Source: Bryobacterales bacterium (GTDB taxonomy: Bacteria; Acidobacteriota; Terriglobia; Bryobacterales; UBA6623). From it: a stretch of 64,000 nucleotides of DNA. Made by a program: the position numbers and the translations under genes. A model generated the notes under the pieces. The model was given only the letters and a program-made list of their open reading frames with translations, was not told where the DNA came from and searched no databases. The stretch covers positions 2,038,515 to 2,102,514 of the forward strand of contig CBDDCL010000015.1 of assembly GCA_965226245.1 (NCBI GenBank). The letters run 5' to 3'. Positions 1 through 64,000 of this stretch are shown here, piece by piece. Numbering within the stretch: the first letter of the stretch is position 1; every line of letters starts with the position of its first letter.

Positions 1-68
1 CTGCGCGTTCGCAAGTTTCGGTAAGGCGCCAGCAACCGTCTTTCACCAAGAGCGTGGCCGCGAAAGGA

Positions 69-869
69 CTACGCCGTTTGTCGCTGCCGCAATCCATGGA
101 AAAGACAGTACGTAGCGACGGCCGCAATGAGGTGTTTTAACGTGTGGCCGCTCCAAAATCCGGTAAGAACATAGATTTGGACGTCGCACAACTCGCACAT
201 CTTGGCCACGGCATACAGAGCCCACATAAGGACAAATTGGCGAGCCTGCCCGTGACGAGGTGGAAACATGCAAACGATGAACGGGACGACGATCACCGGA
301 TAGAATTGAACAAGCAAGTACAAACGGACGTCTCCTTCGCCCGCCAGCTCGGTCCAGTGCCAGTGCAAAACGCTGTAGAGTCCCAGCAGGACCATCGGCG
401 CTAAGATAAGCTTCCCGGCGCGGTCGCTGACAAACTCGATGACGACAATTGCAAAGAACGATGTCAGCAGAAGGCTAAAGACAAGGCGGTCCCACACCAG
501 CGTGCCGTTATTCGGGTTGGCATGATAATAGGCCGAGCCGAAGCAGGTGAGGAACTCTCCGAAGAAAAACACAAAGTACGCCATGGGCGCCCCAAAATCG
601 GCGAAGGCTTTCGAAGGGACTTTCTGCCTTAACAGCCACCAGCAGCCCAGGGCGCCGATCACCGCGAATGGCGCGTTCGACACCACATTCCACATGTGCG
701 GAACGTCCAGCATGCGCCTCTGGTCGGCAAAGTCGTGGTACTCCAGAGGCTGCGAAAAGGGCGGAGTCAGGAAACCCAGCACGAGAATCGTCAGCGTCAA
801 CCCGAACAGCCCGATCAGACGCCGTCGCCTTTGTTCAGGGGTCAACTCAATCGTCATGGCAGAGTTCAT
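69..869 (-). CDS. ceramidase-like (alkaline ceramidase family) integral membrane protein
   Basis: 266-aa ORF with multiple hydrophobic helices. The N-terminal YHDFADQR...NVVSNAPF motif resembles bacterial ceramidase-domain proteins. ATGA stop/start overlap with the upstream gene at 866-869. Confidence 0.5.
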   Translation of the reverse strand: MNSAMTIELTPEQRRRRLIGLFGLTLTILVLGFLTPPFSQPLEYHDFADQRRMLDVPHMWNVVSNAPFAVIGALGCWWLLRQKVPSKAFADFGAPMAYFVFFFGEFLTCFGSAYYHANPNNGTLVWDRLVFSLLLTSFFAIVVIEFVSDRAGKLILAPMVLLGLYSVLHWHWTELAGEGDVRLYLLVQFYPVIVVPFIVCMFPPRHGQARQFVLMWALYAVAKMCELCDVQIYVLTGFWSGHTLKHLIAAVATYCLFHGLRQRQTA

Positions 870-2920
870 CGGCCCCTCTCGCGCGCCATCTCGCGAAGGC
901 GCCGGAGGTCAATCTTGCCCGTGCCAAGAGCAGGGATTGTGTCAATCAGGTAGAGATTCTCTCGCTTAGGAATGAAGAGCTTCGGCAGCTCGGACTGCGA
1001 CAGTCGATTCCAGAGCTCTTCCGGTGCAACTTCCCGATCGGTATAAAACACGACCAGACGCTCACCCCTGCGCTCATCCGGAAGAGCCGTCACGGCGCAG
1101 GGTTTTCCCGCAAGTAATTGCGTCACGACTTCCTCGATTTTGATGTGCGGAACCATTTCGCCGCCGATCTTGCTGAACCGCGACAAGCGGCCGGTGATGC
1201 GGATGAAGCCGTCATCGTCCAGCAGCGCAACGTCGCCAGTCACGTACCACCCGTCTCTCAGGACCTCCTTTGTTTTCTCAGGCTGCCCCAGGTACCCCAT
1301 CATGCGGTTGGGGCCTTTGACCAGAAGCATTCCTTCCTGATTGGGGGGCAGCACCTCGCCCGTATCTAAATTCAAAACCTTGACGGCCACGCCGGGAACC
1401 GGATGGCCGACCGTCCCCGCCTTGGACCCGGTTTGGCGCAGCCGTCCCCAGGCGACATCTGGAACGTTCACCGAAACCACCGGCGCCATCTCGGTCGTCC
1501 CATAGCCCTCCAGCAGCCTGAGATTGAACTTCTTTTCAAACGCTCTAGCCAGCGGCTCCTGCAACTTTTCGGCGCCCGCCAGTGGGAAGCGGAGAGAAGA
1601 GAACTGCTCGGGCGAACACTGCCGCAAATAGGCCGAGTAAAACGCAGGTGTCGAGATCAAGATCGTCGCCTTATACCTGGCTACCAACTCGCCGATCGTC
1701 TTCGCGTCCAAGGGATTGGCATGGTAAACGGCGCCGAAGCCCGACACGATTGGGAACCAGAGCGAGACCGTGTATCCGAAGGAGTGGAAGAAGGGCAACA
1801 CTCCCATCATGCGATCATTTTCGGTGACCCAAAATATCTGGGCGATGCTCTCGATGTTGGAAAGGACATTGTGGTGGGAGAGCATCACGCCTTTGGGCGC
1901 GCCTGTGCTTCCGCTGGAAAAAATCACAGTCGCAAGGGAGCTCGGATCACGCTGTTCCCAGCTGTAGATCATCCGAAGCAACGCTGCAGGCAGCAGGAAG
2001 GCCGCGATCGCGGTGCGGGCTTTCTGGAATGGGGTAATCCGCTTCATCACTCGTTCGACAAAGACCATCCCTTCCATGCGGGGCACTCGCGCCTTCTTTA
2101 GGAACCTCAGCGAAGTGAAGATGGTCTTGATGCCACACTGTTGTACTGCTGAGCGCATGGTTTCCTCTCCAACCGTAAAGTTGAGGTTCACCGGAACTTT
2201 TCCGGCTAGCATGACAGCAATGTTGGCGAGGGCGCCGCCCAGCGAGGAGGGAAACAACAGCCCCACCATGGATTCGTGCAGGCACTGTTTTCGAATCAGG
2301 CGCGAGAGCGCCAAGGTGCCGGCCAGCGCTTGTCCGTAAGTGAGTTCCGTGCCACTCGAGTCGGCCATGCAGAAGGAAAACCAGCGGCGCTTGGCCGTCC
2401 TAAGGAACCGCAGATGTAACAAATCTCCCGCATGCCGGCGGTATTCCACCGCGGTAGTCCCGAGCTCCATAACCGCCCTGCGCACTTCGTGCGCCTTGGC
2501 GGCCGAGGGCATGGGCTTCCCAAACGACACCGTCACTGGATACGGAACCCGCCTGGGCCATTTCCAGAGCCACCGGCCGTCTTTGAAGCTGAAGATGCTG
2601 CCCCAAATCCCATCCAGGTGAACGGGAATAACCGGCACGTCCAGTCCATTGATGATCCGTTCAAAACCGCGCTTGAAGGGAAGCAGATGCCCAGTGCGGC
2701 TAACCGCGCCTTCGGCAAAGATGCAAACCACGTGCCCTTGGCGAAGCTCTTTCCGGGCGCGCTCCAATGACTCCGCCACCTTGGCTCGGTCCCCTCCCTG
2801 AACCGGAATCGCGTTCATCAATCGAAAGATCCAATGAAACGCCTTCATCTCGTAGTAAGGCCGGTAGACCATGAAACGGATAAAGCGCTGGACACAAGCT
2901 CCCACCAACAAACCGTCCAC
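866..2920 (-). CDS. C-terminal fragment of an interrupted MFS-acyltransferase-AAS fusion: PlsC-type acyltransferase (from the D of HX4D onward, FAEG block) plus AMP-binding acyl-ACP/CoA synthetase
   Basis: The ORF starts at GTG inside the HX4D motif (VDGLLVG). It carries the AMP-binding signature SSGSTGAPKG and GYGTTE. In-frame native codons continue up to 2935, where the mobile element begins. Confidence 0.85.
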   Translation of the reverse strand: MDGLLVGACVQRFIRFMVYRPYYEMKAFHWIFRLMNAIPVQGGDRAKVAESLERARKELRQGHVVCIFAEGAVSRTGHLLPFKRGFERIINGLDVPVIPVHLDGIWGSIFSFKDGRWLWKWPRRVPYPVTVSFGKPMPSAAKAHEVRRAVMELGTTAVEYRRHAGDLLHLRFLRTAKRRWFSFCMADSSGTELTYGQALAGTLALSRLIRKQCLHESMVGLLFPSSLGGALANIAVMLAGKVPVNLNFTVGEETMRSAVQQCGIKTIFTSLRFLKKARVPRMEGMVFVERVMKRITPFQKARTAIAAFLLPAALLRMIYSWEQRDPSSLATVIFSSGSTGAPKGVMLSHHNVLSNIESIAQIFWVTENDRMMGVLPFFHSFGYTVSLWFPIVSGFGAVYHANPLDAKTIGELVARYKATILISTPAFYSAYLRQCSPEQFSSLRFPLAGAEKLQEPLARAFEKKFNLRLLEGYGTTEMAPVVSVNVPDVAWGRLRQTGSKAGTVGHPVPGVAVKVLNLDTGEVLPPNQEGMLLVKGPNRMMGYLGQPEKTKEVLRDGWYVTGDVALLDDDGFIRITGRLSRFSKIGGEMVPHIKIEEVVTQLLAGKPCAVTALPDERRGERLVVFYTDREVAPEELWNRLSQSELPKLFIPKRENLYLIDTIPALGTGKIDLRRLREMARERGR

Positions 2921-2935
2921 CGAAGAAAGATGGTT

Positions 2936-3467
2936 CCTGAATTATGCATTGCGGGGTGCACCTGAGGAGGGCTGAGCCGCAAGGGACCATTGGGGAACGC
3001 CCGAAAACATGGGGTAAAAAGGTAGGCTGGCAAAGATTCCAGCTTCACCAGCCAACCCAAAGGAGGTCACCCAAATGGTTACCAAGCGAAAACAGCATAG
3101 CTCCCAAAGGGCCGTCAAACAAGGCCCAGCCGTGACGGTCTCGCAGCCCAATAAAATCGGGGCATCCACGCCTTGACAACTTCCGCGGCAGGAAGCCGAC
3201 TCCCTACGGCGGCTTGCCGCCGGTAGTCGAGAGGGCGTTGATCTGAGAGCCTGGCTATGCGCTATGCATAAAATTTTATGCACTGGCCGCAACGTACTGG
3301 AAACACGCCACTTCGGAGCGGGGTTTTGCCGACGCGGATTCTGGGCGGGAGGGGAAACCGGGGACGGAGAAGCCAAAAGACCAGTTGCCGAGCTCCCACC
3401 TTACGACGGCCGTCAAGCCGCTACGAACGCAGCCGCACTCGCAAAGCGAATCTGTGCATAATTCAGG
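2936..3467 (+). mobile_element. 532-bp non-autonomous TIR element (MITE-like), copy 1
   Basis: Termini CCTGAATTATGCA / TGCATAATTCAGG form a 13-bp TIR. Perfect 5-bp direct repeats TGGTT lie at 2931-2935 and 3468-3472. Removing the element plus one repeat restores an in-frame NHLSSVD motif. A ~90% identical inverted copy lies at 5992-6521. Confidence 0.85.
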
Positions 3468-4801
3468 TGGTTGCAGACCAGCAACGCCGGGCCGCGAAAC
3501 GGTACGTGCTCCTGCCCGACGATGCGAACCTTGTAGACCGTATGTGTGAACAGCCATAGGACGAATCGAATCAGGAAGTCGGGCAAGACCTTGAGCACGT
3601 ACACCGTCGACAGTAGGGTGAAGATTCCGCAGATCAGGATGATCCGGTCCGGCGGCGTGTCGAGCACGTCTCGAAGAACCCAGCTCACCAGTGAGGCCAA
3701 CAAGATCGCCCCGTTGGTCAGGAAACTCTTGGCCGCCAGTATCCGGCCCCTCTCTTGGCGGCCGCTACGCTGTTGCAGGAAGGCTTCCAGGGGCACGATA
3801 AAGAACCCGGCCGAGAATCCCAGCAAGGCCATCGCTCCCGCCGCAAGGTTGTAGGACTGGCCCGAGAAGGCTAGCAAGAGCGCAAATCCGCCCATGCCGA
3901 CCGCGCCTAGTGGTACCAGACCGAGTTCCACCTTGTCGCCCGACAGCCGCCCGCCGATCACACTGCCCATCCCGATTCCAACAGCGAGAAACGTTAGCAG
4001 GATGCTAATTCCCAGTTCATCCACCGCCAAGAGCTCTGTGCCAAAAAGAAGAATTGCGATTTGGAGGACCCCCCCTAGAAACCAGAAGTAGGATATGCCC
4101 ATTACCGTCAGCCATAGCCGCTTGTCGCCGTAAAGACGCCGCACGCCCTGGATGACTTCGGCCCAGGGGTTGAGTTGAAAGGGTTTCTGTGAGCCTGAAG
4201 GCGGGACCCGGGATATGCCCAGGCTGGCGATAAGACCGGCAACGGCGATGGCAATCAGAATCAGACCAATCACCCACAGAATCTGATTCCAAGCGGAGAA
4301 CATCAGTCCGCCGACCGAAGTTCCTAGAATGATGCCCAGAAAAGTCGTCATACTCACCAGGCCATTGCCCCGAGAGAGGTCTCTGTCGGGCAGCATTTCG
4401 GGCAAGATGCCGTACTTAGCAGGGCTGAAAAACGTGGACTGCAGCGCCATCAAGAACAGCACCCCCAGCATCGCTTCCACTCGTTGTGAAAAGAAGGCAA
4501 GCAAGGCCAGGCTCATCGCCACAATCTCGAAAGCTGCCGTGCAGATTAGGACCTTTCGCTTGCTAAAAACATCGGCTATATGGCCGGCGTAGCCCGAAAA
4601 CAGGAAGAAAGGCAGGATGAATACCGCCTGTCCCAGAGAAAGGTACTTGCTAGCCCCCGCCGCGCTAAGGGCGACACTGACGGCGAACAGCGAAACAATC
4701 ATCTTGTAGAGATTGTCATTCAGCGCCCCGAGGAACTGGGCCCACAGGAAAAACCGAAAACCGCCGGATTTCAAGAGATCCTTGTATTTCCCAACGCTCA
4801 C
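3413..4801 (-). CDS. N-terminal fragment of the interrupted fusion: MFS lysophospholipid transporter (LplT-like) plus the first residues of the acyltransferase domain
   Basis: About 12 predicted TM helices typical of MFS, ending ...GPALLVCNH. The native sequence ends at 3468. The last ~17 codons (LNYAQIRF...) are read out of the inserted element. Confidence 0.8.
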   Translation of the reverse strand: MSVGKYKDLLKSGGFRFFLWAQFLGALNDNLYKMIVSLFAVSVALSAAGASKYLSLGQAVFILPFFLFSGYAGHIADVFSKRKVLICTAAFEIVAMSLALLAFFSQRVEAMLGVLFLMALQSTFFSPAKYGILPEMLPDRDLSRGNGLVSMTTFLGIILGTSVGGLMFSAWNQILWVIGLILIAIAVAGLIASLGISRVPPSGSQKPFQLNPWAEVIQGVRRLYGDKRLWLTVMGISYFWFLGGVLQIAILLFGTELLAVDELGISILLTFLAVGIGMGSVIGGRLSGDKVELGLVPLGAVGMGGFALLLAFSGQSYNLAAGAMALLGFSAGFFIVPLEAFLQQRSGRQERGRILAAKSFLTNGAILLASLVSWVLRDVLDTPPDRIILICGIFTLLSTVYVLKVLPDFLIRFVLWLFTHTVYKVRIVGQEHVPFRGPALLVCNHLNYAQIRFASAAAFVAA

Positions 4802-5065
4802 CGAATCCTCCTATTCCCTCGGTTGGCTCCTGTCAGTTGCTATTGGGTGCTACGGAAGGGGCTGGCTTGTGGCATGGAGAGCAGCAGTACAGCCGGCCAA
4901 TAGAAACCTCAGTTCCATTCAACTAGTTATCCGATCCCCTCGCCGGGCAAAGCCAGGGCTGGGGAGGTGTCCATTCAATGGAATCTCGCACGATCAAAAC
5001 TCGCCCGAGAGCCCGGCGCTGCCTTTGCCCTTCAGCGGCATTGAAAACCGCAACGCGCGGCTCAG

Positions 5066-5991
5066 TTAGCCATTCAGCTCCGCCAGCATCCGCCGGACCG
5101 AAGATTCCAGCGACATCGTAACCTCCTGAAGCGCCCCTCGCTTGTCGGCCCGATATCGAGGGAGGTGAGCCGCGACGTTTAGCGGCTCCCCGATTTTCAC
5201 GATTGCCTTCCGTGGGCCCCAGCTGGGTCTTCGCTCGAACACTTCCCACTCCAGCATCCCCAGCAAGTCCAAAAACCTTTCGGCGGTCGGTGACTCTCGA
5301 ACGTAACCGTCATGCACCACGATGAAGCGCAGCACTTGCCGAAGATCCTCATAGAGCCCCTGCGCCTGCTTCTGGCGCCGTTCATTTAATTGCTGTTCAT
5401 AATCAGAACTCCCGATGTCGCTGAAGACGATCCGATCGACCATGTTGAACAGGAAACGGATGCGGTCGAGCAGGGGCTGCCCGCGGCGCGGGGAGACGCC
5501 AAGCTCCGTTTCGATCCGGGAGACAATCAACTCCTTCATGAACTGGACCCGCTGGTTCAAGTCCGCGTCCTTGCCTGGAAGGACGTTGTATTTCTTCTCG
5601 ATAGCGCTGAGTACAGCTTCACCGACCCGGCGAAGGCGGTCGTAGAGACTGAGCGGCCGCGGATTCGGGCCGACCAGTTTGTGTTCGAGCTTTTGTAGGG
5701 AACGGTCAATTGTGGGATCCATGTCCCGAAGGTATACGAACTTGATTGCCATCGGCACAAAGTAGAGCGGCAGCGCCTCACCTCGCTTGGTCAAATCCTC
5801 GCACGCCCAAAATGCAAACTGCGCTACTCCTTGCTGGAAAGGCATCAGGGTGTCGTTCTGCCCGCAGACCTCGCCTTCAGGGAAGATGACCAGCCACCGC
5901 TTGCCTTCCACAAGAATCTTGTGGGTCATGCGGAAAGACTTTCTATCCGCGGTGCCCCGCACAATCGAATAGGCTCCCAGCCGCTGTATCA
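5066..5991 (-). pseudogene. C-terminal fragment of a GPAT/PlsB-like glycerolipid acyltransferase
   Basis: The native frame starts ...IQRLGAYSIVRG (block II-like) and contains IFPEGE (block III). The N-terminal 47 codons of ORF 5066..6133 come from the inserted element. Confidence 0.75.
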
Positions 5992-6521
5992 CCTGAATTA
6001 TGCACAGATTCACTTTGCGAGTGTGGCTGCGTTCGTAGCGGGTTGGCGGTCGTCGTGAGGTGGTAGCTCGGCAACTGGCCTTTTGGCTTCTCCGTCCCCG
6101 GGTTCCTTTCCCGCCCAGAATCCGCGTCGTCAAAACCTCGCTCGGAAGTGACGTGTTTCCAGTGCGTTACGGCTAGTGCATAAAATTTTATGCATAGCGC
6201 ATAGCCAGCCTCTCAGATCAGCGCCCTCCCGACCACCGGCAGCAAGCCGCCGTAGGGAGTCGGCTTCCTGCCGCGGAAGTGGTAAGGCGTCGAAGCCCCG
6301 ATTTTATTGGGCCGCGAGGCCGTCACGGCTGGGCCTTGTTGGACGGGCCTTTGGGAGCTATGCTGTTTTCGTCTGGTAACCATGTGGGTGACCTCCTTGG
6401 GGTTGGCTGGCGAAGCTGGGATCTTTGCCAGCCTACCTTTTTACCCCATGTTTTCGGGGGTCCCAAATGGTCTCTTGCGGCTCAGCCCTCCTCAGGTCCA
6501 CGCCGCAGTGCATAATTTAGG
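5992..6521 (-). mobile_element. 530-bp non-autonomous TIR element (MITE-like), copy 2, inverted relative to copy 1
   Basis: Same termini as copy 1 (CCTGAATTATGCA / TGCATAATTTAGG). Perfect 5-bp direct repeats TATCA lie at 5987-5991 and 6522-6526. Excision restores ...ALGLLIQRLGAY... Confidence 0.85.
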
Positions 6522-6968
6522 TATCAACAAACCTAGGGCGGGCCGTCGCTCAAAAGCCTCCTTGGCCGCAACATAGTTGAACTCCTGGCTCAGCAGCTTG
6601 GAAAGGTGAAAGAGGATGTAGGGCTCTACCAACGCGCCGTGGCTAGGCGTCAGGACCACCCGAAGTCTCTTAAGATCCCTCAGACGCCGCAGGTCCGCTT
6701 CGGTCACTTCCACTTTCACGATCTTGAAAGCTAAGCGCAGCGCAAGCGGCAGCACTACCTTTGCAAGCCCGCTAAGGAGCCGGTTGTTCTTAGGGGGGCG
6801 GAAGGTGAAGGGCTTCTGCCTGGACCCTGTGTAACTGACAGCCACGCTTACGGGGCCCAGCAGAACCGCCATGCTATGCAGTACGGCCTGTTGAACGTCG
6901 AAAAAGTGAGCCCAGGGAAACCATCGAACGCCCAAAAGAAGAAGTTCGCTGGACTGCTCGATGACCAT
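6522..6968 (-). pseudogene. N-terminal fragment of the same GPAT/PlsB-like acyltransferase
   Basis: Contains an HX4-acidic block (TPSHGALVEP) and NYVAAKEAF...PALGLLI. ORF 6492..6968 reads on into the element. Confidence 0.7.
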
Positions 6969-7204
6969 GGGAGAATCCTCTCTCCCCCCATTTGGGGGCC
7001 TTCTTGTCGTTTCTAGGCGTTTGTCGAAAACCCGTAGCTGTCGAGGTCTCTTTATCTATACCCTCAACAGTGCTGGATACATGCGCTTCTGGGTCATGGC
7101 AGTCAGCCGACAGACAACGCGACAGTGCAATGCTCAAGAGCCTGGCGTCCTCCACCTATGACATCCATCCCGCCTTCTCCCGCTTGGGGAGGATTTCGCT
7201 GCCA

Positions 7205-8131
7205 TTACTCGTTGAAAGCGCCAGGCCGGTCGGCGGAGGCAATGAGCTCGCTGAGGCTGGCAAAGCGGGCCCCGCCCGTCTCAGGAACCGCGTCGAGGAA
7301 GGCAACGAAACCAAGTTCGGGGCTTTCTCCTTCGTGCTCCGCGGCGAATTTGCGTATGATCTCGATGGCCGGCAAGGTGTCGCGCCCCATGACCTTCACC
7401 AGGGGAAAGTGGAGCAGACCCTCGTAGGATCGGTAGATCACCTCCGTGCAGACCAGCTTGTCGGAACTGAAGAAATCGAACTCGAAGTCGTAGGGCTTTC
7501 CCTCGTGACTGAACGCGCGTACGATCGCTTCCGCAATCCGTTGCTGGGGCAAACGAGGACGCAGTACAGCCACGTAGTCCGCCTGCATCGAGTGTTCGAG
7601 GCTGTTGAAGATGACCCCCTCGCTTACGGCCTCGATGACTGTCTTCGGCCAGCCGTGGGCATCCGTCTGGCGCCATTCCGACAGCCGCGCGCGGACCGCG
7701 GACTCGTCGAGAATCCCCAGGCGAGCCAAGTCCGCCTCTCGCCCGATGTATAAGGCCGCGTGCGGCCAGAAGCCGGGCAGGAAGGCGTTGGACAGATACC
7801 AGTTTCGACGCTCCAGCAGAATATCCCCAGGTTCGAGCAGCTCTTCCATCTCTTCGATCTGGGTGACGCTGATGAACGGCGGCCGATTGACGATTTTGGC
7901 GTCACCAATCCACTCGGACACGAGAGACTGCACGGCAAATACGGGCTTGTAGGCGTCGCTCCTCACACGCTCGCGGAGCCGGGCGAGACTGCTCCTGTCC
8001 TGGCTGGCCTGATGACTGCGCACGTACCCGGCCGCCTCGACGATACGGCCCTCGAGCCAATCGAAGTCCTCCTTGGGCCAGACTTCGGCGCTGCGCCACT
8101 CCGGGCCCTTCTCTTCGAAGTAATGAGCGAG
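7205..8131 (-). pseudogene. C-terminal fragment of a membrane-anchored YiiX-like permuted papain-fold (NlpC/P60-type) protein
   Basis: Shows the PGDILLER...WPHAALYIG and KLVCTEVIY motifs. The frame is continuous with 9160..10340 once the IS and one TSD copy are removed (..KCEELAHYFEEKGPEW..). Confidence 0.6.
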
Positions 8132-9158
8132 ATGGGGTATTTAGTTGACTCCAGTAGCCACTACATCTTGGGGGTGGGGGTGCCGGCCCTGGTGGCCTCG
8201 ACCATTGTCTTATAGGGAGCAGGGTCGGCGGCGACCGCCTGCTGGAGGAGGCGATAGAAAAGTTTGCCGCGCGACCGTGAGGTCCGCCGGTTGAAGCGGA
8301 ACGTGAACTCGTCCAGGTAGTAGTCCAAATACTCGTGACTGACAGCCCCCTGGTGGGTCCCCAACAGCCAGCGCTTTAGCAGAGAGGCGACACGATGGAC
8401 TCTCGGCAGCAGCTTACTCGCCGATTGCCGCTTCCCGCGCAGCACGGTGACTTCATGGCGGTATCCTTTGTTCTCCAATCCCGCATAGCCTTCCCAGCCG
8501 TCGGTGTGCACGAGGCTGCCAGGTTGGATAGCTTCTTCGACAAAGGCTTCCAAGCTCGCCGCTGAGGCATCCGCGATCCGACGGAGCCGGATGCGACCCA
8601 TACCGCGCCCATCCTCCTCGGCAGCAACCGCAACTAACGCTTTGCCAACCATTTCGCGACCTCGGACGCCCTCTTCGACTCCGCCCACATACGTTTCGTC
8701 CACCTCCACCCGGCCGACCAGCCGATTGCGACCGGGGCGCACCATGGCGCGGCGGAACTTGTGCAGCCAGGTCCAGGCGGTTACATAGCTACCCAAACCC
8801 AAGACCCGCTGCAACTCCAGCGCGCTGGCCCCGCCTTTTTGCGTTGTCACCCACCAAGCCGCCCGGAACCACAACGTCAAGGGCTTGCGGGTGTCCTGGA
8901 AAATCGTGCCCGCCGTCACCGAGGCCTGGTAACCGCAGTCGGCGCAGAGCAGCAGATTGCGTTTGCTGGCCCATGAGGACTGGATCCCACAGCGCGGGCA
9001 CACGAACCCCTCCGGCCAGCGCAGCTTCAGCAGGTACTCCCGGCACGCCTCCTCGGTCGAGAATCGAGCTTCCAACTCGACGAGGTTTCGGGGGTAGTCC
9101 TCCTTCATGCCCCCAACCACAACATATTGTGGCTACTGGAGTCAACTAAATACCCCAT
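8132..9158 (-). mobile_element. IS1595-family insertion sequence, full copy 1 (1027 bp)
   Basis: 30-bp TIR ATGGGGTATTTAGTTGACTCCAGTAGCCAC at both ends. Flanking TGAGCGAG lies at 8124-8131 and 9160-9167, with one extra T at 9159. Contains a single transposase ORF. Confidence 0.9.
8161..9120 (-). CDS. IS1595-family (ISXO2-like) DDE transposase with N-terminal zinc ribbon
   Basis: 319 aa. Has FVCPRCG...CADCGYQ zinc ribbon and a DETYVGG catalytic block. Identical to 51748..52707. Confidence 0.9.
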   Translation of the reverse strand: MVGGMKEDYPRNLVELEARFSTEEACREYLLKLRWPEGFVCPRCGIQSSWASKRNLLLCADCGYQASVTAGTIFQDTRKPLTLWFRAAWWVTTQKGGASALELQRVLGLGSYVTAWTWLHKFRRAMVRPGRNRLVGRVEVDETYVGGVEEGVRGREMVGKALVAVAAEEDGRGMGRIRLRRIADASAASLEAFVEEAIQPGSLVHTDGWEGYAGLENKGYRHEVTVLRGKRQSASKLLPRVHRVASLLKRWLLGTHQGAVSHEYLDYYLDEFTFRFNRRTSRSRGKLFYRLLQQAVAADPAPYKTMVEATRAGTPTPKM

Positions 9159-9159
9159 T

Positions 9160-10340
9160 TGAGCGAGTTCCTCGCACTTGCTAAGGTTATGATGGTCAGC
9201 GACATTGTCGTGGATCTTGTCGAATATTCCCGCGACCAGGCCCCAATTCGGCTCGGGCTCATTCAGCTTCCGCCGCAACCTGGGCTGGTCGCCGTAAGTA
9301 TCGATTAGCCTGAGGCTGGTCTCGTACAGCGTGGTTGCCGCTGTTAAGCCCACCACGAAGGCGCGAGCCTTCAAGTCGGGATCGCGCACCGACTCGAATC
9401 CGGAGTAGAGTGTCACCATGCGGACCAGAGCCGCCCGTTGGGCCAAGTAGCTGACGAACAGCCAGCGGATCTGGTCCTCCTCCTCGGGGGTGTAGTAATC
9501 GCGGTTCTCGGCGGCAAGCCGGCCACCGAGTTCACTATGCAAGGCGGTAGCCGAGATTCTGAGGTCTTCTATCGCCGCAGTGACCTTTTTGAGTCGCTGC
9601 AAGTCCTCGTTTACCTGGCGGTCAATCTCCTCGGAGTTGAGATGCGCCAGGGTGGAGGGCAACAGTTCGTACTGGCTTGCCGTCGGGGCGCCGGCACGGC
9701 CAATGTAGATGCCTGCGCAAAAGACCGCAAACAAGAGCAACATTTGCCAGTACATCTTCGCCCACGGCGAGGAGAGTTTGGGCAGTTTGGCCTGGCGTGC
9801 CCACAGCACCAAGAAACCCAGCGCTGCTCCCATGGCCGGAATCGCGATCGCCAGCAGATAAAGAGGACTTGGATCCGGCGGCACACTCGGGTCTGCGGCT
9901 AGCCCCGCCAGCAGCAGCCCGGTTAACGAAGTGCACACACCCGTCGCCCGCCAGAGCCAGTCAGTTTTCTTATCTGGGCGAACCAGGGCCGCCCTCGGCG
10001 CGACCGTTGCTGCCGCTACCAACGCCACCCACCACACTCGCCACAGTGCCGGCTGCTGTGTCAGTGAGGTCCACCAAAGCAGATAGAAGCATACCTGGCT
10101 GGTGGCTAGCGACACAAATCCGAACATCACCAACTTTGGGACGCGATTCCATGCTCCTACGAGAACGAACGCCAAGAACGATCCGACCGCCACACCGAGG
10201 CAGGTCATGAGCACCCGAGGAGGGAGGGCTTCGTCAAAACCGGCCGCTTCGGGGGCCGCTATGAGGACTGCCAGTGTGAGCAACGAAGCAGCGAGCAGCC
10301 CCCGAAAAATGCTTCGCAAAGAAGAAATTGATGTAGGCAT
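9160..10340 (-). pseudogene. N-terminal fragment (multi-pass membrane domain plus helical domain) of the IS-disrupted YiiX-like gene
   Basis: An AAGGAG RBS lies 8 nt upstream of the ATG at 10340 (MPTSISSL). The tail of ORF 9105..10361 (MGYLVDSSS...) is IS sequence. Confidence 0.6.
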
Positions 10341-10418
10341 GGTGAATCTCCTTTCTCTCAAAGAATCGTCGGTAGAACGGTGTCAAAGACCCCGACGGAC
10401 TGCGATCCGGCCCCGCGG

Positions 10419-11045
10419 CTACTCGCTGATCTCCAAAGCCATTGTCCGAATCTTCTTCCAATCGATCTTGCCTGACCCGGGGACAGGGATCTCGTCGACG
10501 AGGTACAAGCTTTCGCGCTTCGGCATCCACAGTTTCGGCAGTCCGGACTCTGCGAGGCGCATGGACAATTCTTCCCTCGATACGCCGGGTTCGCCCTTAC
10601 GGTCGTCCGGGACGGCGGTAGCCACGGCGAGGTTGCCTCCCAACACGTGCGAGACCGTTTCCTCCACTTTGATCTGTGGGACCATCTCGCCGCCGATCTT
10701 GCTGCACCGCGACAAGCGGTCGGTGATGTGGATGAAGCCGTCATCGTCGATCGCCGCCACGCCGCCCGTGTGGTACCAGCCGTCGGTGATGACTTCCTTT
10801 GTCTTCTCCAGTTGTCCGAGATACCCTCTCATCACGTTGGGGCCCTTCACGAGCAGCATCCCGTCTTCGTCCGGCGGGAGGGCATCACTGAACGCAAAGG
10901 GATGCATGTCACAAGCACCTCCGGACCAAGGCAACAGTTTCAGCGGCGCCTCTCTGTTCGGGTTGGCATATCGGGAACCTGAAACAAGTGTATCCGGATC
11001 GCAGAAATCTCGCCAGAGGTGACGTGACAGTTCTTGAGGTGTCAC
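10419..11045 (-). pseudogene. remnant of an AMP-binding (AAS-like) enzyme, C-terminal ~150 aa only
   Basis: From ~10880 downward it is paralogous (~80% nt by eye) to the 3' end of 866..2920 (GMLLVKGPN..GYLGQ..KTKEV..DGWY..SKIGGEMVP). It has an internal deletion. Upstream ORF residues have no family resemblance. Confidence 0.7.
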
Positions 11046-11237
11046 AATCTAGGGGCTGACGCTTCAGCCAGGCACCGCCGACCCGGATCCCACTAGGCGG
11101 CTGGGCATGAGCATCCGCATGACCACGAGTGGGGCTAACTCCCTTGAAACCAATTATATAGCGCCTGTCCGCACCGCAACCCGAATAGCGGCCGCTGGCG
11201 TTTTGTGAAAACTAGTGAGGCGCGCCCAATTCTAACG

Positions 11238-11792
11238 ATGAAAATCGCGCTGAAGGAGTGGGCCGTTGTCATCGAAGCGATGGCGGCCGGGCATCAGATC
11301 TTTCTGCTCCGCAAGGGGGGCATCGCGGAAACCGGCCCCGGTTTCGAACCCAGGCACCGGGAGTTCCTGTTCTTTCCAACCTGGGAGCACCAGCACCTCG
11401 ATTCGGTTCGGCCGGAATTCCATCGGCTCTTCTCGGAGATCACCGAGCCCGACCCAGAAAACCTCGAGATCCGCTACATGGGAAGAGTAGCCGAAGTCCG
11501 GATGGCGCCGCCTTCGCGCCCTCGCATGGACCACCTCAATCGCCACCACATCTGGACGGAAATCTGCGTCGATAAGCGCTACCAGTACCGTCCTGACTTG
11601 CCGCTCTTTATCGTGATCGTCCGCCTATTTCGCCTCAGTGAGCCGCGAACGATTCCGCTTGACCGGCGCTACGCCGGCTGCCGCTCGTGGGTCGAGTTGT
11701 ATGAGGACATCCCCGCGGATTCGCTTGAACCCGTCATCGACGATACCCGTTTTGACCTGCTTCGGAATCAACTGACTGACGAACTTTCATGA
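11238..11792 (+). CDS. DUF1802 family protein
   Basis: MKIALKEWAVVIEAMAAGHQIFLLRKGGIAE is the characteristic N-terminus. ATG at 11238 is preferred over the GTG at 11205. Confidence 0.6.
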   Translation: MKIALKEWAVVIEAMAAGHQIFLLRKGGIAETGPGFEPRHREFLFFPTWEHQHLDSVRPEFHRLFSEITEPDPENLEIRYMGRVAEVRMAPPSRPRMDHLNRHHIWTEICVDKRYQYRPDLPLFIVIVRLFRLSEPRTIPLDRRYAGCRSWVELYEDIPADSLEPVIDDTRFDLLRNQLTDELS

Positions 11793-12060
11793 CTGCGGCG
11801 CCTTGAAAGCAGCAGGAGCCGTTCCCCGGCTGGGGTGCCAGAAAAGCAGCGAGTTCAGTACTGGTACTTACCAGCGTTTTCGCATTCTTACCTGTGGCTC
11901 CAATTGGTGATGGATTCACTGTATCGCGAGAGTCCGTCTCGGGATTCGGCGATGTTTAAAGGGTTCGCGTAAGCTCTCGAAGGTTTAGTTGCGTAGTGTT
12001 GCAACCTTAGGTCTGGGTAGGTGATAATGATTACTAGCGATCCCAGGAAACGTTTGGAGC

Positions 12061-12441
12061 TTGTCTAACGTGTATCTAGTACGGGAACAGTCCAATCTCG
12101 TCGACGCGATTTCTTCCATGTCCACAGCGGGCCGCGAGCAAGCGGCCCGTCGCTTTCTTGAAGGGCTTTCCACCGGCGAGCTGCGCTACATCGCCGCATA
12201 CCTTGGAACAAGAGTGGTTGACCCCGGCCTGCCTCCACCCAGCCAAGATCGCAATCATGCCGCTCAAAGCATTGAGCGGTATGAGGACGCCAAGAAAGGC
12301 CCCGAACCGAAAACGGTCGGCAGCGATTCCCGTTGTTGGGGCAGCATGGCTGGCCATCAAATGATGGTGCTGCTCGAGTATTTGACCCTGTGCAGCCTGA
12401 ATACTCCGGCTACCTTGCCCGTAGAAGCCGGTTGCGCCTAG
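12061..12441 (+). CDS. hypothetical protein
   Basis: 126-aa ORF with protein-like composition. It competes with antisense ORF 12076..12483. Start codon uncertain. Confidence 0.3.
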   Translation: MSNVYLVREQSNLVDAISSMSTAGREQAARRFLEGLSTGELRYIAAYLGTRVVDPGLPPPSQDRNHAAQSIERYEDAKKGPEPKTVGSDSRCWGSMAGHQMMVLLEYLTLCSLNTPATLPVEAGCA

Positions 12442-12473
12442 GGCTTCTGAGGCTTCGAGTTCAGCCTCTCTGA

Positions 12474-12577
12474 CGTGGCGCATGCATTCCTGCGTGCCGT
12501 GTTGCCATTCGTGGCGTCATAGTAGGGACATTGTGCGGACACTCACGTCCGACGCAAGCGTGGACTTCCGTCCACGC
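12474..12577 (+). repeat. twin-hairpin repeat plus GCGTGGAC-N4-GTCCACGC hairpin (family also at 54898-55104 and 63395-63444)
   Basis: ACGTGGCGCATGCATTCCTGCGTGCCGTGTTGCCATTCGTGGCGTCA, then the hairpin at 12558-12577. Confidence 0.6.
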
Positions 12578-12623
12578 CCCTGAGCTGCTTTGTGAAGTTT
12601 CCCGCGGCGTTTGGCAATTTCAC

Positions 12624-13382
12624 TTAGTCCGACGTTCCGCCACGATGCGGCTTTGCCAGCCAGCGAACAGCGTTTCGGATGATTTGCTGCATCTCGGCTT
12701 GCCGATAAATGGGGTGTGTTTCGTGCCCCGGCCGCAGGTAGAACACCTTGCCGCGGCCCACGTACCAGATCATTCCGTCACTGCCGTGTTGCTCACCGCC
12801 TTCCCACGATCCCTCGAGAATCTTGGCGTCCGGCGGAGGGACAGTGAAGGGGTTCTCATACATCTCCGTCGCCGGAATGACAAAGTCGGCAACTCCTTTG
12901 GTGATAGGATGCCGGGTGTCGAGCACCCGGACGGTCTCGGGCTTCGCTTGGTTGCGAACCCGGCCCCACTTTCCAATGGGTCCTTCGAGCTTGACCCCGC
13001 CTTGTTCAGCTTTGATGCGCATCAGCTCTTGCAACGGGCGGCAGTAGTGTGCCGAGTGCAGCGGCAGAAAGCCCATCCCGTGCTCTCTGACATGGCGCAC
13101 GACCCGCTGCACGCTCTCATCGCTGACTGCGTTGTGGCTGCGGTGTCCGAACCAGACCAGGACGTCCGTCTTAAGCAGAGCGGCTTCGCTGAGACCCTGT
13201 TCGGGATCGAGCAGGTTGGCGACGGTGACTCTGGCCCGGCGGTCGGGTTTCAATAGTTCTTCGATGGCGCCGTTGATTCCCCGCGGATAGACTTCAACCG
13301 GTTCGCTGCGTTCCGACCAGGCCATGACTTCGATGCGCTGCGCGGAAACGGTGATACTGGAAAGCAAGCACAAGGACCACAA
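12624..13382 (-). CDS. ThuA domain-containing protein
   Basis: DVLVWFGH...FLPLHSAHY...GRGKVFYLRPGHE pattern typical of the ThuA (trehalose utilisation) family. Confidence 0.6.
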   Translation of the reverse strand: MWSLCLLSSITVSAQRIEVMAWSERSEPVEVYPRGINGAIEELLKPDRRARVTVANLLDPEQGLSEAALLKTDVLVWFGHRSHNAVSDESVQRVVRHVREHGMGFLPLHSAHYCRPLQELMRIKAEQGGVKLEGPIGKWGRVRNQAKPETVRVLDTRHPITKGVADFVIPATEMYENPFTVPPPDAKILEGSWEGGEQHGSDGMIWYVGRGKVFYLRPGHETHPIYRQAEMQQIIRNAVRWLAKPHRGGTSD

Positions 13383-13512
13383 GAGGGCAACTCACATAGG
13401 CGATACTGTAGCAGACCGGAGCGTTGAGTCGGCCGGCCATGAGAGAGGTCAGACATTGTCCCGGGCCGGTGCTCCAAAGCTGACCGATGCTCCAAAGCTG
13501 AGAAGTTCCCCT

Positions 13513-14883
13513 ATGACGATGTCCGCGGCCGAATACTATACGTCCCATCGTGATGAATTTCTTGATGGTCTTGTGGAATTCCTGAGAATCCCCAGCGTCA
13601 GCACTCTTCCCGAGCACAAGGGCGACATCGCCCGGGCCGCCGCCTTCGTCGCCGATGAATTGAAAGCCGCCGGATTGCGGAATACCGTCCTGATCGAAGG
13701 CGAAGGGAATCCGATTGTTTTCTCTGAGTGGATGGGGGCGCCGGGGAAGCCGACCGTGCTTGTTTATGGGCACTATGATGTTCAACCGGCGGACCCGCTG
13801 AGCGAGTGGGCTTCGCCGCCTTTCGAGCCTCAAGTTCGCGGAGACGATATTTTTGCACGCGGCGCTTCCGACGATAAAGGCCAGACCTACCTGCTGCTCA
13901 AAGCAGTCGAAAGCTTGCTGCAAGCTGACGGTAAGCTGCCGATCAATGTCAAATTCCTCATCGAAGGCGAGGAGGAAACGGGCGGCGACGTGCTCGAACA
14001 ATACCTGAGGGTTCACGGGCGCCAGCTCGGCGCGGATGCGGCTCTGGTCTGCGACACCGAAATGTTCGCTCCTGATTTGCCGACCCTCTGCGTGGGACTG
14101 CGAGGCCTGGTTTACACGGAGATCGAGGTCGAGGGGCCGCGCACGGATCTTCACTCAGGTGTCTATGGCGGTGTCGCCCCGAACGCACTTCAAGCGATTT
14201 CGGAGATCATCGCCGGGCTGAAAGAACCTGGCGGAAAGGTCGCGATTCCGGGTTTTTACGACGGCGTAAAGCCCCCGGCGCCGGCCGAACTCGCCGCCTG
14301 GCAGCGCTTGCCGTTCGACGAGGCCGCCTACTTGGCCGCCGAGGTCGGTTCGGAAACGCTGGTTGGAGAAGAGGGCTTTTCGGTGCTCGAGCGAGTCTGG
14401 GCGCGGCCGAGCCTGGATGTCCACGGCATACGCGGCGGCTTCGTGGGAGAAGGGGGCAAGACCGTCATTCCAGCGCGCGGAACGGCCAAGGTCAGTATGC
14501 GTCTGGTAGCGGACATGGATCCGGACGACGTTTTTGCGAAGTTTCGGCATCACGTGGAGCAGTCGGCTCCTGCGGGCGCTCGTGTGTCGGTGCGGCTGCA
14601 CTCCTCGGCGCCGGCTGCAACTGTCGATCCAGACAATCGGTTTGTGCGGACCGCCGCTCGTGCGCTGAGGGAAGTTTTTGGCGCCGAGACGGTCTACACC
14701 CGCTCGGGAGGGTCAATTCCCGTGGTGGGTCAGTTGCAAGAGTATGCCGGGATCCCGAGCGTCCTGATGGGGTTTGGGTTGCCGGACGACAATATCCATG
14801 CACCGAATGAGAAGTTTCATTTGCCGAACTTCTTTCGCGGCATCGCCGCTGTCTCGCGCTACTTGGAAATGTTAGGTGAGTAG
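13513..14883 (+). CDS. M20 family dipeptidase/peptidase
   Basis: LVYGHYDVQP...ARGASDDKGQ...IEGEEETGG motifs. ATG at 13513 is preferred because the upstream ORF extension has no family match. Confidence 0.8.
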   Translation: MTMSAAEYYTSHRDEFLDGLVEFLRIPSVSTLPEHKGDIARAAAFVADELKAAGLRNTVLIEGEGNPIVFSEWMGAPGKPTVLVYGHYDVQPADPLSEWASPPFEPQVRGDDIFARGASDDKGQTYLLLKAVESLLQADGKLPINVKFLIEGEEETGGDVLEQYLRVHGRQLGADAALVCDTEMFAPDLPTLCVGLRGLVYTEIEVEGPRTDLHSGVYGGVAPNALQAISEIIAGLKEPGGKVAIPGFYDGVKPPAPAELAAWQRLPFDEAAYLAAEVGSETLVGEEGFSVLERVWARPSLDVHGIRGGFVGEGGKTVIPARGTAKVSMRLVADMDPDDVFAKFRHHVEQSAPAGARVSVRLHSSAPAATVDPDNRFVRTAARALREVFGAETVYTRSGGSIPVVGQLQEYAGIPSVLMGFGLPDDNIHAPNEKFHLPNFFRGIAAVSRYLEMLGE

Positions 14884-16870
14884 GACGGGCCCATCCTCGC
14901 GCCGCGCTTTTCTGCTGGCATTCCTGCTGATTGCTTTGTCGCTGCCGCTGGCCGGAATCGGCGTTGCGGCTCCGAATATCTCTTTTTCCGGGGTCGTCAA
15001 CGCAGCGGGCTTCATGCCGCCGCCGCGCGCCGGGTCGGCGATCGCGCAGGGGTCGATCTTCTCGATCTTCGGCGCCGGCCTCGGACCCGAGCCTGGTGTG
15101 ACAGCGCCGGAACCGCCGCTGCTCCCATCGCTAGCCGGAGTCTCGGTGCGTGTCTTTACCCCTGCTGGAGACTCAGTCGACGCGCTCCCGCTCTATACCG
15201 GCGCGTCTCAAATCAACGCCATCATGCCGTCCAGCACTGCTGTCGGCCTAAATTTCCTCAGCGTCACCTACGCCGGGGAGACCAGCTCGGCGGTTCCCAT
15301 CAAGGTAGTCCACAGCAGTTTCGGCATCTTTACTCGCGGACTGGCTCCGCCCGCTGGATCTTCACGGCCGGGGGCCCGGCTCGCCGCAGTCCAAAACGTC
15401 ATGGGGAGCGGCGAGCTTCAACTCAACGGGCCGGAAACCCCGGCGAGGCCAGGCCAAACCGTCACACTGTGGGGCACTGGCCTCGGGGCTGTCGCCGGAC
15501 CGGACGCGATTCCCTCCGCTGCCCGCCAGGCGGCCACGCTGGTCGAAGTCGACGTGGGCGGCCATGCGGCTCAGCTTAGCTATAGCGGCCGCTCGCCGTG
15601 CTGCCCGGGCGTTGACCAGATCAACTTGCAAATTCCCGAGAATTCACCGTTGGGCTGCTTCGTGCCGGTGTCGGTGCGAGTGCGAGGGGTTGTTTACAGC
15701 AATGTCGAAGCAATCTCAATTTCAGCGGACGGCTCTGGGCGCCAAGACGGCTGCGATCCAGTCACACCGGACGAGGGACAAAGAATCGGGCAAATCTCGC
15801 TGTCACGAATGGTCAACAACGGAGAAGTGAATGACCTCGTGCAGGGGATCTTTTATCAGGCGCCGGGCAGCTCGCCGCTGAGGGTTGCCCCAGCGCCTGG
15901 TGCCTGCCTTTTTGTTCTGGAATCTCCACCGCCCGAGGGGAATCCGCTTGACGCGGGGCCGCAATTGTCGATCAGCGGACCCGCCGGCGGCGTCTTGGCT
16001 GTTCAGCAAGACGGATCCTATCGGGCGCAAGCCCCGCCAGGACCGCTTTTCTTGGGATCTGGAGGCTACTCGGGTTCCGGCCCCGGGGGAACGGATATCG
16101 GTTCTTTCACCGCTTCGATCGAAGTTCCCGAACCACCGCGGTGGGATCTGGGTGAGTCCTCCGATAGGATCACCCGCAATCGAGGTTTTACCGTGACCTG
16201 GCAGGAGCCGGCCGAACCGGCCCAAAAGGCCACGGAAATCTCGATTATGCTGTCTGCCGGAAGCCCTGAAAAGGTGGTCTGCTCCGCCCCAGCGGAGGGA
16301 AGTGTGCTGACTGTTCCGCCGTCCATTCTCACCAACTTGCCTCAGTCAGATCGCCGCCCGCGAGGAACGGAGGAGTTCCGCTTCAGCAGTCTGTGGAAAC
16401 CGCCTGACGCCCGCTTTTCCGCCTCCGGGCTGGACGACGGCTTTGTTGAGTATGGCCACACCGAAAGCACGATCGTCTCTCTCAGCGCGCCCGAACTGCC
16501 GAGTTCGCCGGTCAATCTGCCCAACGGTACAGTGATTCAGGCCGAACTGGCGACATCGTTCGGCGAACGACAGCGCGGTTTGATGAATCGCACGGAGCTG
16601 GCTGCTGACCGCGGCATGCTGTTCGAGTTTGAGCAAGCGGCCCTCCACCGATTTTGGATGTTCGGCACGCTGATCCCGCTGGATATTATTTGGCTCGACC
16701 CAGATCGTCGCGTTGTCTTCATCTCAGCCGATACGCCGCCTTGCGAAAGCAGCAATCCGGGAGAGTGCCCGACCTACGGTCCTCAACAACCCTCGCGGTT
16801 CGTCTTGGAGCTGGCGGGCGGCCAAGCCGCGGCTAACGGCCTGCGGTTGGGCGATCAACTGGAGTGGTGA
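14876..16870 (+). CDS. secreted protein: TIGR03437-like (Solibacter-type) N-terminal domain fused to a C-terminal DUF192 domain
   Basis: Signal peptide present. GVVNAAGF...GSIFSIFGAGLGP...SQINAIMP pattern. The C-terminus RGLMNR..GMLFEF...FWMFGTLIPLDIIWLD is DUF192-like. Confidence 0.6.
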   Translation: MSRTGPSSRRAFLLAFLLIALSLPLAGIGVAAPNISFSGVVNAAGFMPPPRAGSAIAQGSIFSIFGAGLGPEPGVTAPEPPLLPSLAGVSVRVFTPAGDSVDALPLYTGASQINAIMPSSTAVGLNFLSVTYAGETSSAVPIKVVHSSFGIFTRGLAPPAGSSRPGARLAAVQNVMGSGELQLNGPETPARPGQTVTLWGTGLGAVAGPDAIPSAARQAATLVEVDVGGHAAQLSYSGRSPCCPGVDQINLQIPENSPLGCFVPVSVRVRGVVYSNVEAISISADGSGRQDGCDPVTPDEGQRIGQISLSRMVNNGEVNDLVQGIFYQAPGSSPLRVAPAPGACLFVLESPPPEGNPLDAGPQLSISGPAGGVLAVQQDGSYRAQAPPGPLFLGSGGYSGSGPGGTDIGSFTASIEVPEPPRWDLGESSDRITRNRGFTVTWQEPAEPAQKATEISIMLSAGSPEKVVCSAPAEGSVLTVPPSILTNLPQSDRRPRGTEEFRFSSLWKPPDARFSASGLDDGFVEYGHTESTIVSLSAPELPSSPVNLPNGTVIQAELATSFGERQRGLMNRTELAADRGMLFEFEQAALHRFWMFGTLIPLDIIWLDPDRRVVFISADTPPCESSNPGECPTYGPQQPSRFVLELAGGQAAANGLRLGDQLEW

Positions 16871-16939
16871 CGGCGGATGGCCGTTGTCTCTATTCGTCGA
16901 CCGTCGCGGAGAGCGCCAGGAACAGGCCCTCTCCCCACG

Positions 16940-17872
16940 CTAACTGAGATTCCGGGGGAGTTCAATCAACATGGACTTGTCGGTCTCAACGTCATTGACT
17001 CTGGCGTTGTATGTATCAAGAAGTTGCTTGAGTTTCCGAGCTGTGCGCTTACTGTCAAATACGGTCAACTCATCAATGTTCTGCGCCAGAAATGATTCAA
17101 GCGCCTGTACGGAAATGCGCCTGCCCGCAGCCATTTCGGCGTTCTCTCTAGCTGCATTGAGACGTTCCAGTGGAACCAGCAAGTAGCACTTGAGTCCGTT
17201 TGACAGATTGTCTTTACACTTCTGATAAACACCGGGCATGGACGCAATCGTCACGTGAAACGCTGTGTCGCCGACAAGAAAATCGCCGGCCCGGCCTAGC
17301 TGGACATCAGCCGTGGTGAAGGAGTTGTTGTCAATGTGCAATTCCGGGAACCGGAGCTGAAGCTTCGCTCCGATCATGTATTGGGCGACAGGGCCCGCTT
17401 TCCTGCTCTCGGCGGCTTGGCGAATTATTTCAGAGAAGAACCGCTCAGTCGTCTTGCCGGGCTCAAAAACAATCTTCAGGCGCTGGAAGTTCAGATAGCC
17501 TCGAACGCCGCGATCGACCAAGAATCTCTGCGCGTCATTCAGAAGGCCGATACGTTCGGTCTCTGACAGCAAACCGATTCCAGAGTCCCGCAACGTGGTC
17601 AGCAGCGACTCTATAGCGTCAAGTGAACCGCGGTTCGTGCGGCCTCCCTCGCTCAGGAAAGGGCGGACCTCCCCATGCGCGGCAAGAATCTTCGTCACCG
17701 CGCGCCCAGCCACCCCTCGAATCTGCCCGCCACCTTTAGTGCGGTGCGCTCCGATAGACAGCTCGAAATCTGTCTTAAGATGCTCCAAGACGACGAGAGC
17801 GGCCGCGGTTTTTCCCCGTGCCGGCAGGTTTAGAACCACGCTCCTTCCGCAACCCCTCGAACCATCCCCCAA
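16940..17872 (-). CDS. candidate type II restriction endonuclease (DUF4928-like) partner of the adjacent C5 methyltransferase
   Basis: Intact 310-aa ORF 60 nt downstream of the MTase gene on the same strand. Local GC is visibly lower than in flanking genes. Family assignment is from memory of DUF4928-type proteins linked to dcm/vsr. Confidence 0.45.
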   Translation of the reverse strand: MGDGSRGCGRSVVLNLPARGKTAAALVVLEHLKTDFELSIGAHRTKGGGQIRGVAGRAVTKILAAHGEVRPFLSEGGRTNRGSLDAIESLLTTLRDSGIGLLSETERIGLLNDAQRFLVDRGVRGYLNFQRLKIVFEPGKTTERFFSEIIRQAAESRKAGPVAQYMIGAKLQLRFPELHIDNNSFTTADVQLGRAGDFLVGDTAFHVTIASMPGVYQKCKDNLSNGLKCYLLVPLERLNAARENAEMAAGRRISVQALESFLAQNIDELTVFDSKRTARKLKQLLDTYNARVNDVETDKSMLIELPRNLS

Positions 17873-17932
17873 GATGCCGTATCAGATCTTGTCGAGCATT
17901 GCTCATGCGAATTACGGTTCCAATTGCGGTGT

Positions 17933-18571
17933 CTAGCTGGCTCGCTCCAAACCCCTGGCAAGCCGCAGCGCGAGCGGCGTGAGATAGTTTTGAGCAATCC
18001 ATCGAATCACTGGGACACACACAGCATCACCGAACCCGAAGAGACCCTGATTGGAACGGCCAGGAATCACATAGTCGTCGGAAACGCCTTGAAGGCGAGC
18101 ATATTCCCGCGGAGTCATGTAGCGGGCGCGAATCGATCCGCGACCCGCGACGACGAGAATCTGTCTGCTGCTTCCTCCTCTGGGTGTTCGCAAGCAGCCG
18201 GCGACGCCGTCGTCCCTTACTTCGGCCGTGCTGACTCCGTTTCGCATCCTTCGGTAGACCGTGGCGTGGAAAGCCTTCGCTGACGCCCTGCGGCTCTCGA
18301 CCCGCCCAAGATGCGCCTCATTCATTTGGCTCAGCAGCTTCTTCACGCGGTCGCCGGACCACCAAGCCGGATCGTTCTTTGGCAGGGTCTCGACTACGTC
18401 TGATAGGGAACCTACGATGGCTGGAAGCGACGGCAGGGACTTGATCGACCACTTAAGATCGGTATTGCGCAGAATCGCGCTGGCCAACGCCTGAGACCTG
18501 TGGCTCCCCTCGGAAAACAAAACGTTCTCCGAAAACGGAGGCATGAGGCTGAATCGATCGAGAGCCCCCAT
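17933..18571 (-). CDS. C5 cytosine DNA methyltransferase, C-terminal piece (variable region plus motifs IX-X)
   Basis: RYMTPREYARLQG and GFGDAVCVPV motifs. A potential ATG at 18571 is created at the IS/host junction and gives MGALDRFSLMPPF... Confidence 0.7.
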   Translation of the reverse strand: MGALDRFSLMPPFSENVLFSEGSHRSQALASAILRNTDLKWSIKSLPSLPAIVGSLSDVVETLPKNDPAWWSGDRVKKLLSQMNEAHLGRVESRRASAKAFHATVYRRMRNGVSTAEVRDDGVAGCLRTPRGGSSRQILVVAGRGSIRARYMTPREYARLQGVSDDYVIPGRSNQGLFGFGDAVCVPVIRWIAQNYLTPLALRLARGLERAS

Positions 18572-19139
18572 GGTGCGCCCCGGTCGCAATAGTCGAAGAG
18601 GGCGTCCGAGGTCGCGAAATGGTTGGCAAAGCGTTAGTTGCGGTTGCTGCCGAGGAGGATGGGCGCGGTATGGGTCGCATCCGGCTCCGTCGGATCGCGG
18701 ATGCCTCAGCGGCGAGCTTGGAAGCCTTTGTCGAAGAAGCTATCCAACCTGGCAGCCTCGTGCACACCGACGGCTGGGAAGGCTATGCGGGATTGGAGAA
18801 CAAAGGATACCGCCATGAAGTCACCGTGCTGCGCGGGAAGCGGCAATCGGCGAGTAAGCTGCTGCCGAGAGTCCATCGTGTCGCCTCTCTGCTAAAGCGC
18901 TGGCTGTTGGGGACCCACCAGGGGGCTGTCAGTCACGAGTATTTGGACTACTACCTGGACGAGTTCACGTTCCGCTTCAACCGGCGGACCTCACGGTCGC
19001 GCGGCAAACTTTTCTATCGCCTCCTCCAGCAGGCGGTCGCCGCCGACCCTGCTCCCTATAAGACAATGGTCGAGGCCACCAGGGCCGGCACCCCCACCCC
19101 CAAGATGTAGTGGCTACTGGAGTCAACTAAATACCCCAT
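18570..19139 (+). mobile_element. truncated IS1595-family copy (3' ~570 bp, with ~47-bp internal deletion)
   Basis: Encodes the last 163 aa of the transposase, identical to the full copies. It ends with the TIR ...GTGGCTACTGGAGTCAACTAAATACCCCAT. The DETYVGG segment is deleted. Flanked by a ~102/105-bp host duplication (18465-18569 and 19141-19242). Confidence 0.9.
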
Positions 19140-19739
19140 CTTGCGCAGAATCGCGCTGGCCAACGCCTGAGACCTGTTCCCCTCGGAAAACAAAACGTTC
19201 TCCGAAAACGGAGGCATGAGGCTGAATCGATCGAGAGCCCCCACAATGAACAATCGAACGCGGCTTTGAGGCACAAAGTAACTGGCATCGATAAGGAAGG
19301 GATCACAACGGTAGCCGAGGCGGTTTAGCTCCTGAACAGCCGCGCGAAAATCAGCGCCTTTGCGCGAGGTTAAGAATCCAGGTACGTTCTCGATCAGTAC
19401 CAGAGGAGGCCGCTTTTCTCCCATCGATTCGAGCACGTGCGCAAAACCCCAAAAGGACCGGGATTCTGAACCGCTCAGTCCTTCTCTTGCACCAGCCAAA
19501 GAAAGGTCAGTGCAAGGGAAACCTGCTGTTGCCAGAAGCGCTGAAGGAACTTGCGCCGCATGGAGTTCGCCAACGTCGCCCACGACGTAGTCGCCGGCAG
19601 GGAAGTTAGCGGCGTAAGTGATCCGCTTTGACCCGTCGATGTCATTCGCAAAAAGACACTGCCAATCTTCACGTTCAAGCGCCCAGCGAATGAGGCCGAT
19701 GCCTGCAAAGAACTCGAGGAATGTCTTCTGGAGTATCAT
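19140..19739 (-). CDS. C5 cytosine DNA methyltransferase, N-terminal piece (motifs I-VIII)
   Basis: FAGIGL (motif I), GFPCTDLS (IV), ENVPG (VI), QSRVRLFIVG (VIII). The tail of ORF 19056..19739 is IS-derived. Confidence 0.85.
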
Positions 19740-20167
19740 CGCTCAACTTTGTTTTCGAGGCGTTTCAATGGAGCCAGCAGTCGTTTTGTCAAGTAGCTGT
19801 CTTCTTTGATCCGGCACTCCCAGACTGTCACGACATGCCAGCCTAGGCGCCGAAGCCGCTGCGCGTTCCGGCGGTCTCTTCTAACGTTCCGTTCGATCTT
19901 CTGGCGCCAATACCGCTTGTTGGTTACGGGTAACGCTGAGTGCGGGCATCCTGTGTGGCCGTGCCAGAAACAACCATTTACGAACACAACCGTTCGAAGT
20001 CGCGACAGAACGATATCTGGTTTGCCTGGGAGGTCCCTTCGATGGACACGATAGCGGTAACCCTTGGCGTGCAACCACTTGCGAACGCGCAACTCCGGCT
20101 TTGTGTCTTCCCCGCGGACCCGCGCCATCACTCGGCTTCGCGTTTCTCGGTCGAATACGTCTGCCAT
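19736..20167 (-). CDS. vsr: very short patch repair endonuclease
   Basis: TKPELRVRK...GKPDIV...VFVNGCFWHGH...NVRRD motifs. ATGA overlap with the MTase start. Confidence 0.9.
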   Translation of the reverse strand: MADVFDRETRSRVMARVRGEDTKPELRVRKWLHAKGYRYRVHRRDLPGKPDIVLSRLRTVVFVNGCFWHGHTGCPHSALPVTNKRYWRQKIERNVRRDRRNAQRLRRLGWHVVTVWECRIKEDSYLTKRLLAPLKRLENKVER

Positions 20168-20432
20168 TCAGCGCGCAACACGGGAACGCCGGCCCGGCCA
20201 CCGCTTCCAACTGAGCATATTGTACGCGAAAATAACAACTGGGTGGACACCAGCGCCGGGCCGGCCCCCCGAAGTTGTCTGGGAGATGGTCTTGCTCGAC
20301 AACTCGGAGGAAAACCGGGTCGGCTGGAGCCTGTTCGGAGCCGAGCACCTGCCGTCGTGGAGCCGATAGTGCGTTGCAGGCCCGAAAGGTGATCCGCTTG
20401 TCCCGGCGAGTTTTGGCCACCTCGACACTTCC

Positions 20433-21260
20433 ATGAAAATAGACGCCCATCACCATTTTTGGAAATACTCCGCGGCAGAATACGGCTGGATCGACGAAGA
20501 GAAGGCGGTCCTCCGCCGCGATTTCCTGCCCGCGCATCTGCACGAGGAAATCACAGCGGTTGGAATTGACGCCGTCGTCTCGGTCCATGCCCGCCAGAGT
20601 CTCGAAGAGACCGAAGAGCTTCTCCGTTACTCGGATCAGCACAAGTTCATGCGAGGGGTCGTGGGCTGGGCGCCGCTGATCAGCCCTTCAGTGAAGGAGG
20701 ATCTGGAGCGATTTTCGTCGCATCCGAAGCTAAAAAGCATTCGCCACGTACTTCAAGACGAACCGGACGATCACTACATTTCCCGCGACGACTTCAATCG
20801 CGGCGTGGCGGAACTGCGGCGGTTCAATCTGGCCTACGACATCTTGATCTTCGAGCGGCATCTGCCGCAGACGATCAACTTTGTCGACCGCCACCCCAAT
20901 CAGGTGTTTGTCCTGGATCACATGGGGAAACCCCGGATCAAGGACAACCTGATCACGCCATGGAAGGAGAACATCAGCGAACTCGCCCGGCGTCGGAACG
21001 TGTCTTCGAAGATCTCAGGCATGGTGACCGAAGCGGACTTTGATAATTGGACGGAAACGCAGCTCCAGCCTTACCTGGAGACTGTGCTGGAGGCCTTCGG
21101 GCCGGGCCGGCTGATGTTCGGTTCCGATTGGCCGGTCTGCCTGCTGGCTTGCCGCTACGGGCGCTGGTTTGAAATCGTTTCGAGATTCATCGGGAGGCTT
21201 TCGAGCGCCGAGCAAGAGCGGATACTGGGCGGAACGGCTGCCGAGGTTTATCGGCTCTGA
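20433..21260 (+). CDS. amidohydrolase family protein (amidohydrolase_2 / lactonase-like)
   Basis: MKIDAHHHFW start and an FGSDWPV motif near the C-terminus. Confidence 0.7.
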   Translation: MKIDAHHHFWKYSAAEYGWIDEEKAVLRRDFLPAHLHEEITAVGIDAVVSVHARQSLEETEELLRYSDQHKFMRGVVGWAPLISPSVKEDLERFSSHPKLKSIRHVLQDEPDDHYISRDDFNRGVAELRRFNLAYDILIFERHLPQTINFVDRHPNQVFVLDHMGKPRIKDNLITPWKENISELARRRNVSSKISGMVTEADFDNWTETQLQPYLETVLEAFGPGRLMFGSDWPVCLLACRYGRWFEIVSRFIGRLSSAEQERILGGTAAEVYRL

Positions 21261-21371
21261 GTGATTGCTGCGTCGCAGGATTTGGTTCCACACGCGGCAT
21301 CATTGGTATAGATGGCGGTGTAGATGGCGTCGCCGCTTGAGCGGCGAAGGGCCGGTGCGCGCTCGATTTCC

Positions 21372-21779
21372 ACAGGCCCGCCGAACTGTAAGCCGGTTTC
21401 TGTACCCCGGCCGAGGCCGGGGTGGCAGCCATTCGTCTAGGTCCGCCATTGCTGGCGGACTCGAGCAACCTACCCGGAACTTCGGCTGCCGGGGGAAGCC
21501 GAACAGCCGTGGGCGCGGCGGGTCACCGCTCGTTCCCTATTTGGTCTTGCTCCGCGTGGGGTTTACCCTGCCACCCCGGTTGCCCGAGGCGCGGTGCGCT
21601 CTTACCGCACCTTTTCACCCTTACCCCGGCGCTCGCCGGGGCGGTACGTTTTCTGTGGCACTTTCCGTGAACTACCCTTTGAGAGTAGCCCCCCGGCCGT
21701 TAGCCGGCACGCTGCCCTGTGGAGACCGGACTTTCCTCCCCGCCATCATGGCGCGGCGGCTGCCCGTTCGGCGGACCCA
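21372..21779 (-). ncRNA. rnpB: RNase P RNA, bacterial type A
   Basis: The minus strand carries GGAGGAAAGUCCGG (reverse complement of 21726-21739), GGUAAGGGUGAAAAGGUGCGGUAAGAGCGCACC and a 3' ACAGAAACCGGCUUACAG. P1 pairs 21766-21777 with 21375-21386. Confidence 0.9.
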
Positions 21780-22152
21780 AGTTGATTCTAGCATCACCCT
21801 GTTTCGCTTACCTGCCCGCCTCCTAGCCCGCATTTCTCACCACCTGACGGCCGAAGCACGCGATAGGCCCGCCATTACTTCGTTGCGCTTGCGTGCCGCT
21901 GCCTCGGCAGTGTTCCCAGGCAAGAATGCGCGGCTGCGATTGATTACGTAACGTCGCACGTGATGGTCTTCCGAAAGTGGAATTTCTTGCTTGCAGAACG
22001 TCCGTATTGATCAGGGCAATACCGCTTCGGTTGTTGCAGCCGTGGACGCCGTCGTGCCAGAAAATTTGGCAAGTTCTACTGTAAGTACTGCAAGTTTTTC
22101 TGGATGCTGGGCTAGAAATGAGATAGAATACTAGGTGACACTCTAGTACTTT

Positions 22153-23325
22153 GTGGAGATGATGAGTCGTAGCCCGCACTCCAATGTTGTTGCCGAGCAC
22201 TCGCGGAGGCCACCCGGCCAACCTTGGTTCCGGTTTGGCTTTGCCGCCTTTCTTGTCTTCGAAGTTCTACTGTTGCTGGAGGGCTTCCTTCGCTTTGCGA
22301 ATCCCGCGGACTTCCGGCTCCCGGCAAGCTCCTGGAAAGGGTCTGAATGGGGCGACCTCGTTCACCAGCCCTCGCCGCTGCCCGGCCTCGACTACGAACT
22401 GCGCCCCGGCGTATCGAAAGAACTGCCGAACGGGTTCCACGTTCTTATCAACAGTTACGGGATGCGCGGGGACGAGCCTCTTCCGGCCGATGCGAAGGAG
22501 GTCTATCGAATCGCTGTCTTGGGAGATTCCTATACATTCGGCTATGGGGTGGAGGAAGAGAAACCTTATCCGGTGGTGCTGGAAAACGCGTTAAATGCTT
22601 CCCGTGCGGCACAACCTGTGCGCTTCGATGTCCTGAACTTCGGAGTCAGCGGATATTCCACTCGTGAGGAAGCGCTTGTGCTGGAACATAAGGCCCTTGC
22701 TTGGAACCCTAAAATTGTGGTTCTGGGTTACTTTTTGAACGATCCAGACCAAGTTCCTATCCAGCCTCTTCAATTGCTCTTCCAGGATCCCGCCTGGTGG
22801 CAGTACCTTCATGTTGGCCGAGCGGTGGCGGCTGTCCAATTTCAGTGGAACATGAACCGCTACGGCGGTGGAGACTATTTCCAAGCGCTGCATGCCGGCG
22901 GGTCTGAAAGCTGGCGTAGCGTGCGACAAGCTTTTCGCGACATCCGGGCGCTGACCGAGCCGCGAGAGATCGAAGTGATGGTGGCGATATTTCCATTCAC
23001 TCCGGCGGAAAGCTGGTCAGGGTATCGATACCGGAACCTGCATAGCAAGGTCTCCGGCGCGGCGCGGGACGCTGGCTTTGCCGTGGTCGACCTTCTCGAA
23101 CGATTCGCGACAAGGGAACCCCGGCATCTCGTTGTCAGCGAAAATGACAATCACCCGAGTCCTCTGGCCCACTGTTTGGCAGCGGAAGCGCTGCTGGATC
23201 ATGTCGCGGAGAGCATTCCAACCTTTTTTCAAGAATCTCCGCAAGTGGACTGCTCGGAGCGGATCTTGTCGGAGACCGCGCCGATCGAGTCGCTCTTCCC
23301 GCCAAGCGCCGCTCCTTCGCGCTAG
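22153..23325 (+). CDS. SGNH/GDSL hydrolase family protein with N-terminal membrane anchor
   Basis: IAVLGDSYTFGYGV block I. Paralogous architecture to 48344..49525. Confidence 0.65.
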   Translation: MEMMSRSPHSNVVAEHSRRPPGQPWFRFGFAAFLVFEVLLLLEGFLRFANPADFRLPASSWKGSEWGDLVHQPSPLPGLDYELRPGVSKELPNGFHVLINSYGMRGDEPLPADAKEVYRIAVLGDSYTFGYGVEEEKPYPVVLENALNASRAAQPVRFDVLNFGVSGYSTREEALVLEHKALAWNPKIVVLGYFLNDPDQVPIQPLQLLFQDPAWWQYLHVGRAVAAVQFQWNMNRYGGGDYFQALHAGGSESWRSVRQAFRDIRALTEPREIEVMVAIFPFTPAESWSGYRYRNLHSKVSGAARDAGFAVVDLLERFATREPRHLVVSENDNHPSPLAHCLAAEALLDHVAESIPTFFQESPQVDCSERILSETAPIESLFPPSAAPSR

Positions 23326-23344
23326 CCGCGGGCTTCTCGAAAGC

Positions 23345-24835
23345 CTACTCGAAGATCGTGTCGACGCGTACGATCTCGACGCTGCCGATATCGAGCTTGT
23401 ACTTCCCGATCAGCTTGTCTTCGTCGAGAATTTCTTTTGGTTTCGGAGAGACGTACTCGATCGTTGACGGCCTTCGGGAGCTCAAGGCTTTCTTGAATCC
23501 TTGGGCGTCTTTGGTAATGACCACCACATCGAGATCATTCGATCGAAGGTGCTTGCGAATGGCCTGATTCACCCTCTCAACGCTCAGCTTTTGCAGCGCG
23601 TCCTTGAGGAATTCGTTGAAATCCGCGATGCCATAATACTTGCTGTCGAGCGCATAGCCGAGCTGATTGCTTTGGGTTTGGGTAACGAGGTTGACGTACT
23701 TCGACAGGAAGAGCCGCGTCGACTCGAACTGTTCCTCCGACAACCCTTCTTTGACCAGCTTGTCGAGTTCGTAGAGAGCGATCCGCAAAGCGAACATGCC
23801 GTTGCGCGCCTCGACCGGACGAATCCAGATGTGAAAGATCTGCTGCCGCCGGCCCAAGTTCGGATCGGGCTGGAACTGAAACATGCCTCGGGGGAAGTAC
23901 TCGATATAGGCGTAGTCGCCATAGTTCATGCCGCGAACTTCCCGAATGCGCTGATAGAGGTGGCTCTTACTGGATCGATGCTGGCCCAGGTAAGATTGCA
24001 CAAGCTTCAGCGCCGGCCAATCCGGGGAACTGCGGTTGACGTGGACAGCGAATCCCAGGGCAATGTGTGTTCCGCGAGTGTCTTTCTCGATGATCTTGAT
24101 GCTGAGCTTTTGGGGAGCTTGCGGCGTTGGCAGCGGGACAGGTTCCGGCTTGCCCTCCGGGAGCTTCGAGAAGTCGGCCGCTACCTTTTCGGCGAAGCCC
24201 TTGGGATAGCCGCCCGCCAGCCCGAGCACTACGTTGCCTGCCGTGTAGCGCTCTTGGTAGAAGCTCTTCAGGTCGCCGATGGTCAGCTTTTCGAGAGAGG
24301 CGACGGTTCCCGAGTTGTGCCAGCCGTAAGGGTGAGTTTGATAAATCCGCGTATAGAGGAACTCCTTGCCCAGTTCCTCTTCGTTGTTGCTGCGGAGCTG
24401 AATTCGGAGAAAATTGACGGCCTCGTCTTTGAGGCGCTGAAAATCGTCTTCACGCCAGCCAGGGTCGAGCAGCATCGAACGTACGATCCCGTAGTAGCGA
24501 TCGAGGTTTTCCACGTGGGTGGTCCCCTCGAAGACCGTCATCTCCTTGTCTACTTGAGCGCTCAGCGAAGAGGCCATGGGGAACAGAGCCTCGACGATTT
24601 CGTCATAGACCATGTCGTTACTTCCACCTTTGCTCAGCATGGCGGCGGTTAGGGCGGCAACGCCTTGCTTGCCGGCAGGGTCGCTGGCCGCGCCGGCATG
24701 AAACAGAATCCGAAAAGTAACCAAGGGCGTTTCACTCTGAATCGCAAGAATTTCTGGTGTTTCCGCTTGTAATGGGGTCCCCCCTAGGAGCAGAAGTGCC
24801 ATGAGCAAGAGACTCTTCGTGAACTGATGAGTCAT
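23345..24835 (-). CDS. M16 family peptidase, non-catalytic-type subunit
   Basis: Signal peptide and pitrilysin-like fold pattern without HxxEH. Overlaps the upstream M16 gene by 4 nt. Confidence 0.7.
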   Translation of the reverse strand: MTHQFTKSLLLMALLLLGGTPLQAETPEILAIQSETPLVTFRILFHAGAASDPAGKQGVAALTAAMLSKGGSNDMVYDEIVEALFPMASSLSAQVDKEMTVFEGTTHVENLDRYYGIVRSMLLDPGWREDDFQRLKDEAVNFLRIQLRSNNEEELGKEFLYTRIYQTHPYGWHNSGTVASLEKLTIGDLKSFYQERYTAGNVVLGLAGGYPKGFAEKVAADFSKLPEGKPEPVPLPTPQAPQKLSIKIIEKDTRGTHIALGFAVHVNRSSPDWPALKLVQSYLGQHRSSKSHLYQRIREVRGMNYGDYAYIEYFPRGMFQFQPDPNLGRRQQIFHIWIRPVEARNGMFALRIALYELDKLVKEGLSEEQFESTRLFLSKYVNLVTQTQSNQLGYALDSKYYGIADFNEFLKDALQKLSVERVNQAIRKHLRSNDLDVVVITKDAQGFKKALSSRRPSTIEYVSPKPKEILDEDKLIGKYKLDIGSVEIVRVDTIFE

Positions 24836-26217
24836 TCTCCACCCCCGGTAGTCCCGTCCGATTGAGCAGCTGTAGGATCGAATTTGAGCTTGACAATGGT
24901 TCGGCCGGTCTCGATGAATGTCCTTTCGGCAACCGCTTTCACATCATCGGCGGTAACTCCGCGGTAGAGCGCGTAGCGCTTGTTGATCGTCTCGGGAGAA
25001 TTGCGCAGGCCAAGGTAGTGGGCCAGCGTACCCGCGATGGCGCCGCTGCTGTCCATACCGAGGGCAAACTGATAGCGAAGGTGAGATTTCACGGCCTCCA
25101 ATTGGTCCGCTGGGATCAAGTCTTGCCGAAGCGCCTCGCAGGTCCGGAGAATCTGCTCCCGCACGTAGTCCACGTCTTCGTCTTTCTTGACACGCGCCAC
25201 AACGGAGAAAAGAAAAGGATCCCGATGATCGTAATACTCGGGGAACAGGGCGTCGACCTTCTGCTCTTCGATAACGAGCCGCTTGTAGAGTTCGGAATTT
25301 TCCGAGAAGGCGTGGTAGGCGATCACGTCAAGCACGGCTGAATCCACCACTCCATCGTCGTACGCCGCGGCATGAAACGAGACTGACAGGATGGGCAGGG
25401 TCGGCGCGTGGAATGCAATGTCCAGCTCCTTTGGTTCGGTCTGGGCAGGCTCGACCGGCATGTCCGGTTTGTAGTCGCCGCGCTGCCACTGGCCCCAATA
25501 TTTCTCTACCAAGGGCAGAGTCTCCCGCGGTGTCACGTCGCCAACGATCGCAATGATCGTGTACTCGGGGCGATAGTAGCGGTCGAAGAACTTCAGGCCG
25601 TAGTCGTACATCTGGGGCATGTTCTCGACATCTTCCTCGAACCCCATCGTTGTGTGCTTGTAGGTATGTTTGCTGAACGCGGCGTTGCGCCTGACTTCGT
25701 CGAGCTTGCGCATTGGGCTGGCGAAGTTCTTGTTATATTCGCCTAGCACGGCGCGCGTTTCCGTCTTGAAATCGTCTTCGGAATAGTTCACGTTCTGGAA
25801 GCGGTCGGCTTCGAGTTCCAGGATCGGTTCTAAATCCTCTTTGGAGAAAAGGGCGTGGTAGACCGTCCGGTCATCGCTGGTGTAGGCGTTTGTCGAGGCT
25901 CCGGCGGCCTGCATGATCTCGTCCCATTTCTCGGCGGGAAATCTCTCGGTGCCGCGAAACATGAGGTGTTCAAACAGGTGAGCAAAACCGGAGCGGCCGG
26001 GTTCGATTTCGTTGCGCGAGCCCACCTGCACCACCGTGTAGAGCGCGACGATATTGGGGTAACCGGTCGTGACGGTGACCAGGCGCAAACCGTTCGGCAG
26101 ATCGTCGATCTGGTGCGCGTAGGGGAAGATCTCGTCCTCCGGCGGCGGCGCGGCACAGCCGATCAGCAGCAATGCGACGGCAAGAACGCGAAGCTTTCTC
26201 TGAGAAGATTGTGACAT
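24832..26217 (-). CDS. M16 family (pitrilysin/insulinase) zinc peptidase
   Basis: The HLFEHLMFRGT motif (HxxEH) lies near the N-terminus. Confidence 0.85.
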   Translation of the reverse strand: MSQSSQRKLRVLAVALLLIGCAAPPPEDEIFPYAHQIDDLPNGLRLVTVTTGYPNIVALYTVVQVGSRNEIEPGRSGFAHLFEHLMFRGTERFPAEKWDEIMQAAGASTNAYTSDDRTVYHALFSKEDLEPILELEADRFQNVNYSEDDFKTETRAVLGEYNKNFASPMRKLDEVRRNAAFSKHTYKHTTMGFEEDVENMPQMYDYGLKFFDRYYRPEYTIIAIVGDVTPRETLPLVEKYWGQWQRGDYKPDMPVEPAQTEPKELDIAFHAPTLPILSVSFHAAAYDDGVVDSAVLDVIAYHAFSENSELYKRLVIEEQKVDALFPEYYDHRDPFLFSVVARVKKDEDVDYVREQILRTCEALRQDLIPADQLEAVKSHLRYQFALGMDSSGAIAGTLAHYLGLRNSPETINKRYALYRGVTADDVKAVAERTFIETGRTIVKLKFDPTAAQSDGTTGGGE

Positions 26218-26455
26218 CGTCCGTATCCTTCATAGGATTCTAGCGTCTTCGGCACCGGAAAGGAGCGTTTTCGAGGTGACGTGCCCGAGCCCCGTACGTG
26301 CAAACGTTGCGCCGGCAACCTTGGCGGCAGCCCCGCTGAACTGCGTTGCGTTCGCGCCGGCGTTGCCGACCGGGCCGTGCTCATCCGCCACGCTATTCGC
26401 CGCGGAGCGGCGGACGCGGGTGTTTGCTGATTCGCGCGCTCGCCGAAGCCCGATG

Positions 26456-26872
26456 TTATTTTTTCTTCTTCGGCTTGTGAACCTTATGGCAGCCGCGGCA
26501 GCCTTTGCCGATCTCCGCGGTGGCCTTCTTCCATGCGCCCAGGTCCTTCGCCTCCGCGGCCCGCATGGACGCCTTCCCGGCGCCAATGACAGTGTTGGCT
26601 CCGGTTTCCCAAACGTCGTCCTTGATACGTCCGCCCATCAGCAGTAGCTGTGAAGACTCGGCCAAGACGGAAGCGTAGGCTTTGGCATGCTTCCAGTCTC
26701 TTTCAGATTGCGGGCCGCCGGCTTTCATCATGGCGGCCAGTCCGTCCATGTTCGGTTCTTGCACGAGTTCCATGATGTCGTGCGCGGAGGCCACTTTCTC
26801 GTAGGTGTGCTCGGCGCGGACGGCCCCCGCCATAGCAACGGCGATAACAACAATCCAAAGTTTATTCTTCAT
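26456..26872 (-). CDS. class II (four-helix-bundle, cytochrome c'-like) c-type cytochrome
   Basis: Signal peptide and a single C-terminal CRGCH haem-binding motif. Confidence 0.6.
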   Translation of the reverse strand: MKNKLWIVVIAVAMAGAVRAEHTYEKVASAHDIMELVQEPNMDGLAAMMKAGGPQSERDWKHAKAYASVLAESSQLLLMGGRIKDDVWETGANTVIGAGKASMRAAEAKDLGAWKKATAEIGKGCRGCHKVHKPKKKK

Positions 26873-27009
26873 AGCTGCTTAGTTTCCTTTTCTGAATTGT
26901 AGCGAAACCATTCTCTCCCAAGACGATGCAACACAAGCATTAATTTACGCTCGTTCGCCCATCGGGGGAAAGCGCTTGGTCAATTTCCCTTAGCGGCCAG
27001 TTTCAGCGG

Positions 27010-28953
27010 TCAGTCCGCAGTGTTCTTCGAATCAATCAGACGGCGCGTCTCCGCGATGAACTCGCCGATGGGCTTGGCTCCCAGATCCCCGCGCTTGCGG
27101 TGCCGCACCGCCACTGTACCAGCCTCGGCTTCGCGCCCGCCGACCACCAGCATGTAGGGGATCTTCTGTAACTGCGCCTCGCGAATCTTGAAGTTGACCT
27201 TTTCACTTCGGGAATCGAGTTCCGTGCGGATGCCCGCGGCTCCGAGCTGATCGGCTACCTGCCGGGCGTACTCGTTCTGGCGATCGGTAATCGGAAGCAC
27301 GATCGCCTGGACCGGAGCCAGCCACAGCGGGAAGGCCCCGGCGTAATGCTCGATCAGCACGCCGAAGAACCGCTCCACGGAGCCCCACAATGCCCGGTGG
27401 ACCATGACCGGCTGGTGAGCCTTGCCGTCCTTGGCGATGTATTCCAGCTTGAAGCGCCGCGGCAGATTGAAGTCGAATTGCACCGTCGAGAGCTGCCAGG
27501 GACGCCCAATCGCATCGACCAGCTTGACGTCGATCTTGGGACCGTAGAAAGTGGCTTCGCCCGGCATCACCTTGGCTTCGATGTCGCGGTCTTTCAGCGC
27601 GCTGAAGAGTCCGTCTTCGGCCATCTTCCATTCTTCCGCCGAGCCCGCATACTTGCCGCCCTGCCCGCCGTCCCAAGTCGACAGCTCGACCTCGAAGTGG
27701 TTAAAGCCAAATGTCTTCAGCACGTCAAGCGCGAAGTCCACACACCCGACGACTTCGTCCTTGACTTGCTCGGGAGTGCAAAAGATATGCGCGTCGTCCT
27801 GCGTAAAACCCCGCACTCGCAGCAGGCCGTGCATTACCCCGGAGCGCTCATAGCGGTAGACCGTGCCCAGCTCGCCGAGGCGGATCGGCAGGTCACGGTA
27901 GCTGCGCAAGCTGTTCTTGTAAATCAGAATGTGGAACGGGCAGTTCATCGGCTTGAGCTGGTAGGCGGAGTCGTCCAGCTCCATCGTCGAGAACATGTCA
28001 TCGGAGAAGAACTCGGCGTGGCCGGAGGTCTTCCACAGATCGTGCCGCGCAATGTGCGGCGTGTAGACCAGTCCGTAACCGCGCCTGACGTACTCCTCGC
28101 GCATCCAGTCTTCCATCAGGCGGCGAATTGTTCCGCCTTTGGGATGCCAGAAAATCAGTCCCGGACCGGCGTCTTCTTGAATGCTGAACAGGTCTAGTTC
28201 CTTGCCCAGCTTGCGGTGGTCCCGCTTCTTGGCCTCTTCCAGCCGATGGAGGTGCGTATCCAGGTCCTTCTTCGAGAAGAACGACGTGCCGTAAATCCGC
28301 TGCAGCCTGGCGTTGCGCTCGTCGCCTTTCCAGTACGCGCCGGCCACCGACAGCAGCTTGACGGCCTTGATGCGGCCCATGCTGGGGATGTGCGGCCCGC
28401 GGCAGAAGTCGAGAAAGTGCTCGCCCGTCTTGTAAATCGAGATGCGGTCCCCTTCGGCTTTGTCCTCGATCAGCTCGCACTTCATTTCCTCGCCTTGCTG
28501 TTTGAACTTGGCGACGGTTTCTTCACGGGGCAGCCAGACGCGCTCGTTCGCCGGATCCCGCTGGACAATCTCGAGCATGCGCGCCTCGATTCTTTCGAGG
28601 TCTTCCGGAGTGAACGGCGTTTCCCGCTGAAAATCGTAGAAGAAACCTTGTTCGGTCGGCGGCCCGATTCCGAGTTTGGTTTCAGGGTAGAGCTCCAGCA
28701 CGGCCGCGGCCAGCAAGTGAGCGCTCGAGTGGCGGTAGACCTCCAATGCCTGCGGGTCGCGATCGGTCAGAATTTTCAGGCTGGTGTCGCTGTCCATGGG
28801 ATGCGTGAGGTCGACCAGGTCGCCGTTTACCTGGGCCACCAGCGCGGCTTTCGCCAGCCGCGGGCTGATCGACTCGGCGATGGCCAGCGGCGTGGTCCCT
28901 TTCTCGGCGGTCTGCTCGGATCCATCCGGCAGAGTGACGCGAATCGATTCCAT
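27010..28953 (-). CDS. thrS: threonine--tRNA ligase
   Basis: 647 aa. TGS domain start (IRVTLPDGS), class II core motifs, and an anticodon-binding C-terminus. Confidence 0.95.
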   Translation of the reverse strand: MESIRVTLPDGSEQTAEKGTTPLAIAESISPRLAKAALVAQVNGDLVDLTHPMDSDTSLKILTDRDPQALEVYRHSSAHLLAAAVLELYPETKLGIGPPTEQGFFYDFQRETPFTPEDLERIEARMLEIVQRDPANERVWLPREETVAKFKQQGEEMKCELIEDKAEGDRISIYKTGEHFLDFCRGPHIPSMGRIKAVKLLSVAGAYWKGDERNARLQRIYGTSFFSKKDLDTHLHRLEEAKKRDHRKLGKELDLFSIQEDAGPGLIFWHPKGGTIRRLMEDWMREEYVRRGYGLVYTPHIARHDLWKTSGHAEFFSDDMFSTMELDDSAYQLKPMNCPFHILIYKNSLRSYRDLPIRLGELGTVYRYERSGVMHGLLRVRGFTQDDAHIFCTPEQVKDEVVGCVDFALDVLKTFGFNHFEVELSTWDGGQGGKYAGSAEEWKMAEDGLFSALKDRDIEAKVMPGEATFYGPKIDVKLVDAIGRPWQLSTVQFDFNLPRRFKLEYIAKDGKAHQPVMVHRALWGSVERFFGVLIEHYAGAFPLWLAPVQAIVLPITDRQNEYARQVADQLGAAGIRTELDSRSEKVNFKIREAQLQKIPYMLVVGGREAEAGTVAVRHRKRGDLGAKPIGEFIAETRRLIDSKNTAD

Positions 28954-28998
28954 GGCAGTGGCTACTTGTTGACGGGGAAGGGAGCTGCTCGGCGGAAG

Positions 28999-29364
28999 CT
29001 ACTTCTTCGAGGAGTCAGACGGCGCTTTCGCCGTGGTTGAAGAGGAAGAGTCGCTTGTACTCTTCGTCTCGCTTTTTGTCTCGCTCTTGCTTTCGGCTTT
29101 TTTGTCGGACTTGCTGTCGTCCTTGCCGTTCTTCGTGTCCGGCTGGCCGTCGCCGTCCGGCTGGCCGTCGCCGTCCGGCTGGCCGGAGCGGGCGTAGTCG
29201 GTCACGTACCAGCCCGTACCCTTGAACTGGATGGCGGGCGCCGACAGCAGCTTCTTGAGGACCCCTCCGCAATCATCGTGTTCGGTCAGCAGCGGATCAG
29301 AGAACTTCTGAATCTCCTCGAAGCGCACTCCGCACTTCTGGCACTCATACTCATAGAGTGGCAT
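28999..29364 (-). CDS. FmdB-family zinc-ribbon protein with Ser/Asp/Lys-rich tail
   Basis: MPLYEYECQKCG...DDCGG CxxC pair. The tail contains a GQPDGD x3 repeat. Confidence 0.8.
   Translation of the reverse strand: MPLYEYECQKCGVRFEEIQKFSDPLLTEHDDCGGVLKKLLSAPAIQFKGTGWYVTDYARSGQPDGDGQPDGDGQPDTKNGKDDSKSDKKAESKSETKSETKSTSDSSSSTTAKAPSDSSKK
29137..29184. repeat. 18-bp tandem repeat x2.7 (encodes GQPDGD repeats)
   Basis: GTCCGGCTGGCCGTCGCC is repeated at 29137, 29155 and 29173 (the last copy partial). Confidence 0.9.
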
Positions 29365-29604
29365 ACTTTGATGAAATTCCCTTTGGAAACCCTAATTTCC
29401 CTCGATTCCTTAGTATACCAGGGAAGGGCTTCAGGTACGGAGCGGGCTGGGTAGTTCGGCTGGCCGTAAACGGCTGAAACCGGCCCCGGAATACGCTGGA
29501 GCTGTGGCTCTCGGCCGGCTCAAAACGGCCAGCCTTGTGAGAGGCAAGCCACGTCACCGCGACTACCGATCGCCGTGGGCTGCTGGGTTCGGCGGAAAAG
29601 ACAC

Positions 29605-30504
29605 TTACCCTGCACGCGGCGTGAAGCGAATCGACAGAGCCCCGTGCTCGGTGTCGACTTGGATCGGATGGCTACTGTCTTCAGGCAGCCGGGCGGAGCG
29701 AATGCTGCTGTTCGAGAGGAATTCGGGAATTGTGTGGTTGCTGGTTCCTGGCAGCGACGACTTGAGGTTCCCGACAATCATGTTCGTGACTTCGATCAGG
29801 ACATCCTGGATTTGACCTCGTTTGAGACGCCTGGCGTCCACGTCAAACATCCTTGCCGTCAACTCGTTTGCCAGCTTCTTGTCAAACCGCACCCGAATCG
29901 TTCCTTGCCAAACGCCCGTGACGTCACTCGAGGTCGTGAACGTCGCGACGGTGCATCGGCTCGAATCTGGCGGCAACACTTGCAGCTCAGGCCCGCCTAT
30001 CGTGAGAAGAATTTCGCGAGCCGTAGCAAGCGCCGCGCTCTCCATGTGTTTCTGCCAGCGCCGCGACTGCATCGAGGCAATGGGCAGCGTTTGGGGAACA
30101 GACGTGGAAGGGCTGCTTTCAAGAGTTGCTTGCACCGCCGACACCACCGACTTGGGGTTGTCGTAGGGCTTGATCACAATGTCCTTGACGCCGATATCCA
30201 ACAAGTGGTCGCGGAAAGCGGGCAGCACTTCTGAGGTGACCGCAACAATATTGGCTTTCGGTGCAGCCGCCACAAGTGCTTCGGCAATCTCCTGACCGCG
30301 TCCGTCGACACGGTCCAAATCAAGGGTCACGACGGCGGGCTGGTGACGCTCGTAGCCACGCACGGCATCCGCGGTGGTTCTTGCCTCAAAGACGGCAAAG
30401 CCCCTTTTCTCAAGCTCACGGCGGACGAGTGTTTGAGTCAGCCAGTTGTCGTCGACCACAAGGGCGACCGGCTTCATTTTCTGTTCTACGGCTGCTGTTT
30501 TCAT
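29605..30504 (-). CDS. response regulator receiver domain fused to a CheX-like C-terminal domain
   Basis: KPVALVVDDN...TLDLD receiver pattern. The start is placed at M26 because the first 25 ORF codons lie inside a dispersed repeat. Confidence 0.6.
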   Translation of the reverse strand: MKTAAVEQKMKPVALVVDDNWLTQTLVRRELEKRGFAVFEARTTADAVRGYERHQPAVVTLDLDRVDGRGQEIAEALVAAAPKANIVAVTSEVLPAFRDHLLDIGVKDIVIKPYDNPKSVVSAVQATLESSPSTSVPQTLPIASMQSRRWQKHMESAALATAREILLTIGGPELQVLPPDSSRCTVATFTTSSDVTGVWQGTIRVRFDKKLANELTARMFDVDARRLKRGQIQDVLIEVTNMIVGNLKSSLPGTSNHTIPEFLSNSSIRSARLPEDSSHPIQVDTEHGALSIRFTPRAG

Positions 30505-30564
30505 GAAGAGTTCTCCCTCGCTGAGGGGATCGGCTGCTTGCGGAGGTTTCATTAGTACCGGCAT

Positions 30565-30698
30565 CATGAAATTCGCCACAAACGTGGCACAAAATTCAGG
30601 AGCCGACTCGGAGCCCCGACCGTGAGGGAGGGGTTAGCCGCTACGACGCGCCTCATCCGCCAGCGGCCACGCTCCCCTCTCTGGTTGCGGCTCGTCGG
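30565..30698 (+). repeat. dispersed ~95-140-nt hairpin repeat, copy A
   Basis: Core GGAGCCCCGACCGTGAGGGAGGGGTTAGCCGC...CGCTCCCCTCT(C/T)TGGTTGCGGCTCGTC. Also found at 44037, 47136 and 51256. Confidence 0.85.
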
Positions 30699-30906
30699 CA
30701 TTAGGGAGGCCGGGGCCGGCGTGCGGAGTTTTTCCCCAGATTCAGGCCCACGACAAACGGTCCGCCACCTGTGACTCTCACTCCCGCGGCGGGCGGCTGT
30801 TGCACACCTCGACGCCCGCCTCGCCCAGGGCGCCCATCGCTGCATACAATACAGACAGACTCAAGACCCGCTGCACGGATTCCCCAACCCAGCCCAGAAG
30901 CCTCCG

Positions 30907-32418
30907 ATGACAATCAATAGGATTTACTTGATCTGTCTGATTGCCGGAAGCTCATTATTATTACTTCCATTTTTCTTCATTCAAATACCCCCCCTCCAGG
31001 ATTATCCGAATCATCTCGCGCGTGTCCATGTACTGACGCAAATCCACGCGTCCCCGGCTCTGCAGGAGTATTACAAAGTCCAATGGACTCCGCTGCCAAA
31101 TCTGGCAATGGACCTAATTGTTCCCTTCTTGGCGCTTTTCGCGCCGCTCGAGACGGCCGGACGATGGTTTTGCGCGGCGGTATTGTTGTCCACCGTGCCC
31201 GCTGTAACTGCTCTGTCTTTTGCCCTTCACAAGAAGCTTTCGTTGTGGCCTCTTTTCAGCATGCTGTTCGTTTACAACTCCGTATTTACGTTCGGTTTCT
31301 TGAACTACCTGCTGGGTCTCAATCTGGCCCTTGCCGCAACCGCTTTGTGGATTCTTTTGCGCGAAAAGCCCGCGGGCCGAACGGCGCCTGTATTCGCGCT
31401 GGTATCCATAGTCATTTATTTCGTTCATCTGTCGGCGTTGGGAGTCTACGCCCTGCTTCTCTTCGGGTACGAACTATCGGCTTACCTTGAGACCCGGCGG
31501 GAGGGATTGGCCTTCAACAGAGCTGTCTGGGCCGTGGGACTGTCGCAGTTCCTCTTGCCGGCCGCGATGTTTGTGGCCTTCAGTCCAACCTTTCGGCTCA
31601 ATCTTGGCTCCTCCGGAGTCTTTGATCCCTGGAGTAAGATACAGGGCGTCTACGGTGTTCTCAACAGCGGCCACCCGGCCTTGGACCTGCTCAGCTTCCT
31701 CATCGTCGGAACGTTACTGCTGGGCGGCGCGGTGCTGGGAAAATTGACGCTTCACAAACGCGCGGCCGCCGCCTTCTGGGTGCTGATGATTTGCTTTGTC
31801 GCCGCCCCTGAAGTGCTGTTCGGATCGGGATACGCCAGTTACCGGCTGCCGATCGCGATTGTACTTTTCCTGGTTGCCGCTGCGGACTGGCGAGCCATGC
31901 CGAAGGCAGTTTCCGGCTTGCTGTTCACCACGTTGGCTGCGCTATTCGTAGTCCGAGTCGGCGCGATCGCTCAGGACTGGCGCGCTTTTGACCATGATCA
32001 CAGGGAGGTGATGGAAGCGTTCGAATCCGTCACGGAGAAAAGCCGCATCTTGCCTTACGTGGTGAACGAGGGCTCGTACGACTTTCTCGCCAAGCCGCCG
32101 CTCCAGCATTTGGCTACGCTGGCGGTGATTCAGCGTTCCGCCTTTGTCCCGACCTTGTTTGGGGACCCGGGCAAGCAGCCGCTTGGAATCCGTGACAAAT
32201 ATCAGGGCATTGCTCGAGATGTCCCGCGGGATATTGTTCCCAAGGAGCGGTTCTCGACCTCGCTCGATGATCCGGACAACCCGTTTCACGAAAGCCGGGT
32301 AGCGGGTTTTGACTACGTTCTGTTGTTTGCGATGAAGCCGTTATCGTTCGCCGTCCCCAGTTCGTTTAGCGAGATAGCGGACGGGGACAAGTTTATTCTC
32401 TACCGGCTTAACCCCTAG
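30907..32418 (+). CDS. polytopic integral membrane protein, function unknown
   Basis: 503 aa with more than 10 hydrophobic helices. No motif recognised. Confidence 0.6.
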   Translation: MTINRIYLICLIAGSSLLLLPFFFIQIPPLQDYPNHLARVHVLTQIHASPALQEYYKVQWTPLPNLAMDLIVPFLALFAPLETAGRWFCAAVLLSTVPAVTALSFALHKKLSLWPLFSMLFVYNSVFTFGFLNYLLGLNLALAATALWILLREKPAGRTAPVFALVSIVIYFVHLSALGVYALLLFGYELSAYLETRREGLAFNRAVWAVGLSQFLLPAAMFVAFSPTFRLNLGSSGVFDPWSKIQGVYGVLNSGHPALDLLSFLIVGTLLLGGAVLGKLTLHKRAAAAFWVLMICFVAAPEVLFGSGYASYRLPIAIVLFLVAAADWRAMPKAVSGLLFTTLAALFVVRVGAIAQDWRAFDHDHREVMEAFESVTEKSRILPYVVNEGSYDFLAKPPLQHLATLAVIQRSAFVPTLFGDPGKQPLGIRDKYQGIARDVPRDIVPKERFSTSLDDPDNPFHESRVAGFDYVLLFAMKPLSFAVPSSFSEIADGDKFILYRLNP

Positions 32419-32534
32419 CCCATTCACGTCAATGGATGCTCCGCACAGCGACGCGGTGCGGAAACAGTACGGCGAGTAAAGTAACGGCGGGCCTGTCGCG
32501 CGCTTCGACCGTCATGCGGCGGGAAACGCGAGTG

Positions 32535-35201
32535 CTAGCCGATATCGAAGTGCTCGCGGTGCAGCGAGACGTCGCTGCGGACAAGAACGTGCCCTCGCAA
32601 GATCTGCTCGATCTCTTGAAGATAGTTGTTGTCACGGGACTTCAGCTTACGGGCAACTTCCTGGTTGACACGCAGTGTGATGTCCTTCTGTGGCTCTTTT
32701 GAGGTGGCCATTTTTCTGGCTTCGCTCAAGACTTCCTGAATCACGGTTTGCACTGACTTCACGGTGGCGGAGCCGTGACAATAGGGACACGGCGTGCAGA
32801 GCGCCCGCTCCAGAGACTGCTTGACACGCTTGCGGGTGATGGCGACCAGGCCGAATTCGTTGAAGGGCAGAAACTTGGACGGGGCCATGTCCGCTCTCAA
32901 ATCTTTCTCGAGCGCGGCCAATACTTGTTGCCGGTTCGAGCGGTCTTCCATGTCGATGAAATCGACGACAATGATGCCGCCAAGATCGCGAATCCGAAGC
33001 TGGCGGACAATCTCTTTGACGGCTTCCAGATTGGTATTGACGATCGTATCTTCCAGCCGGTCGGACTTGCCGACGTACTTGCCCGTGTTGACATCAATGG
33101 CAACCAGCGCTTCGGTCTGATTGATGACGATGTAGCCCCCGGATTTCAGCCACACCTTGGGGCGCAAGGCCTTGGCCAGCTCCGCCGTAATGTTGAACTG
33201 ATCGAACATCGGCTTGCTTCGGGTGTAGAGTTTGACGCCCTTGAGCAAATCGGGCTGGAAGCGTTCCACAAACCGCAGGATTCGCTCATATTCCTCTTCT
33301 CCGTCCACCCAGATGGTCTTGAAGTCATCTCCAACCCGGTCTCGCAGAACTCGCTCGACAACGTCGTCGTCATGGTGCAGCAGGGCCGGCGCGGGACTGC
33401 TTTCGGACCGATCGCGAATGTCGAGCCACTGGTTGTAAAGGAACAGCATGTCTCCGCGAACGTCTTCTTCGCTGACTCCCTCGCCCGCTGTTCGCACGAT
33501 AAAACCGCCCGGCATGCCGGTGCGGTGCGTCTGAACGATCTTTCGCAAGCGAACGCGTTCCTTGTCGGAGGAAATCTTCCTGGATACACCGATGTGATCC
33601 ACCGTCGGCATGTAGACCAGAAAGCGGCCCGGCAAGGCAATATGCGAGGTGATGCGGGCGCCTTTTCTGCCGAGGGGTTCTTTGGCGATCTGGACCAGAA
33701 CCTCCTGACCTTTCGCGAGCAGATCGGTAATCTTTCGACCCGCGCCTCCGTGGCTTGTACCTGATTCGGTTGCCGGAGTGGCGTCCGTGGAGGATTCTCT
33801 TTCAGGCTGTTCCCTTTGACGTTGCGAACGCCGCCGGCCGCGCCGGCCGCGGCGGTGAACGTAGCCCGACGACCCGGAACGTCCCTGGACGCCTGCTTCG
33901 CTGGGAGAACGGCCGTTGTCAGCAGAGTCATCGGCCTCCGCAGCGTCCTCCGGCGGCTGGGAATCGTCCGAGCCGTCGGGCGCTGCTACGCCGTTGCCGT
34001 TGACCGAGCCCGAAGCTTCGCCTTCGCCAGAGCCCTGATCCTCGTCTGAATCGGGTATGGGGAGGCCGGGATACGCCGGGAAGGCATGCCGCCCGCCGTC
34101 AGATTCAAAGGGCTGGGGCGGTTTTTCCGGTTCGCCGGGCCCCGCCGCTGCTGTAACCTCGGCGGGTTCCTCGTGGGAAGGCGATGCGGTTGTCCGAGAC
34201 TCGGGGTCTTCGGCCCCCGGAGCGAAATGGCCGGTTTCCGTATCGTTTGCCGCGGTGGCAAGTGATGTTTCCTCCTCCGCCGGCTCGTCGCGAGCGTCCC
34301 CGGACCCATCGGTTTCCTCGGGTTCGTGCCCGGCCTCCGCGACCAGCGGTTCGTCGGCTCCCGCGTTCTGTTCCAGCTCGGGGGGAGCCGGGGATTCTCC
34401 CTGCTCCGCATCGGTGGTGTCAGTCACTGAGCCGGCGACAAGGGTTCGTTCGTTTGACTCCGGCGAAACACTGGGTGCGGCATCGAGGTCTTGCGTCTCG
34501 TTGCCGCTGGTGATTGTGGCGGCTTCTGTGATTGTCGCGGCTTCTGGATGATCTTTGCTTTCTGGCCGAGACTCGATCGCACCCGGATCCGAGACATCGC
34601 TGTATTTCGCCAATGACTCGCCGGGGAGCACGACGAACCCGGATTCCGCCGCGAGGTCCGGGTCTGAAGCCTCGTCCGAGGCTTTCTTTTCCCGCGAAAT
34701 GTCTACGGCGGATTGCTCTTCCGTCCCGACGCCGGCGTACTTGGCAGCCGGGAAACCCGAGCCTCGCCCCCGGCGGCGCCTCGACCGGCGGCCCCGCTTG
34801 TCCCGCCTTCCCGGCTTGCTCTCGTCCGCACGGGCTCGGCTCTCTTGTACCGAACCGTCCTCCTGAGCGGAAGCCCCAGCGGCGGCCGCCGGCGCCGGCT
34901 CAGGAGGCTCCTGGGGTTCCCGGTCGCGCCCCGCGGCGGGGACTGCCGAAACCTGGTCGAACTCTTCATCACTTTCATCGAAGAAGTCCGACACGTAGAG
35001 AAAGGCGTCTCTGTCGAGCCCGATATTGACAAACGCCGACTGCATCCCCGGCAGGACTCGAGTAACGCGTCCTTTGTAGACGCTGCCGGCCAGGGCGTGC
35101 TGGGACTCGTTTTCGATGTGAAGTTCAACAAGCTGGTCCTGCTCCAGGATGGCCAGCCGGGTTTCGTGCGGTGACGAATGGACTATGAGCTCTTTCGACA
35201 C
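32535..35201 (-). CDS. Rne/Rng family ribonuclease with ~415-aa acidic low-complexity insertion
   Basis: S1 start (VYKGRVTRVLPGMQSAFVNIG), catalytic core (ALVAIDVNTG...GGIIVVDFIDM), and a Zn-link CPYCHG. Confidence 0.9.
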   Translation of the reverse strand: MSKELIVHSSPHETRLAILEQDQLVELHIENESQHALAGSVYKGRVTRVLPGMQSAFVNIGLDRDAFLYVSDFFDESDEEFDQVSAVPAAGRDREPQEPPEPAPAAAAGASAQEDGSVQESRARADESKPGRRDKRGRRSRRRRGRGSGFPAAKYAGVGTEEQSAVDISREKKASDEASDPDLAAESGFVVLPGESLAKYSDVSDPGAIESRPESKDHPEAATITEAATITSGNETQDLDAAPSVSPESNERTLVAGSVTDTTDAEQGESPAPPELEQNAGADEPLVAEAGHEPEETDGSGDARDEPAEEETSLATAANDTETGHFAPGAEDPESRTTASPSHEEPAEVTAAAGPGEPEKPPQPFESDGGRHAFPAYPGLPIPDSDEDQGSGEGEASGSVNGNGVAAPDGSDDSQPPEDAAEADDSADNGRSPSEAGVQGRSGSSGYVHRRGRRGRRRSQRQREQPERESSTDATPATESGTSHGGAGRKITDLLAKGQEVLVQIAKEPLGRKGARITSHIALPGRFLVYMPTVDHIGVSRKISSDKERVRLRKIVQTHRTGMPGGFIVRTAGEGVSEEDVRGDMLFLYNQWLDIRDRSESSPAPALLHHDDDVVERVLRDRVGDDFKTIWVDGEEEYERILRFVERFQPDLLKGVKLYTRSKPMFDQFNITAELAKALRPKVWLKSGGYIVINQTEALVAIDVNTGKYVGKSDRLEDTIVNTNLEAVKEIVRQLRIRDLGGIIVVDFIDMEDRSNRQQVLAALEKDLRADMAPSKFLPFNEFGLVAITRKRVKQSLERALCTPCPYCHGSATVKSVQTVIQEVLSEARKMATSKEPQKDITLRVNQEVARKLKSRDNNYLQEIEQILRGHVLVRSDVSLHREHFDIG

Positions 35202-35566
35202 GGAATTCCTCCGTTGGGGAGGAGCGTCTGAGAGCTGGTCGTGCGGATCAGTTGCCGGTTCAGTCGTTCGGTTCCAGCGAAGCGGCCTCTCGCGCGTGAT
35301 CGAAATGTGCGAAGCGATGTCTCAAATCAATCTCGGACGACTTGCACGTGCGCAAGCTTCAAAAAATCTTTTGGCCGGCCGCCAAGCGGAGCGCGCGCGT
35401 AAAGTTGCGCTCAACGCTTCGGAGCCGAAGGACGACCCTCCGCTCCAGCGGTCTCAGGGCGTACGTCCTTCCCTTCTACTCTCGGTATTCTCAATCGAGC
35501 CCGGCAAAAATCGCCCGGACCCGCAAATCAGACTTAGCGGGCATCCAGCCCGCCGTCAAGAAACCA

Positions 35567-36658
35567 TCAGTTGGTGAACCGCCGAAGCCGGACGTTATTC
35601 ACCAGGCCCAGCAGCATAAACGTAGCCAGCAGGTTCGACCCTCCGTAGCTCATCAAGGGCAACGGGAGGCCGGTGACCGGCATTCGTCCGATGACCATAC
35701 CGATGTTTACCAGCAAATGAAACAACAGCAGCGCGCCGACGCCCATACAGATGTACATCCCCGCACTGTCCGCCGAGGTTCGGGCGTTTCCGACGATCTT
35801 CATCAATATCGCGAAGTACAATGTCAGGACCAGAGTGACCCCGACAAAACCTGTCTCCTCGGCGTAGGCGGAAAAAATAAAATCCGTATGCGGAACCGGC
35901 AGGAACCTCAGCTGCGTTTGCGACCCCCGCGAAAATCCGGAGCCCCAAACGCCGCCCGCGCCCACGGCAATCTTTGACTGGATCGGCTGATAGCCTGAAC
36001 CACGCGGATCCCGTTCCGGATCCATGAAGGTGATCAGCCGCTCCTTCTGATAAGGCTCCAGATACTGCCACGCTAGCGGCAGCATCAGAGCGCCTGCCAG
36101 CGCCAAAACCAGCACGTATTTCCAGCGCAAACCCGCAACGAACACACCCATGAACAGAATCGGCGCGTAACTGAGGGCCGTACTCAAATCCGGCTGCCTC
36201 GCAACCAGAAACATGGGTACCGCGAACAAACCCGCGATCTTCAGCAGATTCTTGACCGAAACACGCTCTGGATGCAGCTCCGAAAAAAACCTTGCCATCA
36301 ACAATACTAGCACCACTTTCACGAACTCCGACACCTGCAGCGTCGCACCTCCAGGCATGGGAAGCCAGCGCCGCGCGCCTCCAATGACCTCGCCTAGAAC
36401 CATGATCAGCAGCAACAGAGCCACGGCGATAACGTAAAAGGCCGGAGCATGGTGGATCAAAATGTTGTAGTCAATAGCGGAGAAGACCCACAGCATTATC
36501 AGGCCCAGGCCGATCCACATCATCTGCTTGAGGTGCGCCTCCTGCCAGGGTGTATTGCGTGTTGCGCTGTAAATTTCCAGCAAGCCGAGAATCGTGATCG
36601 CCATCGTGATCCCGAGAAGGGCCCAGTCGACATCACGAGCCGAGTAGTGCCGGATCAA
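35567..36658 (-). CDS. rodA: rod shape-determining protein RodA (SEDS family)
   Basis: FtsW/RodA/SpoVE pattern. 4-nt overlap with mrdA. Confidence 0.9.
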   Translation of the reverse strand: MIRHYSARDVDWALLGITMAITILGLLEIYSATRNTPWQEAHLKQMMWIGLGLIMLWVFSAIDYNILIHHAPAFYVIAVALLLLIMVLGEVIGGARRWLPMPGGATLQVSEFVKVVLVLLMARFFSELHPERVSVKNLLKIAGLFAVPMFLVARQPDLSTALSYAPILFMGVFVAGLRWKYVLVLALAGALMLPLAWQYLEPYQKERLITFMDPERDPRGSGYQPIQSKIAVGAGGVWGSGFSRGSQTQLRFLPVPHTDFIFSAYAEETGFVGVTLVLTLYFAILMKIVGNARTSADSAGMYICMGVGALLLFHLLVNIGMVIGRMPVTGLPLPLMSYGGSNLLATFMLLGLVNNVRLRRFTN

Positions 36659-38541
36659 GGTCCGTCCCTCCCCGGCGCCGGCGCCGAAAAGTTGCTGGCT
36701 GTCTGTTCGGGCGTGGATGTGCTTTTCCGCTGGCTCCAGCGCGTCCGCTGCTTCTTGTCGAAGTAGGCCTTGATGACATCCCGCACAATCGGGGCGGCGA
36801 TGGAGCCATGTTCACCGTGTTCGTGGAGCGCTACGACGACAATCTCGGGGGCCTCGCAGGGTGCAAACCCGACGAACCAAGCGTTGTCCTTCGAAGCTTC
36901 CTCATCGTGGTCTTTTGCGTATTGCCTTGATACCACCTGAGCCGTCCCCGTCTTGCCGCAGACGTCATAGCCCGGGATTCTGGAGCGCACTCCCGTACCG
37001 GCTTCGTTGACGACACCCCATAACCCCCTGACGATTTCCCGGACAGCGCTTGGGTCCAGCTCGGCACGCCGGGGCGCGGGCGGCTGGAAATCTTGACGTA
37101 TCGATTGCATTTCGTCGTGAGGAACCAAGTGCGGCTGATGCCATTCACCGCCCAGCGCCAGTCCCCCCATTGCCGAAGCGATCTGCAAAGGCGTGGTGGT
37201 AAGCGCTCCCTGTCCGATGGCGACCGAAATCGTCTCGCCGGCGTACCACTTTTCGCGGAAGAACCGTAGTTTCCAGCCCGTCGAGGGCACCGTTCCGTCT
37301 TCTTCATGAGGCAGGTCAATCCCTGTGGGCTCACCGAAACCGACCAGCATGGAAGTCTCCGCAATGGAATCGATTCCCAGACGGTTCCCCAGCGTATAGA
37401 AATAAACGTCGCAAGACTGCACGAGCGCGTCATGAAGCGTGACACGGCCGTGGCCGCCCTTCTTGTGGCAGCGGAAGTAGCGTCCATAGAAAGACGCTCC
37501 CCCTTTACAGACAACACTAAAATCCTTGTCCACTAACGGATTGCGGGCGGCGGCCAACGCCACGATCGGTTTGAATATCGACCCCGGCGCCAATTGCGCC
37601 TGAATCGGCCGATTCAGCATTGGCTTTTGGGGGTCGTTTACGAGTTGCCGCCAGTCTTCCAAGCTAATACCGCCAACGAACTTGTTGGGAAGGTAATTAG
37701 GCCTGCTCACCAGTGCCAGAACGTCGCCGTTTCCGGGATCGAGGGCAACCACCGCACCTGTCTTGCCTTCCATCGCCAGCTCCGAGACCACTTGCAAGTC
37801 GAGGTCGATCGTCAAGCGTATGCCGCGGCCCGGTTTGGCCTCGACGTTTCCCCTGACTTCCCGCTCCCGGCCCAGGCTATCGACTACCACGACCCGCCGG
37901 CCGTCCGTCCCGCTCAAGACGTCGTTGTACTGGCGTTCGATGCCAGCCTTGCCGACCTCGGCCCCCGGTTCGTAGAGTGCGAACTCAAGCTGCTCGAGTT
38001 CGGCATCGCTGATTTCACCAACGTAGCCAACAACGTGCGAAGCCAAACCGTCTTTGGGATACAGCCGCTTTTGGGAGCGGATCAGCTCCAGCTCCGGGAA
38101 CTCCGCGCGGTGGGACTCCACGAACGCAACGTCGCCCGGGGCCAGATTTTCTTTCAGAATGACCGCTTGGTACTCAGGCGCATTCGACGTGCGCAGCCGC
38201 CGAAGCTGAGTGTGCAACTGCTCGTAGGGAATATTCAATCCCTCGGCGATCAACGGGAGGTTTTCTGCCCGCATGGCGGCTCGCGAAAGAAGAACTTTGA
38301 ATGTCGGACTGTTATCGACCAGAATTCGGCCGTCGCGGTCCATGATTTTGCCCCGCGGAGCTAGCAGCGGGAGTGATTTGATCCGGTTTCTTTCGGCACG
38401 GGCAGCGTAAACATCAGGACTCTGCACTTGCAACTGCCAGAAACCCGACAGCAGCAAAAGGCAAACAGCCGCCGAGACGAACTGAAAGGCCCCAACCTGC
38501 AAGTGCCCGGGTTTCCTCCTGCTGTTGGAGTGAAGGTTCAC
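36655..38541 (-). CDS. mrdA: penicillin-binding protein 2
   Basis: Transpeptidase motifs SIFK, SxN-like and KTGTA. Located between mreD and rodA. Confidence 0.9.
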   Translation of the reverse strand: MNLHSNSRRKPGHLQVGAFQFVSAAVCLLLLSGFWQLQVQSPDVYAARAERNRIKSLPLLAPRGKIMDRDGRILVDNSPTFKVLLSRAAMRAENLPLIAEGLNIPYEQLHTQLRRLRTSNAPEYQAVILKENLAPGDVAFVESHRAEFPELELIRSQKRLYPKDGLASHVVGYVGEISDAELEQLEFALYEPGAEVGKAGIERQYNDVLSGTDGRRVVVVDSLGREREVRGNVEAKPGRGIRLTIDLDLQVVSELAMEGKTGAVVALDPGNGDVLALVSRPNYLPNKFVGGISLEDWRQLVNDPQKPMLNRPIQAQLAPGSIFKPIVALAAARNPLVDKDFSVVCKGGASFYGRYFRCHKKGGHGRVTLHDALVQSCDVYFYTLGNRLGIDSIAETSMLVGFGEPTGIDLPHEEDGTVPSTGWKLRFFREKWYAGETISVAIGQGALTTTPLQIASAMGGLALGGEWHQPHLVPHDEMQSIRQDFQPPAPRRAELDPSAVREIVRGLWGVVNEAGTGVRSRIPGYDVCGKTGTAQVVSRQYAKDHDEEASKDNAWFVGFAPCEAPEIVVVALHEHGEHGSIAAPIVRDVIKAYFDKKQRTRWSQRKSTSTPEQTASNFSAPAPGRDGP

Positions 38542-39116
38542 GACGTTCTCTTAAGGCGATCCAGCAAACGGAAAACTGCCAGAGCCAGCCCGGCATGGGC
38601 CGCTGCCAGAATCAACATCAGTACGAGCTGTATCGAGATTTCGTTCCCTAACAACACCGTTTCCACGATCCAGAAGAGAACTTGATGAATCAGGAAGAAT
38701 AACGCGACGAGAACACTTCTGGCGCCCGGATAGTCGACTTCGATGAACAGGCTGGTTGTCCCGGCGAGGTAGCCAATCACCGTCTTGAGAATACCAAACA
38801 CTCCCACGGGACCATCCGTCAGGCTGTCTTGTGCCAGCCCGATTGCGGCTCCAATTAACAGGCCAGCGATAACGTTGCGGCGCATCAGCGCCAGATAAAC
38901 CACAACCAGCAATGGGAGATCGAGATTGCCAACGAAACCGAAGTATAGGGGGAGGTATACCTGCAAGGCCAGCGCGCTGATCACCGCTCCGACGGAAACG
39001 AGCGGTCCTAAGCTGCCGACATCACGCGCTATGACCGGGCCTCCGGCAGCTTGTATCACAGGTCTACTCTCATCCCGGGGAACGTCTTCACCGCGGAGCA
39101 GCGGCCGGCAGCACAT
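38538..39116 (-). CDS. mreD: rod shape-determining protein MreD
   Basis: Hydrophobic ~190-aa protein after mreC. The start is uncertain: ORF 38538..39317 overlaps the mreC 3' end, and ATG 39116 was chosen. Confidence 0.6.
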   Translation of the reverse strand: MCCRPLLRGEDVPRDESRPVIQAAGGPVIARDVGSLGPLVSVGAVISALALQVYLPLYFGFVGNLDLPLLVVVYLALMRRNVIAGLLIGAAIGLAQDSLTDGPVGVFGILKTVIGYLAGTTSLFIEVDYPGARSVLVALFFLIHQVLFWIVETVLLGNEISIQLVLMLILAAAHAGLALAVFRLLDRLKRTS

Positions 39117-40410
39117 CCCGGACTTCCGTGGACGGCTGCACCGAACTCTGAACCGCCTGAACTGAGGTGCTTGAACCGCTCGCAATGGCGTCACCAAGCG
39201 AACTTTCGGATGCCGGCCTCGAATCGGCGGGGCGCCCGGCACGGGGCGGCAGTCCGTTACCGGCAATGTCATCTGACGCCCGTTGGCCGCTAAATCCGGC
39301 GGGAGGGATGAGTCCAATATTGAAGTTCGGCGGGGGAGTCCCCGGCTCGCCTTCGCCGAAACGATGCCCCTGGGCCGCTCCGATAGCGCGATATCGTTCT
39401 TTGAGACGGTCGGCGTCGGTCATTGGCGCCGGCCGTTTCCTGCGCGGCCCTTCTCTCGCCGCCGCCGGGCTTTCCTCGCGCGACGGTTCGAAGTCGTTCC
39501 CGCGGAATTCACCTGAGCCCGCCTCGTCCCAGCTGGGCGGAGGAACAGGCATCAGATATTCGGGTGGCTGCGGCCGGGGATTCTCTGGAATTTCTTCGTG
39601 AATGCCGGCTGTTAAGATCAGCACTTCGTCGAGACGATCAAGAGCGGCGAACGGCCGCACGTAGATCTGCTGGAATTCGGTTCCCTCCTCCAGCCTCGTC
39701 ACTTCGCCCACTGCCAGTCCCTTGGGGTATATGCGGTCATCTCCGGAGGTGAAAACCTTCTCGCCGACCTCGATGGCGATCTCGTCGCCGATGTAGTCGA
39801 TACGGCATTCAAGCGAGCCCGTTCCCTTCATCACGCCGTGGGCCCGTGAACCCTCAAGCACGATTCCGACTCCGGCGTCCGCGTCGGTAATCAGTCGAAC
39901 TAGCGAGGCCCCGCCATAGGCGGCCTGCACGTTACCCGCGATGCCGTCGGGCGTTATGACCGGCATACCCGACTTCACACCGTGCCTTGACCCCTTGTCG
40001 AGAAAGATCTCCTTTGAGTTTGGATTCGATCCTCGTCCAATCGCTTCCGCCAGGATGCTTTCCGAAAGAATCTGCTTCTGAAACTCCGCGAGCTCGGCTT
40101 CCCGCCCGAGCCGCGTCAGCGCGCGGCGAAACTCCTGGTTTTCCAGCTTGAGCCGGCTGACTTGTTCGCGAAGCTGCCGGTTCTGCTCGCTCGTGCCCAC
40201 GAGCCAGACATATTGCTGCCAGGTAGCGGTGACAAACGAAGAAACAGCGTTCAGTGCTATCTCAATTGGAGTAATGGCGGCGACTGTCCAGACACGCAAG
40301 ATCCGAACATCGTCGTTTCTCTTTACTTGATAGCCAAGCAGAATAAATTGAAGAAACAGGACCGCGACAAGCACGGATACATTGCGATACCGGGCGAAGA
40401 ATTCAAGCAC
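39088..40410 (-). CDS. mreC: rod shape-determining protein MreC with long Pro/Gly-rich C-terminal extension
   Basis: N-terminal TM helix, coiled coil (QNRQLREQVSRLKLENQE) and beta-barrel core. About 150 extra C-terminal residues. Confidence 0.85.
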   Translation of the reverse strand: MLEFFARYRNVSVLVAVLFLQFILLGYQVKRNDDVRILRVWTVAAITPIEIALNAVSSFVTATWQQYVWLVGTSEQNRQLREQVSRLKLENQEFRRALTRLGREAELAEFQKQILSESILAEAIGRGSNPNSKEIFLDKGSRHGVKSGMPVITPDGIAGNVQAAYGGASLVRLITDADAGVGIVLEGSRAHGVMKGTGSLECRIDYIGDEIAIEVGEKVFTSGDDRIYPKGLAVGEVTRLEEGTEFQQIYVRPFAALDRLDEVLILTAGIHEEIPENPRPQPPEYLMPVPPPSWDEAGSGEFRGNDFEPSREESPAAAREGPRRKRPAPMTDADRLKERYRAIGAAQGHRFGEGEPGTPPPNFNIGLIPPAGFSGQRASDDIAGNGLPPRAGRPADSRPASESSLGDAIASGSSTSVQAVQSSVQPSTEVRDVLPAAAPR

Positions 40411-40425
40411 AGTCGCCGCTCCCCT

Positions 40426-40478
40426 TGATCCGTAGCCGTATGATCCGTAGCCGTAGGGACAGGCACTCTTGCCTGTCC
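40426..40478. repeat. 15-bp tandem repeat x2 followed by a perfect 9-bp-stem hairpin in the mreB-mreC spacer
   Basis: TGATCCGTAGCCGTA x2 (40426-40455), then GGACAGGCA-CTCT-TGCCTGTCC (40457-40478). Confidence 0.8.
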
Positions 40479-40555
40479 AACTGACTCATCAGAACCGGCA
40501 GGCAACAACCAGCGGGCCGGGCTCTCCCGCCTTCCCAACAAACCTCAGCCGACAG

Positions 40556-41581
40556 CTATTCAATCGAAATACGGCGCAGCAACTTAAAGTCGTTGAGCAT
40601 GAGGCTGGTCCCGATCACCACCGAGGCCAGCGGGTCTTCCGCAATCGAGACCGGCAATCCGGTCTCTTCCCGAATCCGCAAGTCCAGGTTTCGTATCAAC
40701 CCGCCACCACCGGTGAGAACGATTCCCCGGTCACTGATATCCGCGCTTAATTCCGGCGGAGTCCTCTCGAGGGCGACGCGAATGGCGTTCATGATCGTAT
40801 TGATGCAATCCGAAAGCGCTTCTCGTATCTCGGTATCATTGACCGTGACAGTTCGCGGTACGCCTTCAATCAAGTTGCGGCCCTTGATTTCCATGGTGAG
40901 CGGTTTGTCGAGCTTATAGGCCGAGCCGATCTCAATCTTGACCCGCTCGGCGGTGCGCTCGCCGATCAGCAAGTTGTACTTCCTTTTCAAATAGTTGATG
41001 ATCGCCTCATCCATCTCATTGCCGGCAACCCGTACCGAACGCGAATAGACGATGCCCGACATCGAGATCACCGCGACGTCGGTCGTCCCCCCGCCAATGT
41101 CCACCACCATGTTGCCGCACGGTTCGGTGATCGGCAGCCCGGAGCCAATCGCCGCTACCATCGCCTGCTCCACCAAATGCACTTCGCTGGCATGCGCCCG
41201 ATAGGCGGAGTCTCGAACAGCCCGCTCTTCCACGGGCGTGATCTCGCTGGGAACACCGATCACAATTCGCGGATGAACCAGCATCTTGCGGTTGTGCGAC
41301 TTCTGAATAAAATAGGTCAGCATTTTCTCGGTGATCTTGAAGTCCGCGATCACGCCGTCTTTCATCGGACGAATGGCGACGATGTTGCCGGGCGTCCGCC
41401 CGACCATTTCTTTGGCCTCTTTCCCGACGGCTTCCACTTCCCCGGTGCTTGTGTTGATGGCAACGATCGAGGGTTCGTTGACGACAATGCCCTTGCCCCG
41501 AACCGCCACGAGCGTGTTGGCTGTGCCCAGGTCAATCGCCAGATCTCTGGAGAAGAGGCTAAAAAGCGAGCGGAAATTCAT
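40556..41581 (-). CDS. mreB: rod shape-determining protein MreB
   Basis: DLGTANTLV, actin-fold phosphate motifs, DIGGGTTD. Confidence 0.95.
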
Positions 41582-41906
41582 ACTTCAGAAACTGACTCCT
41601 AGACTCAGGGCAAGCTGAGTGTCCGTCGAGCTGGGCTTACCCGGCAGGAAGGTTCCCGGTAATGGTGGCTGTCTTGAGAAGGGCCGATGACTGATCCTGC
41701 CGTTTTCAAACTACCAGTCCAAGCCATTCATATGCAAGCGGTTAAGGTGTTGGGATCGTAAGACAAGGTTGTTTTGGCCGCAATCGCAACCGCCGCTTTC
41801 CGAAAAGCCTTCTTCCAGTCACTAGCCGCGGCAAGCCAGCCTGCCCCTGTGCACAACCACTTACAGTAACGATATAATTTCTCCAGGCTTACCCAGCCTC
41901 TAGAGT

Positions 41907-41987
41907 ATGATCGGCCAGACCATTAGCCACTACCACATCACCGAAAAACTCGGCGAAGGCCGGATCGGTGTACGAGATGGATTCTAG
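41907..41987 (+). pseudogene. remnant of a Ser/Thr protein kinase gene (first ~18 codons only)
   Basis: MIGQTISHYHITEKLGEG matches the stereotyped N-terminus and the start of the glycine loop of Acidobacteria-type kinases. It then diverges and stops, overlapping the dnaJ stop. Confidence 0.5.
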
Positions 41988-43093
41988 TTCGTGAAGTAGT
42001 TCTTCACCTTCTCGAAGATGCCCTTTTCGGTCGGGGTATTGTCGGCGGGCAATTCGTCCAAGAGCTGCTCGAAGAGCTGCCTTTGCGGCTTGGTCATCTT
42101 GGCGGGCACAACCACTTTGATGTGGATCACCAGGTCGCCGCGTCGCCCGTCGCGGACTCCGGCGACTCCTTTGTGCCGCATGCGATAGGTGTTGCCACTC
42201 TGCGCGCCGGGCGGAATCCGCAGAACCTCGGCGCCCTCCAGGGCGGGGACCTCGATCTCCGCCCCCAAGGCGGCTTGCGCAACGTTGATCGGCACCTCGC
42301 AGTGCAAATCACTGTCCGCGCGCTCAAAAATGGGGTGTTCGCGAACGCTCAGCAGAACATAGAGGTCGCCCGGAGGCCCGCCCAACGCACCGCCTTCTCC
42401 TTCACCGCTGAGCCGCAAGCGCGTGCCGGTGTCAACTCCAGGCGGGATGTTGATCTTCAGCTTGCGCTGCTTGCGTACCCGTCCTTCTCCCCGGCAGGTG
42501 GTGCAATGCTTTTCGACAATGCGGCCCGCTCCACGACACGAAGAGCAGGGGCGGCTAACAGAAAAGAACCCCTGTTGGTATTGAACTTGTCCCCGGCCCG
42601 AGCAGGTAGGGCAGGTTCTGGGAGAGGTGCCGCGTTCCGCTCCGCTGCCGTGGCAATCGCTGCAAGCCTCCGTGCGCGGAAAGCGGATCTCGGTATTCAT
42701 TCCGAATACCGCATCCTCAAAATCCACCTCCAGGTCATATTGCAAGTCGGTTCCGCGGCGAGCCTGCGAGCGGCGTTGTCCGCCTCCGAAAAGATCGCCG
42801 AACCCAAAAAAGTCGCCGAAGATATCGGCGAAGTCGCTGAAGTCCGCGGGATTGAAGCCGCCCGCGCCCGCGACGCCTTGGTGGCCAAAGCGGTCGTAGC
42901 GGTTGCGCTTTTCGGCGTCGCTGAGGACGCTGTAAGCTTCCGATGCCTCTTTGAACTTCTCCTCGGCTTCCGAATTGTTAGGATTGCGGTCGGGGTGGTA
43001 CTTCAGCGCCATTTTGCGATAGGCGCTCTTGATCGCCTGGTCGGCGGCGTCGCGCCCCACGCCTAAGACTTCGTAATAATCTCGTTTTTCCAC
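41984..43093 (-). CDS. dnaJ: molecular chaperone DnaJ
   Basis: J domain ([10 protein letters not shown]...HPD), G/F region, and four CxxCxGxG repeats. Confidence 0.95.
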
Positions 43094-43184
43094 GGTGAAC
43101 AGCTTTTTGCGTTGACGCCCTCAGGCTAACCAGACATTTGGCAACTGAAACAACCGGGCCGAAGCAGCCGACGAGAGGCCTGCG

Positions 43185-43880
43185 CTACTCCTTCACTGCC
43201 ACTTTCACGATGGACGCCCTCAGAAGTCTGTCCTTGAAGAGATACCCGGGCTGATAGACTTCCAGAATTTTCTGGTCCTGTTCGTCGTTTTCAGCGGGCG
43301 CCTTGTCCACCGCATGGTGAAGATACGGGTTGAACTTACCGTCCCTCGCTTCGATCGGCTTTAGGCCGGCGCGGCTAAACACCTCGAAGATCCTCTTATT
43401 AATCAGCTCTAATCCTTCACGGAATTTCGGGTCCAATCCCGGGCTGTCCAAAGCACGCTGGAAGTCATCGACGATCGGCAACAACGACTCAATCACACCC
43501 ATGGCGGCATACTCTTGGGCATCCCCTTTTTCGCGCTGCAGCCGCTTCCGAACGTTCTCAAAATCTGCTTGCGCCCGCTGAAATCGCTCGATTTGTTCCT
43601 CGATTTCCTTCCGCAAGCGGTCGCGTTCCTCGCCAAGAGACTCTTCCGCCGGTTTGTCATCAGGCTGGTCTGAATCTTCCGCGGACGCAGCCTGAGCCGC
43701 CTGGGCATCACCATTGGCTTGCGGTTCATCAGTTTCACCGGGCTGTGGAGCTTCCCCGGACACGCCCGATTCCGTTCCGTTTGGAGAAATGACTTCGTTC
43801 CCCGAAGCTAGGTCATCGTTTCGCCCTGCTGCTTCAGCGGCAGCAGGGGTTACCTTCACCTGTCTGGCCTTCTTGGACAT
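43185..43880 (-). CDS. grpE: nucleotide exchange factor GrpE
   Basis: Acidic N-terminus. RAQADFENVRKR and GYLFKDRLLRASIVKV motifs. Confidence 0.9.
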   Translation of the reverse strand: MSKKARQVKVTPAAAEAAGRNDDLASGNEVISPNGTESGVSGEAPQPGETDEPQANGDAQAAQAASAEDSDQPDDKPAEESLGEERDRLRKEIEEQIERFQRAQADFENVRKRLQREKGDAQEYAAMGVIESLLPIVDDFQRALDSPGLDPKFREGLELINKRIFEVFSRAGLKPIEARDGKFNPYLHHAVDKAPAENDEQDQKILEVYQPGYLFKDRLLRASIVKVAVKE

Positions 43881-44036
43881 TCCTGCATTGCCTGCTAACT
43901 GACTGTGTTGAATTTACGGCGGATTACGAACTCGGTCCGAATGACCCTTCTCATGTTACCAGACGGCTCCGAGCAGCCCCGCTGCCACGAGGCCTGAAAC
44001 GCAGCGCACACGATGACAATCCAGTAGCAGCTGCAT

Positions 44037-44175
44037 CATGAAATTCGCGCCAAACGTGGCAGAAAATTCGGGAGCCAGACTCGGAGCCCCGACCGTGAGG
44101 GAGGGGTTAGCCGCTTCGACGCACCTCATCCGGCAGCGGCTGCGCTCCCCTCTTTGGTTGCGTCTCGTCCGCGTC
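44037..44175 (+). repeat. dispersed hairpin repeat, copy B
   Basis: Same 5' module (CATGAAATTCGCGCCAAACGTGGCAGAAAATTCGGGAGCC) and core as copies A and C. Confidence 0.85.
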
Positions 44176-44271
44176 AGCTATACGGGAAGCCGCGCGCGGT
44201 TGTCGCACACCTGAAAGCGCCGGCCCTGTCGAGGAGAAACCCGCTTCGCTGGGCGCCAAGCGGCCAGGACG

Positions 44272-44709
44272 TCAACCAGCTCGAATGCGCGCTGAAAACG
44301 CATCGTAGGAACCCGGGGCGCGTTCGTTCATCCATTCGCTATACGATTTGGCAACCTTCTCGAGGTTCTCGAACACCGTGGGGTCGGCTCTGCTTTCGCG
44401 GTAGGCCGGCAGCAGGTCGCGCAACCGCTCCCAGACCACCAGTAACTCCCTGCCGCTCTGGAAAAAGAGTTCCTGGTGCAGCACATCAGTCGTAATGAAG
44501 GAGGCCGCCATGTCCCAATACGTGACAACCATCCGGAACGAAGCGTTCTCTTCGGAACCGGACGGACAGATCCGGTTTAACTCTTCCAGGCTCTTGGCGT
44601 GGAAGTTAGCGACGAACCAGTCTCGAGCCTTGCGCATCCTTTCCTCTCGGCGAAGATCATAAAGACGCAGCAGCAGGTTGACGTCATCGTAAGTCGCGCA
44701 ATTTGTCAT
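44272..44709 (-). CDS. hypothetical protein
   Basis: 145-aa ORF with balanced composition. No motif recognised. Confidence 0.5.
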   Translation of the reverse strand: MTNCATYDDVNLLLRLYDLRREERMRKARDWFVANFHAKSLEELNRICPSGSEENASFRMVVTYWDMAASFITTDVLHQELFFQSGRELLVVWERLRDLLPAYRESRADPTVFENLEKVAKSYSEWMNERAPGSYDAFSARIRAG

Positions 44710-44853
44710 AGTTTGTTCCTGTTCTGATTTTCAAGCTTGCCCCGGGGCAGGCCGCAAGCAGCTTTCTACAGCGGATCGACCGGACGAAGTACTAACTGTT
44801 ATACTCGATTCGCCGGCTGGACGCCAGTGTCAGATGTCGCCGGCGTCACCGCC

Positions 44854-45159
44854 ATGGCTGAACAAGAAACCGCCACCAAGACCGAAGAAGCCCCGGTCGA
44901 AGAAACGCCGGACCCTAATCTGATAACGACGCTTCAGGACGGGACCAAGCTGAAACAGCGCGTACCCCGTCAGCGCGCCTGCAACGAACCCGGAAAGAAC
45001 AACAACATCTGCCGCGGTCACTTGAAGCGCTGGTATGAGTATGGCGATGACGTTCGCGCCCGAGCCGAAGCGGGCGAGGTCTATCGTTGTGAGCGCTGCC
45101 AGACGCTCTACCTGCCAAGCGACCAAGAAGAAGCCAGGACCGGAACCCTTTCCTATTGA
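44854..45159 (+). CDS. hypothetical small Cys-rich (zinc-ribbon-like) protein
   Basis: 101 aa with C-x9-C...C-x2-C spacing. ATG at 44854. Confidence 0.4.
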   Translation: MAEQETATKTEEAPVEETPDPNLITTLQDGTKLKQRVPRQRACNEPGKNNNICRGHLKRWYEYGDDVRARAEAGEVYRCERCQTLYLPSDQEEARTGTLSY

Positions 45160-45830
45160 GAGCCGGTCCGGTGTGCGGCGGGTAGGAGGTCAAGGTCGGA
45201 ACCGCACACCGGGCAGGTCAAGCGCCAGGGACTGCGCCAAGGGGCGTATGTCCGCGACTGCGAATGGAGAGTGCCCGCTCATACTTCCCGGCCTCGTCCG
45301 CGTCTGGAAATAGGCCGAAAAGCCACCCGCAGCCTCCGGACACCGCACCCCCAAGGAGGGAGTGAACCCAAATCATCCCTCCACTGAACCCGGCTTTGCC
45401 AGAGCTACGCCTTACCGTCCGGAAACCCATTGCTCCTGCATCTAGCATTTGAGTCGCCTTCGCTCCACCGCCGCCGAATTCAGCAGAGGTTCGGTTTGAA
45501 GAGGCTGAAGAGGTGTCGTATCTCACCGCTTCGCCTATCTGGATTGCATTCAGTCAGCCACGACCGGTTTTTCTATTCTTATTGAAATCAAACCAGTTAA
45601 AGGTGATTGGCCCGAAGGGTCCGTGTCGCCCCGCGGCGGCGGTGTGTCACCGCGACTCAGTAGCGGCCGGCTTTCCACCCCGTCCAACCCAGTCGCGGCC
45701 CGATCGGGCCGGGTTATTCTCCCGGATATTCTGCCAGCGGGCTATTCCGCGAAAGCAGTCGGCTGCTCGCTCGGTGCAAATGTCATAGGCTATTAGTTAA
45801 CGCTGCTGCTTTAGCCCCAGTAGATATTCG

Positions 45831-47130
45831 ATGACGCCCCCGGAAACAGATCGTCGTCTGACCCGCCTCGAAGAAGAAAACAGACGCCTGCGCCGCGCTG
45901 TCGACGAACTGTCCATCATCAACGAAGTCGCTTCCGCCGTCACCTCGACCTGGTCGCTGGATGAAATCGTCAACTCCATCGTGCAGAAATGCGTGAAGCA
46001 TTTGAACGTTGAGCAGGGCGCCGTGCTGCTGTTTGACAAACAGGAGGACTCGGCGGAGCTAAAGACGATGGTCCGTCGCGTGGACTCCAGCGTCGGGGCA
46101 ATCCCCTATCGGCTGGGAGACCAGTTGGGCGGCTGGATGTTGAAGAACCAAGCGCCTCTTCTCATCGACGATCTGGCCGCCGACGAGCGCTTCCGCATCA
46201 ATGAGGAAGTGGATAGCGCCATCCGCTCCCTCATGTGTGTTCCTGAGGCTGAAGAACCGCATGATTGGTGTTCTGATCGTCTTTAACAAGCGATCACGAG
46301 AGGCTTTCACCGAAAGCAATCAGCGCCTGCTCACGATCATTGCCGCCCAGTCCGCGCAGGTGATCGAAAACGCCCGTCTTTACGAAGAAGAGAAAGCGCT
46401 GCAGCGCATGCAGCAAGAGATGGAGATGGCGCGCAGCATTCAGGCCAACCTGCTGCCCAAGGCGCAGCCGTCGATTCCCGGCTATGACATTGCGGGGATG
46501 TCAGTTTCGGCCGCCAACGTCGGCGGCGACTACTTTGACTTCTTGCCATCCGGGGACCGGCTGATTCTCTGCCTGGGAGATGTTTCCGGCAAGGGCATGC
46601 CTGCTTCCCTGCTGATGGCGAATGTGCAGGCAACCATTCGCGGCCAAAATCTGGTCAGCTCATCGGCCGCCGAATCCATGAGCCGCTCCAATCGGCTGCT
46701 GTTTCAAAGCACGGACTCAGCGAAGTTCGTGACTTTCTTCTACGGCATCTTGGACATAGCTGGGAGAACACTCGATTATTCCAACGCCGGCCACAACCCG
46801 CCGATCCTGTTTTCAGACGGTCAAGAGGCCCAGCGTCTGGAAATCGGAGGGCCCGTCCTCGGCGTACTCCCTGATTTTCCCTACCAGCAGGCTACAGTTG
46901 CGCTGAATCCTGGTGACTTGCTTCTGATTTTTTCCGACGGGTTCTCCGAGGCAATGAATCGCCGCCTCGAAGAATTCGGAGAAGACCAGCTCGTAACACT
47001 TGCCGCCCGCAATCGCGGCGATGCGGCGGCGGACCTGATCGAGAAAATCTCCCAGGCCGTGGTCGCTCACACAGGGGATGAGCCTCAAACCGATGACATG
47101 ACGATCATCGCTGTCCGAGTGGACGCCTGA
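45831..47130 (+). pseudogene. GAF domain - PP2C/SpoIIE-type phosphatase (RsbU-like), frameshifted
   Basis: ORFs 45831..46286 and 46201..47130 are consecutive parts of one protein (..IRSLMCV | LRLKNRMIGVLIVFNKR..). The frame changes at ~46242. The PP2C part has GGDYFDF and GDVSGKG. Confidence 0.8.
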
Positions 47131-47135
47131 GGGTG

Positions 47136-47260
47136 CATGAAAATTCGCGCCAAACGTGGCAGAAAATTCGAGAGCCGCTCGGAGCCCCGACCGTGAGGGA
47201 GGGGTTAGCCGCTACGACGCGCCTCATCCCGCTCCCCTCTTTGGTTGCGGCTCGTCCGCG
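47136..47260 (+). repeat. dispersed hairpin repeat, copy C (loop shortened)
   Basis: Same modules as copies A and B. Confidence 0.85.
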
Positions 47261-47266
47261 GAGGGG

Positions 47267-48208
47267 ATGCAACAACCCTTGGCGTCCTCGCGTCTAACGA
47301 AGGAACAACATGCTGAAGGTTCCGGAGGAATCCTTTTGACCCGATCGATCAGGCAGCGGCGCTTTTGGCTGTCAGGCAGCGTCCAATCGTCCCTTACGCC
47401 ATGGATCGCCGCGGCTGGGGTCCTATCCGTTCTCGTTTTCATGGCTCCGGAAAACTTGGCGGCCCAAAGCCGTCAGGAGAAAGCACGCCAGTTGCTGGAC
47501 CAATGCCTGGAAGCAGTCGGGGGAGAGGCCTTTCTCAAAATCAAGACGTTGAAGCAAACCGGACGAGCCTACTCTTTCTACCGGAAAAGCCTGCGGGGGC
47601 TCGCCGTAATCACCATCTTCAACGAATACGGTCCGCTCGAGGAAAATGAGGACCCCGAGTGGCTGCCCGTCAGCCGCCGTGAAATCTATACGCAAAAGGG
47701 CGACTACTACACCCTGTTTCGGAACGGAAAAGGGTGGGAGATCACCTACCTTGGCGCGCGGCCCCTGCCGGAAGACACGCTTCAGCGATATCGTATCTCT
47801 ACCCGCCGCGACATCTTTCACATCTTGCGATACAGGCTCGACGAGCCTGGCATGTATTTTTACTACTCCGGCACCGAGATTGTCAGCAATGTTCCAACCC
47901 ATGCCGTCGAGATCACCGACAGCGAGAACGAGACAGTTACGGTCTATCTGAGAATGTCAGACAATTTGCCTGTCCAGCAGGTCTACCTCCGGCGCGACCC
48001 CAAGACGCGCATCCCCTACGAAGAGAAGTCAATCTACTCGAAGTACCGAAAAGTCGGGGCCCTGACGATACCGTGGAACGTTCAACATGTACGCGACGAA
48101 GAAAGAATCTTCGAGTTGTTCGGCCGCACGGCCGAGATCAACGGCAAAGTGCCCGGGGATACTTTTCGGCTCAAGAACGGCATGAAGGTTCTCCCGCCGG
48201 ACTACTAG
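47267..48208 (+). CDS. hypothetical secreted protein
   Basis: Hydrophobic signal-like segment followed by a soluble domain. The start is placed after the repeat, at ATG 47267. Confidence 0.5.
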   Translation: MQQPLASSRLTKEQHAEGSGGILLTRSIRQRRFWLSGSVQSSLTPWIAAAGVLSVLVFMAPENLAAQSRQEKARQLLDQCLEAVGGEAFLKIKTLKQTGRAYSFYRKSLRGLAVITIFNEYGPLEENEDPEWLPVSRREIYTQKGDYYTLFRNGKGWEITYLGARPLPEDTLQRYRISTRRDIFHILRYRLDEPGMYFYYSGTEIVSNVPTHAVEITDSENETVTVYLRMSDNLPVQQVYLRRDPKTRIPYEEKSIYSKYRKVGALTIPWNVQHVRDEERIFELFGRTAEINGKVPGDTFRLKNGMKVLPPDY

Positions 48209-48343
48209 CGATAAGTGCTCCTGCCCACAACGAAGTCCCCGGATTCGGTTGCTTGTACTAAGCGAGCGGATTCATCACAATATTTCCAGCGACTCACGAA
48301 AGCCCTGTTTCCGCGCGGGCTTTTATTTGTCGGCCCTTAGCCC

Positions 48344-49525
48344 ATGGCGGGAACAAGATCGGAGTTCCGGTTTCGTCGCTGGGCCGGGAGAGTCACCTTC
48401 GTCGTTGGAGTCTCGCTGCTTTGCCTGCTGGCCGCCGAGGCGATTGCGAGATTGTCGGTCGATTCGATTCCGCGGCTCGATCTCGACATCTACCGCAAAA
48501 GCGGCGACGGACAGCTACTCCTGCGGCCCGCAGTCACGCGCCGCCATTCCACTCGCCACTGGGACGTTACCGTTTCAATCAATGAAGAAGGCTGGAGGGA
48601 TAGCCCCGGCCTTGGCTCGGCAGGGGACTCCGTCGTTCTCGGCCTGGGGGACTCTTTTGCCTTCGGCTGGGGCGTTGAGCTGGAAGACTCGATGCTCTTC
48701 TTGCTCGAACAGCAGCTAACCGGACGGCATCGGGTGCGTATCCTCAAAGCGGGGGTGCCGGGCACGGGGCCGGGTGATCAGTTGCGGCTGCTTCAAATCC
48801 TCGGACCGAAGTATCAACCTTCCGCCGTGGTTTTGATCTTCTTCGTCGGAAATGATTTCGTGGATGTTCAGATGGGCGGCGCACGCCAGTTTCAAGTGGA
48901 AAGCGGTCTGCTGGTTCGGCGCGATCTCTCACAGGAGACCGCCAACCCGCTCAGCACGCTGCGAACTGAAGCCGTTCGCAAGTCGCGTCTGCTGCAGCTT
49001 CTCATGGGCGTTTGGTGGCACTGGTCGCGTAGCGGCGATGCGAGTTCCCGCGAGGAAGACCGCGCTCCGCGACGGTGGGATGAATGGCTGCGGGAATTCG
49101 CTCAGATCCATCTGCGAGAGTATCCGCCAAGGACCACGGAGGCGGTGAAGCAAACTCTGGATCTGCTGACCGAAATGCAGCAGGCCTGCCGCGGCCGCTC
49201 AGCGGAGTTCTTGCTCGTTGTCGTTCCTCGAAGTTATCAGATTTACGAAAATGAAACGGAAGAGCTCAAAACTTCATTGGGGCTCAGCGCCGGTGACCTG
49301 AATGACGATCTGGATTTGGATAAACCTCAGCGCATTCTCAAGGAGTGGGCTGGGCGCTCCGGTGTTCCTGTCGCCGATTTACTGGACTCTTTTCGCGAGC
49401 ATCATCGAACTCACCCACGACAGCGGCTCTTCTACTACCCAGACGCTCACCTGAACCGTTTGGGACACCGTGTCGCGGCGGACGCGATCCAGCCCGCACT
49501 TTCCCAATTGCTTCAAAAGAGATGA
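48344..49525 (+). CDS. SGNH/GDSL hydrolase family protein with N-terminal membrane anchor
   Basis: VVLGLGDSFAFGWGV block I and a C-terminal DAHLN block V-like motif. Confidence 0.65.
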   Translation: MAGTRSEFRFRRWAGRVTFVVGVSLLCLLAAEAIARLSVDSIPRLDLDIYRKSGDGQLLLRPAVTRRHSTRHWDVTVSINEEGWRDSPGLGSAGDSVVLGLGDSFAFGWGVELEDSMLFLLEQQLTGRHRVRILKAGVPGTGPGDQLRLLQILGPKYQPSAVVLIFFVGNDFVDVQMGGARQFQVESGLLVRRDLSQETANPLSTLRTEAVRKSRLLQLLMGVWWHWSRSGDASSREEDRAPRRWDEWLREFAQIHLREYPPRTTEAVKQTLDLLTEMQQACRGRSAEFLLVVVPRSYQIYENETEELKTSLGLSAGDLNDDLDLDKPQRILKEWAGRSGVPVADLLDSFREHHRTHPRQRLFYYPDAHLNRLGHRVAADAIQPALSQLLQKR

Positions 49526-49632
49526 CACGAAAAAACGCCTCCCCTTGACGCGCTGGATGGCGTGCAAGTACTCTGAGGCACTGCCGCGGAGAGTTCGGCG
49601 CTCCCCACAATTCCGGGGTTGGAATCCTTTTC

Positions 49633-50589
49633 ATGCTTCTCGTTACAGGCGGCGCGGGCTACATTGGCAGCATCGTTGCCGAGCGCCTGCTTCAGCAGGG
49701 CCGGGAAGTTTGCGTTTTCGACAATCTCTCCCGCGGCTACCGGGATGCCGTGCCCCAGAAGGCGGTTTTCGTGGAGGGGGAGCTGGCTGACCGGGACCTG
49801 CTGCGAAAAGTCTTCAGCGAATACCCCATTGAAGGAGTCCTCCATTTCGCCGCGTTCGCCCTGGTCGGCGAGTCCATGAGCAACGCCGCGCTCTATTTTC
49901 GCAACAACGTGGGGGGTGCGCTCGTGCTGCTCGATGAGACCCAGGCGGCAGGGGTCGGCCGCTTCGTCTTCTCCTCGACCTGTGCCGTCTTTGGGGACAA
50001 GAATCCCTCTCCGATCTCCGAGGAACTTCCCAAGAACCCGGTCAATCCCTACGGCGAGTCTAAGCTGGCGATCGAGAAAGCCTTGCATTGGTACCATCGG
50101 TGTCATGGAATGAGCTACTTCGCCCTGCGCTACTTCAATGCCTGCGGGGCCAGCAAGGACCGCGGCGAGCGTCACGAACCAGAAACCCACCTGATTCCCC
50201 TGGTGCTGAATGTGGCGGCCGGGGAGAGTGCGGCGGTTCCCATCTTCGGAACCGACTATCCCACGCCCGATGGAACGTGCATCCGTGACTACATCCACGT
50301 AGAAGACTTAGCGGAAGCGCATATCGAGGCGCTCGGCGCGGAGCCGCGGCTCAGTGGCTGCTACAACGTTGGCACGGGCCGCGGGCATTCGGTGCGGGAA
50401 GTGATCGAGACGGTACGAAAGGTCACCGGCCGCACGGTTCCTGAAACCGTCGCGGACCGCCGGCCCGGAGATCCGCCAGAACTGGTAGCTGACTCCAGAA
50501 AGATCCAAGAGCAGCTTGGCTGGAAAGCCGCACAGGACCTAGAGGCGGCGGTCAGAAGCGCCTGGCAATTCAAGATGAGAAGGCAGTGA
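49633..50589 (+). CDS. galE: UDP-glucose 4-epimerase
   Basis: MLLVTGGAGYIGS Rossmann start and the YGESK catalytic motif. Confidence 0.9.
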   Translation: MLLVTGGAGYIGSIVAERLLQQGREVCVFDNLSRGYRDAVPQKAVFVEGELADRDLLRKVFSEYPIEGVLHFAAFALVGESMSNAALYFRNNVGGALVLLDETQAAGVGRFVFSSTCAVFGDKNPSPISEELPKNPVNPYGESKLAIEKALHWYHRCHGMSYFALRYFNACGASKDRGERHEPETHLIPLVLNVAAGESAAVPIFGTDYPTPDGTCIRDYIHVEDLAEAHIEALGAEPRLSGCYNVGTGRGHSVREVIETVRKVTGRTVPETVADRRPGDPPELVADSRKIQEQLGWKAAQDLEAAVRSAWQFKMRRQ

Positions 50590-50866
50590 GACGGCGGCAC
50601 TCGCGGCGCTGATCGGGCGCCCGGCCGCTCAGAAGCAGCTATCCATCAGAAAAGCAGCAACTCAGGCAGAAGCAGCAACTCAGGCCTCGCCGCGGCAAGC
50701 AGGTCCTTGCCTCCTGGCTCAGCACGCGGGCAAACACGCCCGCAAAGAAAAAAAACTCCCGGCATGGCTCGACGTAGTGGTTCACCCTCTTGCCTGGATG
50801 CGGGACAATAAGGCAGTCAACACTCAGCCGGCCGCCGCAAGCCGGCCGCGCGCGGGGAGGATTGCC

Positions 50867-51256
50867 ATGGCCAACTACATGATTGCCCAGCTCGACGAAA
50901 TCGAAGCGGTCGAGTGTCCTTGCGGTGAAGCGCGGCGGGCCTTCGCGGCTCCCGATAACGACGTCGCCACGCTGCACGTCGTGGACATCAAAACCGATTC
51001 TGAGGTCCACTACCACAAGAAGATGACGGAGATCTATCTGGTCCTCGAAGGCGAGGGCCATATGGAACTCGACGGCGAACTCATTCCCGTCAAGCCCCTC
51101 ACCTCGATCTTCATCAAGCCCGGCTGCCGTCACAGAGCCGTTGGCAAGATGAGAATCGTGAACATACCGATTCCCGCATTTGATCCCGCCGACGAGTGGT
51201 TTGATGAGGAGCCGGTAACGCAGGTTGAATCCAAACCAGTTGCGGCAGGCGACTAG
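50867..51256 (+). CDS. cupin domain protein
   Basis: HYHKKMTEIYLVLEGEG...GCRHRA cupin motifs. GGGGAGG RBS upstream of ATG 50867. Confidence 0.7.
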   Translation: MANYMIAQLDEIEAVECPCGEARRAFAAPDNDVATLHVVDIKTDSEVHYHKKMTEIYLVLEGEGHMELDGELIPVKPLTSIFIKPGCRHRAVGKMRIVNIPIPAFDPADEWFDEEPVTQVESKPVAAGD

Positions 51257-51350
51257 GAGCCCCGACCGTGAGGGAGGGGTTAGCCGCTTCGACGCGCCTC
51301 ATCCGACAGCTGCCACGCTCCCCTCTTTGGTTGCGGCTCGTCCGCGTCAG
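51256..51350 (+). repeat. dispersed hairpin repeat, copy D (core only)
   Basis: GGAGCCCCGACCGTGAGGGAGGGGTTAGCCGCTTCGACGCGCCTCATCC...CGCTCCCCTCTTTGGTTGCGGCTCGTCCGCGTCAG. Confidence 0.85.
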
Positions 51351-51367
51351 GCGGTGAGAAAAGCCGG

Positions 51368-51718
51368 CTACGTCTCGTCCCCTCGAACCATTTGCTCCAG
51401 CGCAATCTTCGGGCAGATCTGGTTGTGAATGTAATCAATCAGGGAGGTCCCTACCCGGCGGATTCTTCTTTCGATACGCTCGTCGAGGCAATTTCCCGCT
51501 TCATCGAACACTTTGTGAACGTTCGGAACCGAAGCCGGTCCCGGCAGCACGATGGCCCCTACATGGGAGCAGACACTGCGCAGATGTTCGAGCGATTTGA
51601 TGGCGCCAATGGCCCCCGCGGCTACTCCCAGCAGCGCCACGGGCTTTCCGCTCAATACCGACGGGTATCCCAATTGCTCGATGAACAGTTTGATCACGCT
51701 GCTGTAGCTTCCATGGTA
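51368..51718 (-). pseudogene. NADPH-dependent FMN reductase, C-terminal fragment
   Basis: Continues ..PEYHG|SYSSVIKLFIEQLGYP.. from 52746..53008 once the IS and one TSD copy are removed. Confidence 0.8.
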
Positions 51719-52745
51719 ATGGGGTATTTAGTTGACTCCAGTAGCCACTACATCTTGGGGGTGGGGGTGCCGGCCCTGGTGGCCTCGACCATTGTCTTAT
51801 AGGGAGCAGGGTCGGCGGCGACCGCCTGCTGGAGGAGGCGATAGAAAAGTTTGCCGCGCGACCGTGAGGTCCGCCGGTTGAAGCGGAACGTGAACTCGTC
51901 CAGGTAGTAGTCCAAATACTCGTGACTGACAGCCCCCTGGTGGGTCCCCAACAGCCAGCGCTTTAGCAGAGAGGCGACACGATGGACTCTCGGCAGCAGC
52001 TTACTCGCCGATTGCCGCTTCCCGCGCAGCACGGTGACTTCATGGCGGTATCCTTTGTTCTCCAATCCCGCATAGCCTTCCCAGCCGTCGGTGTGCACGA
52101 GGCTGCCAGGTTGGATAGCTTCTTCGACAAAGGCTTCCAAGCTCGCCGCTGAGGCATCCGCGATCCGACGGAGCCGGATGCGACCCATACCGCGCCCATC
52201 CTCCTCGGCAGCAACCGCAACTAACGCTTTGCCAACCATTTCGCGACCTCGGACGCCCTCTTCGACTCCGCCCACATACGTTTCGTCCACCTCCACCCGG
52301 CCGACCAGCCGATTGCGACCGGGGCGCACCATGGCGCGGCGGAACTTGTGCAGCCAGGTCCAGGCGGTTACATAGCTACCCAAACCCAAGACCCGCTGCA
52401 ACTCCAGCGCGCTGGCCCCGCCTTTTTGCGTTGTCACCCACCAAGCCGCCCGGAACCACAACGTCAAGGGCTTGCGGGTGTCCTGGAAAATCGTGCCCGC
52501 CGTCACCGAGGCCTGGTAACCGCAGTCGGCGCAGAGCAGCAGATTGCGTTTGCTGGCCCATGAGGACTGGATCCCACAGCGCGGGCACACGAACCCCTCC
52601 GGCCAGCGCAGCTTCAGCAGGTACTCCCGGCACGCCTCCTCGGTCGAGAATCGAGCTTCCAACTCGACGAGGTTTCGGGGGTAGTCCTCCTTCATGCCCC
52701 CAACCACAACATATTGTGGCTACTGGAGTCAACTAAATACCCCAT
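51719..52745 (-). mobile_element. IS1595-family insertion sequence, full copy 2 (1027 bp)
   Basis: Same 30-bp TIRs. Perfect 8-bp TSD CCATGGTA at 51711-51718 and 52746-52753. Confidence 0.95.
51748..52707 (-). CDS. IS1595-family DDE transposase
   Basis: 319 aa, identical to 8161..9120. Confidence 0.9.
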   Translation of the reverse strand: MVGGMKEDYPRNLVELEARFSTEEACREYLLKLRWPEGFVCPRCGIQSSWASKRNLLLCADCGYQASVTAGTIFQDTRKPLTLWFRAAWWVTTQKGGASALELQRVLGLGSYVTAWTWLHKFRRAMVRPGRNRLVGRVEVDETYVGGVEEGVRGREMVGKALVAVAAEEDGRGMGRIRLRRIADASAASLEAFVEEAIQPGSLVHTDGWEGYAGLENKGYRHEVTVLRGKRQSASKLLPRVHRVASLLKRWLLGTHQGAVSHEYLDYYLDEFTFRFNRRTSRSRGKLFYRLLQQAVAADPAPYKTMVEATRAGTPTPKM

Positions 52746-53008
52746 CCATGGTATTCCGGCGTCGCAAGAACCACGCCCGCCGCCGCCGTGACTTTTGCTT
52801 GAAGCGATTGCATGACAGCCGGGTCTTTCGCGGTTCCCGGTAAGGACATCGCTACTTCCGCCGGGTCAATCACTTCCACTTCAATGCCGTCGTGCTTGCG
52901 CATTTCGTCAACGGCCAAAGCCAGGGCTTTCGCGGTCTGATTCCCTGGCCGGACGCTGCCGATCGCGGCAACAATTCGGATTCCATTTGAGGTCTCACTC
53001 ACTTGCAT
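52746..53008 (-). pseudogene. NADPH-dependent FMN reductase, N-terminal fragment
   Basis: IRIVAAIGSVRPGN...VVLATPEYHG flavodoxin-like start. Confidence 0.8.
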
Positions 53009-53103
53009 CCTCCCGCTGATTATGTTTCGCCGTTTTGTCGTCGGCCCCTCACTCGGCCTGGCGCGACCCCGATTGCAGCTTCCGATCGTTGTTCCGAGGC
53101 AGG

Positions 53104-53784
53104 TTACTCAGCAGCCGCCATCCGGCCGCTGCTCCAACGATGGACAGCATAGAAAACAGCAATCAAGACCAGGCCCAACAGCACTCCCGCCAGCACATGC
53201 TCTTTGAGAAAGGCCGTTGTTTCTTCACGGTAACGGATCGCGATGAAAGCCTCGCCAAAGTAACGCACAATCCGGGCAAACAGAATCACGGCAATGAAGC
53301 GCGGCAACTTCATTTCAAATACACCGGCGGCCATCACGAAGATTTTCATTGGCAAAGGCAGCGGGATCATGGTCGGCGGCAGCAGGACCAGCGCGTCGAA
53401 CTTTTCAATCCGCCGCCGTATCTTGTCGATTCCCGCAGTCGAGGTCTTCCTCTTCAGTACCGCCCGGCCTCCCCGGCGGGCGACAGAGTAGAGAATCAGG
53501 CAACCCGCCAGCGAGCCTAGCACGGCCAAGCCCGCCCCCAAATAGGCGCTGGAAGGTTCGGCAATCGCCTGCGCGATCACCAGCGCGTCCACGCCCTGCG
53601 GCATCGGAATCATGGCCGAATCCAGAAAAGAAAGCAGAAAGAGGCCGTACGGTCCCAGCGTTGTCAGCCAAGAGGCAAGATTGGTCAGCACTTTGGTTCT
53701 AGAGTTCCTCGTTTCATTCTGGTGGAAATGCTTTGGGCTGCTGGAGATGCGTTGGGCGGATCTATGTTTGGAGGAGCGTACCAC
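53104..53784 (-). CDS. DedA/YqaA (VTT domain) family membrane protein
   Basis: GLFLLSFLDSAMIPMPQGVDALV motif and 4-5 TM helices. Confidence 0.65.
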   Translation of the reverse strand: MVRSSKHRSAQRISSSPKHFHQNETRNSRTKVLTNLASWLTTLGPYGLFLLSFLDSAMIPMPQGVDALVIAQAIAEPSSAYLGAGLAVLGSLAGCLILYSVARRGGRAVLKRKTSTAGIDKIRRRIEKFDALVLLPPTMIPLPLPMKIFVMAAGVFEMKLPRFIAVILFARIVRYFGEAFIAIRYREETTAFLKEHVLAGVLLGLVLIAVFYAVHRWSSGRMAAAE

Positions 53785-53915
53785 GCTCGCGCGTGACCGG
53801 CGGCAATTGCGGATGAATGGCCGTTGGTTTGGGGGCAGAACGCTTCTCGCTAGCTAAACGTCCCCCGCCCAGCCGGCGTTTCAGGTTTCCCCTCTGAAAC
53901 GAACAAGCCTTAGCA

Positions 53916-54053
53916 GCCCGTGGCAGAAGTGTGTGCGGGCGAAAATGGGGGACTGCCATCCGATTCTCGGTCGTGGAACCCCGTTTTTTCCAAATAGTGC
54001 GGCGCGAGAATCGGTGGCTGTCCCCTTTTTTCGCCCAGACTTACACCACGGGC
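53916..54053. repeat. 138-nt imperfect long inverted repeat immediately 3' of nth
   Basis: Arms GCCCGTGGCAGAAGTGTGTGCGGGCGAAAATGGGGGACTGCCATCCGATTCTC and GAGAATCGGTGGCTGTCCCCTTTTTTCGCCCAGACTTACACCACGGGC. Confidence 0.7.
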
Positions 54054-54055
54054 TG

Positions 54056-54724
54056 TTAGGTCGTCTTGTCCGGAGCGTAACACAAATTCTCTAATCCGCA
54101 CTCCGAGCAACGGGGCTTGCGCGCGACACAAACGCCGCGGCCATGGTGAATGATCTGATGAGAATACAAAATCCAGCGCTTCTTCGGGAGCAAGGCCATC
54201 AGATCTTTTTCGATCTTTTTCGGGTCGTCTTCCTTTGTCAGGTCCAGCCGCCGCGAGATACGCTGGACGTGCGTGTCGACGACGACACCGCTTGCTTGGC
54301 GAAACCAGGTCCCGAGAACGACGTTCGCGGTCTTGCGTGCGACACCGGGCAGCGTGAGCAACTGGTCCATTCTCCGGGGCGCCTCGCCCCCATACTGCTC
54401 CATGATTTTCTTTGCCGCGCCCGTGAGCGATTTCGCCTTATTGCGGAAGAATCCGGTCGATTGAATGTCCTTTTCCAGCACCTCCGGGCGAACAGCGGCC
54501 ATGTCTGCGATGGTTGGGTATTTCCGAAATAGCCCCGGGGTCACTTGGTTGACGCGCTTGTCCGTGCATTGCGCTGACAGGATTGTGGCGGCCAGCAGTT
54601 CCCAGGCACTGTTGTGGATCAAAGCACATTCAACGTCGGGGTAGTCCCGGTTGAGCCGCCGCAGAATGATGCTTAGGCGGCGCTTGCGCTCCTGCTGGGT
54701 TCTTGGCCGCTTCATTCGCGCCAT
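54056..54724 (-). CDS. nth: endonuclease III
   Basis: HhH-GPD motif (LPGVARKTANVV) and a C-terminal 4Fe-4S CysX6CysX2CysX5Cys. Confidence 0.9.
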   Translation of the reverse strand: MARMKRPRTQQERKRRLSIILRRLNRDYPDVECALIHNSAWELLAATILSAQCTDKRVNQVTPGLFRKYPTIADMAAVRPEVLEKDIQSTGFFRNKAKSLTGAAKKIMEQYGGEAPRRMDQLLTLPGVARKTANVVLGTWFRQASGVVVDTHVQRISRRLDLTKEDDPKKIEKDLMALLPKKRWILYSHQIIHHGRGVCVARKPRCSECGLENLCYAPDKTT

Positions 54725-54897
54725 TCGAGAATCGCGGCTATTAATAGTACATGGAAGCTTTCAGCCACCATGAGCCAGCAGCGATCATACCACACTCCCA
54801 CCTCCGCCCAGCTACACTAAGCCACACTTCCTCTTGAATAAGCGCTTGTCGTCCGCTCGCCCCCGCTCCACCCGACCGAAACACCCAAAGCCGCAAG

Positions 54898-55104
54898 ACG
54901 TGGCGCGCGCATTCTTGCGTGCCGTGTCGCCATTCTTGGCGACATGTCTTGGGCCCCCAGGCTCACCATAACCCCGATCCCACCGGCGCACGTGCGTTCC
55001 ACCCGCCAAAAAAGCCGAACAAAAGGAGTACGAATTTTCCAAAATCCGCTCAAACCTGCTCACCCTCCCCAAGAAACAACAGAGGCGTGGACGGGAGTCC
55101 ACGC
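54898..55104 (+). repeat. twin-hairpin repeat plus GCGTGGAC-GGGA-GTCCACGC hairpin
   Basis: ACGTGGCGCGCGCATTCTTGCGTGCCGTGTCGCCATTCTTGGCGACATG at 54898-54948. Hairpin at 55085-55104. Confidence 0.7.
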
Positions 55105-55398
55105 TCAAGACCCCAAATCACCTCCCATCCATCAAGAACGACTCCAACCCCCAATCCAACCAAAACACTACCCATAGCCCGCAAGTCCGCCATCGACCCC
55201 CCCCCGGCCCAACACTCAGCCACTACTCGGCGCAACCCACGCCAAAACGTGAAAGGAAGGGTCTTGAACTCAGGCAGCCGCGAGGCGATCGGACGCCTCG
55301 ACCGTAACGTCATCGCCCGGCTTCAGCTCAGGCCCATGCGGAACGAAGCCTCTCAAGTGCGTGTCAAGCTATGGCAACGGCGCCCACTGACTCCGCCG

Positions 55399-56136
55399 CT
55401 ATCTGCCTTCCGACAGACGCGACGCCAGCGCACCCGGCAGCCCGGCGTCCCGGATCTTCTCTTGCGTGGTTTCAATAGCGTAGGGACAGCGCCGGTATTC
55501 CACCACTTGCTTTTCGGAGTCGAAAATGGCGTAGCCGGCCTTCCAGTTGAAGTCTCTGGGCTGCCCCACGGATCCCGGATTGATCAGGTAGCTCCGGCCC
55601 GCCGAAGTCTGGATCTCACCCGAGTCCGGCCCAACGGTCTCGTACGCGATGTGTCCGTCTTCGCCCCAAAGAATAAAGCCGCCCTGCAGATGGGTGTGTC
55701 CGAAAAAGACAAGCCTGCCTTCTACGTGGGGGTACTGCATCATGGCGTCATAAGGGTCGATCACGTATTGGTCTTCATCAATGATGGAGCCATGAACCAT
55801 CAAGAAACCATTGAGGACCAGCGGTCCCTGTGACAGGCCCGTCAAATACTCGCGATTCTCCGGCGTCAGGTTCTCCTGGGTCCATTGCACGGCCAATCGC
55901 GCGATGACGTTGAACGTCGAGGCATCATCGATACCGCAGCAGGCCTTGTCGTGGTTGCCGCGAATGACGTGGCTGACATTCTCCCGAATCCACTCCGTCA
56001 CGGCGTTGGGGTCGGCGCCATAGCCAACGATGTCTCCCAGACAGCAGATCTCGTCGTAGTCCCCTTCCGCATGGTCGAGGACCGCTTCCAAGCCTTCCTT
56101 GTTGGAGTGAATGTCGCTGAGTATGAGGTAGCGCAT
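55399..56136 (-). CDS. metallophosphoesterase family protein
   Basis: MRYLILSDIHSN, GDIVGYG, GNHD and GHTH motifs. Start at ATG 56136. Confidence 0.8.
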   Translation of the reverse strand: MRYLILSDIHSNKEGLEAVLDHAEGDYDEICCLGDIVGYGADPNAVTEWIRENVSHVIRGNHDKACCGIDDASTFNVIARLAVQWTQENLTPENREYLTGLSQGPLVLNGFLMVHGSIIDEDQYVIDPYDAMMQYPHVEGRLVFFGHTHLQGGFILWGEDGHIAYETVGPDSGEIQTSAGRSYLINPGSVGQPRDFNWKAGYAIFDSEKQVVEYRRCPYAIETTQEKIRDAGLPGALASRLSEGR

Positions 56137-56156
56137 CTTGGAAACCCGCCGTCCCG

Positions 56157-56486
56157 TTAGGCGCGGCGGAGGGTCAGCAGGCTGATCTCCGGCCAAGCCC
56201 CGATTCGCATCGCGAGATTCACGGTTCCGATGCCGCGGCTCACGTAGAGCGCGGAACGGCCGAGGCGGTATTCACCGGCAACGTAAGGCGTGAAAAAGTG
56301 CCCTGGATTCGCCCATTGCTCGAAGATCTCAACCGTGACCTGTCCTCCATGCGTGTGACCAGAGACTACAAAATCGTATCCTAAACCCTCCGCCACGGGA
56401 AACACGTCGGGATTGTGGCTGAGCAGCAGGTTGAACGCCTTGTCGCGAACCAGAGGACCCGCGTCCCGCAGATAGGGCTTCCGCTG
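56157..56486 (-). pseudogene. C-terminal remnant of a second metallophosphoesterase
   Basis: ..LLLSHNPDVFPVAE..VVSGHTHGGQV.. with an in-frame stop directly upstream (56487-56489). No N-terminal half is present. Confidence 0.6.
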
Positions 56487-56654
56487 TCAAGCCACTTACG
56501 TCTCGGAATGGGAGGAAAGGAAAGCTGCTCTGCCCCCTCTTCCATCTTCTCGGACAGCAGACCCGGAAGTCTACCGAGCGAACCGCTCAGGCACCGCCGG
56601 GGAACATACCGAGTCGAGCTGGAACTTCCGGTTGGCGGGAAATCCGGCGGCGGT

Positions 56655-57443
56655 TCAACCCGGCTGTTCGCGCACCGCCAAACGTTCGATCGATGTCGCG
56701 TGGCCCGTGCCGTCGTCCACTTCGATCAAGACGGCCGCCAGCCGGACGTCTTTTTTTGCGGGCTCAAACCGCACTGGGATGCCATAGAGAAAACGCTGGA
56801 TCGAGGCCTCCTTGCCCATCCCGATCACCGAGTCGTAGGGTCCTGTCATGCCGACGTCGGTGATGTAGGCTGTCCCTCCCGGCAGAACCCGTTCGTCGGC
56901 GGTTGGGACGTGCGTATGTGTTCCAACGACCGCCGAGACCTGACCATCCACATACCAGCCGAACGCAATCATCTCGCTGGTGGCTTCCGCGTGCAGGTCG
57001 ATTATCCTTACCTTGACGTCATCTTCCAGGCTTGCCAGCAACTCGTCCGCCTTACGGAAAGGACAGTCGATACTAGGAAGATGCACCCGCCCTTGAAGGT
57101 TGATCACGGCATAAGGAACGCCTCCCGCTGTCGTGCCGGCATAAGCGCCGCCCCCCGGGGAACCTTCGGGATAGTTGGCCGGCCGGATCAGCTCGGGCCT
57201 TTTATCCATATAGGAATGCGCTTCCTTCTTGTCCCATATGTGATTGCCCGAGGTTAGAACATGGACCCCGGCGCCGAGCAAGCGCTCCGCTATGTCCACG
57301 GTAACGCCGAACCCTGCCGCCGAGTTTTCGCAGTTGGCAACCACGAGATCGACTTGCCGGTCAGAGACAATCGTCTCCAGCTCGTTGTGGACGATGCGCC
57401 TCCCCGGCTTGCCAATGATGTCGCCTATGAACAGAATCTTCAT
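56655..57443 (-). CDS. YmdB-type (TIGR00282) metallophosphoesterase
   Basis: MKILFIGDIIGKPGR...ANCENSAAGFG...TSGNHIWD motifs. Confidence 0.85.
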   Translation of the reverse strand: MKILFIGDIIGKPGRRIVHNELETIVSDRQVDLVVANCENSAAGFGVTVDIAERLLGAGVHVLTSGNHIWDKKEAHSYMDKRPELIRPANYPEGSPGGGAYAGTTAGGVPYAVINLQGRVHLPSIDCPFRKADELLASLEDDVKVRIIDLHAEATSEMIAFGWYVDGQVSAVVGTHTHVPTADERVLPGGTAYITDVGMTGPYDSVIGMGKEASIQRFLYGIPVRFEPAKKDVRLAAVLIEVDDGTGHATSIERLAVREQPG

Positions 57444-57743
57444 ATCGAGTTGCGGGATGCTCCCGTGAAACGACCCCGGACCCGCCGCGGGTGGGGTTGG
57501 AATGACTCAGTTTATCGGAATCGAGGTTACCGGAAGCAAAGGTCTGCCGGAAAGGCCTGATTTGCGAGCAAGCAGCCAAGCCTTTTCCAATCCAAGAATG
57601 CGTCCGCTCGTTATAGACTTGGTGGAGAGGTTCCCTGTCGCTCGGCCGGCCGGCCGTCGCGGCGATCGATTCGCACCATGTGGCGGTCGCCAAGATAAAC
57701 GTGCCGGATCGCCGATTCCGATCCTCTCGGTAAGGAGTTCTCC

Positions 57744-58640
57744 ATGAACCGGCGTGACCTTCTCAAATCCCTTCCAACAGCAGCGGCCCTTTCTTTCGGA
57801 CCCTTCGCCTTTGCCGCGGCGCCCCGAGCCGAAACTTCCTCGAAGCCGCGAATCAAGAGCGCCATCTGCGCCTATTCCTACCGCGACGCGCTGGGCCGCA
57901 ACCAGATGACCTATGAAGACTTGGTGGACATCGCGGTCGAGAACGACATCGACGGGCTTGACCTAACGGTTTACTGGTTTCCGCAGGATCATCTCAACCG
58001 GTTCCTCCGCTCCCTGCGGCGCAAGGCCTACTTGGCAGCGGTCGAGATCCCGAGCATTGCCATTCGCTCGGATCTGTGCCGTCCCACGGCCCGTGAGCAA
58101 CACCAGGAAGCCGCCTGGCTCGGCCACTGGGTGGACATCGCCAACCGGCTCGGCGCCAGCCACATTCGCGTGTTCGGCGGCAGCGTCCCCGATGGCGCCG
58201 ACGAAAACGACGCCGCGAAATGGGTTACGGAAATACTCAAGCGAGCCGCTGATTACGCACAAAGCAAGGGAGTCATCCTGGGCCTGGAAAATCACGGCGG
58301 CATCACCCTCTACGCCAAGCGCATTGTTGAGATCGTGCGGGCTGTGGATCACCCCTGGGTTGGCATCAACCTCGATACCGGAAATTTCCGCAGCGATCCC
58401 TACGCTCAGATGGCAACCTGCCTGCCCTACGCCGTCAACGCGCAGTTCAAGGTCACGATCCGCTACGAGGACGGCCGCCGGGAGGCCTGTGACTGGGACC
58501 GCGTCATGAAAATGTTTGCCGAAGCCGGCTACCGAGGCTACGTCTCACTCGAGCACGAAGGAGAGAAGGACGCCCCGGTCACCGCCGTACCGCGGCAATT
58601 GAGACGGCTCCGTGACTTGGCCAGAAAATACTCGGCCTGA
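57744..58640 (+). CDS. sugar phosphate isomerase/epimerase (xylose-isomerase-like TIM barrel) with Tat-type signal
   Basis: MNRRDLLKSLP...twin-Arg-like leader. LGLENHGG and SLEHEG motifs. Confidence 0.7.
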   Translation: MNRRDLLKSLPTAAALSFGPFAFAAAPRAETSSKPRIKSAICAYSYRDALGRNQMTYEDLVDIAVENDIDGLDLTVYWFPQDHLNRFLRSLRRKAYLAAVEIPSIAIRSDLCRPTAREQHQEAAWLGHWVDIANRLGASHIRVFGGSVPDGADENDAAKWVTEILKRAADYAQSKGVILGLENHGGITLYAKRIVEIVRAVDHPWVGINLDTGNFRSDPYAQMATCLPYAVNAQFKVTIRYEDGRREACDWDRVMKMFAEAGYRGYVSLEHEGEKDAPVTAVPRQLRRLRDLARKYSA

Positions 58641-58816
58641 GGTTGAGCGCCAAATCCTTGCCCAATGCGGCAGAAAGTTCGGGAAGCAGCATCAGAGCCC
58701 CAGGCGGCAGCCTGGGGTCAAGTCTCCCAACCGCAACGGCTCCGTGATCTGGCCAGAAAATACTCGGCTTGAGTGTTTGCCCAATGTGGCAGAAAGTTCG
58801 GGAAGCAGCATCAGAG
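58604..58816 (+). repeat. ~130-bp-period tandem duplication spanning the 3' end of the preceding CDS
   Basis: ACGGCTCCGTGA(C/T)(T/C)TGGCCAGAAAATACTCGGC(C/T)TGAG...TTGCCCAATG(C/T)GGCAGAAAGTTCGGGAAGCAGCATCAGAG occurs at 58604 and 58736. Confidence 0.85.
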
Positions 58817-58888
58817 ATGGGATGAGAAGGCTGGCCGCTGAAAGCCGGGAAGCGCTAAGCTACCGGCAGCAGCGAAGGATGTCCACCT

Positions 58889-59242
58889 CTACATCTCCCG
58901 AACCATCGCTTTGACCCCATCCACCGCCAGCACGGCAGCGTGTTTGGACTCGTTGGACAGGCCCCCTACGGCATTTTCCACATCATCTCGAGTCACCGCC
59001 GCTGCCTCGTCGGCGCTTTTGCCCGCCAGTAATTCAGTCAGCGCCGAACCAACGGCGATCGAAGCCGTGCAACCGCGAGTGAGGTAGCGGATTTCCACGA
59101 TCCGGCCGGATGAGAGATTGGCGCTGAGGCGCAGGACATCGCCGCAAATGGGATTCGACACCTCCACTCGAACATCCGCGTCGGGGATTTCTCCGACGTT
59201 GCGGGGGTTCTCGAAATGCTCCAGCAGACGCGTGCTGTACAT
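58889..59242 (-). CDS. NifU/IscU-type Fe-S cluster scaffold protein
   Basis: NPICGD, TRGCTASIA and SKHAAVLA motifs. Start at ATG 59242. Confidence 0.8.
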   Translation of the reverse strand: MYSTRLLEHFENPRNVGEIPDADVRVEVSNPICGDVLRLSANLSSGRIVEIRYLTRGCTASIAVGSALTELLAGKSADEAAAVTRDDVENAVGGLSNESKHAAVLAVDGVKAMVREM

Positions 59243-59375
59243 GGGATTTATTGTTACGGCGACCGGGGTTGGCAGTCTCGCCCAAGTCCGTGCAACGCGC
59301 TTTGATCGGGGCGGGGCGGCCCAAGCCAGTGCAGCAGCAGCCGTTGCTGTTCGTTCACCGTGCGCTACGATGCCG

Positions 59376-60272
59376 TCACTTGGGCCGAGCGTCGACGCCG
59401 AAATCGCTCTCAACGCGCGCGTACCAGCTTTCGTCGTCGAGAGCGCCCCAATCGACCCATTCCTCGTCTGTCATTCCAGACCGCCACTCCAAGAAAGGTT
59501 CGGCGTCCGGCCCGACGGGATGGCGTAGTTGCCAGGCATCACCGTCGATGATCTCGAGAATGCTGTCCGCCACGATCGAGGGCGGCCGGGGTTCCGCGAG
59601 CGAAGCTGTGAACATTCCGGAGAAGCGCTCCTCGTGGGGGTAGCGGGATGCCTTGGGCTTGTCCCCGATCCGGCGCGCCATCGGCGTATCGATGATGCCG
59701 GGTTCGACGATAGCCACGCGTATGTTGAAGCGTTTGACTTCTTGAGCCAGCACTTCGCTGGCTGCTTCGAGAGCGTGCTTCGAAGCCGTATACGGAGCGA
59801 AGGGTGCGCAAGCAAGTCTTCCCGCGACAGACGTCACGTTGATAATCACGCCCTTCTGACGCTCACGCATCTCGGAGAGCACGGCCTTGATACAGCGGAG
59901 CGCCCCGAAGTAGTTCGTCTCCATCACCGCTCGGAACTCGTCGAGCGGCAGGTCTTCGACGGAACCCGTGCGCTCGATACCTGCGTTGTTCACCAAGGCG
60001 TCGATCGGTCCAGCTTCCTCACGGATACTATCGATACAATTTGCAACCGATTCGTCGGAGTCGACGTCTAGATTCGAGACCGAGATGGGCAGCTTTTCGG
60101 CTGCTGCTGCTTCCCTGAGGGGCGCGGCCTTGGCTGGGTTCCGCAGTGTGGCGAATACTCGATGGCCAGCTCGCCCGCAGGCCAAAGCCGTCGCCATGCC
60201 TATCCCTGAACTCGTTCCTGTAATCAATACGTTTCCCACTGGTGCCTCCCTCGGGCGCCTGCCGGTGTGCAT
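59376..60272 (-). CDS. SDR family oxidoreductase
   Basis: ITGTSSGIG cofactor motif, NNAG, and the YTASKHAL catalytic motif. Confidence 0.85.
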   Translation of the reverse strand: MHTGRRPREAPVGNVLITGTSSGIGMATALACGRAGHRVFATLRNPAKAAPLREAAAAEKLPISVSNLDVDSDESVANCIDSIREEAGPIDALVNNAGIERTGSVEDLPLDEFRAVMETNYFGALRCIKAVLSEMRERQKGVIINVTSVAGRLACAPFAPYTASKHALEAASEVLAQEVKRFNIRVAIVEPGIIDTPMARRIGDKPKASRYPHEERFSGMFTASLAEPRPPSIVADSILEIIDGDAWQLRHPVGPDAEPFLEWRSGMTDEEWVDWGALDDESWYARVESDFGVDARPK

Positions 60273-60644
60273 AGCCTCTCGCGATTCTGCAGGCACGGCA
60301 GGCCCTTGATTATAGGGAACTCCACTTGAGCTGTGAGCCCGAATCCAGGTCATGTTGCGTCCACTACAGTTTTGGGGACCCAGGCAGTCTCTTCTCTGGA
60401 CCGCTTGCTGGCGCGCGCGGCTCGGCCTTAGGCAGCCGGTGTTTCATTATGGAGCGATAGAGGCAACATTCCGCCGATTGCTCTCTCTCTCGGGTGACTT
60501 GAGAATCGGGGGCCGTGGGGGACCGGCTGTGCTCCCGAGCCCCGAAATCACATCTGGTATGATCGAGCGATCAAGCGAACTTCCTCCCCAACCGGCGAGG
60601 CGGCTGGCCCGCATTAGCAACAAACCGCAATTCCCCAGCACTCC

Positions 60645-61496
60645 ATGGCCTGGTTTGAAAAGTCGAAAGACGACGATGCCCAGCCCGAGCAGCGGCGCGT
60701 CCGCACCGAGGGCCTATGGGTCAAGTGCGACTCCTGCCGCGCAATCATCTGGAAAAAGGATCTGGAAACCAACCAGATGGTCTGTCCCAAGTGCGGGTTC
60801 CATTTCAAAATCGACGCGCTGACCCGCCTGAAGTTTCTGCTGGACGATGAGAACTGGGACACGTTTGACACCAACCTGCGCACAACCGACGTCCTGGGGT
60901 TTGTCGACCATAAGACTTATCAGGAGCGGCTCGAGAAAGCAGAGGCGGCGACGGGCCTGAAGGACGCTATCATCTCTGCTGTTGGCACGCTGGAAGGGCG
61001 TGCGGTCGCCGTTTGTGTCATGGAGTACCGCTTTATTGGCGGCAGCATGGGAGCTGTTGTTGGAGAAAAGATCACCCGCGCGATCGAGCGAGCACAGGAG
61101 CGAAAGCTGCCGCTGATTATCGTATCCGCTTCCGGCGGCGCGCGCATGATGGAGGGCGCGGTCAGCCTGATGCAGATGGCCAAAATCTCAAGCGCCCTGG
61201 TCAAGCTGGTGCAGGCGCGCATCCCCTATCTCAGCATTCTCACCGATCCCACGACCGGCGGCGTGACGGCCAGCTACGCCATGCTGGGAGACCTCAACCT
61301 GGCCGAACCAGGAGCGCTGATCGGGTTCGCCGGCCCCCGCGTGATCGAACAAACGATTCGCCAGAAGCTGCCCAAGGGCTTCCAGCGGGCGGAGTTTCTG
61401 GTCGAGCACGGCATGATCGACGCCCTGGTTCCCCGCCCAGAAATGAAAGATTTTCTCGCTCGTGCGTTGGACTTTTTTTGCGGCCCGGCGCAATGA
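60645..61496 (+). CDS. accD: acetyl-CoA carboxylase carboxyltransferase subunit beta
   Basis: N-terminal CxxC...CPKC zinc ribbon and a carboxyltransferase core. Confidence 0.95.
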   Translation: MAWFEKSKDDDAQPEQRRVRTEGLWVKCDSCRAIIWKKDLETNQMVCPKCGFHFKIDALTRLKFLLDDENWDTFDTNLRTTDVLGFVDHKTYQERLEKAEAATGLKDAIISAVGTLEGRAVAVCVMEYRFIGGSMGAVVGEKITRAIERAQERKLPLIIVSASGGARMMEGAVSLMQMAKISSALVKLVQARIPYLSILTDPTTGGVTASYAMLGDLNLAEPGALIGFAGPRVIEQTIRQKLPKGFQRAEFLVEHGMIDALVPRPEMKDFLARALDFFCGPAQ

Positions 61497-62803
61497 CCTA
61501 CCTCGAGGCGGTCCGTTACCTGCTCTCTTTGCTGGGCGACATTCGCGGCTCGAATTTCGGGCTACAGCGGATGGAACGCCTGATGGCACGGCTGGGCCAG
61601 CCGCAGCGATCTTTCCAGACGGTCCACATAGCGGGAACCAACGGCAAGGGCTCGACAGCGGCCTTTATCGAATCGGGCCTGCGGGCCTGCGGCAAAACAA
61701 CGGGACTCTACACCTCCCCCCACCTGGCAAGGTTCAACGAGCGGCTGCGGCTCAATGGCGCGGAAGTCAGCGACCGCGGTTTCACGGCAGCGGTCGGGGA
61801 AGTGCGGGCGGCAAATGAATGGCTGGTGTCGCGCGAGGGGCCGCAAGCGCACCCCACATTCTTCGAGTCAGTGACCGCCGCGGCCTTTTGCGGTTTCCGC
61901 AATGCCCGGGTCGATTGGGGCATTGTCGAGGTTGGCCTGGGAGGGCGTCTGGACGCGACCAATGTCGTTGACCCGGTGCTCGAGGTGATGACTCCGGTCG
62001 ACCTGGACCACGAGCGTTTTCTGGGTAAGGGCAAGGCTGCCATCGCCGCCGAGAAGGCGGGCATCCTCAAGCCGGGCAGCCGAGCGGTAGTGGCTCCACA
62101 GCGCCCCGAGGCTTGGGTCGTGATCGAGCAGCGCGCCAAGCAGCTTGGAGTGGAGCTGATTCGCATCGGTCGAGACTGGCAGGCGCGGAGCCTGTCCGAG
62201 CAGCAGGGCTGCTACCGCTTTGAAGCCTGCAAGCCGCCCGACGAGAATTCCCTGGGGAAAACAATCGACATTGCCGTTCCTCTTGCCGGAGAGCATCAAG
62301 TGTGGAATGCGCTAACGGCCGCGGCCTCTCTGGACGCGCTGGAAGCGCCGCCGGCGGCCATCTCCCGCGGGATCGGGAGTACGGAATGGCCCGGGCGATT
62401 GGAGCGGCTGCCGGGCCGGCCGGAGGTTCTTCTCGACGCCGCTCACAACCCAGCCGGGGCTCGCGCCCTGGCGAACTTTTTGACGAAGCACGAAAACGGA
62501 CGCCGCATTCATTTGATCTACGGGGCCGTCCGGGACAAGGCGGTCGACGAGGTTGCGGGCATCTTGTTCCCGTGTGCGGATCGGGTCATTCTGACGCGCG
62601 CCGCGGTAGCAAGATCGGCCAGCCCCCAAACACTACTGACGATCGCCGACCATCATCACGAGCACATTTCGTTGTCGCGGAGTGCCGGCGAAGCCATGGA
62701 ACAGGCGCGCGCCGGAGCATCGGCGGAGGACCTGATTGTCGTCACCGGGTCGATTTTCCTGGTCGGTGAGGCGCGAGAGTTGCTGCGTGCCGTCTCCGTC
62801 TAA
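61493..62803 (+). CDS. folC: bifunctional folylpolyglutamate synthase/dihydrofolate synthase
   Basis: HIAGTNGKGST P-loop. ATGA overlap with accD. The upstream part of ORF 61013..62803 overlaps accD and is not coding. Confidence 0.9.
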   Translation: MTYLEAVRYLLSLLGDIRGSNFGLQRMERLMARLGQPQRSFQTVHIAGTNGKGSTAAFIESGLRACGKTTGLYTSPHLARFNERLRLNGAEVSDRGFTAAVGEVRAANEWLVSREGPQAHPTFFESVTAAAFCGFRNARVDWGIVEVGLGGRLDATNVVDPVLEVMTPVDLDHERFLGKGKAAIAAEKAGILKPGSRAVVAPQRPEAWVVIEQRAKQLGVELIRIGRDWQARSLSEQQGCYRFEACKPPDENSLGKTIDIAVPLAGEHQVWNALTAAASLDALEAPPAAISRGIGSTEWPGRLERLPGRPEVLLDAAHNPAGARALANFLTKHENGRRIHLIYGAVRDKAVDEVAGILFPCADRVILTRAAVARSASPQTLLTIADHHHEHISLSRSAGEAMEQARAGASAEDLIVVTGSIFLVGEARELLRAVSV

Positions 62804-62838
62804 CCCTAGCCAAAGATATTTGAAATTTCATTCTTGGG

Positions 62839-62951
62839 GAACAGAGCCGCGCCCGCAAGGGTGCGGTCGAGGGTAGTCAGTGCGCCGGGGCCGCCACCGG
62901 AATGCGGTCACTGCCAGACTCGACCGCACCCTTGCGGGCGCGGCTCTGTTC
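62839..62951. repeat. 113-nt palindromic element with perfect 33-bp arms
   Basis: GAACAGAGCCGCGCCCGCAAGGGTGCGGTCGAG (62839-62871) is the exact reverse complement of 62919-62951. Confidence 0.9.
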
Positions 62952-63394
62952 GTGCCGCTATTTCTGCGAACAAGATCCTCAGAGTCGGCGGGCTAGATTC
63001 TAGCCAAAGACATTTGAAATTTCATTCGTGGGGAGTCTGGGTGGCGCCGATACGGACCCGGACCTGGAGCTTTCAGCATTTCAGGGGCGTGCGGCCTGTC
63101 GGCATGAGCCACGTTCACGTGGCTTGGTCTCTTTTAGGCCGGTCCTTTTAGGGCCGGTTCACAAGCCTCTTCTGACCTCGTTCCTCAGCCCGTTTCAACG
63201 GGCTTTCGTCCCACCCTGGCCTTCAACCGCGTTGAACCGCATTCTTGCGTGGTCTGTTGCAATTCTTGGCGAGCTCGGCGCCACGGTGAGCCATTTCTCT
63301 CCACGTGTGGGGAGCGCTTTTGCACGCCCTTCTTTCTGTGAACGAAATCCTCAGAATCGCTGGGGTAGTATCTAATTTCTGCTTTGAAAATCCC

Positions 63395-63444
63395 CATGTC
63401 GCCAGGAATGGCGACACGGCAAGCAAGAATGCGTGCGCCACGTG
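63395..63444 (-). repeat. twin-hairpin repeat (inverted copy) ~50 nt upstream of the OsmC-family gene
   Basis: The reverse complement reads CACGTGGCGCACGCATTCTTGCTTGCCGTGTCGCCATTCCTGGCGACATG. Confidence 0.7.
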
Positions 63445-63495
63445 ATACACTCGCGAACAGAGTAAAATCAATCTTCAATCAAGGGAGACGAAGGA

Positions 63496-63960
63496 ATGAG
63501 CGAGCTGATTCACACCTCGAAAATCAAGATCCTCCAGGACAAGCCACCCGAGCGGCGCGCGCTAATAGAGAACTTTGCCGAGCCGGTCTACTTCGGTGTG
63601 CACGGCGGCATCAAGCACTTCTACAAAATGGAACCCGCACGCGATCTGCCCGCTACGCTCGACTACATGATCGCGGCGGTTGCGGGTTGAATGACCGGCA
63701 CTCTTGCCGGCGCACTGGCAGTGCGTCAAATCCCGAACCACCCCGACAAGGTATGGAGCGAAGTGGAAGGTGATATTGAGAACGTGGACGGTGTAATCCG
63801 AATCACCCGCATCCGCATCAAATATCATCTAAGGATCCCAAAAGGAAAACGCGAGGCGGCTGACCGTGCCATCGCGACTCACGAGCAAAAATGCCCGGCG
63901 GCGATGAGCGTCAAAGGTTCTATTCACCTTGAATACAGTGCCGAAATCGAAGAGGCATAG
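63496..63960 (+). CDS. OsmC/Ohr-family peroxiredoxin-like protein with in-frame TGA at the catalytic Cys position (candidate selenoprotein, otherwise a nonsense pseudogene)
   Basis: ORFs 63496..63690 and 63691..63960 share one frame and are separated only by TGA 63688-63690. The joined product ..DYMIAAVAG-U-MTGTLAGAL.....THEQKCPAA.. is a complete OsmC fold. Confidence 0.6.
63695..63726 (+). promoter_or_regulatory. candidate bacterial SECIS region (two adjacent hairpins 5-36 nt after the UGA)
   Basis: CCGGCA-CUCU-UGCCGG (63695-63710) and GCGCAC-UGGCA-GUGCGU (63710-63726). The second apical loop contains GG about 29 nt after the UGA. Confidence 0.35.
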
Positions 63961-64000
63961 TAAACCGCGGGCGTACGCCGTCCAGCCGCGCCGCGACTGG

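Follow-up and report, generated by a model that had tools for sequence, protein, structure and literature searches.

A miniature transposable element, probably derived from an IS1380-family insertion sequence, interrupts an acyltransferase fusion gene in a Bryobacterales genome

Introduction

Near the start of the 64,000-nucleotide stretch of Bryobacterales DNA analyzed here (the window), a minus-strand gene for a 1132-aa fusion of MFS transporter, acyltransferase, and acyl-ACP synthetase (866..4801) is broken into two open reading frames (ORFs 3413..4801 and 866..2920). What is the segment that separates them, where did it come from, and what has its arrival done to the gene? A sequence-only reading had described a non-autonomous, MITE-like transposon with a 5-bp target site duplication (TSD) and no convincing ORF, whose autonomous partner would lie outside the window, and had been unable to match it to a family. 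The description is borne out by the data below, and the family, which was the part lacking, can now be given as IS1380 (NF033539, PF13701). We consider it very probable that positions 2936-3467 are a non-autonomous MITE, an internal-deletion derivative of an ~1.8-kb IS1380-family IS moved in trans by the transposase of that IS.

Two copies of the element and their insertion sites

The element, hereafter copy A, occupies 2936..3467 (532 bp; plus strand, the transposase-gene remnant that it contains reading left to right). Its left terminal inverted repeat, CCTGAATTATGCA (2936..2948, plus strand), is shared with the 1.8-kb IS1380-family elements, which have it at their left end, and a terminus search placed the right one, TGCATAATTCAGG, at 3455..3467 on the minus strand. 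Over their 13 bp, the two termini are exact reverse complements of each other, as had been claimed, and the proposed TGGTT repeats are likewise perfect (2931..2935 on the left and 3468..3472 on the right), with a single TGGTT in the sister contigs. In silico excision of copy A together with one repeat gives a stop-free ORF of 1132 aa that contains ..ALLVCNHLSSVDGLLVG.., matching the predicted fusion of ~1130 aa with a restored HX4D motif; Pfam recognizes MFS_1, Acyltransferase, and AMP-binding domains in the restored protein. The gene is uninterrupted in two near-identical sister genomes (L002 and L003), and the intact sister-strain protein scores 1372 bits against the NCBIfam model NF006386 (acyl-[ACP]--phospholipid O-acyltransferase; cutoff, 1221).

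A second, inverted copy in the same window had been overlooked by the sequence-only reading. Copy B lies at 5992..6521 (530 bp, minus strand), belongs to the main subfamily, and is flanked by a perfect 5-bp repeat, TATCA (5987..5991 on the left of the plus strand and 6522..6526 on the right); its terminal inverted repeats match at 12 of 13 positions. It splits another minus-strand gene (5066..6968), coding for a 455-aa protein with an acyltransferase domain, which is uninterrupted in L001, L002, and L003. The search for empty sites in sister strains that had been suggested found both sites empty, with one copy of the repeat each, in sister contigs whose flanks are 99.9 to 100% identical. Copies A and B lie 2.5 kb apart and come from subfamilies that have diverged by 8% (~92% identity across 530 bp). 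Copy B is 98.9% identical to copies from another Bryobacterales genome; copy A represents a divergent subfamily, with no more than 92.6% identity to every other catalogued copy. Only four termini of the CCTGAATTATGCA type exist in the window, so the full-length partner must be absent from it.

The autonomous partner and the origin of the miniature element

Elements of the IS1380 family range from ~1.5 to 2 kb and carry a single ORF. Outside the window, Bryobacterales genomes contain long elements of 1800 to 1809 bp whose termini and 5-bp repeats are those of the short element; they provide the autonomous partner that had been postulated. Each contains a single ORF for a 481-aa protein (N terminus MVTKRKQHSS...) that passes the NCBIfam model for IS1380 family transposases, NF033539, with 250 to 251 bits (cutoff, 180) and matches Pfam PF13701 at 1e-55. 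The partner is also present in the sister genome ctg125699, which harbors at least five intact 1800-bp copies, each with an identical transposase, and ctg257534l, the contig holding the empty sites, has one further 1800-bp copy.

Arm-by-arm alignment shows that the short element consists of the first ~290 nt of the IS and its last ~245 nt, joined in frame. The left arm of copy A is 86 to 89% identical to full-length IS copies and includes what is left of the 5' untranslated region of the IS (2949..3074, plus strand) with a Shine-Dalgarno sequence, AAGGAGG, at 3060-3066, followed by the start of the transposase gene (3075..3176, plus strand; ATG at 3075, 33 codons, TGA at 3174-3176). The internal-deletion junction lies in a short stretch of similarity, GCTTGCCGCCGGT (3212..3224, plus strand), where the transposase reading frame passes from approximately codon 47 directly to the final 9 codons. 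Just past the transposase stop, the 3' untranslated region of the IS has contributed a perfect 18-bp palindrome, TGCATAAAATTTTATGCA (3265..3282), which is also present in the full-length IS copies in L016 and L043. For the right arm of the MITE, identity to the sampled full-length IS drops to ~68 to 71%, except in the last ~20 nt, and the parent is therefore pinned to the family and not to an exact IS variant.

This anatomy indicates that an in-frame internal deletion of ~1.27 kb in an ~1.8-kb IS1380-family IS generated the miniature element, which has kept both terminal inverted repeats (13 to 14 bp), the 139-nt 5' leader, the 3' untranslated region, and, from the transposase gene, ~47 codons at the start and 9 at the end. 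The 481-aa DDE transposase encoded by full-length copies elsewhere in the genome would bind the MITE ends in trans, and a 5-bp staggered cut at TNNNA-like targets would leave the 5-bp duplication upon insertion. Such mobilization in trans is what the identical termini, the length of the duplication, and the shared TNNNA consensus point to.

As for coding capacity, Pfam detected nothing in the four longest ORFs of the element, consistent with the earlier impression that none is convincing, and copy A retains only the 33-codon truncated transposase start. A look-up of three element-internal ORFs for identical source copies in sister genomes, by exact protein, had none on record. Copy B still has the conserved mini-ORF of 56 codons (6213..6383, minus strand); it comes with a strong Shine-Dalgarno site, and we considered that it might encode a selected regulatory peptide. 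The idea was rejected for lack of coding constraint: the variants comprise 3 synonymous versus 16 non-synonymous states, at the same density as in the non-coding parts. A promoter scan found no sigma-70-like promoter in copy A or adjoining it.

Copy number, target preference, and spread

Both further copies and 5-bp TSDs at each had been put forward as a check. There are 304 related stretches in the Bryobacterales reference genomes, and our catalogue of the short element holds 77 unique copies of 529 to 536 bp; the 5-bp repeats are perfect in 69 and not in the other 8. Among end pairs of the long element, 13 of 36 lack perfect repeats, and some of these pairs may combine ends of different copies or stem from rearranged ones. 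The target consensus is TNNNA for the short and the long elements alike (T at position 1 in 99 to 100%, A at position 5 in 96%), from which the TGGTT of copy A deviates at position 5. A 3-bp duplication next to 14-bp termini (A...T) was dropped as an alternative description, since each of the exceptions (TGGTT, AGTAA, and TTCCT) reads the same to the left and to the right of the element.

The main-family copies are ~98.5% identical to one another, which leaves the covariation analysis that had been suggested without power. Identity between copies from different species-level Bryobacterales genomes (98.5 to 99.2%) is comparable with that within one genome (98.7 to 98.9%), and a comparison of flanks revealed no orthologous insertion sites between genomes among the sampled copies. 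One copy sits in OZ252033.1, a chromosome labelled Nitrospira, and may stem from cross-phylum transfer or from a chimeric assembly. In the JGI metagenomes, a copy A-specific 24-mer had zero exact matches, and a scan with the pseudo-ORF recovered 16 distant relatives only, all aligned in the left-arm part of the query and none covering both arms; by these two scans, the subfamily of copy A stays a singleton.

Alternative explanations

The precise position of copy A within a conserved catalytic motif could also be expected of an intron-like or structured RNA (a group I or group II intron, for example) that is spliced from the mRNA and leaves the host gene functional, and the RNA fold of the element is indeed better than that of shuffled sequence (z = -4.1). 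However, a sequence with such terminal repeats and an internal palindrome is expected to have a low folding energy, and Rfam returned nothing at gathering thresholds and, even at E up to 10, only chance-level matches and no family. The element has inverted termini and target duplications, neither of which introns make; its copies occupy many unrelated sites, with sampled flanks never common to two genomes, and it is collinear with both ends of an IS coding for a DDE transposase, all of which leaves splicing with practically no probability. An origin from another family that makes 5-bp duplications deserves equally little credence. Tn3-derived TIMEs make duplications of 5 or 6 bp (PMC4133298), and IS1595 is active in this lineage, with a copy in the window, but the termini and both arms fit an IS1380-family element. 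The ends of the IS1595 element read ATGGGGTATTTAGTTGACTCC... and thus differ from those of copy A, as had been pointed out from the sequence, and at the IS1595 site (51719-52745), aligning the two flanks with the sister contig gives an overlap of 9 bp and not of 5. Since the genomes used for comparison were assembled from metagenomes, the insertions might also be artefacts, that is, repeats misplaced by the assembler. This is very improbable: the boundaries of each insertion are exact, and its 5-bp repeats perfectly duplicate a sequence that is single copy in the sisters; copies A and B differ by 8% and cannot be one duplicated assembly error, and 69 other sites show the same anatomy.

A different matter, compatible with the MITE explanation, is whether the twin hits are non-random, reflecting either selection for the loss of a locus for lysophospholipid re-acylation or a regional insertion preference. 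Two independent insertions, from subfamilies as diverged as these, fell into neighboring genes, and the remaining ~57 kb of the window shows zero further MITE differences from the sisters; clustered or nested copies are also frequent in other genomes (e.g., in L083, L030, L041, and L084). Nevertheless, the argument concerns a single locus, transposable elements commonly cluster and may do so neutrally, and the loss of one gene of the pathway may simply make a second hit tolerable, so we regard a non-random origin as unlikely. Similarly doubtful, in our opinion, is the wider proposal that this is the first described IS1380-family MITE, caught in an ongoing burst of horizontal spread, with the two acyltransferase hits due to selection or targeting and not to chance. 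The element is a conventional MITE, real but ordinary, and none of its features is surprising in kind.

Comparison with known elements

The partner of the MITE resembles the IS1380-family members ISEcp1, IS1247, and ISPme1: its transposase passes the NCBIfam IS1380 equivalog model, and its single ORF and ~1.8 kb are also those of the family. IS1247 (1672 bp) is flanked by 5-bp repeats (PMC3281130), the duplication length found for the partner. The resemblance to ISEcp1 extends to the ends: the partner termini begin with CCT.AATT, and ISEcp1 has CCTAGATT and CCTAAATT (termini CCTGAATTATGCA and CCTAAATTATGCA here versus CCTAGATTCTACGT and CCTAAATTCCACGT in ISEcp1, read from NZ_OR689867.1). The transposases, in contrast, are only 28.7% identical (tblastn, E = 3e-29, with 88% of the protein aligned). 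Unlike these IS, the window's element lacks a transposase, being a deletion derivative, its host belongs to the Acidobacteriota (Bryobacterales), and there is no sign of the one-ended mobilization of adjacent DNA known from ISEcp1 and ISPme1 (PMC9330008).

With the bacterial MITEs Nezha, Correia, RUP, and Chunjie, our element shares terminal inverted repeats in common with an autonomous IS, target duplications, many copies, and the lack of a transposase; close relatives that differ in whether a site is filled or empty, by the criteria of PMC3184786, are another common trait. It differs in its size (530 bp versus ~100 to 300 bp for most), in its parent family, IS1380, and in that both arms are still recognizable as the ends of the parent IS, including the in-frame remnant of 56 codons. 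TIMEs are similar in being non-autonomous and making duplications of 5 to 6 bp (PMC4133298), but here the termini and the partner are of the IS1380 and not of the Tn3 type. No described IS1380-family MITE was found in the literature searched. The present case documents a high-copy IS1380-derived MITE in Acidobacteriota, with a clear TNNNA preference, a defined deletion junction, and filled and empty sites among near-identical strains. As the IS1380-family transposition pathway is still called unknown (PMC9330008), such an abundant and naturally polymorphic non-autonomous derivative offers material for studying it.

Consequences for the interrupted genes

Copy A is inserted inside the His codon of HX4D, the catalytic motif. 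In an enzyme of the LplT/PlsC/Aas type, this should abolish acyltransferase activity, while copy B interrupts the upstream 455-aa acyltransferase. Both genes have probably lost their function through recent insertions, by mutually diverged copies, into two adjacent genes of this strain. They are best regarded as putative pseudogenes and should not be annotated as four separate ORFs, which matters for the annotation of this pair, an LplT/PlsC/Aas-type acyl-[ACP]--phospholipid O-acyltransferase and its acyltransferase neighbor. Copy A also contains a terminator-like hairpin followed by a T-rich tail (3015..3053, minus strand, i.e., the sense strand of the host gene); this match to the consensus is a possible source of polarity on the downstream gene fragment.

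Two insertions in adjacent acyltransferase genes

The segment at 2936-3467 (532 bp; copy A) is a non-autonomous miniature transposon (MITE) that opens with the terminal inverted repeat CCTGAATTATGCA (2936-2948), closes with its exact reverse complement (3455-3467), and is flanked by the direct repeat TGGTT (2931-2935 and 3468-3472). We thus recovered the inverted ends and repeats that the sequence-only reading had described at 2931-3472. Excising the 532 bases plus one TGGTT fuses ORF 3413..4801 in frame with ORF 866..2920 and restores a stop-free protein of 1132 aa that reads ..ALLVCNHLSSVDGLLVG.. across the junction and carries the Pfam domains MFS_1 (21-369), Acyltransferase (424-549), and AMP-binding (635-992). 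This architecture is presumably that of the lysophospholipid transporter LplT fused to the bifunctional Aas enzyme. The intact orthologue of a sister strain matches NCBIfam NF006386, the equivalog model for acyl-[ACP]--phospholipid O-acyltransferase, with 1372 bits (cutoff, 1221 bits). The insertion point lies within the His codon of the HX4D motif, and the catalytic His and Asp are therefore on separate fragments. Copy A cuts off the MFS part, which now ends ..NHLNYAQIRFASAAAFVAA, from the remainder of the gene, and the first in-frame start of the downstream fragment is a GTG within LSSVD. A terminator-like hairpin predicted by consensus match only on the sense strand of the host gene (3015-3053) might increase polarity.

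A repeat search of the window located a second, inverted copy that the earlier reading had overlooked (copy B; 5992-6521), 530 bp long, ~92% identical to copy A, and flanked by perfect TATCA repeats (5987-5991 and 6522-6526). Its excision restores an Acyltransferase-domain protein of 455 aa, encoded on the minus strand directly upstream of the host gene of copy A. A regional preference, selection, or tolerance of a second insertion once the first had occurred could each explain why two neighbouring genes of related function were hit.

Assemblies of close relatives were located by exact-protein look-up of neighbouring genes. In the two very close ones, ena:ERZ28763718:ctg125699 (7.19 Mb) and ena:ERZ21829562:ctg257534l (0.97 Mb), the sequence on either side of both insertions matches the window at 99.9-100% identity, both genes are uninterrupted, and there is a single copy of each 5-bp repeat; these are the empty sites that had been suggested as a check. 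Hence, the insertions are real, recent, and made at the DNA level. Over the remaining ~57 kb of comparable window, further differences from the sister strains occur only at IS1595 elements.

An IS1380-family partner and the origin of the short element

The only termini of this type in the window are the four belonging to copies A and B, so the autonomous partner does lie outside it, as had been claimed. The longer element with the same ends and a transposase was found in the scanned loci as elements of 1800-1809 bp with identical termini, 5-bp repeats, and a single 481-aa ORF. This protein passes the NCBIfam model NF033539 for IS1380-family transposases (250 bits; cutoff, 180), matches Pfam PF13701 (1e-55), and is 28.7% identical to the ISEcp1 transposase over 88% of its length (tblastn). 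One member of the transposase cluster, P0138, is encoded in at least five copies on ctg125699 and once on ctg257534l, the contig with the empty sites. It is mostly found inside an element of 1799-1800 bp with the ends CCTGAATTATGCAC...GTGCATAATTCAGG, several of which have perfect 5-bp repeats (TGGAA, TAGAA, TGTTA); one site (L108) lacks a detectable right terminus.

We aligned both window copies with both ends of two full-length elements. The 5' piece of the short element corresponds to IS nucleotides 1 to ~290, comprising the left repeat, a 139-nt leader that contains AAGGAGG, and ~47 codons. The 3' piece takes in the final ~245 nt of the IS, from nine codons and the stop through a 3' untranslated region (with the palindrome TGCATAAAATTTTATGCA) to the right repeat. 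The deletion junction falls in a short region of similarity at 3212-3224 (GCTTGCCGCCGGT). Identity to the sampled IS copies is 86-89% for the left arm and just ~68-71% for the right arm, its last ~20 nt excepted, which indicates that the exact parental variant is absent from those copies. The two terminal repeats show one variant state over their 26 bases. The favourable RNA folding energy of the element (z = -4.1) is due to the terminal repeats and the palindrome.

Copies across genomes

A scan of bacterial and archaeal genomes, one per species, with a stop-free translation of the element as query, returned 304 related stretches. The 80 of these loci that were retained all belong to assemblies of Bryobacterales (Acidobacteriota) except one, on a chromosome labelled Nitrospira. 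Together with the window, these 80 loci yielded 77 unique copies of the short element (529-536 bp), 69 of them with perfect 5-bp repeats, and the further copies anticipated by the sequence-only reading therefore exist. The median pairwise identity among main-family copies, copy B included, is 98.5%, at which covariation analysis is powerless; copy B itself shares 98.9% identity with copies in another genome. Copy A stands apart, as no other catalogued copy exceeds 92.6% identity to it, and metagenome scans gave no closer relative. Given the divergence of copies A and B, two subfamilies have both been recently mobile in this strain. Identity between species (98.5-99.2%) is on par with that within genomes (98.7-98.9%), and no insertion flanks common to different genomes were found among the sampled copies. 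As sampled in 80 of the 304 loci, this pattern is consistent with near-identical master copies having been amplified recently and independently in each genome.

In two sister-strain loci (L106, 4089-4186; L112, 3930-4027), a 98-nt fragment corresponds to the terminal 98 nt of the right arm of the MITE and is 94.9% identical to copy A versus 92.9% to copy B, which hints that right arms of the copy A type may be present in the sister genome.

The copy on the Nitrospira-labelled chromosome (OZ252033.1, 'MAG: Nitrospira sp.', chromosome 1; L052, 4910-5439) is a main-family MITE, 98.5-99% identical to Bryobacterales copies, with the repeats TGTCA and TGACA. By eye, it splits an ORF resembling a TonB-dependent-receptor gene, and the N-terminus of an adjoining ORF resembles another IS1380-type transposase. 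The explanation would be transfer between phyla, or else an assembly that is chimeric or mislabelled.

Nesting and adjacency are frequent among the IS1380-type elements and MITEs of this family, as in a full-length IS with a MITE inside (L041, 4241-6582), an IS and a MITE separated by 8 bp (L084, 3308-5652), two MITEs separated by 5 bp (L030, 4369-5439), and four MITEs in 3 kb (L083, 4904-7859), which suggests insertion into or near existing copies.

Target choice, mechanism, and alternatives

Short and long elements share the target consensus TNNNA in the duplicated 5 bp, with T at position 1 in 99-100% of copies and A at position 5 in 96%. The copy B target, in element orientation (TGATA), is consistent with it, and that of copy A (TGGTT) is a rare exception at position 5. 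The conserved outer bases could also be read as a longer terminal repeat around a 3-bp duplication, a reading disfavoured by the exceptional copies, in which the same unusual base stands on both sides of the element; a true 5-bp duplication is favoured. The best-supported account of MITE movement is trans-mobilisation, in which an IS1380-family transposase would insert the MITE at TNNNA via a 5-bp staggered cut. Whether the IS1380-family pathway is conservative or replicative is not settled (PMC9330008).

Size, single ORF, duplication length, CC-starting termini, and transposase model all fit membership of the IS1380 family. IS1247, of this family, is 1672 bp long with a 5-bp repeat (PMC3281130), like that of the partner and the MITE, and ISEcp1, as found on plasmid NZ_OR689867.1, has the ends CCTAGATTCTACGT and CCTAAATTCCACGT, to be compared with CCTGAATTATGCA of copy A and CCTAAATTATGCA at the left end of copy B. 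Derivation from the IS1595 elements of the window is rejected, as their ends are different and, at 51719-52745, the two flanks aligned to the sister contig overlap each other by 9 bp, not 5. Miniature elements derived from Tn3 have 5-6-bp repeats (PMC4133298), but the termini here are those of an IS1380-type element. In every respect tested, the window element conforms to the bacterial MITE concept (PMC3184786); it has no Rfam match, and no MITE of IS1380-family origin was described in the literature searched.

A conserved function for the short element as a peptide gene was also considered. In 66 of the 77 catalogued copies, a 56-codon in-frame remnant (residues 1-47 of the transposase joined to its final nine) follows a good ribosome-binding site; in copy A, it stops after 33 codons. 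Its variants comprise 3 synonymous versus 16 non-synonymous changes, and their density (11 per 100 nt) is the same as in the non-coding parts, at 10-13 per 100 nt; there is thus no evidence of a selected peptide.

Other repeats and RNA genes in the window

Two full IS1595-family copies (8124-9159 and 51719-52745) are variably present among the sister strains. The orthologous gene in the sister contig L001 has the Pfam domains Zn_ribbon_IS1595 and DDE_Tnp_IS1595. The first copy (~8131-9159) is missing from ctg257534l, which has an uninterrupted Peptidase_C92 gene of 699 aa there, and the second from sister locus L105, the source of the 9-bp overlap. At 18465-19246, a 557-bp IS1595 fragment (18591-19147) lies between direct repeats of 66 nt by the repeat finder, or ~106 nt of duplicated sequence by sister comparison; L001 has neither fragment nor flanking duplication. 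So long a flanking duplication is unusual for a truncated IS.

A short G+C-rich intergenic repeat occurs four times (30550-30726, 44022-44199, 47122-47270, and 51251-51372), with a conserved core of ~100 nt (CTCGGAGCCCCGACCGTGAGGGAGGGGTTAGCCGC...CGCTCCCCTCTTTGGTTGCGGCTCGTCCGCG) and more copies in sister contigs; it matches no Rfam family at gathering thresholds. A class A bacterial RNase P RNA, an ordinary housekeeping gene, is encoded at 21373-21775 on the minus strand (289 bits).

Follow-up and report, generated by a model that had tools for sequence, protein, structure and literature searches.

The question raised by this locus is whether an in-frame TGA ends a gene or is read through. At positions 63496–63960 of the window (the whole 64,000-nt stretch of Bryobacterales DNA that was analysed) two open reading frames lie in one frame on the plus strand, 63496–63690 encoding 64 amino acids and 63691–63960 encoding 89, and the sole break between them is the TGA at 63688–63690. 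The original prediction had described two same-frame ORFs parted by the TGA alone, which is confirmed, and had proposed either an OsmC-like peroxidase containing selenocysteine (Sec) or a pseudogene. The first of these is favoured by a TGA present in 83 of 83 related loci, by a dN/dS of 0.14 downstream of it and by the conservation of a hairpin. On the evidence of the sequences, 63496–63960 is very probably a single functional gene, encoding a selenocysteine-containing OsmC-like thiol peroxidase.

The joined gene starts with the ATG at 63496, has UGA as codon 65 and ends with the TAG at 63958–63960, giving a product of 154 residues of the OsmC superfamily. Abutting the ATG on the 5′ side is a purine-rich stretch (AAGGGAGACGAAGGA, 63481–63495, plus strand) that reads as Shine–Dalgarno-like and would presumably function as such; the final ~56 nt upstream of the ATG are 93–98% identical in the close relatives L001, L002 and L004. 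In the protein the candidate selenocysteine (63688–63690, plus strand) takes the position of the peroxidatic, or first, cysteine, in the context ...AAVAG-U-MTGTLAGALAVR. The redox motif of the window product is U-M-T-G-T, and that of most orthologues is U-L-T-G-T. The second (resolving) cysteine is Cys133, encoded by the TGC at 63892–63894 (plus strand) within the motif K-C-P-A-A, and is invariant in the family alignments. The window is otherwise occupied by housekeeping functions, comprising thrS, RNase E/G, mreB-mreC-PBP2-rodA, dnaJ, folC and the RNase P RNA, together with two copies of IS1595.

The joined product is a member of the OsmC/Ohr superfamily (PF02566) by its domain score, its fold and its two redox positions, in line with what had been predicted for a 154-residue protein. 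The Pfam OsmC domain matches residues 55–147 with a score of 46.4 bits (cut-off 27.5), and this match bridges the TGA. Alignment with sequences in the PDB is weak (E = 0.005–0.05); it matches codon 65 to the first Cys of the OsmC proteins of T. thermophilus ('AAHAGC') and E. coli ('AAHAAC'), as expected if the TGA stands at the catalytic Cys, and C133 to the second Cys ('CP') of 1ukk and 1qwi, the second conserved cysteine having likewise been foreseen. A structure was modelled for P0003, a natural Cys orthologue that is ~58% identical, with the window ORFs and relatives included as rows of the alignment. The AF2 model has a pLDDT of 95.5 and a pTM of 0.86. Site 65 lies within a long central helix (54–76), and the second Cys is located where helices 119–132 and 134–138 meet. 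A Foldseek comparison of the P0003 model with the PDB gave only OsmC, Ohr and OsmC-like proteins among the best 50 matches, the highest TMt being 0.86.

The likeness to OsmC (TIGR03562) and Ohr (TIGR03561) extends to the fold, where the P0003 model has a TMt of 0.65–0.86 to 2onf, 6mjn, 4mh4, 1lql, 1n2f and 1qwi, and to the redox positions, the first on the long helix and the second in a C-P motif. There are also differences. OsmC and Ohr have a peroxidatic Cys, whereas the window gene has a candidate Sec at that position, and identity to the solved OsmC and Ohr structures is just 10–20%. Members of the clade to which the window gene belongs score 15–35 bits with TIGR03562 and TIGR03561, below the cut-offs of 85.8 and 88.85; the maxima over nine clade members are 35.2 bits for TIGR03562 and 20.1 bits for TIGR03561, and the SACOL1771 cut-off is not reached either. 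The clade further differs from OsmC and Ohr in having its own N-terminal segment, which is strongly conserved (H-T-S..R20..G-V-H-G-G-I-K..E-P..P-x-T-L-D). The fold and the two-Cys positions suggest that the chemistry is that of a peroxidase.

Codon 65 in related genes

A protein search gave 127 relatives. Most of these are entries of 89–90 amino acids that begin right after the TGA, and some are N-terminal fragments ending just before it, as would follow from the suggestion that gene callers would split or truncate the gene. Among the full-length entries in the alignment the TGA column is occupied by W in five and by C in two. For P0001 the 'W' of the database corresponds to TGA in the DNA, and the stored protein is not what the gene translates to. 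Comparison of the C-terminal ORF of the window with 1.84 billion representatives gave 293 clusters at E ≤ 0.001, most of them starting at the residue that follows the TGA. Fourteen representatives of the family are full length; the site is Cys in 12 of these, W through mistranslation in one and Ser in one.

At the level of DNA, one genome per GTDB species was scanned with two peptide patterns. Since both patterns lie upstream of codon 65, the resulting tally of codons is unbiased towards TGA. The best 80 of 286 relatives, with three more found by exact protein look-up, make 83 loci, or 84 genes when the window is included. Codon 65 is TGA in all 83 loci (the best 80 of 286 relatives and the additional three) and TAA, TAG, TGC or TGT in none of them. 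Both halves of the gene are intact in every one of these loci, with conserved sequence continuing downstream, and no frameshift or second stop was found in any of the 83. The signs of decay in relatives that might have spoken for a pseudogene are thus absent from the loci compared (the best 80 of 286 and three). Within the best 80 of 286 the hosts are mainly metagenome-assembled genomes (MAGs) of Bryobacterales and other Terriglobia, and further labels include Marinacidobacterales, KSB1, Methylomirabilota, Anaerolineae, Gemmatimonadetes/Gemmatimonadota and Cytophagia, among others. The nearest relative in this set is a Bryobacterales MAG with 89% identity, and protein identity falls to about 55%. 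A near-identical contig, L090, is not that of the window, from which it differs at about 4% of ungapped positions. The gene is also carried by complete chromosomes, among them OZ250179.1, OZ242039.1 and OZ241924.1. Because the sequences diverge, the 83 loci are not contaminants from one source.

A Sec/Cys homology scan of all the sequence covered here, to which a composition filter was applied, found the OsmC site in every locus, with 84 TGA and 3 Cys. Many of its first-pass TGA/Cys sites were rejected as ordinary stops beside off-frame translations of neighbouring genes, rich in Arg, Ser and Pro. In the Cys orthologue P0009 (51% identical) the aligned codon is TGC; downstream there is a weak, unrelated fold of −8 kcal/mol, and the candidate SECIS hairpin is lacking. 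As far as the coding sequences go, codon 65 is a site of Sec/Cys pairing, at which true orthologues with Cys exist.

Pairwise dN/dS, calculated for 655 pairs, is 0.08 in the N-terminal half and 0.14 in the C-terminal half. Many residues are invariant on either side of the TGA, with their codons varying freely at synonymous sites. The value of 0.14 and the invariant residues downstream together indicate that the frame 3′ of the UGA is translated, and therefore that this is no pseudogene. A nonsense mutation, or an error of assembly or sequencing, that left the downstream half untranslated is accordingly extremely unlikely. A lone in-frame stop in one sequence would be compatible with such an origin, as would a single-sequence fold that is not significant (see below), but the same TGA is found in 83 independent assemblies from several phyla with identity down to about 55%, and besides the downstream selection there is no frameshift or second stop in any copy. 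Synonymous variability is low in codons 66–68, 71, 74 and 75. For T67 it is 0.10, compared with about 0.6 for T54 and T69, and for L74 it is 0.05, compared with about 0.5 for L55 and L70.

A further alternative is a natural split gene. Here translation would stop at the UGA and restart at the adjoining AUG, and chains of 64 and 89 amino acids would together form an OsmC-like fold that lacks the first catalytic Cys. In the window there is indeed an ATG directly 3′ of the UGA, and gene callers annotate an 89-residue protein from that point, with many such public entries. In most orthologues, however, codon 66 is CTG, which is not a usual start, and there is no in-frame ATG or GTG close by. A split at this point would cut the long central helix (model residues 54–76) exactly at the catalytic residue, and the Cys orthologues are single chains. 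Nor would splitting require TGA in 84 of 84 genes. The final stops of the same 84 genes (the relatives being the best 80 of 286 and three) are TAG in 38, TGA in 34 and TAA in 12. A split gene is therefore very unlikely, and the single read-through gene remains the preferred reading. Within the window TGA ends 13 of the 25 Pfam-supported ORFs. These genomes thus use TGA as a normal stop codon, without reassignment of the genetic code.

Hairpins downstream of the UGA

The SECIS of E. coli fdhF is the prototype for the bacterial element (the bSECISearch model). Published constraints for bacterial SECIS hairpins are an apical loop of 3–9 nt with G in the first two loop positions, an upper stem of 4–16 bp, a spacing of 16–37 nt between UGA and loop and an MFE of ≤ −7.5 kcal/mol (PMC13188914, Fig. 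2A). Two hairpins had been noted after the UGA. Both are predicted, but just one of them, hairpin 2, is a candidate SECIS. Hairpin 1 (CCGGCA-CUCU-UGCCGG, 63695–63710, plus strand) has a stem of 63695–63700 paired with 63705–63710 and a stability of −10.2 kcal/mol. With a loop that lacks G and a spacing of just 10 nt after the UGA it breaks two of the bSECIS constraints, and it is probably incidental. Hairpin 2 (63709–63727, plus strand) has a core of 63711–63716 paired with 63720–63725, closed by an apical loop of GGC at 63717–63719. The stem can be extended from 6 to 8 bp through G-U and G-C pairs, with a stability of −8.3 to −10.3 kcal/mol, and is placed 26 nt past the UGA. Hairpin 2 falls within all four published constraints.

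Compared with the bSECIS consensus, hairpin 2 is alike in lying within the coding sequence, in its small apical loop opening with G-G, in a spacing within 16–37 nt and in a stability of ≤ −7.5 kcal/mol. It differs in its short stem of 6–8 bp, in its 3-nt loop and in the presence of a second, non-conserved hairpin before it. Taken by itself the fold of the window is unremarkable (z = −1.7 against shuffles). Within the genes of the window a SECIS-like hairpin occurs by chance downstream of 5.8% of codons, and of 1.8% at equal or better stability. Since the single-sequence fold is not significant, the case depends on comparative evidence.

For this comparison 77 distinct post-UGA sequences were available (the relatives being drawn from the best 80 of 286 and three). 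One consensus structure for all 77 was tried and rejected; RNAalifold gives 3 pairs only, and in about 45 sequences hairpins of the window type are disrupted. Because no single structure fits them all, the sequences were divided into two classes. Class A comprises 34 sequences including the window, and class B comprises 43, with the bulk of the Bryobacterales.

In class A, 91.7% of the cells of hairpin 2 are paired. Compensatory double changes are found at two pairs, one being CG in 23 sequences, UA in 5 and UG in 1, and the other GC in 15, AU in 9 and GU in 4. None of 500 shuffles attained the covariation score of 0.147, which is also above that of every slid control. The covarying positions lie inside codons, so protein constraint could supply part of this signal. 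One of the covarying pairs has a synonymous third position on one side and the second position of a codon on the other, for which coevolution at the level of the protein alone is not a ready explanation. In hairpin 1, by comparison, 75% of class-A cells are paired and the innermost pair is formed in 12 of the 34 sequences.

In class B the region is almost invariant. A long hairpin starting from the UGA is 95% paired there; as a structure for the window it was rejected, having 70% pairing and no covariation on class A. The alternative in class B is an 8-bp hairpin, CUGUCAGG-GGC-CCUGGCAG, located 20 nt from the UGA and 96.5% paired. A perfect-stem hairpin that passes all four constraints is present in 71 of the 77 sequences (28 of 34 in class A and 43 of 43 in class B). 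The main geometries are a spacing of 26 nt with a loop of GGC or GGA, and a spacing of 20 nt with a loop of GGC, and the geometry of the window recurs in 26 of the 34 class-A sequences. The GGC-triloop hairpins of the two sublineages therefore sit two codons (6 nt) apart, that of class B nearer to the UGA and formed from other codons. The expectation that a genuine SECIS would be conserved in relatives is thus borne out by the 71 of 77 sequences, by the compensatory changes in class A and by its absence from the Cys orthologue P0009.

Decoding of the UGA

The genes of the Sec-decoding machinery were sought in the window, in L090 and in about 1.6 Mb of flanking sequence, the flanks reaching about 10 kb to each side of a gene. 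In tblastn searches with E. coli SelA, SelB and SelD for selA, selB and selD these sequences gave weak, generic GTPase matches to SelB only, and no tRNA-Sec was detected in them by ARAGORN, the window holding no tRNA. At gathering thresholds Rfam finds in the window RNase P only. These absences weigh little because the sequence covered is about 10 kb per side of each gene. A second selenoprotein gene was not found within the window. Ranking of the ORF pairs joined by TGA in the window by GC3 was abandoned, as it gave 226 candidates and no discrimination at 59% GC.

Other selenoprotein genes are present on contigs of relatives. Five contigs (L007, L066, L075, L077 and L082) carry, together with the OsmC gene, secreted AhpC/TSA-family genes (PF00578) having a W-U-P-x-C-K motif with an in-frame TGA, and a sixth (L068) carries a DUF3179 gene with U at an in-frame TGA. 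In these AhpC/TSA and DUF3179 genes the Pfam domain bridges the TGA, and a tight hairpin of 7–8 bp with a G-containing triloop is found ~17 nt downstream. Both Prx-like UxxC proteins (PF00578) and DUF3179 are catalogued selenoprotein families. The Prx-like UxxC selenoproteins resemble the product of the window gene in the replacement of a redox Cys by Sec and in the SECIS hairpin downstream; they differ in their thioredoxin fold, U-x-x-C motif and signal peptide, and are unrelated to OsmC. L007 is a contig from Bryobacterales, and its OsmC protein is 80% identical to that of the window and of the same SECIS class. The occurrence of catalogued selenoprotein genes on the OsmC contigs of six relatives makes it very probable that the genomes carrying this OsmC gene decode Sec. 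The Acidobacteria are among the phyla that contain selenoproteins (Zhang et al. 2006, PMC1794560). By extension, the genome from which the window derives presumably has the Sec trait.

The UGA might instead be read as Cys, Ser, Trp or another residue, by a suppressor or tRNA(Sec)-like tRNA (an allo-tRNA or a SelC*-type tRNA(Cys)) or by near-cognate tRNA-Trp. The comparative evidence shows that the UGA is read through, whichever residue is inserted, and the Sec machinery was not found in the window, L090 and the about 1.6 Mb of flanks. There are also precedents for such tRNAs. Acidobacteria carry irregular tRNAs that are possible missense or nonsense suppressors, and a tRNA(Cys) that mimics tRNA(Sec), of the SelC* type, may read UGA in deltaproteobacteria (Mukai et al., PMC5389517). 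Several observations point the other way. The hairpin is conserved and agrees with the bSECIS model of SelB-dependent decoding, homologues have specifically Cys at the aligned position, and catalogued selenoprotein families are encoded on the same contigs in relatives. TGA terminates normally in the same genomes, contrary to a general suppressor. Two odd tRNA calls made by ARAGORN close to the gene (in L046 and L083) were considered as possible allo-tRNAs and rejected, being without Rfam support. Insertion of a residue other than Sec is thus unlikely, and the selenocysteine-containing enzyme remains the better account of the locus.

If the gene is decoded in this way, SelB with Sec-tRNA(Sec) would bind hairpin 2, so that Sec would be placed at the UGA without termination. 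The selenolate of U65, on the long central helix, would then attack a hydroperoxide, and Cys133 would resolve the selenenic acid to give a selenenylsulfide. This could be recycled by a thiol or lipoyl-type reductant, as in the two-Cys OsmC and Ohr enzymes.

Relation to known OsmC-like selenoproteins

Selenoproteins of the OsmC type, together with their decoding, are already established, a family that the original prediction had not drawn on, and the current understanding is not overturned by the gene described here. They were first found in the Sargasso Sea metagenome, with three Sec sequences assigned to COG1765 and carrying the motif UxxT (Zhang, Fomenko & Gladyshev 2005, Genome Biol 6:R37), and the GOS study of 2008 counted 5 Sec and 161 Cys forms of OsmC-like proteins. 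They are listed in reviews of 2022 and 2026. NCBIfam has a curated model, NF041052, 'OsmC-related (seleno)protein', and the catalogued family is placed in COG1765/YhfA. The window gene is like this family in belonging to PF02566, in having UGA at the first redox Cys and homologues with Cys, and in the SECIS-like hairpin downstream inside the coding sequence.

There are several points of difference. With NF041052 (cut-off 95 bits) the window protein scores 19.6 bits, and about eight other members of its clade, including both Sec and Cys forms, score 12.6–25.3. The catalogued motif is UxxT, whereas the window clade has U-[M/L]-T-G-T, in which +3 is always Gly and +2 and +4 are Thr. Sec forms are rare in the marine data, whereas TGA forms predominate among the close relatives in the window clade (the best 80 of 286), and the taxa of the clade are mainly soil Acidobacteriota. 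As judged by the NF041052 score and the published motif, which set it apart from the catalogued family, the gene possibly represents a distinct clade. A fuller proposal, to which we give an even chance, is that the OsmC superfamily contains an uncatalogued clade, separate from NF041052/COG1765, from OsmC proper and from Ohr, in which Sec is predominant and probably ancestral. This clade would occur widely among soil Acidobacteriota (Bryobacterales) and sporadically in other phyla, and in one sublineage the SECIS would have been rebuilt two codons away with the GGC triloop kept. If true, this would be a natural case of SECIS turnover within a constrained coding sequence. How SECIS elements can move within a coding region could be conveniently studied by comparing the two hairpin positions.

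The finding is chiefly of use for correcting annotation, and the shifted SECIS is a minor point of evolutionary interest. Records from at least 83 species-level genomes, and the majority of database entries for the clade, show an 89-residue 'OsmC family protein' fragment, a separate N-terminal fragment or a full-length protein with a false Trp in the active site, and hence lack the catalytic residue or give it wrongly. NF041052 does not rescue these records, and a dedicated model would correct them. For the organisms, the gene adds a candidate selenium-dependent enzyme of peroxide defence to the Bryobacterales and related Acidobacteriota, and the Prx-like and DUF3179 Sec genes located nearby suggest that these genomes have small selenoproteomes.

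Candidate recoding hairpins in OsmC and in neighbouring probable selenoprotein genes

The GGC-triloop hairpin resembling a SECIS element does not occupy a single position among the OsmC loci compared. In the main Bryobacterales group (the class-B loci, L003-L055) it lies 20 nt after the UGA, at columns 25-43 of alignment A6, while in the group to which the window belongs it lies 26 nt after the UGA (window 63709-63727), and the two hairpins are made up of different codons. Six sequences of Sulfopaludibacter/Solibacteraceae type make up a further group, which fits neither the 20-nt nor the 26-nt geometry.

Other genes with an in-frame TGA are present on the OsmC contigs of relatives. Secreted AhpC/TSA-family proteins (PF00578) are encoded on the (−) strand at L007 1397-2524 (TGA at 2251) and L066 5891-6982 (TGA at 6739), where they carry a C-terminal DsbD_N domain, and on the (+) strand at L075 8469-8930, L077 8331-8939 and L082 8384-8938 (TGA at ~8592). 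The TGA is held within the motif W-U-P-x-C-K in all five, and ~17 nt beyond it there is a hairpin of 7-8 bp with a loop of GGU, GUU or GUC. These genes match the catalogued 'Prx-like UxxC' selenoproteins. At the three Marinacidobacterales loci only ~1.1 kb separates the end of the PF00578 gene from the OsmC gene downstream of it. A member of DUF3179, also a catalogued selenoprotein family, is encoded at L068 7546-8595 (+) (PF11376, E = 3e-80), starting ~0.55 kb downstream of the OsmC gene of the same genome. Its TGA, at 7867, falls within AVTW-U-PLAHTG, and the codons aligned to this site among the loci comprise three TGA and two Cys.

Surroundings of the OsmC gene

The window extends only 40 nt past the OsmC stop codon. 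Directly 3′ of the OsmC gene in the window's closest relatives is a gene of 618-622 aa with an acetoacetate-decarboxylase-like domain (PF06314), located at ~10230-12095 (+) in L001, L002 and L090, just past the position where the window ends. Its called start overlaps the 3′ end of the OsmC gene by ~30-45 nt, and it is followed by a gene for an FAD-dependent oxidoreductase; these genes may be co-transcribed. The Cys-form orthologue P0009 (L086 5001-5480, (+)) is convergent, tail-to-tail, with a second OsmC-family gene of 132 aa (L086 5558-5956, (−)); this arrangement recurs on three contigs.

On the 5′ side, folC and the OsmC gene are separated by ~690 nt in the window compared with ~220 nt in the close relative L001. 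This region (window 62806-63434) contains short dispersed repeats: one of 35 nt in direct orientation, at 62806 and 63000; one of 49 nt, at 62954 and 63326; and a perfect inverted repeat with arms of 33 nt, at 62839-62871/62919-62951. A further stretch of 49 nt, 63395-63443, has a second copy at 54898-54946. Further copies of the intergenic repeats are found elsewhere in L001, L002, L005 and L026, and they look like small mobile or REP-like elements.

Two tRNA calls made by ARAGORN lie within 5-7 kb of the OsmC gene in relatives: a 95-nt 'tRNA-Glu(ctc)' (L046 17277-17371, (+)) and a tRNA of 92 nt whose 4-base anticodon is undefined (L083 15127-15218, (+)). Neither has a tRNA or tRNA-Sec match in Rfam at E ≤ 1. 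Irregular acidobacterial allo-tRNAs might slip past standard models; these two calls are probably false positives.

Elsewhere in the window, the only Rfam match above the gathering score is a bacterial class A RNase P RNA (21373-21775, (−); RF00010, 289 bits). Two 319-aa ORFs for IS1595-family transposases (8161-9120 and 51748-52707, both (−)), each with DDE_Tnp_IS1595 and zinc-ribbon domains in Pfam, have identical Pfam scores and equal length, and probably represent a single insertion sequence present twice, ~43 kb apart.

Tryptophan at the active site in database entries

Six public 'full-length' entries of the OsmC family (P0001, P0002, P0004, P0005, P0011 and P0145) have tryptophan at the active site, apparently the result of a gene-calling pipeline that reads TGA as W. 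The DNA was checked for P0001 only, where the codon for the active-site 'W' is TGA (locus L089, TGA at 520). Including such tryptophan-bearing entries could distort alignments and models of the family.
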